Made by a program: the position numbers and the translations under genes. Below the pieces are notes generated by a model that was not told the DNA's origin, searched no databases, and saw only the letters and a program-made list of their open reading frames with translations. A DNA stretch of 64,000 nucleotides. Origin: Trichosphaerium sp. ATCC 40318. Taxonomy: Eukaryota; Protista; Tubulinea. Shown in pieces: positions 1-64,000 of the stretch (position 1 is its first letter; each line of letters begins with the position of its first letter). The stretch is from assembly GCA_038496445.1 (NCBI GenBank), contig JALMLS010000009.1, forward strand, positions 206,161 through 270,160. Reading direction: 5' to 3'.

Positions 1-1409
1 AAAAAAAAAAAGCATAGAAATCGCACCAAGCCGTCTACGCAAACCCATTCGTAAGTACACTTTGTCCACCCGCTCTTACCACGTTTCGTATCGTCCCGAA
101 AATAGCAATACATGTTACAACGTGGTGTTATTTTACCTTTATGCTCATCTTCATTGCAAAATCGAAAACCGTGTAGTTGTAGTTTTTCTTGACTCTTTGA
201 AATAATAGCTATACCCACTGTATTCGCATCACAGCAAAATAATGTTCCAGGACTTACCGGACATAATTTATGGAATAAGAAAGTAGGTAAAGGGGAGTTT
301 GTAACGAGTTCTTCTCCGTGTACGAACCAGTATCTACGTGAAGTTTTTAGAGTTATACTCAGTACTAATTTTGTACACTCCAAGCAAAATAGCGGTATTT
401 TAACTAAATATAAAAGAATTTGTCATTTGTGTTTCTATACTTAGCATTGAACTAAAGAATACGCACTCTTTTGATTCACCCATGTATACAGTTACTCTAC
501 TGCCTAGTCTATCGAATTTAAACTTTTGTGGTTTCATATGATTTAGTTTATGAATTCCCAAAGCAACACCGCTCTCTTGCCCAAAGTGAATGACTCTAAA
601 CCAAGGAGTAGATGAGCAACTAACAAATAGACCGTTCTCTAGGCCGCTCTAAACATAATTAGACGCATAAAAAATAAAATAAAGAAAAACTTGTCAAAAG
701 AATTTTATTTTTATCAGATTTTCAGTTTCCAAAACTTTCTACAAATGAAACGTACCATGACAGCTGATTCCATATGCGAGCGCTTAGATGGTATTGAGAT
801 GCTGTAAAACTCCATTTCCTCCTTTAAGCGCTCTGGCGGTATGTCCTGAGGCGTTTTGTGAGCGGAAAAAATGGAAAATGGTTTTGTGATGTTTAAATAC
901 GATCATGAGCGTTGTTTGTACCTCTAAATAGCCATACTTGCTTGTACGTAGGAAATCCAATAGAGGACTGAAATATTTTCCTTTTAATAAGCGTTAGTTA
1001 CTATTTTCGCTTCTTCAGTTATAGTAATGAATAGATATGTATTTTTGAGCTGAGTTTAAGCTTTGTGACATTGTTTGTGTTTCTGTGTGTCGTACCGTTC
1101 CTGTCTATAAAAATATAGCCTTCTTCATCCTTCAAAGGCGAGAATCGACCAGATAGAAGCGATGTGAAGAAGTTTTGCCCACTTTTTGTAAGCGTACTGT
1201 TTATATTAGCGCTGATGCATACTATGTACGTTTATAGAGTACCTAGAAGTTGTAACGAACCTACGTAAAAATTAGCTAAACGGCTTCTTACGCTGGTACG
1301 TGCTTTACTCCGCCAATATTTAGCTTTACAATTTGTTCTAGAGCGATGTTATTAAAACTACCCCGACAAAAACAATACCTTTGGGAGATGCTCTCCTCCC
1401 GTCATTCAT
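1..1409 (-). CDS. KCTD-type BTB/POZ domain protein, multi-exon, 3' end runs off the window
   Basis: Spliced translation [79 protein letters not shown] matches the T1/KCTD BTB consensus (LNVGG..F.T...TL; FIDRDG..F..IL.FLR; EAEFY). Confidence 0.85.
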
Positions 1410-1449
1410 TTATGTTACTCCAGAATGTACATTGTAAAGATACCAGTAC

Positions 1450-2790
1450 AAGTCTTACTTAATCAGAGTTCACCGTTTGCCTTGTTGCGTCACTGTGCGA
1501 CTGTCTAGTTTTTGCCACGAGAATATAAGGGTATCAATCTATGACCATTTTTGTGATCGTTTACAATTTACGCAAGTTACCAACGGACCATCAACTTTCG
1601 TAGTTGAGGCAGTGAGTGGCTGAACGTACTTTTAAATACTGAGACGAGGTGGCGCTCCTCAAAGTTGTTATTTTCAACTCCTTACCAGTTACTCAAGCTA
1701 CTACGTTTCGAGGTATGCGCACATACTAACAGCTTGAGAACACAGCTCTCATCTCAGACAAGATGGGCGAACAATGAAAGGAATGGTAGCTGTAAATTGA
1801 ATCTTTTGGTCTTGTGTGGACTTTACTTACATACTCCAGACTTAAAGTTGCCTCAGTAGAATTGGGATCTCAGTGTCATTGTAGGGACAGCATCCAAGAC
1901 AATGAACCCAATGGCACCGAGGTACTAGAAGTTTAGTATAAAATTGAAGAATGAGTGTACCCATTTCAAAGTAGAACCAATAACATACGCATCCATCCTG
2001 GCGTTCCACAAATTTGTCACGCCCCAATTAGGTTTGCTATTTTACCTCTTATAAATGTATAGCTTGAAATGCATCCAAATCTCTTTGAGTGCGACCTACA
2101 TTACACTTTAGCAAAAAAAAGATAAATTTTGTTGATTGATTGTTCATACCTTAAACCCACTTAAAACAATTTTTGAATCCGCGTGAAGCAATTGGATACA
2201 AAATTTGGACAGTATAGAGTAGCAACCTTGTCACTACATTTAAGACAATGCATGCAAGTACAGCATGCCGTATCACAACACGGCAAAAACCACACAGTTT
2301 TAGTTTGAGGTTTGTTTATCGCAAATAGTCCACAAACGTAGTATTGTAAAGATAGGCCACGTCATAAGAGCAAATAAGCATAACAAGAATCCACTATTGT
2401 AGTGACAGAATGGAGTGCAGCAATTACTATGAAAAAAGTGAGAATAGCTAGATAGCTAAAAAACCTGTTATTACCATGTGTTTTGTCGTGCTTGAAGCTT
2501 TGAGATTTCAATATGAGAATAATCTGAGCTTTGGACTAGTATCCAAAGCACACAATTAAACGTATATCATGTATTACAGGTTTTTGTGAGTGCCAAACAG
2601 TTTTTAGCTGAGGACGCCACAAGCAGTTGTTCTGCAATGTAACTGACTTGTGTACTTACCTTGGATACTTTAGACGATGACATTAAACGAGATTCAAAAG
2701 CTGTATCATACAAGAAATAGCGCTAAGGGTTCTATAGCTATCAAAAAAGAAAGCACACAAGAGAAGGTATGTTGGAACACTCTTCCATTT
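1450..2790 (-). pseudogene. Possible degenerate or hypothetical multi-exon gene
   Basis: An ATG near 2788 and several GT..AG intron-like segments flank coding-like hydrophobic stretches, but I could not build one open spliced frame. Confidence 0.25.
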
Positions 2791-3176
2791 TGATTCGAAT
2801 GGTTGGGATAATAGTTCCACAATTGCAAATAAACCTTAAAACAAGTACAATTCAGAGAAACTCTCTAACAATTCAAGCTAATGCAACCGGCAAAACTAAT
2901 ACGAAGCCTTAATTGATCTTGCAAGGAGATACTGTACGTTTTTATTCAGGTAACGTCACTAACGAATCATACATACAAAGCAAATGGATTGTAAGGGTTC
3001 CTGCAATTCTGAAAGTTCTGAGAATTGCAGGAGGTTCTGGAAGATGTCGGTAACTTAAAGATACTTTTTTTTACTGCTCTGGACTAAGACGCACAATGAA
3101 AATGTAGAGGTTCTGGGTGAACTGGTTCCAGAACATTCAGGAACCTGTCTATCTCCAATAAAGGTCTAGTTGTTTC

Positions 3177-5912
3177 TTATACCTTTTTAGAGCTTATCTC
3201 TTGTATACTCTCCTCCCGCATAACATACTTTTTTATCTTTCCAGTAACAGTCTAAAAATAGGTTGTTAGTGCGAGCTACGAAACAAATATCCTTTTCAAC
3301 TGAGGGTCATTTTTGTTTTGTACCATTGGGAACTCTTTAACAAATTTCCAGTATTTTGGGACTTTATAATGTGCTATTTTATCCTTGCAGTATTCTTTAA
3401 TATCTTTTGATGTTATTGATTCATCACGGAGCTTTACCCATGCGCATAACTCTTCACCATACTAAAAACAATAAATTGTTCAAAAACTCTTAAAACAAAA
3501 ATAGCATTTTTTTTTTTTAGGTACGTACTACTTTATCTGGCACACCAACAACCTGAACATCCTCTATACTCGGGTGGGTGTATAAAAATTCTTCAATTTC
3601 TCGCGGGTAAATATTCTCTCCACCACGTATTACCATATCCTTCAAAACAAAGTAAATCGCAAATGAATCAAGAAAAAAAAAGAACAAACCTTGATTCTGC
3701 CTACAATTCGACAGTATCCATCCTTATCTATTGTTGCAAGGTCACCCGTCCGCATCCATCCTAAATTAATTAACGCTGATAATTGATTCTAGCGTGATAC
3801 CATCCGTAATGGCTTCCTTAGATTTCTCTGGGTTGCGCCAGTACCCCTTCATTACCAAATAACCTACACGTTGATTAGCAAATCGTTTTGTAGGTAGAAC
3901 CAAACCTTTTGTCCATAGTTCTCCTGTTGTATCAATAGGTACTGTGCACCCTTCAGCATCAACGACTTTACAAGAAGTGTGATCCAACGCTCTACCGACT
4001 GTCTCTGTTCTTAGTTCAGGAGGGTCCTCACCACTTGTCTAACACTACATAAGCAAAATCCACATCTTTGCCCTTTGTAGCTTTACCTGAAAAGAAACTG
4101 GAGAAGTCTCAGTCATACCATATGCGATTGTAACTTTTGACATGTTCATTTCATTCATGACACGTTTCATAACTTCAACGGGACATGTTGAACCAGCTAC
4201 AAGTGAAACATTGTAAGATATTTGCGCTTGACGGTCACAGGCAAATACGTACCCATTATACCAGTTCTAAGTGTTGATAAATCAAATTCTTTGAATTTGG
4301 GGTGCTCTAGTTCCGATATGAACATAGTAGGGACGCCATGGAGTGCAGTACATTCGTATTTCTGAACAGCCTTTTGTTGAAGTAGTTAGCAGTCGCGAGA
4401 AGACTGTTTGTGTACCTGCAACACAGATAAAGGATCAAAACTTTCTCCTGGATAAATAAGACTTGATCCGTGAGTCATGGCTGCTAAGTTGCCTACACGA
4501 TTGTCAGTTTGAAAGAAAGAAATGAGATAGAAAGCAAAATCACGTGGGGCGTTCCTAGTACTAATCCAAAGCAGTGGTATAGAGGTACAGGTACACAAAG
4601 ACGATCTTTTTCAGTGAGTTCCATCATATCGCCAACAAAAAGGCCGTTATTTAAAATATTCCGATGAGACAGTGTTGCACCCTTCGGCGATCCAGTAGTA
4701 CCTTTTGCAAGCAAGTTATTATTTTTGACATTGTTATTTTTTTTTTTCAATTGGTACCACTTGTGAATTGTATATTCACTGCATCATCACATTTATGACC
4801 AGTACGTATGGATGGGTCATCGGATAGAGCATAGACATCATCAAATTTTAGTAAATCTACCCATCATTAGTGAAAAGACTACATAAACGCGATTGGTCAA
4901 TACCTTTGTAGTTTTCTTTACCAGTGTGAATAATGTATTTCAAAGATGGCACTTCTGTTGATGCTATTTTGTAATTGATAAGAATTTTCTGAGAATTGGT
5001 TTAAAAGTGGTATTACGTAGCGGCATTTCATGCCATACTTCTCTTAGCATCTTGACGTAATTACTTTTTTTAAAGGATGGCGTTATAACAATTGCTAAAA
5101 GAATCATCAGAAAGTACTGAGAAAAAAACCACCAAAGCCTTGGCTTGATGTACCTTTCATCTCGGATAACTGTATAGCATATTTCAGCTCATGTGTTCTA
5201 TATCCTGGATTTATATTAACTAGTATTATTCCAGCTTTAGCAGTAGCAAGATGAGTTACAACCTAAAAGTGACATCAATCAATTTCACAAAAAAAATCAA
5301 AAAAAAGCCGTAGAAAAACAACGAAAACGTACCCACTCTGAGTTGTTCGGCATCCATACGCCTAAGCGATCTCCTTTTTTAATGCCAAGCTTGGCTAAAC
5401 CAGCAGCGAACAGATTTGCGCGTTCCTAACGGAAATGTCAGTTTTACGTGACACTTTACCGTCGTACCTGTAGTTCTTTCCATGACCATGCTACGTCTTG
5501 GTGTAAAACACGCAACACTTCTTTTTGACCGTATTTGTCAACCTAAACAGTACAACCGCGTTAACAGTGTTATGCTGAAGCGACAAGGCGTGCCTGTTCG
5601 TCAAAAAACTCTCCTAGTGTTTGATTGAGTAGAACTCGGCGATTTTGTGGTCCTTGTACATGACTGATTGGGTAGTCCCGTTTGAGAGATGTTTTTACGA
5701 TGAACGGCCGTTTTTCTGTGTTAGGCACTACAACACCAGATTCAGTATTAATTTTACCCTCATTATGTAAGTAATCTAATGGCCATAAGTGAATAGTAGC
5801 AAGAAAGTTAGTACGTGCGAGTATATTGTGTATATCTCCTTTGTGGTTGCGCTTGTACAATGTGACGCTTGGCTACGCGTTTAACACAAGTTTGTAGTGT
5901 AGCTAAGGCCAT
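3177..5912 (-). CDS. AMP-binding acyl-CoA synthetase (ACSF2-like), multi-exon, N-terminus resembles a mitochondrial transit peptide
   Basis: [88 protein letters not shown] motifs. Confidence 0.92.
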
Positions 5913-6409
5913 AGTACAGAGTATACAAAACTAGTGACGTTTCAACCGTTATTTAAAGTTATATTTGGCTTTTCTGTTACTGTAATGACAATAAGAGTTT
6001 TTCTAAGTCTTTGTTGTACAAAAACCTGAACTGGCGTCGGCTGTTTCACTGAATAAATATTTCGTAGCGCTGACAGGTTTCACCACCCAATGTGTAGTAG
6101 CGAAGTGTAATGTGTTTGTAACATTGACTGTCTTCACAGATCGCAACCAGGCGAATTACGAAGTTATCTTAGTTCATTGTATGTTGCTGCGCACGTGATA
6201 ATTGTTATCAGAGCACACGTGCGCTTGCTTCGCGTAGTAAGCGGTCTAAAATTAAAACCAGCGCAAGTAATTTATACCACATAATTTCCGAAGCACGGGT
6301 TACGTTTTTTTATATGTACAAGTAGGTTGTGAGTAATTACAAGTCTGTTTCGTTTCGCTATTTACAAAAAAAGTTAGGATTTGGTAACTTTTTTTTTTCT
6401 ATTCCTTCA

Positions 6410-6867
6410 ATGCCAGTTTGTTGTTGAGTTCCTTCGTTTCATATTTCCGGGCGTTCCAGTGTACCGAGTTGGTAGCGCTAAGGAGCTAGTTCGTTTTTGG
6501 AGCTTATGAGTAGCTGCTCTTTGTCTTATGAAGTTCTAAAAGCGCGTGGGTCAGTATATCACGTCATACGCTTGAAGGGGTTTTTAAGAAGAACAGAAAT
6601 TAAATGTCTTTTGCGTACTTCACGGTACTCCCGTCTCCTTGTAGTAACCCTACTTCTGATGCAAACGCGTTCAGGTATAGCGGTAAGGCTAAGACTCATT
6701 TTATCACGTGATGGCGGAGGAGAACTAGCGTCGTAAGACTCATCACCTATTGAAGCTTCAAGCTGTTCTATTGCGATGTATAGCTCATCGTATATTGATG
6801 GCCTCTGTGCTCTTGACGCTAGTGTGCTAATGTTCTGTAGTATGTTTGTCATCATTGTAGATTCCAT
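6410..6867 (-). CDS. Small hypothetical protein, probably 2 exons, 3' end uncertain
   Basis: ATG-initiated 102-codon ORF followed by a GTATG..ACTGAC..TAG intron; no recognised domain. Confidence 0.4.
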
Positions 6868-7207
6868 GTTGAATTAATTTAGTTTCTGTTTTTTGAAACA
6901 CGAGAGAAGTTCCACTTCAAAAAATGGAACTGAACAAATAAGATTTCTTGGCTTAATCTGTCAACTTATAGCGTGATCAAACGATACGTGAGACCGCCAT
7001 AACAGACAGATTGTGTAACCGAGCTAGTGTTTGAGCGTGGTAATGGGACTTTTTTTGCGGAGATAACTCCATGACAAGCAATAGCACAATGGCTAACACA
7101 AACGGAGCTTCGAACTGTGTTTACAAACATTGGGTTTTTACTTCTTCTCGAAAATATGACACAACCCTTTTCTGATTTTCTTTAGATTGTCCCTTATCGA
7201 AAAGAGT

Positions 7208-8327
7208 TTACATACAAGCTAATCCGCCACTTACTGTCAATGAAGCTCCTGTTGTGAAAGACGCTTCATCGCTCAATAAAAATATGACTGTCTTTACAAC
7301 ATCTTCTGGTTCGCCAATTCGCTTCATTGGTGACAGCTCTGTTATACGTCTTTCCTACAAAATATTGTATAAACATGGAAAGTGTTAAACTTATGTATAC
7401 ATACGAATGCAGCTTGTGCTTTAGGTGTATTGTTTGTATTGATTATGGGTGTTCTTATAAAGGATGGACAAACTGCGTTTATTCTTGAGAAAAACCCAAT
7501 GTCAGCTACTGTAAAAACCAGCTAATGGCACGCACCGTATACCTCTGGTTGCATATTCCATTGCGGCTCCTTTCGTCATACCAATGACAGCATGTTTGGA
7601 TGCCACATAAGCGGTGTTACGTCTTTATAAAAGTAAGATATCGTGAGTTAGACTGAAACATGAAAAAAAAACCCAAAAAAGCTGGCACGCGCCAGCCCGC
7701 GTGACATACTTGAATGGTCCTAAGCCTGCAAGTGATGACATGTTTACAATGGAATATCCTTTGCCACCTTGCTTTATCATTTGCTTGGTTTCATATTTCA
7801 TGCCTAAAAACACACTGCGCGTGTTAACTGCCATCTAGAGAACGTGTAAATAAGTACACCACGAAAAAAGTGCCTCTCAAAAGCGGAATGAACAATTTTG
7901 GAAGTAGCTAGTTGGGAAATTGCCGTTTACCTTTACGAACGGCTGTTGTAGCGTACCACTTTATCGTATGTGTCTGTGGGGTAGTCTTGAATGTCATACC
8001 AAGCGCCAGCAATACCAGCGTTATTAAACGCCATATCTATACGACCGTAGCGTTTAACTGCGCTGTCAACCATTCCTTTCACCTCTGACTCATTCGCGAC
8101 GTTCAGTTTATAAAAATACGCTTCTCCGCCTTGTTATAACGTTAGCACGCTCAACGCAAAAGCGTACCATTATTTTTGATTATATCAACCGTTTCTAGGG
8201 CTCCCTCTTCATTAATATCTCCAACAACTACTTTAGCGCCTTCCTTTGCACATGCTATTGCCGTAGCTCTTCCAATACCGGATGCTCCTCCCGTAAGAAG
8301 TAATACCTTATCCTTAAAACGAGCCAT
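7208..8327 (-). CDS. Classical short-chain dehydrogenase/reductase, multi-exon
   Basis: TGGASGIG Rossmann motif, FNNAG, IVNMSS, YVASK (YxxxK), [18 protein letters not shown]. Confidence 0.93.
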
Positions 8328-8547
8328 TGCCACAAAAATTGTAAAAAAAAAACCAACTTTGCGAAAAGTCAAGATATTTGGAATTCCATGTCTTTTTCAA
8401 ATGCTCATTGTTCCTCATGTGACGTATTATTGAAGATATCTTTTGAGCTCTCGTCAGTCACTTTGACATAGTGTGACTTGAGCAACTACGTTTTGCGAAA
8501 GTCACAGTTTTATAAAGGTACAAATGTTTGATTGTAGAACATCATGG

Positions 8548-11092
8548 TTAAGGCTTTGATAAACCTTCATGATGTGATTGAGAATTTACTATATTGACCA
8601 CAGCTCCTCTAGTTCTTTTTTTACTCTCTCGGCTGAGGCTAAATGGGAACACAACCTTCCTTAATGGTTCAATATAGCAAATTAAAAGGATAGCTATGGT
8701 CACCAACAAAACCACTCCAATACAGCATCCAATCATAACATACATCAAAACGTTTGAGTTACCGCAATTCGATTTGTCAACATGGAACACAACTGATAGT
8801 CTACCTACAAAGTAGCGTTTAGTTATTAACAGTACGATCATATCTTTGTGGTTCTCACCTTCTTCAAGTTTATCTTGGACACTTACTTCTTCACATTCCT
8901 TGTTTGCTGTTTGAGCTTGAAGCGCTCTAAAGGAACCTTGCAGTTTATAAGCGAACATGCGTAGTTCTTACAGCTATTAGAATCATACCAACTGTACAGT
9001 CGTCAGCGTCATATTGTAGCACTGTGATCTCTTCTCCTGTTTCAACTGGTTTATTGTGCTTGAATAAGACATATCCATCAAAAGAAGCACAACCTAGGCG
9101 GGTGTTACTCAAGCAGTAGTATTACCAATTCACAAACGACTTGCCTCTCACTCTGACTTTCGCATTGTACTCAAAAACTAGCCATCCACTCCCTGAACAT
9201 GTGATATTTTCCACTTTTACTTTCCCTTGAAATGTAATTGTTGTGTTTGGGTCAACAACAAGCTCTTGTTCATTGGGAAGAACCCATACAGCTTTCAAAC
9301 ACAAGAACTGCTGCGTAGGTGCTGTTCCAATACATTTAGAACGTGATCTACCGGTAGGTGGCAACGTTGATGTTTGATCTTGTGGAGGTAGTGTACTAAT
9401 ATTCGAATAGACAGTGCGCTACAAAGATCAGAATAGATTTTGGGTTGATTAACAGCTGCGTACAAATTGATATGCGCCAACATCTATGATTCTGTAGTCT
9501 CTTGTTATATTCTCTAGAGTGTATATGTTAACAAAAGATTACAATGATGAAACAGCTTACGAATATCCCATTGTGGTACATCAGGGTCAGCATCTGTTTA
9601 TATCAGTATCTTACAAATTTAAAACAGACAGTACCTGTGAACGAAAATACAACATCAGAGGTATTCGTCAGTTGGTAATTACCACTTGCTATATTTTCGA
9701 ATATGTCCGTGGTATTGAGGAACAAGAAAGAAGGTTGAGGGTACTCTCCATAGCCTCTGTACTCATGTGCAAAGTTATAAAGCAGTATGTTCTTCCAGCG
9801 AGTAACAGAATTGGTTGGTAGCGCAAGGGAATATGTATCTTAGATTGTTAAGTAAAGAGTAATAGTAGCATGGGATTCGTACTGACACCAACGGTTACAG
9901 ACTTAAGAGTTGAGTTACAAGTGTATGAAATGACTTAGAAGACGTTAGTGTTAACTTGAGTAATGACAACGTACAGTCAGTGTTTTGTATAACCGAGTTA
10001 TATACTGTAATTGAGTGATTACCACCACAACGGAATATGGCGCTGGTATTTCCGACTGTTCCAATAAAGAAAGTTCTGTCGAAGTACATTTCAGAATTAC
10101 GCGATACAACCATTCCTGCAAAAAAATTCACACTTATACAGTTGCAACCGATTGTGAGGCTCACCAGGTGCAGTTGACTTTATGACTGCATCGTTTACGT
10201 GTACTACACTGTCTTCAGCATCAATAGAAAACTGAACCTAAACAGTTGTGTCAAACACGTGGACTTTTTATTTCTGTTCCTACCCCGTCTGAAAACATAA
10301 CTATTGAACTGAAGTGTACGTGCGAACGGCGAGTAACTATTGTTTTCCGAAGATTGATACTTGAAGGTGTGAAGATGTCTCGTATGGTTACATTTGTGAA
10401 GGATACTAAACCTATAAAGCGCGTCACAACAAACATCACGTTTCTTCATGTATAGATTTTGCAAGTCGTCCGTTTGTACAGGAATAAGTACTACTAGAGG
10501 TACTAAACCCACGTTCGACTCAACAAAGTGTACGCTGTATAGCTCAAAGTGAAAAACGCGTACTTGACGATACTGTTATTAGTTGGATTTGTTGGTTTGT
10601 AGTTGACATTGACAAGTCTTCAAATGTAATATATCTACAGTTTTCTATGTCAATCCTTGACGCATTATAAATGCGGATCGATACGTTTACAGAGCTTGAA
10701 AGTGTGAGTTGCGCAATTTCTATCTGTTGCCAATGATTTAGTATAACAAAAAAGAGCACTTGTTTTTTTTGCTTCAGGTGTACGTTTGGATCGACTATGA
10801 GTTGTATATTACTTCTACTAAAAGATATCCTAGTTCCCGGCGGTGCTGATATTACATGTATACAATCCAAAGAAAAGTCTCCCTAACATCAATTATTACA
10901 AAACTCCGGTGGGTTACTAAAAAAGATCCACTAATAGAACAGTACTAGAGCATTGGTAATAGTCGGGTAGCTTGGTGATGGCACAATTTCGCATCCACGT
11001 GCGGGAATCAGTATGAGTTCCACTAACACAAATAATGACAGAGCAAGGCGTAGGCTTAGCCGTTCCGGTGTATGATTGCTGGAAATGTACAT
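8548..11092 (-). CDS. Type I membrane surface protein, paralog A (probable parallel beta-helix ectodomain)
   Basis: Signal-like N-terminus, YPTITNAL motif, repeated I.I.N/I.F.N strands, Cys-rich juxtamembrane region, single C-terminal TM (YVMIGCCIGVVLLVTIAILLI). Homologous to 11990-14460. Confidence 0.7.
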
Positions 11093-11989
11093 TAAGTGTA
11101 AATATAAATCTGAATTTTAGAGGCGTTTGTATTAATCGGTTACGTGTTTGCTTGGAGCCCCACGGAATTACTTTTCCTACTCATATACTTGTGTAGTAGG
11201 TTTGTTACTTAACAAGGTATGTTAAGCTAGTTCTTGATTTGGCTACGAGCTCACAAGTATTGTCTGTTTCATTCAAGTTTTGAGACAGACTGACTTTTAG
11301 CAAAAAAAAATCCAGTTTCTGCCTGATCTGTCAGATCTGACGGATTTGACACTTCTGACAGATCTTGCAAATGCCATTTTTTAAATGTGATCTACCCTCA
11401 CGCCTGTCCAGCCGTTTCACACCCACGTGATTTAACAAACCCCACAGCAAACTTTTTTATTTACATATTTGACACCTAGCGGCGTTTACAAAGCCTACAG
11501 CAACGCTGCTGGTGTTTTGGGGCGGTTTTGCCGTTGTTACACCTTCATTGCTATTTGAATGCTACCGTAGCGCTTCTGTTAGCGTGGGGTAGGCGCTAGC
11601 GTAGCGCTAGTAACTTATACACGTACGTTGATTTTTGATGCAAAATATACTGCAAACAGTGTTTGAGGCATTCAGACCGTGTTTGGCGGTAATGCGATAG
11701 CTTTGTAGGACATCACACCTTTTTAATTCGCTTTTAGCTCATGAGTATTGACACGCAAATAGTTCACATTGTCAGATATAAACCATTTGACAAAAGTGGC
11801 ATTCTTGCTAGATCTGCTAAAAGTGATAGAAACTCACTTTCTAGAAAACATTAGTAAAACTTGAATGACACAGGCAATATATCCGCCTTTGAATTAGTGC
11901 CTTTGATTCAGTTCTTATCTTTTCTCAGCAATACAACTGGCCAAATACGAAACGCCAAGCAGTGTTTATTATCCAGTATGTACAAGATT

Positions 11990-14460
11990 TTATGGTTGGG
12001 TTACAATGCTTCTAGGCGATTCAGAATTTACAATATTAGCAACATTTCCATTTGTTTTGTTTTTCTTTTTTTCGCGCATGTGCAACGGAAATACTGCCTT
12101 ATTCAGTGGCTCGAAGTACCAGATTAAAAGGATAGCAATTAGTGCCAACAACAATACTCCAACAGAACAGCCAATCATTACGTACATTAAAACATATGAT
12201 CGTTTGTCACATTTCGAGTTGTCAACATGAAACACAGCTGATAGTTTACCTACAAAGTTCTTTAGTTTGTTTTCAGTATCAAGCGTTCTCCTACCTTCTG
12301 CACGCTTTTCTTTTACCGATATTTCTTCACATTCTTCATTTGCTGTTTGGGCATGATATCCTATAAAAGATCCTTGAAAGAACCGTATTAATAGACATAA
12401 ATTTTTAAACAAGTATTACCTGATGTACAATCATTACTGTCGTCTAATGTGAATAGTTTAACTTCATCTCCTGTTTCAACTGATCCGTTTTGTTTGAGTA
12501 GCACAAATCCATTAAAGTGAGCGCAACCTAAAGATCAGTGTGTTCATTACTTCAATCTTTTAATGCTGGTATACCTCTTATAGTGACATTCGTATTGTGC
12601 TCAAAAATTAACCATCCGCTGTCGGAACAAGTGATATTCTCCATTGATACATTTCCTTGAAACGTCATATTTGTGTTAGGGTCAACAACAAGCTCTTGAT
12701 CATCGGGAAGAACCCATATAGATCTCATGCAAGTGAAGTTTTGTGTAGGAGCTGTTCCAATGCATGTAGAATCTAATGTACTTAGACGAGCAGTCGGGTT
12801 GCCATTGAATTGGATGGTAGGTGTAGAGTTTGATAAACTCGCTTCGTTTGGAGGTAGCGTAGTCTCTATAGTGCGCTAAAGCAGTATCAGTATTGTTTTT
12901 GTGGAGTGCAAATTGTACAAACTGATATGCGCCAACATCTATGATTCTGTAGTCTCTTGTTGTATTCTCTAGAGTGTATATGTTATTAACAAAAAGATTA
13001 CAATAATGAAACAGCTTACGAATATCCCATTGTGGTACATCAGGGTCAGCATCTGTTTATATCAGTATGTTAAAAGTTTAAAACAGACAGTACCTGTGAA
13101 CGAAAACACAACATCAGAGGTATTCGTAAGTTGGTAACTACCACTTGCTATATTTTCGAATATGTCTGTGGTATTGAGGAACAAGAAAGAAGGTTGAGGG
13201 TACTCTCCAAAGGCGCTGTACTTATTTGCGAAATCGAACAGAAGTATGTTTTTCCATTGGACTATAACTCGAGATGGGCTTGCCAAATTGTCAATATCTG
13301 TTCTTCACATGTTAGATAGCAACCCCCCAGATTGTTATACGTACTGATGCCAACAGTTACAGATTTTAAAGTCGTATTACAAACATGCGATATTCCTATG
13401 CAACTAAGTACTTTTGTTACTGTTTGTGGTGACAACTTACTGCCAGCGTTTTGTATAACGGTGTTGTAAACGGTAATGGGGTTATTTTGAACACAAAAAA
13501 ACGTTGCGTGAGTTTCTCCTTGTTGCCCAAAAAGGCTACTTCTGTCGACAGACAACGCGGAAGAATCCAAGTATACTAACACTGGTGATACTGTTAGAAT
13601 AATGATTAAAAAACACTAGGTTTACCGCTTGATTCTGCCCTTATTCTCGCATCCTCTATGCGTACATGACTATGAGACATCCTTATAGAATGTAGAGGCT
13701 AAAAATAGAATTAAAAAAAAGAATCACGTGATGTAGAAAATGTAAACCACAATCAGTCGTACCCCTATTGTAAATACTATCATATCATTAAAGTATACTT
13801 GAGAGTGATTTATAAGAATGGTGGAGCGACTGCTTGCAAGTCCATTATCTTTTGCTTTTAAATTCTTGAACTGTACGGAATCTATTACCTGTCAATCAAC
13901 ACATCTGTTTTCTGAAAAAGAACGCACCGGAAGTGTATACTCCTATTAGTGCTTCGGGCGCATCAACGGTTGTCATTGACATGTCTTCTATCGTTATGTT
14001 TTTACAAGCTTCTATTACAAGTCTTGATGCCGTTTGAATACGTATTGAAACGTTGGTAGAGTTAAAAATTGTAATTTGATTAATTGCCAACTACAACAAA
14101 TTAGAAAACAAAATTGCAAGGTTGCCGGTTTTTCTTTTTGGTTTTTGGGTGTACATGAAGTCCGATGAAGAGGCTCACATCGTTTCTGTTTATAATTACA
14201 TCGGAACCCCCCAGAATCGATATTACTCGTATACAATCCAATGATGAGTCACCCTGCCGTATTAATTATTCAAAATCAACAAAAACTCCGGAATCGCGAA
14301 CAGGTGGCCGTACCAGGGCATCATCAAGCGTTGGGTACATAGCATCCGGTACGTCTTGGCATCCACGTGTAGGAAAAGGCGTGTATAAAAACATCACCAA
14401 TAAAACGAGTTGAAAGCTAAGGTTGATGTGCCTTTTTGGAGCAATACAGTTGTGGTACAT
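11990..14460 (-). CDS. Type I membrane surface protein, paralog B (tandem duplicate)
   Basis: Same exon layout and motifs as 8548-11092 (YPTLDDAL; YVMIGCSVGVLLLALIAILLI). Confidence 0.7.
12915..13209. repeat. Near-identical direct repeat of 9460-9750 (gene-conversion-like tract)
   Basis: Direct comparison shows about 290 nt with only scattered differences, including across two introns. Confidence 0.9.
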
Positions 14461-14724
14461 GAGAAACACCAAAAATATTATCACTGTATGTGTTATGCAG
14501 TTTTGGCCAGCTGTGTTTTCCTAATGTTCGTTTTAGTCAGGAGTGTATAATAACAAATTACGAGGAATTACCCAACTATTTTGAGGGCGTATTGTAATAA
14601 ACAGTATTAGGTCCTATGGTATCACTAAGTCATGAGTTTTCGGGTTTAGCAGGAGCGAACCTTCGAATTATCAAGTAGATAGACTAATAGAGAGCAACAA
14701 TTACCCTGCGTGAAACTAAATACG

Positions 14725-17032
14725 ATGGAATGTACCAACAATACAAAACGGAGTTGTGGGTACCAGCGGAATATGTAGTTGCTGAGGGATTCTAGTGAGG
14801 ACAAACAGGTTTGTTCTTTTCGCGACAAATATAGTTTTAGTTTTTTCAACAATGTCCTGGTCTCAAGAAGTCACGTTCCGAATGTTTGCCCCACAATTTA
14901 TTCCCAATCTATACTGTAACCCAACCAATAGCAAGCTGCGATACGAACAATTGTGTTCAGGCGCAGTAAGAGGTGCTATCACAAGACCTGGAAGCAAAAA
15001 TGGCTATTACCTATTCTTGCTTGGTGTTCTTTGTAGGTTGAAGTTCTCTAATTGATTTTAAGTTGAAGCTTTGACACGGGCCAGGCTTGCATCTTGGGGA
15101 CTTGATATTTAATAGTAGAAACCTTTGTGATTGATTTCTGCGTTAGTTGAAGTCAATTTACGAAAACTCCCAAATCGATCACACGCGAATGCTTCGCGGA
15201 GCTTTTGAGTTCGCAATATTCCTGCTATACGTTAGAGGACTTGTAACAGTTGTAAATGAATCATCTGGCAATACAACAGCAGAAATTGAGTCATGGCCTC
15301 TATTCTTCGGTAATAACGATGTTAACTTCCCTACAATACACAATGCAACAGTGACGTCTCTTAAAGACGCCTTTTCAGGTGGGACAACAGAAATTCTATA
15401 TTTACTCGTCTTCAAAACCTCACGATGCGCAAGGATGCGTGGTATTCATGCCGCCTGATAAAAACACTGCAGGAAATATTTTAAGAGCCAGGGATGCAGG
15501 CGCAATCGCCGTCATCATACGTTATAGTAGCGAGTTCGTTTCGGGAGGCTGTGGCATGTACTATATTTACCGTACGGTTTGGTGGCTTTAATCTTTTTGT
15601 GTAAAATGATTTAATTATTGGGAAATATTTTGGGGTTTTTTTTTTGATTGTGTTTCGATTGATTAACTCATAAAGGTAGGAAATGGAATAAGAGAATTGA
15701 ATGTGCCTGTTTTAGAAGTGGCGGAGAGGGACATTGGCCTCACCAACGATAGTACCTTTACAGCGACCATTACGTCAAGTAAATTTGCTTGTTTTTAAAA
15801 TGTACAATTTCTAATAGTCCTAGCACCAAACACGTGTCAGAATTATTTTAATGGACCCGAATTTGGTCTAATACAAGCTGTGTTGCTTCTATTATGTGTA
15901 TCGGCTGAAGTACTGTGTGTTATAAGGTGCGGTATTTGCGGCTTTTTATTTGATTGATTAATATTGTTAGATTAGTGCAATACTACAGGCGAGGACGCCT
16001 GTTTAAACTGTCACTCGCCGTTGTTGCCATAAACATAGAAATAGTATCAAACTTGTGTAATATCAGATATAGATGAGCGTTGTCGTATCATCCTAACTGT
16101 TCGTTGTAGTGAAGTTCATTTACCTCGTCAACTTTCTTGGTTCACGTCAATTGTATCATAATTTATTCGATGACTTCATGCTTGCTATTTCATTTCCTCT
16201 TTCTACCATCACAAATGTCATGATTATTATGTATTGGTACTGGCCACGTGTATTACATCTTTCTTTAATTTACGTATAGGCACGAAGCACTTGTTGCTAA
16301 GGCTGTAAAGATCAGTGTTTTTCTCAAAACAAGAGTGTTCAGGATTGCGTTTATAATACTGAGTATTGTTCTGGTTAGTATTGAGCTCATTTCAGCTTTT
16401 GTCCGCGTCACGACTGCGCTTGTAATTACACTTTATTTGCCTCAAGTGACTAATTTCATTGCCAATCTTGTGACACTCATTTATGGTGCAGTCATTTTGA
16501 TTAAGGTACCTTCCTTTCAGCTTTTAATCTATGTTTTAAAGGGCCTAGGTGTACCAACGTGCACGTGGAGTAGAGGATAACTCAAATTCAAGTCTTTTAC
16601 GGAAGGTGGTAACTAACAATATGTCACGTGACTAACACGTGATATTAGATTTTATTGCGATTAACGACGAACACGTTCCTCTTGTCTCTCATGATGATCA
16701 GTATTCTTGCATTGGCGATCCCTCCACCTAGGAGAATAGCAACAAGAAAAACAGTTTATACTTTTGCATCTATTTATGCATCACAAATGTCTTTGTCAAT
16801 TCTACAAGTGCGTCTAATAAATAGTCTAGGTTTCGTATTATCATTGACTTCCATGTAGATATACTCTTTTAAACCACCTCCAAAAACCAAGACATCATCT
16901 AATATGACTAGTGGAAACAGATCTAAGCTGACCTTATCAGATAAAACAAGTGTAACGGCAACACCTATGTCAAAAATTTCAAGTATCCACCCTACCTCAA
17001 CAATACAAAAAGATTTTGTGCTGAATAAATAA
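14725..17032 (+). CDS. PA (protease-associated)-like domain plus multi-pass (about 7 TM) membrane protein
   Basis: Signal-like segment; NILRARDAGAIAVII resembles the PA-domain motif; successive hydrophobic exons; Ser/Thr-rich tail ending DFVLNK*. Start codon uncertain. Confidence 0.65.
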
Positions 17033-17279
17033 TTGTACTTCTAAATACTCAGTATCAAGATCAACCACCTTCTGCATCAATCAATCAATCATTTGTTTTA
17101 CATTTATTTCTACACGAAAAATCTGAGCATGAATTGACACACGCCCTATTCATACGCGTTTAGTAGTACACGAAGATGATACTTAGAAATCAAGTAATGC
17201 TGTATCGCATAATGTATCTGACACTATGCGAAACAGCAAGTTCACTTCCCCACTCTGTCCGATTCTCTTGGGGAATATG

Positions 17280-17720
17280 CTAGAATAGTGATCATGAGCC
17301 AAAACGTGTTGGTAGCTATCACGCCATAAGATCTGATATCGCGTGTTGGTCATGTAGCGTATTGTTTATTAAGGAACATTGTTCAAGATATTATCATGCA
17401 CTGGTATTTGCAAGGTAGATTCGTGCAGCAAAGTGGAGAAGAAGTTGCCTTTATCACAATGACAGCACCATAAATGAGTGTCACGAGATGGCAATCTGCA
17501 GTAAATAAAGTGTAATTCGCCGAGTAAAGATGATGTGAGCTCAACAACAATCAAACAATACTTAGATTATTTATTTTCACAAAACAAACACAATACATCC
17601 TGTACTAGACCAAATTCGGGTCCATTGAAATAATTATGACACGTGTTCGGTGCTAGGAATACTAGTAAAATGTTCGCAAGTGTTCATTTTAAAAAACAAG
17701 GAAGTTACTTGACGTAATGT
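17280..17720 (-). pseudogene. Inverted, internally deleted copy of the 3' part of the PA/multi-TM gene
   Basis: The reverse complement matches 15770-15880, then jumps to 16355-16505 and 16615-16720 (e.g. AATGGACCCGAATTTGGTCTA; GTGACACTCATTTATGGTGC). Confidence 0.8.
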
Positions 17721-17788
17721 TCATCGTGCTGTATGGAATTTGTCTAGAATTATTTTCAATACAATGAGAGGCCATATAACCAAGCTGT

Positions 17789-18322
17789 TCATGCAAACAC
17801 CAAGGTAAAATAGCAAGACATAGTAAGAACTATCTTCAGGCTTAGATTTTCTATGACAAAGTTAGTGATGAAGGTTGGCATTAAAACAAAAAAAAGAAAA
17901 GCGTACATCAACATGTTTGTTGCTTGAGTAACAAACTTAAGTTCGACTGTAATCCGAAAAAAAGCAATTGCAATGGCAAAGGGTAGTACAACGAAACTAG
18001 GGAATATTGATACTAGCCCATACTGTACAACACTGATAGAAACTGACAACCAACTGATAATCCTCACGTGGTTCTGTGAAAGAAAAGTATAAGCAATATC
18101 AATCTCTGTAAATCGATTATCAAACGTTGTAAATATGTTTATTCGCGTACCAACCAATCGGGAAACTGTACTACACCATGTATAGCTGGATTTATTTCTT
18201 GCAGAATTGCTGCGCGTATAAAACACGAAAATAGTGTTCCCAAGTCTACTCTTCCAACAAAAAAGAAGATGTATTGCACAATTGATGTAAACATCGCCAA
18301 ATAAGAAAAAATAGCGTTTCAA
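17789..18322 (-). CDS. Hypothetical hydrophobic (multi-TM) ORF
   Basis: 177-codon open frame with 3-4 hydrophobic stretches; no clear ATG start or family. Confidence 0.3.
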   Translation of the reverse strand: MKRYFFLFGDVYINCAIHLLFCWKSRLGNTIFVFYTRSNSARNKSSYTWCSTVSRLVGTRINIFTTFDNRFTEIDIAYTFLSQNHVRIISWLSVSISVVQYGLVSIFPSFVVLPFAIAIAFFRITVELKFVTQATNMLMYAFLFFVLMPTFITNFVIENLSLKIVLTMSCYFTLVFA

Positions 18323-18507
18323 TCAGAAATTCCACTTAACTCGTAACTAACGACTTAACTCATCTATCAACGCTTTTCCACTTTTGTTCTGGGTTAACGA
18401 TCACCTTGGAAGCAAGTGGACATAGCATGAACATAAAACAAGAGAAATATTGCAATAGCTAAAAGGCTTAATCACATGGCGGTTACGTCCATTGAGTAGC
18501 ATGTTTA

Positions 18508-19890
18508 TTACCATTCATAAACATAAGCATAAGATAGTACTTGACTCTTTGTAGGACCTCCTGCTGGCTTTCCGTTATCATCAATACATTTCTGACCATT
18601 AGGTGCTACTGTATCGCCGTTTCTCCATACTACGATATAGATTAGTCACTGTATAACACCTCCATTTACATACCAATAGTACCATTGCTATTCCAAGCAA
18701 TTGGGTCTTCGTAGTGAAATCTGTAGGCTGAGACTTCAGATTGACCTTCCACAATAGTCAGAACAACCACTTCATTATTCTGTGCGTACCTGCTGCTCTA
18801 TCGATGTGTGTTAGACCAGATACTGGCAAATGGAAACCACCGCCATTAAAATAGTAAGCTGAATCGAAATAATCCTCTGTTCCAGAACTGAAGCGAACAA
18901 ATCAGCTTTTTCAAGTTTTGTTAAAGCATCGTCCTACCTCAAGAGCATCTTTGGTCTACCATCAAGATGAGCTCTAAGACAACCCTACAAATAACGTATG
19001 AGAATCTAAGAAAACTCCCACAGGTAACCACTGTAAACTTCGTACTTCTAGGAAATGCAAGTTTTCCGATTGTACAGACAACATAACTGCGAAAAATAAT
19101 CCCGATGATGTACTCTGTACGAGGTTTATCTTTTCTAATGGGTTATAGGTTCCATTATTTTTGTAAACTTTCAGGTGAGAACTACGTAATGTTACTAGGA
19201 AAATTCTTCCAAAAAAAAATCACGTGACATACTTTGGAGGTAATTTAAACCCGTCAACATGCACAGGCAAGTTCTCTGCACCTCGAACAATAAACCAGAA
19301 TTTTCCCTCAGGGTCTGAAGCAGCTTGTTGAACCGAGACACGAAGAGAGGAGGTAAATGGTATCCTGATATCTTCAAGAATGTCAGAAGAAAACAACCAA
19401 ACTAGAGACGTACTATTAAACACTGCACCACCTTTTGCTCCCTACAATAGCAGTTATAAATAAAGTGTTCGTTTTTATGTCCGTACTTTTCCAATGAATT
19501 GAGTGCCCCAAGGACTTTCGCTATCGTCGAAACCAATCCCAACGGAGAAGTCAGCAATAAGCTCAACAGTTAAACTTGGATTGTCATCAATGTAAAATCG
19601 AACAATGGCATTGTTCACGTGGGCTGAAACAAAAAAGTCAGACGAATTTTCCTAATGTTCGTACGTCCTGTAATCCACCAGTGGTTGACAGCAGCGCCAT
19701 CCGAACCTTGTACAGTATGCGTGAAGCTATTTGAACAGTTTAGAAAAAATCAGTTTAGAAAAGCGCATTACACGGTTTGTTCTTCGTGTCCAAGCGTTCC
19801 CACGGATACTGCTGTGCCAAAAGGCACCGGAATAGCATTTGCGACCGCGCTGATAGTACTAATCAAAATAAAGAGCGTCAGTACGTTCAT
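18508..19890 (-). CDS. Secreted DUF2961 (GH172-like) protein, multi-exon
   Basis: Signal peptide; HWWITG..IVRFYIDD, RIPFTSSLRV, FLEGC, SSGTEDYFDSAYYF, SAYRFHYEDP, AYVYEW* motifs. Confidence 0.85.
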
Positions 19891-20441
19891 TACTATCAAT
19901 ATTTGTATGTGTCTGCGGTTGTTGACGTCAGAAATACCACTTTGTTGAAGAAAGGTGACTTTCTGTTTTTTAGCACGTGACACATTTATACAGTAGCGAT
20001 AGTGTCGAAACACGGCAAAGTTTTTCTGGAAGCTTTCAACTTTTGCTTGTGTTTTTTGCCTTTATCATGGCTTGATTTTCTTTCTTTTTACTTTCACGTG
20101 AAAGAGTTATAGAAATTAGGTTTTGTACAACTGTGTAGCTCACAAATTACACGTCATCACTACACAACAACATCTTTTCAATACATCATCTCTTACATCT
20201 TTACAGTGTTTTATCTCTTTTTTTCATCTGTTCAGCTGTTCACGCGTGTTGGAAGAGTGAAAGTCCGTAAGGGTGCTTTTGTAAGTACCTTATTAAAAAC
20301 ACACAGCCATTAGGTCTTCATTTGAAAAAACTAATCTCAAAAATCAAAGTGTAGAGCAGGTAAAACATTTATTTATGCCGTATAAATATACATCCACGTT
20401 GCAATATCATTTCCTTGTATTAGAACCAGTCTGTCGGAAAA

Positions 20442-22079
20442 CTAGACGAACCAGTCAAGACGTGATTTCCAATCTGTCAAATAGTTTACTCTCCACTTGT
20501 TTACAGTCTCAATTGCGGTATTAAATGAACCTTTCTCGCAGCTATTAGCCTAACTAAGTTGCTTTTTAAACGTACTCTTGTCACCCCAGTAATTATTTCC
20601 GTGTGGTAGTTTAACTAAGACGAATGATCAACAAACCTCTGGGCTAAATAAAGAAAATAACAAAATGTGTTACACACCGAAAGAACCTCCCCAATGTTCT
20701 GATGTTGGATCGCTTGCGTTTCCTTCAGAGTGTAAGAAATATAATCAACTGTTAAATTCTCACCTCGCAATAAGTAAAGAATGCTTGCCATATCACCCTG
20801 TAGTTAGTTTAACATTCAATAAAATACTCTAAAGTTAACCTCTTTCATTGACACGTGACAGTTATTGACATAAAAATCACCCAACGGTCCATGACCCTTT
20901 ATGTGGGTATCAACGAAAGTGACGTCACCCATATCACCAGTTTGATTACCACCTTCATAGATACCCCTAAAGGAAAAATTCGTTAAGCTTTTGTCACTGT
21001 TTGATTTGCAATTACCGAAAAGTTGTGTTTGCTTCAATCCTTAACAAATAAGTTACTTTTGTTTCTCTATACTGCCTGCGTACCACCACAATTTCGGAAA
21101 ATTTTCGTATATGTAATTTCTTGAATACGGGTCATGCTGTGTATTCCATGATCCAACGCAATACCTTATTTCATTGTTAAAGTAGTCTTAGAAAAAAAGC
21201 GAAAAACCCACACTCTTAGTTTGTTTACTATCGATGGTTCGTCATGAAGAGCTTGTGCTATAGATTTTGATTACTAACTATACTCTATAGAAAATTGAAT
21301 TACCAACATCAGCCAAACCACCTCCAGTAATGACATAGACAGGTCGTTCGTCATCCTGAAACAAAAGATTAGAATAAGAAAAAAAAGCGAAAGAAGTTTA
21401 GTTTGTCAAATCCGCACCTGCATAGCAATACTAATTATAGCTTTACTACCATTCGTGGGTGCACCTCAATATTCTAGTTAATGAAATAAATAACATACAT
21501 TAGCTTACCCCATCCTTGAGATCCAGGAGATGTCTTTTTTCCTAATCGATGTGAGGCTAAGCAAAACCAAAGTTTCATGCAGTACCAGCATGCACCTTTG
21601 ATCTCAATTCTTGGGCTGTGGGGTAGTTCGATTTATGCTTTTCTAGAACAGGGAAGGCACCATCGTAGGCTTCGAATGCCTTATAGAAAGACTGAACGCC
21701 TCCATTGAATGGTGTAGTAGTAATGAACGCTTAACAAAAATAAAAAATTATTGCGCTAGTAAGAAAAGTCACCTTCAATGTCAAACTCGTTAACGTAGAA
21801 TAAAAAGTTTGCTATGAACTGATAGTCATCGCAGTCGCTACCTTTTAGTCGTAAATCGCAGAGTTAGGTGCTAATCGATCAGTACCTCCAATGTCATCTG
21901 TGTAAATGAGCCTAAAGCGTTGTCCATCAAGAGCACCACCTGTTGGTGTCGTTTTATAAGAATTACAGCTCGTCGGTTATAATCCTTGTACCTGAAGGGT
22001 TTGCGGGCATAAAACACAAGCTCGTATGCACTAAACACGAAACTAGCAACACTACATTACAAACAAGACTGTGTCGCAT
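20442..22079 (-). CDS. Secreted DUF1593 / Sde182 nucleoside-hydrolase-like domain protein, multi-exon
   Basis: RLIYTDDIGG.DCDDYQ..NFLFYVNEFDIEAFI, YPTAQELRS, DDERPVYV..GGGLADVAQALHD, GHGPLGDFY, HWGGSF, VNKWR..YL.DW..RLDW. The last exon needs a 1-nt correction. Confidence 0.82.
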
Positions 22080-22453
22080 GATTGTGCGGGTTTTGATTAT
22101 GAAACACGTGACTAGAAATGACTTCGGTAAAAAAGTAGAGAAAAGAAATAAAAATACTCACAAAGTTTGACTTTCTCTCGCATGTCGTGTAAGGTCCGCC
22201 TCACTCCAACAGCGATTGTTAATGCGGTGTTGGCGTAGTGTATAATATACGACACGCACATGCAATGAACTGACATGTATCAAAGTTCGGTGTTTGCTAG
22301 ACCAAACTTTCTGAAGAATACTGCGTTTTTTTATATTTCTTTATCAGAAAGCAACTAAAGTTCAACAGCAGTGGACGATTATACAACAGTTTAGGAAATA
22401 GATCCGTGTTTATTTTTCTACAGTGAGTAATTACTCTATCAGTGATAGTGAGT

Positions 22454-25400
22454 TTATCTCCTGTTAAATTTAAACCAATTAATATTAAAACGAGATGAAA
22501 GCATTTGCAGTTTCACTTGATGTTTTCCTCCAGATATGTTTCCGTTAAGGTTAACAGTAGCTGTAGAATATGTATGCCATCCTCCAGTACCTGGGAAGCT
22601 TATAGTTCCCTTGTCAACGTTGTCTATTAATATCTTGACGGAGAATTGTTCTTTCATCAATGAAGCATGTCGAATAGTGAACGAGTAAGATCCTGACTGG
22701 AAGTTTACATTGTCATATGCTAAATACTCTCCAACATCAATCCAACCAACATTACAACCTCCTCCGTTATCTGTGGTTCTTTGCATATCCACTTGGGCTT
22801 TCCCTGCGACAACTTTACCGCCACAAGCTTGGCCTATTACAAAGTTAGTAACTTATTTTTTGGAAAAGAGAAAAAGCCAAAGGAAGAAAAGTAAAAAAAG
22901 CAGAATATCGGCGTACCTTCATTTTTTGATGTTGTATCAAAAAAGTCAGTGTATTTCTCGGCTTCAATCCTGTCAGTAGCAGAAAATCCATTGTTGTTGT
23001 TGTTGTTATTGTTGTTGTTGTTGTTATTGTTATTGTTATTGTTGTTGTTGTTGTTGTTATTGTTATTGTTTTGTACTTGCAACTTGGCGAACGGATTTGG
23101 GACTGACACTCCGCATTCGCTACAACTGGAAACAAAGTTCCATACTGGGATTGATTGAGGGTTTGCGTTTCTACTTCTGTCAGCGCAACTAATGCATTTG
23201 TCATGGAATATGGCAGGTACGACTAGAGCAGAGGGTTTTGAAGAGCTAGTGAAACCAGACGGTTGAATCTTTTGAAGGCAAGTTGAAAGGAAGATCGGGT
23301 CATGTGGATCTGCTGTTGTCTCGAAAGGACCGAAGGTACTTGACATTTGACGTGCTTGAACACCATAGCAAATGAGGGCTTTGTCATTATTTCTATGACG
23401 GTTCTTGAGGGTGTTACACTCGTTAGGTAAGAGACTGATGAATCTGTCATATGGTGTGTTAACCTTCGCTGGAGCAATAATGACGCCATCGCAGTTGTTG
23501 TTGTTTCTACAAGCATCTACACATGGCTTTGCACCGGCAACGTTGTTGTTAGATACCAAGTGACATCCTCCAGTAACGCTTCTACGATCAGGGGCAAAGC
23601 AATGATCAACTCTCCTAACAACAAAGTTAGTAAAAAGCAAGAAGAAAGAAAGAAAAGCAATTACGTACCCGAAAGTGACTTGGTTGCTTTCTTGCTCTTG
23701 TGGTGGTTCTGGAACATTATTGCGAGGTTGAGGTACGTTCACTGGCTTGACAAATGTCGTTCCTTTGTTTCCGTATATGCTCGCAACTTGTTGGCTTTTG
23801 TAGTCAACGTGAACACAATCGTAGTATCCATGCCAATGCCATGCAACAATATACCTTCCGAATTTAGATCCTTTAGGTATTGTGAGTTGAGCGACATCGT
23901 TATCGAACGGTCTGTGGCTAGTTATACGATACTTGTATACAGCGAGCATATCAGGGTATTTACTACTTCTATATGCGCGGTATTTGTTGTCCTTGAGGCT
24001 TCTCGTGGTGTATTCATAAAGCTTGTACATTGTTTGTTTTTGACCTTCGAATTTTATAGGTCTTTTGTTGCTGAATGTATCTCGGAGGTACATTGGATCA
24101 CCTGGTTTAATCTCTCTCTTGTATCTAGTTCCGAACGCTTTTCTGTTTAGGATCATACGGAAAAGAGGCGTTCCGTCAACTTCAGAGCCTCCTGGAGCGT
24201 TTCTGAGGTAGTCTTCAAATTCGTTCTTTCCGCGACTTGCAAACTTCCCGAGTGACTCCTCAGCGAGGATAATAAGGTATGAAAAACTATGTTCAGGATG
24301 GCCTACTGACCATTCAACTTCGAATTTCTGATCTGGACCGACTTGAATGTGTGGTGCATTTCCAGCTTTAGGAGGGCAAGGCTTTTTTGTTGACGATCTG
24401 CCTTGGCTAATTGCAGGGGAACCGAGCCAGTTGTGAGCTTGAACTGTGGTGATAACTGTTGAAAGAGCAATCAAAGCAATTAATGTAATTGCGAGGCTTG
24501 GCATAGCTACGGCTCCATTTTTTTTAGTGACAACTAAAGAAACGAAGAGAACTAAAGCAAGGAGAACGAAACTAATGAGGAATAAGATCGAGAAAAAAAA
24601 GAAAGAAAAAAAAAAGAAGAGTGCTAAAAAGGTTTGTACCTTTGTGATTTAGAAGAAGAACCGCTAGGTAGATCTTGTGCAAGAACTTTCTGGTTTTCAG
24701 AGATAACATCGTTTGTAGATAAATCACGTTTTGAACCACCTGAGCAAGCACAAATACGTTTGATCGCCGAATCACGTGCATTACATTCGACACGTCTATT
24801 GCAGTTTGATTGTCTGAAGAAACAGTGCGCTCCTTTTTTAAAGGTACCAAGTGATGAACAACTTGTAAGAACTAAATCTGCGCATATCAAATCGTTTGCA
24901 ATGACCATACTAGTCATGCCGTTTTGTGAACTGATATCTTGGCTCATTCCAGAGTTGCATGTTTTTCCTACGGCTGAGCACGCTTGACTGCATGACTCGC
25001 CGACCTTGGACTCATACCAAGTCTTTGGAACACCAGACCCTTCGTTCAATCTTACGTCACCATTTCGGTTTGGATGATAAAAAGCTCCAGTGTTTGCATC
25101 TCCTTGTTTGATGAGAATTCTGAAGAAAATAGGTCCTGTGCCGGAAGGAGGTGCTTCAAACTTGAAACGTGAAATCAAAGGTTTGATATCTGCAGATGAG
25201 TGGGTTACAGAGCGTGAACACTGGTGTCCTGAGTCGCCCCAAGCTTTCTGGAAGTAAGCTAAACACAAAGTTAGAAAGACTCTGGACACAAGGTTGACTA
25301 GCGTTGAACAAAATAGTGCTTACTTGGAACTTGATCGAGAAGTTTGAACGATCCTACTCGTTTTCCGGTGGAATCTTCGGCGTATAATAGAATACCGCGG

Positions 25401-25918
25401 TACTAAAAGCGGAGATTAGTTACGACGAAAGTTGTATAGGCAGAAAATAAGACAAGTTTTTTGTTCTCTTAGGTACCTTCAAGTTGTAGTCAATAACTTT
25501 TACAGTCAAGTCCAAAACGCGACCAGGCTTGTACGTGGAAGCTGGGTTATTCTCACTTCCAACGTACGCACGAATACCATCGGTTCGCACTGTTTGAGTA
25601 GCCCAAGCCATTAGAGCATTCTTGTCACGACAGTCTAGTCTGTCTTCTTTACCGTTAACTCTGTTGTACTAATAATAACAAACGGTAAACAAAAAAATTG
25701 AATAGAGGAATTCAAAGACAGTACCTGTCCTGGAGGACATCCGAAGCGCTTATCAAGTGCATTACATACGCTTGGTTTACCGTCAGAAGCGGCAAGTGCG
25801 GGGAGCACGAGTGCGAGTGATATTATGCTCAAGAGCACCTCAACAAACAAGTTAGTGGATTCTAACAAAAAAAAATAGCTTCTAAAACTGCGCGTACAAT
25901 TTGTGAGTGAACAAGCAT
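22454..25918 (-). CDS. Polyprotein-like: signal-Reeler-Cys-rich-TM-internal signal-His1 LPMO-like domain-Cys-rich-polyAsn-CBM6
   Basis: Reeler motifs (YRGILLYA..VGSF; C..SVTHS; F.APPSGTGPIFFR). Intron 24572-24639 joins in frame to the 555-aa ORF. TVQA|HNWLGSP...YIVAWHWHGYYDCVHV. C-terminal IEAE..NVGWIDVGEYLAY..TGGW..NINWF (CBM6). Confidence 0.8.
22990..23070 (-). repeat. (AAC/AAT)n coding microsatellite (poly-Asn linker)
   Basis: TTG/TTA run on the + strand, in frame as N(n) just before the CBM6. Confidence 0.95.
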
Positions 25919-27165
25919 GTTTACGTTGTGTTTATGGGTGTGATTTTGTTGTGAGGTGAGGACGTGATGTGCTTGTAGTGAAAGTTAGCTTATTTTGCTG
26001 TCTCTTTCCTTTTTCACGCACAAAACCAGATATTTACTATTTTGGTCTATAACTAGCGCCTTTGGTTTTGGGCAATCTTTTAATACACTAACGCATGCTA
26101 TCCCTAGCAGGAACGAGTATAATACGAAATTGAACTTTCGAGCTCAGAAAATGCGAAAACGTATAAACTTGCGCGCAACTAACAAAACAATGTATTTCGA
26201 CGATAATCAGCACTGCTCCGAGCAATACAGCAACTTTGCTACATTTGCAGCTAGAAGTTGGCCAAAATGGCCAAAGGACCCTTCTTTGGTAGTGTGTATG
26301 GGCCACTCGTCTCAGGCACTAACAACCACAGCGTTAACTACTACTTATCGCTAGCGCAATTTGCCTAATTTGCAACATGACCTTTTTTGGCAAAGCTATC
26401 CAATTTGGCCTCCTACCCGGAACTATAACTAGTTATAAATGGTATTCCCTCACCCGAAACAAAGTCCACACGGATTGGCTAGCGGTAACTGTTTAAAGAA
26501 AATAATATTATTTTTGCAGACAATCACATGAGAGCGCAAGCCACTGATACCAACAACAAATAATCACAACAAAATTTTTGCGGTTGTAGACTACAAAGCT
26601 TGATGTGTTTTGTTTGTAGTGGTTCAACGCTTACTACATAACTAATCATCTGAAACACCAATTTATTTGTGTAATCAAATCACTCTAGTTTGGTAGCTCC
26701 GTTCTGAGTACTGTATGAGTATGGCCTATGAATCCGTCGGAGGTGCTCTAGTGTTTGCAAAGGGGTTCTAGAAAAAACCAGGTCATATACGCTGTTCAGT
26801 ATCATTGGTAGTGGTTGCGCTAAAAAGTGAGTATCAAATGCAAGATTATTTGTTTTCAACAGCAACGCGTTGTACAAGTAGAAGCGGTTGATGGTCTTGA
26901 TGAGTTAACATTTGATAGGAACTTAGAAAACAGTGTCGGAATCGGAACTTTAACACAGCCCAGCACTTTAAAAAAAATAGCGCCGCCCAGACCTTAGGAA
27001 ATCAGCCAGCAGGTGTCAAAGACGTTTACAAGTACGTAAAGGAATTGAAAAAGATGTAGCAATACAATGACTCGAATCGTTTTCAGGCTGAAAATCGAAG
27101 CTCCGTCCAAATTCTTTGCCGGCAGCCGTTTTTAGCTGAAATTAATAATTACAATTGTTTTATTT

Positions 27166-28058
<893 letters not shown>

Positions 28059-28492
28059 TTATTTTTTTAATTGTAGAGTTAATACGCCGGTTTTAAATAT
28101 CCTTCATCGCACTTATAAGTGCAGGTGGACGTATGGTAATAGTCTGCAAACAATATATGGTCGTGCTGAGTCTCAAAGGCCAAAAATAGTACAAAAGCAC
28201 TACAAAACGCTAGTAGAGGTAGATAATCCCTCAGCTCAGAGAAACTAATATTGTAAAGCAGTAACTTGTTTTATTTATTTTCAAATAATGTGCAACGTCT
28301 CAAAACAATGCACATGCTGTTTTCGTACATTTGCACTATTCCACTGTTAAACTTCATCACGAAACCCGTCTTGGCGTTTGGGCTATAGGCTGTAAGCTAG
28401 GCTTCCTTACATTAAGTCAGTAAACGCCCTTCGCCGGCTGTTTTGTGTTTTATCAAATTGTGTCTGACACAATCTATTTTTATTTATTTTGG

Positions 28493-29214
28493 CTACAATC
28501 TAGAACAAGCATAACATTCTGAATATCCTTTAGGGCACACTAAGCGTTGATAGTATCCTGAGGTAAAGCAATCCTTACACAACAGTCCTTGACAACTCTT
28601 AGGCACTGCCTCACCAGCAGTAAATGAAACAGAGTAATGAATCAAGTTTGATTGTGTAAACTCCACATGGCAGTAACAGCAATATCTAAACCCAAAGACA
28701 TTAGTACAATGCCAGTACAAAAAAAAAAAAACAGAAGAAAGAAAGCTCAAAATCTCAACAAGACTAGGAATCAACACAGAATCAAATACAAATATTGCTT
28801 CTTAAGCGCTAGCATTTCAATTGATAAAATCAAAGATAAAGTCTGTTGATACTTCGGTGTTGCAGCAGTTTTTGACTAAGACTTCAAAACCGTTGTCGTA
28901 ATAGTGTACCTGTATATGTAGTAACATCGCCAAGGTGGTAGGCAAAATGCGTATAGTGGTACTTCGTAATCGTACTCACCTGGTTCACTGCTTCCAAACA
29001 GTTTATTGTTGAGGCGCAGATATTCCCTGAAAGTTTTAACGCTCCAATAAACATTATCTTTGTAAATATTGTTAAATAAATGGCTAATACGCCAAAACAC
29101 GTGTGCTAGATCGTATACAGTCAAGTAGGAAGCAATTATTGTCCACAGCTCTGGTGGGAGGTAAAGAGATACATTGGAATCTTTTTTAAATGGTTTTTTA
29201 TCTGTTGGATCCAT
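28493..29214 (-). CDS. F-box protein with Cys-rich (Zn-finger-like) C-terminus, 3 exons
   Basis: LPPELWTIIASYL F-box; CCYC..C..LCKDC..C..CYAC tail. Exon 2 needs one extra A in an A-run. Confidence 0.65.
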
Positions 29215-29463
29215 CTTAGTGGTAGAACGAGGAGATGTAAATCAAAACACAATTTCTTCGAATGTTACAACTTCACAAAAAAAAAATCACGTGTGCACAA
29301 TACTACAAGAGCTCACATAGACTTTCACGTTTTATTGATTCTGGTTTATTCATGTTGGTATACAGCCAATTAACAAGCTGCTTCCCAATAAAACTTACCT
29401 TTATGTTTAAGTGTTGTATTGTCATTTCGTACATAAAGTCCTCGCACTGGCAGAGAACTACCG

Positions 29464-30114
29464 TCACTCTAATATCACGAAACCATGTAGCATACTATGC
29501 CTTAGTATATTTCGTATTGCTTTGTATTTCTTCATTGTAATAGCCCATGCATGTTTATTGTCTACCTCAACTTGATGACTTGTTCTTAAACTCAATGTAC
29601 CGAAATAATTAATCTGAACAAACCAACTCCAACTGTTGTTAAGAACATAACTCCTAACATGTTCATGCAATTTATCAAACATGTCAATTGGATAAACTGA
29701 TGCTGATTTAACTCTTGCTCTTACAATAATGCGTCTACGGATCTGTACTGCAAGAGGTCTTATGTCATGAGAAACTTGTATCATATCATGGCAGAGAAAC
29801 AGTTGGTTTAAAATCTCCCTTGCCACTGTTTCTGAGTTTTTTGTTTTGTCTTCTCCTTTACCTGTTAGACTGTATAACCATATTGCCACCAATAAATCAA
29901 TACGACAACTTGATCTTTTTACTTCATCGCAGTATTTCCAAAAGTTTTTGAATAGTCGCATGTCTAATAATAGTTCTATGTGGAATGGACGCGTCAGTGA
30001 TTTCTCCTGGCATAATAAAGAAAAATTAACGTTAATACATTTAATTTTACTAAGTGTTCGTAGTGGTAACGCTTTAAGTATTATGAGAAGAATTTCATTT
30101 GGCAATAAATCCAT
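29464..30114 (-). CDS. Intronless F-box protein
   Basis: MDLLPNEILLIILKALPLRTLSKIKCINVNFSLLC F-box at the N-terminus; 216-aa uninterrupted ORF. Confidence 0.75.
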   Translation of the reverse strand: MDLLPNEILLIILKALPLRTLSKIKCINVNFSLLCQEKSLTRPFHIELLLDMRLFKNFWKYCDEVKRSSCRIDLLVAIWLYSLTGKGEDKTKNSETVAREILNQLFLCHDMIQVSHDIRPLAVQIRRRIIVRARVKSASVYPIDMFDKLHEHVRSYVLNNSWSWFVQINYFGTLSLRTSHQVEVDNKHAWAITMKKYKAIRNILRHSMLHGFVILE

Positions 30115-30383
30115 ATTGTGGCACGTGTTGTTTCTTAAACTTAATGAGTTATGGTCAATTTAATTACACACTGACATTTTCCCACAGCCCTCTCACATTA
30201 CAACGCATGTTAGGTTGTCTGTGTGGTTGTAATATGTTACGTATAAAAAATATGCGTAACACTTGCATTAAGTGCCTTTCAAACTATTGCAAAGGCGTTG
30301 AAAGAAGTTGTGTTCAACACGTTCAAAAATATGTAAAAAACAATACTGATTTGCTTACCTTTCCAGCCATTTTAAAAACCTTC

Positions 30384-30388
30384 AAAAA
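30384..30388 (-). terminator. Putative Pol III terminator (T5) of the permuted tRNA transcript
   Basis: TTTTT at the end of the 3' arm of the flanking inverted repeat; a second T5 lies at 30374-30378. Confidence 0.55.
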
Positions 30389-30412
30389 GACCCAACCCTT
30401 GCGGGATAATAT

Positions 30413-30488
30413 ATGTGCTACCACTACACCATGGGGGAAGTAAGTCCCCCAGTGGGATTCGAACCCACGCCGTAAACTCCGAATGTTT
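30413..30488 (-). tRNA. Circularly permuted tRNA gene, probable tRNA-Arg(TCG)
   Basis: 3' half (30488-30444) AAAC-ATTCGGA-GTTTA-CGGC-GTGGG-TTCGAAT-CCCAC-TGGGGGA-C, spacer TTACT, then 5' half (30438-30413) TCCCCCA-TG-GTGT-AGTGGTA-GCAC-A-T. All four stems pair, with U8/A14, G15/C48, G18G19, U33 and TTCGA present. Confidence 0.85.
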
Positions 30489-30536
30489 GAATTAATGAAG
30501 TACTATTGGGTCTGACTTTAACATCACAAAAACAAG

Positions 30537-30544
30537 TATTTATA
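30537..30544 (-). promoter_or_regulatory. TATA box upstream of the permuted tRNA precursor
   Basis: TATAAATA starts 31 nt upstream of the first paired flank base (30513). Confidence 0.55.
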
Positions 30545-31060
30545 CATCGCAGTTGAACAATAAAAAAACTTGTGGTTTTACAAACATGCACAGAGTGCAA
30601 AATGGCCAATAGTAAACCGCTACATGATTTTTTAATCTATTGTACAGTTTCAGAGAAATACCGAAAAATTGATGTTAACTTTACTATTAGCTTGTTATCA
30701 CATCCGTAGTACCCCAACATAAACTTTGTTGAAGCTACTATGGATCAGTTTTATTTTCCTTAATCTGCACACTCAACAAAGCGTATCTTTGTAGTTAATA
30801 AAGAAAGAAACGCACGTGACTAGTGAACTTTATTTATTTCTTTGTATTTCTCGATGGACATGTGATTTTTACTATAGCAGGTTGCCTTCACACCAGAACA
30901 ATATCAGTACTGATATCTACCTTTCCAATATGTTGTTTCTTGGGCAGTCTGATGGACTGAACAGCAAACGACAAGTAATAAAAAGTCTGGTCTAGTCAAA
31001 AAGTAAAAAATGATACAATTAATAATAGCGGTGACACTGATAGTATCAGCTAACGCAATA

Positions 31061-31839
31061 ATGAGTAAATTTGGTGATGACGTTGAAACAGAATCCGTTT
31101 GGGACTACCCAAGGTAAATACGCAAACAAATGCGCTTATACGCTTTAAAATCGCTTTGGTACTATTTTTAATGCGTTTTAGACCTCCTGCTTTAATTCCA
31201 ACAAGTAAACGCGTCAGAATCATTTTTAATGGCGTAGTCATAGCAGACACAACGAAAGCTCTAAGGTAGGAGAAACAAATCGCCGAAACGATTTTTCGTT
31301 AACTGCCAAACTTAGAATATTGGAGACAAGCCACCCACCTACATACTATATACCTCCTGAAGACATCAAGAAGGAACATTTCATTCCTGTCGGCCGTACA
31401 ACATATTGCGAGTGGAAGGTTGATATTACTATTTTGTTGTTCTTTGAACTCTCTTTAACGTTGTTTTAATAGGGTACAGCTAGTTACTACAATATCAAGG
31501 TTGGCGACAAGGTATCTGAACGATCTGGCTGGTACTACAAGGTATTAAATAAGATAATGACATCCTCAATTGAGTTTGGTTAATTTTTCTTCTCTAGAGC
31601 CCTGTATCTGCTTATAAGGAGTTGAAAGACCATGTCGCTGTTTACGCAAGTCGTATGGACGAATGTTATGTTGGTGACGAGAAAGTTCAGTCTCAGGAAG
31701 GTGACTTTTATGGTGGATGGATTACTTCGGTAATTTCTTTTTTTTCTGTTTTTTGACTTTGGCTTATTATTTTTTAATGTAGAACATAAACGGAGGTAAA
31801 AAAGGTTTCAAAGGTGGAGCAGGGACATGGGGATGGTAG
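31061..31839 (+). CDS. DUF427 family protein, multi-exon
   Basis: ESVWDYPRPP, ETSHPPTYYIPPED, TYCEWKGTASYY, GDFYGGWITS, FKGGAGTWGW*. Confidence 0.9.
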
Positions 31840-31984
31840 AATAAAATTATTAGTTTGTGACTATTAAAAGAAAGAGAAGAAATTACTCAAGTTGGAATGT
31901 GTAAAATGGTTTTATTTACTAAATTTACAATCGACGTTAGATCGATACTGGGATCTTTGTGAAATCAATGAGATTTATGTTGTC

Positions 31985-32523
31985 ATAGATGTAGAAGCGC
32001 TGCTTCTTCCTCAAAAGTAAGAGCTCTTGTAGATCTTTTTGTATGAGAATGTCTTATTATATTTTGCGTTTCTATGTTTTTCTGGTCGAAAGATACTGTT
32101 CTTGCGTTTTTGTAAAATCGTTTTTTTGCAACTCTAGACGGAGCTTTCATATTCATGTTGTTTGTTGCACCATTCTTTTGAACGACCTAATATACTTTGT
32201 AAGCTTCTTTCCAAGTTTATTTCTGATGAAGAAAAAAAACAACAGTGACTACGCGCAATAGGCGCGTAGACAAACTTGCTTGCGTAAAGCGCTCAACTTG
32301 AAAAAAAAAACGGTTGATTGAAATAGTTATGTACCTGGTTGTGTGATTGACAGTTTGTTTTGGGTTTTTCTACAACATCGATATATAGAGGCCTTCTTTG
32401 ATTCATCCTTTTGAGCACATTTGTAACAAGAAGGTTTGTTGATGCAACGAGAGGACTTGATTGCTTTTCTTGCATTCTAGTGTTGAATTGGCTTCTAGGA
32501 TATTGTACGGTGTTTTGCATCAT
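31985..32523 (-). CDS. Hypothetical basic, low-complexity protein, about 3 exons
   Basis: ATG at 32523 and GT-AG introns; 3' frame ambiguous; no recognised domain. Confidence 0.4.
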
Positions 32524-32800
32524 GTTGTATAAAGGTAGAAGTGTTGTAGTTCGTGTATAATAATGAAAAAAATGAATGAAAAACTGTGATTGATATTTAG
32601 GTTGGTTCAACAAACGGAAAGAAAAATCAATCTACAAATATCAATCTACAAAAATCACTCAAAATTTTCTTCAATCAGTTTTCTAAAGAACGAAACCAAT
32701 CTTGTAGAATCATTAAGCTATCAATCTATTTATAAGCATACTAGAACACTCAAATCAATACATGTATTGGGCTTTATTGAGGTTTTATTTGATGAACAGT

Positions 32801-34016
32801 TTAAAGTTTTACAGTGTTTTTGTGGTATGGATAAAACTCGTTGAATTCTCGGAACCTTACAAAGGATAATGCAGGAAGCATTAGGTTTTTTATGAACCAT
32901 GGTAAGTTGCTGAACATTAGAGCACGTTCTTCCTCAGTTTGAGAGTAATACATCATAGGAAATTGAGTTCCTACTTTATCTTGTTGCTTCACGTATGTCA
33001 TGATTTCTTTAATGACATCATCTTCTTCTTCAACTGGTAAGTACTTTACAACCAACTCATGGGTTATAAGAGATGTTTCAGTAGCGACGTGGGCCTATGA
33101 GACGAGTGTTAACGAAAACCAAGGAAGTTGTAGATTAAAGCAAACAAAAAAAAACTGTTTGGGTTAACAGTCACGTGCCGTGAAGGCATCTCTAACGCTC
33201 GTAGTTTTCTCTAACAGCTCATCTATACCCTCTTTTCTGTTGCAATCAATCTCAGTTTCGCGTATTTCTTTAATCTTGGCAGCTAAGGCTTCATGTTCGT
33301 CTTTAACAACGCCAGAATCCTAAAACAAACCAATTAACTCGCTTCATAGAACGCACTGCTTCAATTATGATTTAAAGAAAATAAATAACCGATTTACGTC
33401 AACGTGCCTTGTTGAATGATGCTATACGCTTCGATAGTGCTTTGTGAATAAATTTCTCTTCTTGACCGTGATGAGTCTCAATCACGTCGAGAACTGTAAG
33501 TAAGTGTCTATGGAGCGCTAATATTATGTCAAGACGTTATATAAAGTATTGTAGAAGCCTTTACGTACCTCCACGGCGTTTTTGAGGCCATAAATTCGGA
33601 CTTTTCTTTATCTGAGCACAAGCCTTTTGTATCCTTTCAAGATTTCTATCAATTACCTTGTGGGTATTCTCATTACCACTCACAATCCTAGAAACAGTGC
33701 GTTCTCCTATAATTTTTATTTTAGGTCGGTTTTTTTGTGACTCCAAAAAATATCACGTGATAAGCATTTACAAGTACGAGTACGTGTAAAAACTGAGCAG
33801 CGTACCTGTTTTTTCTTGTTTCGGTTCTTCCTCTTGTTTTTGATCTTTCTTTGCCTCTGTCGCTTCTGTAGTTTGTTCTGGCGTTGGAGATACATCTTCT
33901 GGAGTATCTTTTTCTTCTTTTTGTTCCGTCGAAGGCGTTGGTTTCTCTACAGGTGGTTCCTTTATATTTTCGAGTGCAGAAGTATCTACAGTCTCTTGAG
34001 TAGGTGTTTCGGCCAT
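32801..34016 (-). CDS. Hemerythrin-like (HHE) domain protein with acidic disordered N-terminus
   Basis: H(KVIDRNL)...HHGQEE...EH(EAL)...HVATE metal-ligand pattern; E/K/T/P-rich first exon. Confidence 0.75.
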
Positions 34017-34291
34017 AGTTGTTGTTAACGTTGCGGTTACTACACTCTGTTTTTCCGGAAACTCGCAGAAAATTGACCCCTTTTAAAAAACCGCCTATCC
34101 AGTTTTCTTGTGATTTCAGTGGTTCTGAGACGCCTGACAACCTCTTCGAGAGTTTCCTAGTAGCTTTAGAGATAGGTTTCATTGCATAACGACAAGAAGT
34201 ACAATCCAAAAGTACAAGTTTATGTATACTACAACGACATAATTAAAATACACTTTTTCTTTTGTTGTTTGGCGTCCATTGAGTAGCCACT

Positions 34292-37230
34292 TCATTCATC
34301 AGGTACAACATCCTCGTAGAGTTTAAGAGTAACGCCATGTAAAACAGCATTAGTAGCTTCTTGACAGAGCCTATGAAGCCTTGGATCACGTGCACACTTC
34401 TTATAATTCGCAACAATAAAATCAACAGCCATTCTTCTAAGTTTAGGCAAGTGATACTTTACGCTTGCTTCAAGCAACTCAAAGCAAGTATCCATATTAG
34501 TAAACTCAGCCAAGCTTGTCTTTATAAGCTTCTTAAGGTACTTATCCTTTGACATGCCATAGAAATGCGCTTGAGACATAACTTGGATACAAGAATCAGG
34601 AGAACAAGATAACTTTCCAGTGTACAAGTAACTAAAAAAAGTCGTCAGTTTGTGAAAGAAAACTACGAAGGTAAAAGCCTACTAGCGAACTAGCGTAAAT
34701 TTTAACATTTTAAACTTAAAATTGAAATACGCTAATAATAGCACATCTGTTTGATTGATCAAGACATAAAAATACTCGGTATGGATGAAAATTGAGCTTA
34801 ACTAAACTGAGCTTATTGATTCCGTACGTTAAAAATGCAGCAAATGCTGCAGGGTCCATATCAGCATCATGCTTTAGAACCTTGTGTTTGAGTCCGTTCT
34901 GTCCACTATTTACATCAAAATTGAACATTGAGGCGAAGAAGGGGCAGCGTGCAGCGATTATAGCTTTATGAACACGAAACTTTGTACCCTGCAAAAAAAA
35001 TAAATAAATAAATGAACATTAAAAAAATATTCGATTGTTACCTTCACAAGAATAGACAAATCATAGTGGTCGTGACTGTTAAGCAATTTCTTCATATCAG
35101 TACGAAGAGTAGAAGAAGTAATCATATCAGTATAGAACGTGAATACATGTTGGCGCTAATAACAAGGAGTCAACAAACTTAACAAAAAACCAAGAAATTG
35201 ATATCAAAAAAAAAAAAAACGTACAGACATCAACAACACAGACAAACAGTACTTTGTTATTTCATCAATAAACTTAACTTCAAGAATGAAGCGTATCCTA
35301 TAAAGAACAAGTAAGTAAACGCCCGTGTGATATCCTATTAACCAAACAAAAACACAAACGTACCATTGTGATCGATGCCAATTTATTACTGTATCTTTAT
35401 CAGCTTCGCTGGATATACCCAAAGTTATCATGAAAGGTGATATATCCTCGTCCTACAACAACCAGTAAATAAACGGACCTTGAGTTATAATTAAATCAAT
35501 AAAAAAACGTACAACAAAGTTATCTTTAGCCCATTGTCCACAAATAATCTCAAGTGGCTTCAAACTAAAATAACGTGCGCACTTAAGCAACAAGTACACA
35601 TCATTAAGAGCACGTGATTCAAGATCCAATTCTTCAGTATATAAAAACTCTAGAAACAGGCCAAGTACGACAGGAGTAACGCCTTCACTTTGTAGCCTAA
35701 ATAAATCAATAAGTGATCAAAACTAACAAAAAAAAATGAAAGAAAACGTAAAACATGTTCTTGAAGGTACCATTGATTAATTTGACTGAAATTTAAAAAT
35801 ATCTTGCATCTAGCGTGTATAATACATTTATGAAGGTAAAAATTCTGACCCTTGTAGTTTATAGTATAGTCTGAGAAGGTGTGATTGCGAAAAGTCATCG
35901 ATAAGTCTTTTTTGTATGGATCGATCTGATCACGAAGGAAAATCTTCTCCTCTCTTGCTAAGAATGCACGAAGGTACATACCAACATACAAACGTAGAAA
36001 ATGGTCTTCATACTTGCCCTTAGCAAGCCTGTCTTTCTTTAAAATTTTCGGAATTTTCATGTGTTTTTGGGCCAAGTTTAAGGCTAATCCTACTTTGTGT
36101 AACCTCTGATCAAGCTTTGGTGTTATATTATTTGATTCTTTTACTACTTGTTCATATGAAAATATCGTAGGATCATATTTATGAATAAGAGCCAAAAAAA
36201 CATTTCCGTCTTGAAATGAAGCAGTGAAGTTTTCTATGTTTATCTCATCGTAATCCTTTCTAAATTCAATACCATTAGCATATATAAGATAAAAAAAATC
36301 CCTCATAAATAAAAAAACAACAAATCGTGAGTCTCGATTTTTTTCACTCACGTGATGTAGCATCGAAGTTTTTTTTTGTTTTGTATTTTTTTTTGATCAA
36401 AAAAAAAAACTATGCGTACGTCATTTGTTTGCACCATTCTATAAGTACATTATTGAAAATAGGATCCTCATCACACTGTAGAGATCTTAGAAGCATTTTC
36501 TTGAAAATAGTCCATAAGAATGCAAAGAGAATATGTTGGTTACAGTAGTGTGTATCAATAAAAAAATCCTATAAACATTCGTTAGAAAATACGCAAAAGA
36601 AGAGTAAGACGAGGAAAAGAAAAAAGGAAAACTGCGAACTTCGCAAAAAAATGATAAAATGATAAAAACGACGTGCAGATAGTTTTATAATCTGATTCTT
36701 TTGTGGTAGTAGCTCTGAATCTTGCAGGAAAGATAATGCAACACCAGTATTAGCCATTCTTTCAATTCTTGTTCTAGATAGTCCGTTTTAATATTAATCC
36801 ATTAGTTGGACTATGAATACGCTTATAACGCGTGCGTATATATGTTTAGACAGTCTTAGATCAACTAAGAAAAAAAGGCGTACTTTGGACGTTTCACATA
36901 GCGTTTGTTTATCGTTGATGAGCATAGTATTTCTACAAAGTATATGATAGTAATGCCATCAGCAAATGCTTCTGTTAGGGGCGCTTTTAAACAAAGGTCC
37001 CGTTGTTTTAAATACGAATTTACAAATTGCGTAAATGCCTAAAACTGGGATTTAGGCGTTTGGTTGCATCACCAACAGCGTATTTGGTGTTATTGTGTAC
37101 ATACCGCAGTTTGTGCCTTCTCCCAATGCTTCCCTATCCATCTACCGCGACCATACTGCATACCTGTGCTATTCCCATGCTGTCTTGGTGAACTGTATGC
37201 GCGTACAGTTCTACTTCTTCTAGTCGTCAT
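34292..37230 (-). CDS. Tandem calponin-homology (actin-binding) domains plus two BTB/POZ domains
   Basis: WEKAQTAAFTQFVNSYL, AFADG, FLWTI (CH1); LIEWCK..NIENFTASFQDGNVFLALIH (CH2); FSDYTI..FYLHKCIIHARC and YDLSI..FRVHKAIIAARCPFF..YLYTG (BTB x2). Start uncertain. Confidence 0.82.
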
Positions 37231-38039
37231 AAGAGAGCTTGCGGTGCTTTTCTTGTGCGTTCGGTTACTTTGTGGCAACAAGCAGGCAAGTGGCGTAGGA
37301 TTGTGTTCAAACACTACAAAACCTGCACTTTTATTTACTGTTTTTAGGAGAGCCGTGCAAAAGAGTTATAGTCTCAAACTAGAAAGTTTAAGAAGGTGCT
37401 TTGACTGAATATAGAAATCTGTATGCATGCTTATTACGAGATTGAATACTACCGAACGTGTGTACACGCGAGCTCCTCGGAGGCGTGCTTTAGCCCACAG
37501 AAGGAATGTGCGCTTGGACGCACTTTTTCTCGAAGCAACTATCGTACCTGTAGTCGCGGCATTGCCACAAAGACGCCGATGGCAACCTGATGACGCTACT
37601 ACGATCGACAAAAAGGATTATAAGGTAGTGTATACCTCCGATAATACAAACTGTCAAAAAAAACAGACACCATACTCCGGATGTCAATCACAATGCCCTC
37701 ATTGTGTAGCTCCAATACGCGTTTTCGCAAGTAGTATGCTATGACGTGCTAGCGTAGATTTTGTGACATGAAACATGAACAATAATGTTGCCATATCACG
37801 TGAGTGATTTATTATTCCGTGACGTGTTTACTTTATACGAGTGTCAATCATATGCGCACGCATCGATATATCACCTCAAATCCGTCTACGACAACCGTTT
37901 TATAATACAATCGCTTACAGATAGGCTCGTATACTGGTGATAGATTCTACTTTCAAAAAAGCGTGAATTCCTGTATTTCAATCATCCCGAATAGGTCAGT
38001 TTTTAAACAACAAACAACAGCAACAACATCTCAGCTAAC

Positions 38040-39014
38040 ATGAACGTATCAAAGATTGTCAACCAGAACAGCGGAGGCCCTGCCAACAGCCAAGCGAACA
38101 ACAGGATCACTTATATACCACGTATGAGCAACGTACAGAAAATGAGGCAAGCTGCCCGTAAGCACAAGAAGGAGAACCCAAACGGTAGACCAGTACGTAA
38201 CAGCTAGCAGGTATCAGCCAAAACTCACATTAAATCTAGTTGCTCTTTAAGGAAACGCCAGTAATGAAAGCGCTACGAAGGATTCAGCTAGCAGACGTCT
38301 GCGTTAAAAACCTTCCAAGACTAGAACAAATGTTCCCAATGGTAAAGAACATCATTATGTCTAAACGTTTAGAGGTACGCGTACAAAGTAACGAACAAAA
38401 CTCAAGACCAGACTGATTGATTTAGAATTGACAGCCAACAACTTTTTAATGTTTTGTTTTCATTCTTTTTTTTGTTCTACGCTTAGTATCTATCTAACAT
38501 TCGATATCAGGTGATAAAGCAAATGAAACTCTTGGAAATGCGTTCACGTGTTGAATTCACCTTTATCACCAAAGAAGAGGCGCAACTAGTGAACGGAGGC
38601 TACAAAGTTTACGATACAGCCACCAATGCTATCGTGACGGCAAAATAACTGTCCACTACTACTATTTGTACAGTCACGTCAATAAATGCAAGATTAACTA
38701 TTTTGTCAACATTGCCTTACATTGAAAATTCTTCTCTTTTTTGTAAAAGAAAACGTCAAGTATCCTTCAGTGAACTTGCTTCTCTCATTACCAACGTCAT
38801 TTTAACCACAGTCACAACAAAGACTCACATGCGCATACATCGTAGCCACTTCGTATACAGTAGAGCTGGTAAAACACGAAGTTTCTCTCCAGTCGTTCTC
38901 CCAAAAGACAAAAAGCGTAAGAAAAGTGGTAGAGCCGCTAATAGACAAAAATACAGCAAGCATGTAAAATCAGAGCGCAAATACAGTCAATTAAAGGCCA
39001 CACTAGGCTTATAA
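38040..39014 (+). CDS. Hypothetical basic protein, about 4 exons
   Basis: ATG at 38040, coherent exons, K/R-rich C-terminus (possible NLS), AATAAA after the stop. Confidence 0.55.
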
Positions 39015-39192
39015 ATTTGTAAAATAACTCCAAACAAAATAAACGATTTGTACAATAACGACAATCCCTAGTATACATTTATTGTCACATTATACCCATC
39101 TCAGCGACTCCCTAACGTTTTACTTCGCAATTTACCAGTATTTACTTTACTGTTTCAAACAACAGCTGTCAACCCTTTGTGCATTGGTACCA

Positions 39193-41055
39193 ATGTTCAT
39201 GTTGAGCGAAAAGCAGCCTTGTGGGCTGAATAACGCTGTTTTTTGGGGCACACTGTTAATACAGTTTTTAATAATCCTCTGTCTTCTTGAGATGCGCTCT
39301 GTGGGCAAAGAGGGCGCAGAATTTACAGGAGATCCTTCCTCAGACGTGATTTATCCAGATGGCCTTCAAGTACGCACCATAGCTGTTGCTTTGTCAACTA
39401 CAAACTTTTACAACAATTACAATTAATCCACGTAGCCAAACTATGACAAAAACATCATAAATTCGCCTTGTAGTTACATTTTACGTAGGGAAAGGTAGCC
39501 AAGCTTGAAAAGCAGTTAATGAATCTTCAAGTGCACTCTCTCGGTGCTGTCAACAACAAGCTAATCAGTCCAGAAGCTGTACGCAAGTATCAACAACAAT
39601 TCAGAACTCGTGACATTCCCGACACGCGAGATCCTCATTGCAAAAACCTTGTACGTAAACAATACCTTGATTACGCCTCCCTCTCAACACACGTAGGTTT
39701 ATGATGTTCTAAGTTTACCAACGGCTTCAATTGTCATCCCTTTCCACGGTGAAGAAGCACCAATGATGGTACAAATGCGCAACAGCCATTGTAGAAGCGC
39801 GTAATTTTTTTATTAGGTACAAACTCTAAAAACTATTCTGGAACGTACACCACCACATCTATTGGCGGAAATCATCGTTGTGGATGATTGGAACGAAAGT
39901 ACGTCTTCAAAAAAGGAAAAAAGACCAAAAAATTCTTTACTTCTAAACGTTTGTTTTAGAGCATCTCGATGAAGAGATAAGTATTGATCCTAAAGTAAAG
40001 ATTGTCCATCTACCAGAAAGAGCAGGTCTTATTGTAGGCAAAGTAGTAGGTACTGAGCATGCTATTGGCGCTGCTATTGTATTTCTTGAAGCTCATTGTG
40101 AAGGTACGTACTAAACAAGTGTACCAACTTCAATAATTTTTACTGTGACTGTAGTGAACGTTGGTTGGCTTGAACCGCTTTTAGAAATTATAAGGGATGA
40201 TGAAAAGGCTGTACCTATTCCAATCCTTGATATTATCGATGATAATGGTGCGTGATGAACACAATAACAAAACCCCATAATTTTTAATCAATTCAAGACC
40301 AAAAAAAAAACCTGATTGATTCCGCGTGAAATGACTCTAATGGTTGTATAGGCAAACCTGGAGCAGAGTATAAGGGAGCACCACTTAATAGAGGAGGATT
40401 TGATTCTAGACTCGGGTTCACTTGGATTCCTCTCAGTACGTAAACATAGCGAAGCTTTCTCAACGCACAGATTTTTGATTAACTTCTTTTTTAGCACCTG
40501 AGCAAGTGAAAAAACCAGGACACACTAACATCCCATCGCCTACTATGGCTGGTGGATTATTCGCTGTATCGCGCAAATGGTGGTCAATTGTAGGAAAGTA
40601 TGACGTTGGTATGAAGATTTGGGGAGCAGAGAATGTTGAGTTTTCTCTACGCGTTTGGAATTGTGGTGGCTCGCTCATTGAAGTGCCTTGTTCTCGTATT
40701 GGTCATGTATTTAGAAAAAGAGGTAAAACGATTTCTTGTTTTTCGGCGCGAACTATTTTAGCGTTTACAGCCTGTAGGTTTCCCTTATAAGTTCCCTGAT
40801 GGTCACGGAAAGACTGTATCACGTAATATCGCTCGTATGGCCGCTGTTTGGCTTGATGAACCAAGAAAATCAAACTTTCTTGCCAAGTATGATTGAAATG
40901 TGCACACTCATGTTCTAATGCGTTTATTTAGCCTACCAGACCCAGGAGATATTTCTGATCGCTTAAAAATTGTCAAAGATCTTAAATGCAAGAACTTTCA
41001 ATGGTTTCTGGATAATGTATACCCAGAAGCTCAAGATACCATTAAGAAAAGCTAG
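39193..41055 (+). CDS. Polypeptide N-acetylgalactosaminyltransferase-like (GT27), no lectin domain
   Basis: Type II TM; [83 protein letters not shown]. Confidence 0.92.
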
Positions 41056-41257
41056 GCACATAGTGAATGCCGTTTAAAAAACCCTGTAGAAATATAACGA
41101 ACAAAGATTGCTTCACACTTTTATTTGCTTGAAGAACGTGTTTTCGGGTTCCTTTAATATGTAACTACACAATTGTAGTGTACACTTGCGCCGTTCACAG
41201 GATTTAGCACTCAAAATCGATCATTTGTTTTTTTTCATTATCAGTTCGACTAGTACA

Positions 41258-42874
<1,617 letters not shown>

Positions 42875-43588
42875 ACAGTGCTTTTTTTTCAGTACTTGCG
42901 TAAGCGTTAGAATTCCACCCAAAGTGGGCGAAAATGACTGTTTTTCCTGTAGCCTTTGCAGTAGAAGGCATAGACTAGTTTCAAACATAGAGAGTCACGT
43001 TTTTTTGTGTTTTGTAAAATTGTTTTGATACAGTTACGGTTTGTACAAACAGCCATGCTTGCCGTGGTGGGTCTAGGATAGCCGCTAGTAGATATAGCGT
43101 TTCGAAAACATACTGCAGGTTGTGATTTCGTAGATCGGTTAAAGTTTACCCGCATTCACACTGTGAAGACTAACAAAAAAGTAGTTTATAATTTCTCACT
43201 GGATAGCCACACTTTGTCACTGTGAGTTTTGAGAATTATACCGAGAAAGTTTCGAAAGTACAGAAACTTCCAGATACTGCTACATAATGTAATCTATTAC
43301 CACAACTTGCCCAAAGACCCGAATTTGCCAAGAATATGCTGTGTGTTCTCCGAGTTTCGCCAAAAGCTTTTTGAAGAACCAATTAACAAAAGCAAGGTAC
43401 GTACTCTCCAAAATAAAATGTTTAATGCACTGGGAAATTACAATGTTCCGTTACATGGGCGCCCACAACTTTATCCAAAATCTCCGAAAAGTTATGAATT
43501 ATATCTTTTGTTCGACTGTTTTTGACTTTATTTTCCATACCTATCAATCTTATAAACAACAACACCTCAATTAATATAATATAAGACA

Positions 43589-45067
43589 ATGACCATGAGA
43601 TCAACTGTTTTTATTTCGTGTATACTGCTTGCGATTATATGTGTAACACGTGCACAGCAAATAACAAAAGACACAGAGTGGGAGCTAAATGTTGACAACA
43701 ATGGTGGTTCCTTACGTGCTACAAGCATGAAGCGTTTTTTCAATGGACTATGGTACTCTTCTCTTGAAGTAAACGCAGACAAGTCAAGTGGAAACTTGAA
43801 CTACATGTCCGGAGGTACAAGCCATTTCTTTCACTCAGAGCAAAAACAAAAGGAAAAAATAGGTTGTTAGAATACTTATCATCACTTAGCATCTGCTGCT
43901 CCACTCCTCGGTTCGGTAATAGCTCATTTCCCAGCTGCTACTCTTGGTTTCTTTGGAGCTCAAATTACTGTAGAAGAACCAACACAAGATGACGTACGTG
44001 CTTACTTGAGTACGCAGTGTCTAACCTATCGACATTAGCCTTTTAAACTTCAAGCTGATCTTGCTGCTGGGTTCATGGCTACTTCGTTCTATAAAATAGA
44101 AGAAAAAAATACTACAGGACATGTCATTGATACATTCTATCTCAACGTACGAATGATCATACTTGAAAGCTGTTTCGCTTTGTTCTATTTGAAGCGCTTA
44201 CTAAACACGTGATTAGAGAAACAACTATCAACTCACTGATATTGGAACTAAAGACTCTCTTAAATGGGGAACATACACTACCAGGATGGTTAGAAAAGGA
44301 GGTCTTATTCCTCCAGATACTGACTACCGCGGTGATCTTGCTATTACTTTTATGATTTCTGACTCACCTGGAACTTCAAACTTTAACACTAATGTCGGTC
44401 CATCAACACTCGTACGTTTTACAGAACCATCTATGCTCAGCGGCATTCTGATATCGTGCTAACCTCTCAATAGGAGAGTATTATTCAAATATCTGGATAC
44501 CAATACGCTAATGCTGAAAACAACTTGGTTCTCTCTATGGGTGTTGCTTCTGGAAGTGCTTCTTGGGAAGGCGAAGTGGGTGTTGTCACACAACAAACTA
44601 CAGATAATCCAGTATTTTTCAAAGTAGCCAAAGAAGCCATGTACAATTTGGAAACTAAACCAGTACGTTTTTTTTCTTCCGAAAAAACAAAGAAACACAT
44701 AAAAGAAGAGTATTACTTTTCAACCTTTTCCAACTGTTGCCCACCGCACGTCGCTTTTTGAAATCAATTGCAGCAAGATGTGTCAACAAATTAGCTAATG
44801 GAGCGTTAGGTCACAGTTTCGGCGTTCAAAACAGCCACTTTTGAAGCTGCTTTTGGTAACAACGTACAAATTGAAGCTCAGTTGAAATCAAAATTCAATG
44901 GAGATTGGGAAGCTAGGATCGTTGAGGTTGAGTTTGCCGCCGGTGCTGATCTCATAACATATGATCCAACTCTTGGTGCTACTATGAGTGATGATGACAC
45001 ATCAGACGCCGTCACAAACAGCATTCTCCTCATGTTTATACTTCTCATTATTTCGATGTTGCTTTAA
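43589..45067 (+). CDS. Secreted, probably GPI-anchored surface protein of unknown function
   Basis: N-terminal signal peptide; multi-exon; ends YDPTLG...SDA plus a hydrophobic tail (ILLMFILLIISMLL*). Confidence 0.7.
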
Positions 45068-45234
45068 ATAAATGGTGCACCTTTCTTATTTTAAATCAAG
45101 ATATGTATTGTTAAGATCGAAAGCCGTTTATCACTGTTAATTAAAATAAGAAGACTACAGTTTTGTTTCAGGTCGAGACTTAGCGTGTTTAATTATAAGT
45201 CATTGTAGCTGTCTTTTTTTTTGTATTCGAATAC

Positions 45235-47026
45235 ATGACCAGAATAATAAAAGCTTCTTGTAGCACGTGGGTTGCTACTATAGCTTGTTTAGTCATCCCT
45301 GCATTACTATTACAGCTATTCGTTATCTCTGGCTACAACTATGGTTCAAACGTACGTAACTCTAGCGAGATACGTAAAAAACTGAAAGTAACGCCAACAG
45401 ACAAACAGATTTTCTTTGATAATAAAAATAACGTTTCTAAGGGTCTCACTTAGGCTTCCAATATGCGTAAAGCGAAACCTAGGCGTGTAAAATCATCTAT
45501 ATTCAAACTTGAGCTGAAAGCAGCTTGGGTTACAATAGCAACTGATATAAACTACATTCGCGCTGTTCTATCATTTGCGCACTCACTCAGACGTGTTAAG
45601 ACAAAGTTTGATATGTACGGTGGTTTTCTTTGCTTGTTGATATCACGTGATTAATATTTGTGTTTCTAACGTTAGTATTTTATTGGCAAAAGATAAGTTA
45701 AAGCCTCATGAAGCTTTGTTGAAGAAAGTGTTCACTCATGTTTACTATATTGACGATATCATTGTGAAGCTCAAGAATGGACCTATTGAGTCAGATAGAA
45801 GCAGGTGTACGTTACAGGTTGGCAACAAAAAGTGAAAAGAACATGTCACTCCTATTTGACTTCTTTTCTTATTGTAGCTTTTTGGTTGAAGTTTCACGTA
45901 TTTAATTTGGTTCAGTACGACGTTGTGGCATATGTGGACTCAGATAGTCTTTTCTTTAAAAACATTGATCATGTGATGGGTTGTCCAACACCATGCGGTG
46001 TTTTTGATACATGGTATGTTCTGACACATGAACAAGCAAAAGCACTTGTTTATTTTGTTCATTTTCGTTGGAAGGGTTTATCGGACTGTTGAACGTATTG
46101 GTCCTGCAACAAATGCTGGTTTGCTTGTGCTTGAAACAGGGAAAGACCACTATAGAAACATCGTACATTTCTTGGAGAACGACGTTGCTCATGAGAGGTT
46201 CATTAAGTTATGTTGCTAGGATTGTTAAGTTTTTTTGTTTTATAGCCTTGGATACATGAGAGATTGGCATGGCACAGCTTTTGGGGCATGGGATCAAGCT
46301 ATATGGAACATATATTATAATTATAGTATCACAAGTTTAGCACCTAGTCTAGGTACGTTGAAGTAATGCTAAAAACAACTTTAACATTTCTTTGGCTGGC
46401 GTTGAATCTATGGGTGTAACGTGGTACCCCACTTTATGGTAATCAAATACTATTATGCTTCATATGATTAAGAGGTTTTAAAGGGATCCTGATGCTCCTG
46501 CGTCTTTGGTGCATTTTGCTCAGGACTTCAAACCTTGGAATATGGGTGACATTGACAAGATGATTGTAAGTCAAATCTTGTGGGTTTTTATCTTCATTTT
46601 TTTGTAAAGGTTTTTTTATAGGTTTACGATCATTGGTTGTTAAGAGATATATTCAAAAAATCTAAAGTAATTGTTGATGATTTGATGCAAAATGGTTTAT
46701 CAAAGATTGACGCCAAAGAGGCCAAAAGGTGAAGTTTTTTTGTTTGTTGCTTGCTTTTTTTTACTCTTTGTTTTCCAGATTACCACCGAAGCTCACAGAA
46801 GAATATAATCCTAGAACATGTTTCTTCCATTGCTCGGTATTATAAAACCAAAAAAAATTAGCTTCTACTACTAACATAAGATGTAGATGATCCCAAAAAA
46901 CTTTACAACTCTGTATTGCTAAGCAAAAAATTTGTTTTTCTTTTGACTCTTTTCACTAGGGATTGGCATGTTGTTCATAAGAAATCAATAGACATATGGA
47001 AAGGTTATTTTAAGTACGTTATATAA
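45235..47026 (+). CDS. Glycosyltransferase family 8 (glycogenin-like), type II membrane
   Basis: AWVT..NY..A...SLR, KFHVFNLVQYD.VAYVDSD (DxD), NAGLLVL, DQAIWN, VHFA..KPW. Confidence 0.88.
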
Positions 47027-47346
47027 GATTTATTTGATTAAAGTAAAGGCTAAACAATAACATAGCAAACAAATTCGTAGCTTAAGTCACAAGCAAATAC
47101 AAAAAGGCTACCTTGAAAAAAAACACATGATACAGACAGAACTAAAGACTTACGAAAAAATGAAAAAGAGGCTAGAAGACGATGAAAGGGAGCTATCAGA
47201 AAAAATATCAAAAATGGACAAAAACTAAACAAAAAAAATAACACGTGGGGAAAAAAAAACCAGAAAAGACAAAAAAAAAAAACCAACTTGTAAACCAGTT
47301 CACTAAAGTATTGTTTAATAGTGCTTTTCTAAATACAATTGGTAGT

Positions 47347-49651
47347 TTACTTGTTAGAACCGTCCAGTTTACATACAAATTGTTCATCCCAACCATGACT
47401 AGCACCCCAGAATGTTTGACCAGGTTTATCATACTCAGACGTAACAGAGTCATCAATGTTGTAAACCTCTCTTATTTTCTTCAACAAAGCTTGGTTTTCA
47501 GGGAAACAATGAGGGTAATTATTCATTCCATCTTTCAATGCCATCTTCGAGAATATGGTTGTACCATCTTCAGCAACAAACTCTAACAAGAACAATAAAT
47601 ACAAACAAAACAAAAACCATCAAAAAAACACCCACAAAGCACCACAACCTGAACACCTTTAAGAGAGGTGCTCAAGTTGAAGCGTAGTATTTTAATACAG
47701 GTGCAATTGTAAATGCTCTTGGCATCACGACAAGGTACTATAAAAGAGACATAAATAAAACGTATGACACGTACCGAAACAAGCAAGTCTTGGCATTTCA
47801 GCATTGTAAACAAACTTGGCGTTTGGTAAGATTGAGCTGATAACTTTACACTTCTCTTCGTATATTGTCTTATATCCACAGTTTGTGCAAATCTCACAAA
47901 ATATTGTTGGACCAGAATCATCCTCGACATCTTCTATCTTGGCATCCTAAGCACAAAAAATCAATAAACAGACTTTGAATGGTTCAGAGTGCATTCTCCA
48001 TACCTTTTTGCTGACTTTCTTAGCTGCAATACGCTTCACTGAAGGTAACTGAGCTAATTCTTGAAGCGAAGGACAGTAATAGTAGTTTGATGTTACAGCA
48101 CGTGTCATTTTAAATAAGTTATCAATGCTTCCGTCATCCTGGAACTTTCCAGCCATACGATCAAGTGCAGTCTCGAATTCAGATATAGTACGAGCGAACG
48201 CAATGAAATACAAGCCTTCTTCTTCGCCCATGACATAAGGCATAGCCTTGAAAAAAAACATTAACGTCGAACCTTGCTTTGACTGTTTTTAGCTCTATTT
48301 GAATACGTACTTGTCTGTAAATTGCAGCGTGACTGCGGTGGGTATGCCATGCTTCTTTTGATTGGGTACTAGTCTTTCCTGGTGCTTTCCTATCACGGTA
48401 GTAATCATTATCTAAACGAGCATTTTCAGGTCTGTGGTCTGCTCCAACATGCTTTTGGACAACATCATAATCGCGGCCTATGACTTCATCTCTTTCCCGT
48501 TTTGCCATTGCACGGAACTTGGTCAAATTATGAATAAAACGACCAGCATACCTAGAGAAGCATCAGCAACAACAACAACAATGAAAACTTCATTGAAAGA
48601 GCAAAACTGTTGCAATTCAATGTCAAACGTGTGGTTTGATGTAAAACGTACATGAAGGAGCCTCCTGCGTGGGTTTCTTTGTCATCTCTTGGGAACATGA
48701 CGACTTGATCTATAACTGCACGTAGAGTATGATCTGGGTTTCTTGTACCGTCAACAAAGCCGCTAAGATCACGAGCCATGTTTGGTGTGAACTCTACAAA
48801 AAAGCCGTTTAGCGTCAAAGAAAGAACGCTATCCGTAAAAACTACGTACGCTTCGTTGGCAGGTACGTAAATGAGCTGACTTGATTAAATGACTTGGTGT
48901 TAGGACCAAGAGCAATGCGAAACGCTCTTGCGACTTGGTAGCAATGGTCTGTACTTGACGCTCTTACGAATAGAAAGATGTGATCAGTTGCTGCTGGAAA
49001 TAATACATCTTTTGTCTTTCCAGCTGTTTTTGTTTTAAAAGGTTTTAGCTCTGTCGGTGGCGTTGCGTCCCACAGTTTCCAAAGGTCTCTATAAATACCA
49101 GTTAGCACCTTACGATTTTGCATTTTGTTTCAACGGTCTTACGAAGTTACAGCTACAACAGAAGCTATTTGGCCCATCCCTTCAAGTTCTAATCTGTCTG
49201 TTACGTCTGTAGTGATGTTGGGAACGTCGGAGATTGCTTGGCGTACAACTGCATCGTCAAAGTCATCATTTAGGGTGACTATAACGCGTTAGTTGGTGAA
49301 ATGAGAAATTCAGAGTTTTAAATTAGCGTAAGAAGCGTAATGTCCTTTTGCTATGACAATGTAAGTGCGCGTACCTGAAACAAAGAGGCCGTAGTCTTTT
49401 CCAGTTGCGAGTACACCACGTTGTACACTATCAACGAAATGCATCTTTGGCTGATACTACGAGTTGTTAGAGGCTATATAGGCGCGAACCTAGTTGTATA
49501 CCGGTGAAGCTTGGAAACTTTTTTCTCTCCACCCTGAAGCGTCCATTCGGCGTTGGCTCATTTGTTTGCTTGTAGTTGATTTGTTTTTGGTTGCTTTTGG
49601 AGGAGTTGCAGATGTCGGGGTTGGTTTGGCTGCTGTCTGTTGGTTGCCCAT
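47347..49651 (-). CDS. Dye-decolorizing peroxidase (DyP) fused to a C-terminal Rdx (SelW/SelT/SelH-like) CxxC domain; N-myristoylation motif
   Basis: MGNQQT; RDLSGFVDGTRNP, EVIGR, AWHTHRS, IYRQAMPY, GLYFIAF (DyP); then EICTNCGY...PRLACFEF..DG..IFSK...FPE (Rdx). Confidence 0.88.
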
Positions 49652-50077
49652 GTTAATATGTAAATAAACTTAATAACCAGGTATTTTCGCTAATTTTAAA
49701 ACATCAGCGAAAAACACAGAAGACAACTGATCACTGAAGCTCGGTTTTTGGTTCTGTCTATTCGGTAATTTGTTCACAACTATTCACAATCATGGGCTGC
49801 TCAAATTACATAGTTGTCGTACGTTAGGTGAAGATATACGCAATATTTACCGAATGTGTACTGTAAATATTGTGGCGACGCCCCAACTAGCTTTGTTGTA
49901 TTAGTCACAATGTCGCTTGAATGTCAAATCGTAAAGATGTTAGCCTAAAGCTGCATTATTGGGACCCAACACCGTTCAATGAAATATATTAACGGTTGTT
50001 AACAGCAGACTACTAGTAGGAACTATTCTTTATTCATGTTTTGTTAAAACTCGGAGTGAAATGGCTTTTATATTTGG

Positions 50078-52037
50078 TTACAGGTTAGTATAGCATTGCT
50101 CTAAAAATGAAAATATGTTCCTATCACCTACAGCCTATGCACAAGATTAAAAAAAGTCACACAACAAATTTTTTGTTGAAATATTTTTGAGTACTTACCA
50201 TGCCTATGACATCTTCTATAAAGTCTATTGCGTGTATACGATGCAAAAAAGGAGGTACAGATATAAAGTAAGCATAGACATCTTCTACATACTCTTTGAA
50301 TTTCTCCTCAGCCAACTGTGAAACAAAATCATCAGATTGTTTACAGACATCACTAATAGAAGCTTTTTTAATAAAAACTGCTTCGTCCATTTCCTTTTGT
50401 TCTCTTTGATTTACGCTTTAACAAAACCGGTTTTGAGAAGTTGAGGAGAAGATATTAGAGTACCGTAGGTGCGGATCCTCTAGAGTATCGATGTGGAGCA
50501 GTAAGTCTACCTGACGGACTGCTCAGTTTTCATTTGCAGTAGTTTACGTACTTTATCACTTGATCCATAGAGAGGTATGAATCTATTATGAAGAAGCTTG
50601 AAAGCATAAGTATTGCAGTTATTGAATGGGAAATAAGTAAAAGTTTACCTCCTCAAGCAGTGTTGGACTATTTTTTTTATCAAACTTTCGAGAGAACTGT
50701 TGTAAAAAAATAGCTACAGCTAAAAGAAAAGTATCAGTCGTCAATGTCATTACTATTAGTATTCTACCTCTACCCAGTTGTGTTTCGGACCATCTAGAAC
50801 TTAAAGGCATAGGTATAGGATACACATCATCCATAGTAGCCTACTCAAGTATTAAAGAGTGACTGATGCTATTTTTTGTTTATCGTACAACTTTATTGTT
50901 AGTGTACCACGTGTTTATAGATATACTTCCTTCCTCACTTGATACCTAGTAACTCCCGTTGGTTTTGGAAAACTTAGAACAAGAATACCTCAACTTGGTG
51001 GAACCACAGTGGTGGGAGATACAAGAACTATTTACAAAAAGAGAATCAAAACTTGTTCAAAAAAAAAGAACATTGTCGTACGTCGCCTGGTCTTAGCTCA
51101 ACCTGTCAACGAATCAGATTGCAATAATTAAAATAATGCAGTACCTGTATCCCTTCTAGATTAGCGACGTTTGGATGAATATCCATATTCACATTATCAA
51201 GATCAACTTGTGACTGTCTGTGCCGAGGATGCGATTTCGGATATACATATAAATTTCTTGCTTGTTCTATGTATCTATGAGATCAACCGACAGACTTCTA
51301 CAACGCGCTATAGTACGTCCTGGTTTGCTGGTATAATATATTGTATTATTACTCAGGTTCTGTAGACGTACGTGGTGCAAATAGTAAGAACTTCTTTGTT
51401 CCGTAAACTTGCAAAAAAAAATTATCAAAGCGATCATAATGAAGAGGTGTGGTTGCTCCAATACCACCCATCCATATATTCTGCATGGTTTCTTCTGGGT
51501 TAACACCCTCAATAAATACCTGAAGGTCATAGTAAATATCATAGTAGATGTCAACAGGAATATACCGTACATCGTCTCCAACATCTTTTTTAACGTCTCC
51601 CAACATGTGAATTGGCGCTGACATATAAATGTAGTAACCTCGCTTATTTGTACTAGATGCGGTTTCCCAAAACTGTTTCATTGTAGCTGGTACAAGCTTG
51701 CAGCATCCAATGGTGAATCTACGGTTCTTTGCCATTTTTACACCAAACCTGGATGAAACGTGCTGCTGTAGGTATTCTGGATTCCAATCGCGTGGGGCAC
51801 TCCATTTATGAGCAGGAGAGTCGGTTAAAACAATTGGAGAATAAATGTCATCAAAAGAATCAATATCGCTCCATTTGACGCGCTCTAGTTCTGTTGGCGT
51901 AATTAATAACCTGTGTAACGCTTTTTTAACAACAACTCATTTGTTTCGCTTTTCATACGCTTTTGTACTGTAGAATGATGAAGTAAAACAAACAAGGAGC
52001 AACCAGACACCATTGGTAGTATGCATACCTGCTCCAT
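50078..52037 (-). CDS. JmjC / cupin-8 2OG-Fe(II) oxygenase (JMJD5/FIH-like); start uncertain
   Basis: NIWMGG.GATTPLHYDRFDNFFLQVYGTKKFLLFAP, LRPGD.LYLPPLWFHQV (HxD...H). Confidence 0.88.
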
Positions 52038-52186
52038 AGACCCAGTTTCGGTTAAGTCAGCGTAGTTCTGTATTACCTTGCTCTGGAAGCAATCCAAGCT
52101 AAGTGCTGACCATCAACTATTACGTGAATATCTCTTAGCTTTGCCTGGTAATGAATTCGTTTTGGCTTGAACGTCACTATGCGTAT

Positions 52187-52479
52187 GGGGCAGCATCGCT
52201 TTTGAGACAGTTTCAGAAATTCCGAAATTTTTGAAAAAGTTTGTTTTGAAAAAAATTGCTTTGACTGTCGGTACTTTTCCTCCGCACAGCACGAACGAAT
52301 CGCAAAATGGTTTTTAAGCCTATAAGTATAGAATACTAGTTAAATGTTCATAATAACAATTTTTGGTTAAGACGGTTCTGAGGTGAGTAAAAACGTCTCA
52401 AAGATTCTCGAAATGCCGTAAATATCAAAAATCAAAAATGTCGTAATTTTCGAAACTGTCTCAAAAGCGATGCTGCCCC
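52187..52479. mobile_element. MITE-like element with terminal inverted repeats
   Basis: A perfect 28-bp IR (GGGGCAGCATCGCTTTTGAGACAGTTTC at 52187-52214, complement at 52452-52479) extends imperfectly inward and outward; the interior is non-coding. Confidence 0.7.
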
Positions 52480-52695
52480 TATTATGATTCACCCGGGCAA
52501 AACTATATGACACCCTTGCCATAGGGGTATTTATTGCCCCGGTTTCGTTGTCGTGCATTGATTCTACAGCTCTGTGGTACAATTTCGTCTCAAATGTGAC
52601 ATATTTCCTCCGCTGGATTCTCCTCCCTTAGTGACATTTAATTGAACTATTGCAGTGGGCTGCAGCAGCGGTCTCTTGTTTGTCACAACATCGTG

Positions 52696-59518
<6,823 letters not shown>

Positions 59519-59993
59519 TTGATAGCGAAGAAAAAAAACAGAAAAAAATCAAAAAAAAATTGTGTTAGAATAAAAATAACTGATGTAGCCCAAACAACAT
59601 ACGCAAACGACCCAGTATTCTCGTACCTAGAAACGAAAACTAATGTTAACAAACGAGGAGTTCTAAATGAACTCACACATTGTGTTTAGGGTTTGTACTT
59701 TAATTATTTCTTGTGTATACCTTACATTGGGATGTTTGGTAGAGTGTCTTGTGGATGAATGTCGATTAATTTGCACGCTTCAGATTTTGTATTGCATTAT
59801 TGTGTTTTGGCTAAAAAGCAACACGTTTTGCAAGAGACGTGATTCAAAGAAATGACGGAAATAAGTTTATTCGTTGCTGTTTGAAGAAGAAGAAGAGGTA
59901 GAGCGCTAGCGCCTAGTTTTATCAAAGAACGACTGGAAAGAAGTTGACTTTGTAAACGAGAATTGTGTTTTTTAAATAGAACTGCTGTACTCC

Positions 59994-61690
59994 ATGACAT
60001 CATTACTTCTCCTTGAGACGCTCCCTTTGGAGCTTCAAGCAATAATAATCGACATGGACCCTGAATGTTACATTAAATGGCCTCTGCTTTGTCGATACAC
60101 CTCTGCATCACGCTTCGACGATTCGTTTCGTAAATCAGGAGTGGTTAAGAGCTTTTATCCTTCTGGCAATATTTGGAAACGTTTTAACTTCAAAAACGGT
60201 CAGAGACATGGACTGTGCATCATATGGCTCGGTAACAGCATGTACGAGCGTGCGATGTATAAAAAAGGACAAATACATGGAAAGCAGACCAGATGGTATA
60301 CCAATGGTCAGATGCTTTCACAAAGTTCTTACCATAACGGCAAACTCAATGGCGACAGTAAATCATGGACACCTAAAGGAAAAATCAAGTCTGAAGTGTT
60401 GTACGACAACGGAGTTATGATTGAGTCCGTAGAGTGTAACAACGAAGGAAAGGTTATGAGAAGTACGAGAGTGGTAAAAGATAAACGTACTGGGAAGAAG
60501 AAAGAAAAGTATGTTAACGACACAGTACAGGATAAAGTAACAAAGATTTATTACGATGAACAAGGAAAAGAAAAAAAAAGACAAGAGTTTGAAAACAAGA
60601 ATAATACAGTAATTTATGAACGTACACGTGTTGGTGATGATTTATGGCAAATAACTAGGTACCGTAGCCATGGTTTCATGTACGAAAAGTGTTACGAAAA
60701 TGGAAAGGGTAAGAGAGAAGGAAAGTTCAAAACTTGGTATGCTAAAAATATTCTGAAAGAACAATATTCGTATGTCAATGGTAGATCACAAAACTACATT
60801 AAATGGTTTCCAAATGGGAAAATGGCCTTGCGTTGTAACTATTCAGATTGGGGGATACATGGTAAATTTGAAACATGGTATAAAAACGGTAAACGTGATT
60901 GTAAAACTATGTATGTGAACGATGTAAAACGTGGAGAACATAAAAAGTGGTATGAACATACAGGAAGATTACAAGAACACTTCTTCTATGTCAATGACTA
61001 TGAGACTTCTGGTAAACATCGTACATGGTATCAAAATGGACAATTAAGAAGCAGTCATGTACGAACAGACAGTGGATTAGAGGGAGAAGATATTAAGTAT
61101 CATGAAAACGGTGTTTTACGCTCGAAATGTTTTTGGGTTAATGGATTGCAAGTTGGAAGATGTTTTGTTCAATATGAAGATGGTTCTTTACAAGAAGAAG
61201 TGACGTACAATGAGAAGGGTAGAAAACATGGAGAATATAAAAGATGGAATAAGAATGGTGAACTACATACAAAGGAAAATTCAGGAAGGAAAGATTGTAT
61301 GGAAAATCAATTACGTGGTTTGATGATGGCACAGTTAACACTGTTAAACGTTATGCTAATGGTAAGCTAAATGGGCTTTTTGAGAGCTTCCACAGTAACA
61401 AAAAGAAAGCAATGGAGATTTTTTATCATAATGGGACACGTGGGCGTGTTATTAGGTGGTACAGTGATGGTACTTTGGAAGAAAAGACTTTTAATAATGG
61501 AGAATGTGTCAGTACAAGCAAAACAGGATTAACTTATTGTGATGCTTGCGAAGAAGTTGAATGTAAAGAGTTTCATCGAAACGGTGCTGTCAAGATGGAA
61601 TGCACTTTTGTTCGAGGTCAAGTGAAAACAGGAAGTATGAGACAGTACAGTGATGACGGATCATTGATCGAGAAACTTGGTTCGGAATAA
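59994..61690 (+). CDS. Intronless F-box-like plus MORN-variant repeat protein; frameshift near 61271
   Basis: LETLPLELQAIII N-terminus and many HG..(T/K)WY.NG repeats. The two overlapping ORFs join if AAA at 61271-61273 is AAAA (HTKGKFRKERLYGKSITWF). Confidence 0.8.
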
Positions 61691-62114
61691 GTTAAGTCTT
61701 GAAGAAGAAAGCGAAAAACACGAAATTCTCCAACAGAATAAAAATTTGCTTAAACCCTGTTTCCTATCTTCATGATACCAACACACGCGTGTAAAATAGT
61801 TTTATAACGTCTATCTGTACCAGAACCACTCAGACGCTTATTTTCCTTCCAAACTAACCCTATTGCTGTTTGACGCGCAAGTAAACTCAAGAGAGCGCCC
61901 TGGTAACCTTTCAAAGAAGTTTTGTGAGCTATCGTGATCCAAAGTCTATTTACTTTTCGCAAACGCTTGTGCGTGGTGTATAAGAGTTTTCCTTCTTTAT
62001 AGCATACGTTGTTGGTAGAATTTCGCCGTATTTTCATCAACCACTTTTTCGTCAAATTTTTGTTGAAGCACTAGTTTGCTTTGAGGCATTAATCTACAAT
62101 ATACAAACAACACA

Positions 62115-64000
62115 ATGAGCTTAAACTTCGCTTCGGAGATAGTCTACGTGCCAGAGGTACTTACTACAACCAAGTTGTGTAGAAACCTTACCCTTTTGCG
62201 TTAGGAAGAGCCTGAAGAAGAGATTTATCAAGGTACGATTGCTCTTAATAGTAGTTGTAACGTTAACACAACGTGTAGATGAAATAGAAGACGGGTTAGC
62301 CGCCTGCGCCCAAGAACAAGCCAAAGTACGTTTAATCTTCGTTGTGTTAACGCTCAAGACTAATACCGTTCAGCTTTGGGCAGAAGCTGCCGAACAGGGC
62401 GAAAGTACCTTTGATAAATCATTTATACAAGAGTTGGTGAGAATGGGTCACGAACAGGCTAAGGTACAAAATCAAACTCATAAACACATCTCTTAAATAC
62501 ACCAAAGGCAAGTGGAAAAGCAGCAGCACAACACAACGACGCGGAGGCATCACATTTGGGTGTTTTTTCATCAGCAAGGCGTCTTCAGCCAAGATTTCAG
62601 GTACACAAATTCTAACGCTGCTCAGCGTACGCTCACAAGTCATTTGTAGAAAGGAAAAGCTTCTACCTACGATGCCCTTGCAAAGAAACGTGTTAAGGAA
62701 GAACAACAAAGGCGTGTTGAAGCAGAAGCAAAACTACGAGAAAAACGAAGAAAGATGGCTGAAGAAGAAGCAAAAACATTAGCTGCATTAAAGAAAAAGA
62801 ACAAGAACAAATAGCTCTACAGGACAAGATGAACTTGCAAAAGTTGCTGCGTACGCTATATAACAAACTCTTATATGGTACTAACGCTTTCTTTTGCTTA
62901 TAGACCTTCTGGACCTTCATCTGCAGCACCAACTTTGTTTCAGTCAAAACCTCAAATCTCCTCATATTTAAATGACGATGATATTGCAGCTATCGTTATA
63001 GATAACTCATCTGGTATGACAAAGGCTGGATGGGCCGGTGATGATGCTCCTCGTGCTGTTTTTCCATCAATTGTTGGACGTCCCAGACATACAGGTGTTA
63101 TGGTAAGCTTTGACTGTTCTTTCTTGTTTTTTTCTTTTAGCGAAGACGGTTGTATTGTTTTGTAATAATTAACTTAGGTTGGCATGGGTCAAAAAGACTC
63201 TTACGTTGGAGATGAAGCACAGTCTAAGAGAGGTATTCTAACAATGAAATACCCAGTAGAACACGGTATAGTCACAAATTGGGATGACATGGAAAAAATA
63301 TGGCATCATACCTTTTACAACGAACTACGTAGTGCTCCAGAGGAACACCCAGTAATATCTACAGAAGCTCCACTCAATCCTACAGCTAACAGACAAAAAG
63401 CCACGCAGGTATGAAAGAATAAGAGGAATAAGGTATTCGTTGTATTAACAGGTTACATTTAGATTATGTTCGAGACTTTTAATGTTCCAGCATACTACCA
63501 ACCAATATCTGCTGTTCTTGCACTATATTCAACTGGAAGAACTACTGGCGTAGTGTTAGACTCCGGAGATGGTGTTACACATGCCGTTCCTGTCTACGTA
63601 TGTTTTTGTTGGACAATCTTTTTGGGTGTTAATAACGGCTTGTTTTAGGAAGGATTTCCTATTATACATGGTATCAGACGCCTTGATATCGCTGGTAGAG
63701 ATCTTACAGACTACCTAATGAAGATACTTACAGAGCGTGGATACTCATTTACAACGACGGCTGAGAGAGAGATCGTCAGAGATATTAAAGGTAAGTCGGG
63801 AGATTTTTTCTGTCAATTGTTGTTTTAATCTCTCCTTAGAAAAGTTGTGCTATGTTTCCATAGATTTTGAAGCCGACATGCAAAAGGCTTCTTCTTGTTC
63901 TGCTTTGGAAAAATCGTATGAGTTACCTGACGGCCAAGTCATCACTGTTGGAACGAGCGTTTCCGTTGCGCAGAAGCAATGTTTGCAGTACGTAATTTCC
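62115..64000 (+). CDS. Actin with a probable N-terminal extension (UBA-like plus coiled coil); truncated by the window end
   Basis: [68 protein letters not shown], etc. Upstream exons splice toward it but need small indel corrections. Confidence 0.85.

Follow-up and report, generated by a model that had tools for sequence, protein, structure and literature searches.

Circularly permuted tRNA genes are so far known only in a few algae such as Cyanidioschyzon merolae, Ostreococcus and Micromonas, in one nucleomorph, that of Bigelowiella natans, and in one archaeon, Thermofilum pendens (PMC3978253). Their junctions fall at tRNA positions 20/21, 37/38, 50/51 or 59/60, their intervening sequences measure 1-74 bp, and all of the described genes are predicted to form a bulge-helix-bulge (BHB) motif between leader and trailer at the junction (PMC3978253). 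The bacterial YrlA RNAs are tRNA-mimicking Y RNAs that carry a Ro60-binding helix with the motif GNCGAAN0-1G and are encoded next to the Ro60 gene (PMC4201824); they have no anticodon loop (10.1101/312249). The 7-bp stem of Mycobacterium smegmatis YrlA is opened by RNase P and CCA is added to it (PMC4201824), and in the two-piece tmRNA opening into two base-paired pieces occurs as well (PMC3978253). Our search of the literature returned no permuted tRNA genes or YrlA-like RNAs described in Amoebozoa, and no eukaryotic counterpart of the tRNA-mimicking YrlA RNAs.

Here we describe a locus of Trichosphaerium that can be compared with both kinds of system. It lies within a 64-kb stretch of DNA, referred to as the window.

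A tRNA body with its halves exchanged

On the minus strand of the window, at 30413-30488, lies a permuted tRNA-like unit in which the back part precedes the front part. The 3' part (30444-30488), corresponding to tRNA positions 28-73, contains the anticodon hairpin AAAC-AUUCGGA-GUUU with the anticodon TCG at 30482-30480, followed by A43, the 4-nt variable loop CGGC and the T arm, and it ends with the 3' strand of the acceptor stem and the discriminator C73. Directly after C73 comes a 5-nt intervening sequence, TTACT (30439-30443), delimited by the sequence and the re-ordering script, and CCA is not encoded; together with C73 these five nucleotides make up a 6-nt loop that closes the acceptor stem. 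The 5' part (30413-30438), corresponding to tRNA positions 1-27, holds the 5' strand of the acceptor stem, U8 and G9, the D arm GUGU-AGUGGUA-GCAC, A26 and U27. Both parts were delimited with the re-ordering script, ARAGORN and RNAfold.

When the two parts are put back into tRNA order, a sequence of 71 nt is obtained that ARAGORN calls as tRNA-Arg(tcg) and whose minimum-energy structure in RNAfold is an exact cloverleaf (-23.8 kcal/mol). The acceptor stem has 7/7 pairs, the D stem 4 bp (one of them G-U) and the anticodon and T stems 5 bp each, and the anticodon-stem pair U27-A43 links the two halves across the break. Nucleotides for the tertiary contacts are present (U8-A14, G15-C48, G18/G19 with U55/C56, U54-A58 and G10-C25-G45), as are the T loop TTCGAAT and U33, G37 and A38. 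The first-pass annotation of this DNA had described permuted halves with a full cloverleaf, a junction at 27/28 (or 28/29) and a 5-nt linker, and had suggested running a tRNA caller on the re-ordered sequence; the coordinates, the stem counts and the position of the anticodon were all reproduced, and the junction and linker are as described. Its remark that A32 and C73 are atypical also holds. In addition to these two nucleotides, the re-ordered body has U1-A72, a 7-nt D loop and a 4-nt variable loop, all of which we take to depart from usual Arg tRNAs, and the body is accordingly atypical for Arg.

In its native order the unit escapes detection. ARAGORN finds no tRNA, canonical ones included, anywhere in the 64-kb window, and the Rfam tRNA model gives no match to the unit, so that standard scanners miss it, just as the earlier annotation had anticipated for a permuted gene. 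As a chance control, the succession of T arm, closed 7/7 acceptor hairpin and D arm was sought in the window and in 100 first-order shuffles of it; the pattern occurs once in the real sequence and in none of the shuffles. The unit is single-copy within the window, and a repeat or SINE was rejected as a candidate on the absence of a second copy there.

Flanking signals and genomic surroundings

In the permuted arrangement the B box (30466-30456) stands upstream of the A box (about 30431-30421), an order that would require an external promoter. A TATA box, TATAAATA, is located at 30544-30537 on the minus strand, 31 nt upstream of a closing stem that brackets the unit; the octamer is rare, occurring just 6 times in the 64-kb window when both strands are counted. 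The 5' strand of the closing stem, AGACCCAA (30506-30513), is at the presumed 5' end of the transcript, and its 3' strand, UUGGGUCU, lies at 30388-30395. The two strands pair perfectly over 8 bp in the free fold, in the constrained fold and in the cofold of leader and trailer alike, and we estimate the chance of finding an 8-nt perfect complement between two 40-nt flanks at about 0.02.

The leader, 28 nt long, includes an AU-rich linker of 17 nt, UAGUACUUCAUUAAUUC (30489-30505), which is unpaired when the four tRNA arms are enforced. The trailer, 27 nt long, begins with the 7-nt linker AUAUUAU (30406-30412), unpaired in the constrained fold, and continues with a small hairpin, CCC-GCAA-GGG (30396-30405), which has a GNRA-type loop, appears in every fold and adjoins the 3' strand of the closing stem. 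A T5 run resembling a Pol III-type terminator (30384-30388) overlaps the last base of the closing stem. Both the closing stem and the small hairpin still form with the four tRNA arms enforced, and the predicted transcript of ~130 nt folds at -45 kcal/mol (z = -3.1 against shuffles). The TATA box, the 8-bp closing stem and the T5 run are flank features absent from the first-pass annotation and, as far as the sequence can tell, make the unit look like a gene.

Further upstream, ~62 nt from the presumed start, the minus-strand sequence ACCACAAG (30569-30576) weakly matches, with one mismatch, the dictyostelid upstream element DUSE, [AT]CCCA[AT]AA, which is positioned ~63 bp upstream of ncRNA genes (PMC3188802) and of which variants with two Cs are known (PMC7919456). 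Given the mismatch and the fact that it was spotted after the fact, this match is a lead only; the loose DUSE pattern occurs once per ~1.3 kb of strand in the window. Readings of the flanks as a ribozyme or as C/D-box or H/ACA RNAs were rejected, as the folds show none of these and the Rfam snoRNA matches are at noise level only.

The unit is intergenic. The window has ~38% GC and introns of 48-84 nt, and the Trichosphaerium draft genome is reported with 37.7% GC and a mean intron of 75 bp in an article whose main text makes no mention of tRNAs (PMC10521059). Contigs from four RNA runs, which are mRNA-like libraries, cover 31035-31952 and 32767-33321 and none lies over 30061-30848; the query of this search (27500-33400, 5.9 kb) was of a length at which a 130-nt RNA falls below the word threshold.

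Several neighbouring genes and reading frames were recorded along the way. The plus-strand gene at 31035-31952, represented at high depth by spliced contigs from two RNA runs, encodes a signal-peptide protein that is DUF427-like as judged from its translation and has five GT-AG introns of 50-68 nt. In the minus-strand gene at 32767-33321 the intron at 33093-33178 was reported as GC..GT on the plus strand and corresponds, within a 3-nt ambiguity, to a GC-AG intron on the minus strand (33178-33095). An open reading frame ~270 nt downstream of the unit and on the same strand is possibly F-box-like and has no Pfam match. There is likewise no Pfam match for the 555-aa minus-strand reading frame at 22837-24504, which contains ~30 asparagines in a row, a kind of tract that amoebozoan proteins often have. 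A MORN-repeat reading frame in the window matches distant bacterial repeat proteins only, and exact look-ups of three reading frames of the window returned no record.

Comparison with permuted tRNA genes, YrlA and phage units

With the described permuted tRNA genes the unit shares a 3' part that precedes the 5' part on a single strand and the cloverleaf that results from re-ordering, a short intervening sequence that closes the acceptor end (the 5 nt of TTACT are within the 1-74 range) and an unencoded CCA, as well as a TATA-like box upstream and a T run downstream (TATAAATA at 30544-30537 and T5 at 30388-30384). It differs from them in its junction at 27/28 within the anticodon stem and the absence of a BHB, in having a leader of 28 nt and a trailer of 27 nt that contribute an 8-bp terminal stem and a GNRA hairpin, and in its host, an amoeba-like heterotroph.

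The absence of the BHB was established for both possible junctions, 27/28 and 28/29, with a constrained fold and a hand check of a 4-bp helix flanked by 3-nt bulges. Only 1/4 pairs of the central helix can be made, and pairing by hand between the leader and trailer linkers yields at most a weak A-U helix of 4 bp. With no BHB at the junction, the route to a true tRNA would have to differ from the algal and archaeal one, and trimming back to the junction, which is located within a helix, would result in a nicked RNA duplex. The first-pass claim of a tRNA gene matured via circularisation finds no support in these comparisons: no BHB can be drawn, and the layout fits a YrlA-like mimic and the phage units described below equally well. 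The accompanying suggestion of a new lineage with permuted tRNAs may hold, since our literature search found none reported for Amoebozoa.

When the locus was compared with Rfam, YrlA (RF02553) was the only family matched at E<1. The match, at 30493-30386, spans the whole model and scores 27.4 bits (E=0.0015) against a gathering score of 69 for the family, and the search gave no gathering-level match. The alignment is best over the T arm, the closed acceptor hairpin and the D arm, and it is in these arms that the likeness resides: in both, paired 5' and 3' ends enclose a T arm, a closed acceptor-like hairpin and a D arm in that order, and the unit keeps the nucleotides of the tRNA tertiary pairs and has a closed acceptor stem of 7 bp, as in M. 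smegmatis YrlA. In contrast to YrlA it is eukaryotic and has a TATA box, a T5 run and a complete anticodon hairpin. A reading of the sequence also finds no GNCGAAN0-1G motif in the unit, where the only CGAA is that of the T loop and follows UU. The absent Ro60 motif and the anticodon hairpin together indicate a likeness in layout and not membership of the YrlA family. The two-piece tmRNA (RF04321; PMC3978253) is similar to the unit in that its gene is permuted, its tRNA-like acceptor end is opened and it works as two unligated pieces, and different in its tag reading frame, its pseudoknots and its bacterial origin; by analogy it is a precedent for a two-piece outcome only and not a relative.

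A parallel in arm order comes from viral contigs. When these were searched for a B box with an A box a short distance behind it, >116 loci were returned, among which 19 distinct units have a closed 7/7 acceptor hairpin. In many of the 19 a long terminal stem is present too, together with a 4-nt variable loop and a 5-bp hairpin whose 7-nt loop is anticodon-like. Units located in tRNA clusters of IMG/VR contigs include L111:1918-2045 (+), L091:4753-4880 (-), L007:6233-6360 (-), L014:3339-3466 (-), L019:1277-1404 (-), L082:9712-9839 (-), L002:153-280 (+) and L022:2686-2813 (-), and tandem pairs occur in contigs L112, L029, L044 and L022. From 5' to 3' the order in the phage units is a terminal stem, a conserved YCAGCAA, an anticodon-like hairpin TCTTT-CTG[T/C/A]AAA-AAAGA, a 4-nt variable loop, the T arm, a 7-bp acceptor hairpin with the conserved loop T-TGGTCA, and the D arm. 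Close relatives vary at the middle base of the anticodon (CTGTAAA, CTGCAAA and CTGAAAA), which argues against decoding and for mimicry. The phage units are unnamed in Rfam, at gathering level, and in GenBank; similar stretches are present in Synechococcus phage BUCT-ZZ01 and Ralstonia phage RsoM2USA, where they are unannotated.

The unit of the window can be aligned with these phage units arm by arm, from the terminal stem through to the D arm GTGT-AGTGGTA-GCAC, including the 7-bp closed acceptor hairpin. The phage units differ in their break, which is at 26/27 and not at 27/28, in the conserved CAGCAA after the 5' strand of the stem and the conserved acceptor loop TTGGTCA, in a short 3' linker and in the variation of the middle anticodon base among close relatives. 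Bacteria have no reported splicing endonuclease (10.1101/312249), and the exact layout of the window unit is thus found where a splicing-endonuclease route is unreported. The likeness between the phage units and the window unit may be convergent, part of it being forced by the search pattern. Patterns specific to the window unit gave 0 matches throughout, whether for its exact T arm with closed acceptor hairpin in metagenome contigs, for a contiguous version of its D-arm/anticodon-loop junction in metagenome contigs, or for its T arm with the 3' strand of the acceptor stem in viral contigs.

Some further observations concern the phage units only. Just 3' of the L111 unit, at 2227-6069 of that contig, are genes for a dual-specificity phosphatase, a metallophosphoesterase, an HD-domain protein, an RNA ligase of the T4 Rnl1 type and a 2OG-Fe(II) oxygenase. 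This region looks like an RNA-repair cassette, and it can be speculated from it that the L111 unit might serve to bait anticodon nucleases or act as their decoy. No Ro60-sized reading frame lies beside the L111 or L007 units. The stretch L111:1919-2035 weakly matches the Rfam family Dicty_Class_I_RNA (19.1 bits, E=0.32), probably by chance; the match stems from the short terminal stem and from CAGCAA, the core of the 11-nt motif of dictyostelid Class I RNAs. A link to these RNAs was rejected, as it consists of the weak match of a phage unit and the window unit has no such match.

A possible lasting tRNA look-alike or tRNA in the making

Given these results, the explanation that we favour, with a probability of roughly 0.4, is that the locus would be a small-RNA gene of Pol III type, self-contained and with an external promoter, whose product is a lasting, unligated tRNA look-alike of YrlA-like layout; this figure is for the RNA as made and for an opened two-piece form of it jointly. 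The putative transcript, of ~125-130 nt, would run from about 30516 to 30386 on the minus strand and fold into a complete tRNA-shaped body with shuffled strand connectivity. Its acceptor stem would be shut by the 6-nt loop, its chain would be open atop the anticodon stem (27/28), and the two free ends would pass via the unpaired linkers into the 8-bp terminal stem with its U tail.

Three outcomes can be envisaged for such an RNA. If kept as made, its ends would be protected by the terminal stem and the U tail, and the look-alike may be recognised by tRNA-binding proteins while staying uncharged for as long as the acceptor stem is closed. Alternatively, the acceptor loop could be opened by RNase P and by trimming of the 3' end along with the addition of CCA, which would produce two base-paired pieces; a cofold of the two pieces in untrimmed form gives -46 kcal/mol. 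Finally, the leader and trailer could be removed and U27 joined to A28, which would produce a normal tRNA. To judge by its sequence, the unit is compatible with all three outcomes. What we observe at the locus is its anatomy, the predicted folds, the promoter- and terminator-like signals and the lack of a BHB; its transcription and the stability, protein partners and function of its product are inferred.

Several features favour the unligated look-alike. With a TATA box at about -31 on one side and the T5 run on the other, the terminal stem is positioned exactly so that it would pair the ends of the transcript, and the GNRA hairpin would stack on it, which supports the reading as a stable RNA. 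Paired ends of this build are found in stable Pol III RNAs such as Y RNAs. For bringing the two sides of the junction together the terminal stem is not needed, since the tRNA body already joins them. The missing BHB at 27/28 or 28/29, YrlA as the only Rfam family below E=1, the phage units with the same arm order and a body atypical for Arg all point in the same direction. There are however features that argue against the look-alike. The anticodon arm is fully canonical (7-nt loop, U33, G37 and A38), none of which a mimic of shape would need, the U27-A43 pair is formed across the break, and the 7-bp acceptor stem with its discriminator and unencoded CCA makes a good substrate for RNase P and tRNase Z. 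Against the YrlA-like character in particular stand the absent Ro60-binding motif and an Rfam score far under gathering.

Some of the features that trouble the look-alike are among those on which a true circularly permuted tRNA-Arg(UCG) gene can be argued, a serious contender that we nevertheless put at distinctly less than even odds. Here the ends would be removed, U27 joined to A28, the loop opened by RNase P and tRNase Z, and CCA added to give a tRNA of 74 nt. The cloverleaf is complete, with all tertiary-pair nucleotides, an anticodon loop of canonical Arg type and the U27-A43 pair across the break, and the acceptor end would be an ideal RNase P/Z substrate. The 5-nt intervening sequence, the unencoded CCA, the upstream TATA box and the downstream T run fit the described permuted genes, and introns at 27/28 are known from tRNAs of Ostreococcus lucimarinus (PMC3978253). 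A junction at this position has no known enzyme path without a BHB, but because it is internal to a helix, trimming leaves a duplex nick that a nick-sealing ligase could close; one possible BHB-free route would accordingly trim the RNA to the helix and seal the nick in the anticodon stem by a duplex-nick ligase that joins 3'-OH and 5'-phosphate. Other points tell against a tRNA gene: A32 and C73 are atypical, the closing stem with its GNRA hairpin is elaborate and, for a short-lived precursor, unnecessary, the phage units of the same layout set a precedent, and the metagenome contigs gave 0 matches to a contiguous gene that combines this D arm with this anticodon loop. The broader proposition, that an amoebozoan may encode part of its working tRNA set as permuted genes broken in or atop the anticodon stem and matured without a BHB, seems to us unlikely, though not so unlikely as to be passed over; in such a case the unpaired ends may, for example, be trimmed to the helix and the duplex nick sealed by an RNA ligase of the Rnl2 type.

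It is improbable that the unit is a neutral or decaying by-product, be it the middle of a tandem duplication or the copy of a mobile element, either silent or transcribed to no function. In its favour, the accepted model derives permuted tRNA genes from tandem duplication, and tRNAs in tandem can be as little as 2-3 nt from each other, for instance in the giant-virus contig L003; the window also contains just one copy of the unit, whose body and anticodon are poorly matched. A remnant of this kind is contradicted by the state of the locus, in which both halves are intact with zero mismatches in any stem, and in which the outer flanks retain no residual similarity to the missing halves: comparison of leader and trailer with the missing tRNA halves gave no significant similarity (shuffle fractions 0.17-1.0). 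The rare TATAAATA, the 8-bp closing stem and the T5 run are moreover placed exactly around the unit, which, together with the intact stems and the lack of flank remnants, argues against a decaying tandem-duplication remnant.

We give very little credence to a true Y RNA or YrlA member, a Ro60-bound adaptor acquired from bacteria, phages or giant viruses or else ancestral, since the sole Rfam family match, the ends paired and U-tailed as in Y RNAs and a Trichosphaerium genome reported to hold many genes of giant-virus origin (PMC10521059) are set against 27.4 bits where 69 is the gathering score, a Ro60 motif (PMC4201824) that is absent with the sole CGAA in the T loop, an anticodon loop that YrlA does not have, and no exact relative in the viral contigs searched.

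Under the preferred reading as under that of a tRNA gene the locus would be new, either as a permuted tRNA gene with a helix-internal, BHB-less junction or as a eukaryotic tRNA mimic of permuted layout, and in either outcome standard tRNA scanners and Rfam miss such units. If the unit becomes a real tRNA, permuted tRNA genes would be extended to Amoebozoa and an as yet undescribed processing route would be required; BHB-free maturation, if true, would be a third and mechanistically new route from disrupted genes to tRNAs, and the permuted tRNAs made by it the first in a heterotrophic eukaryote. If the unit stays permuted, as in the look-alike that we favour, it would be a eukaryotic counterpart of the bacterial and phage YrlA RNAs, linked to widespread, unannotated RNAs of phages.
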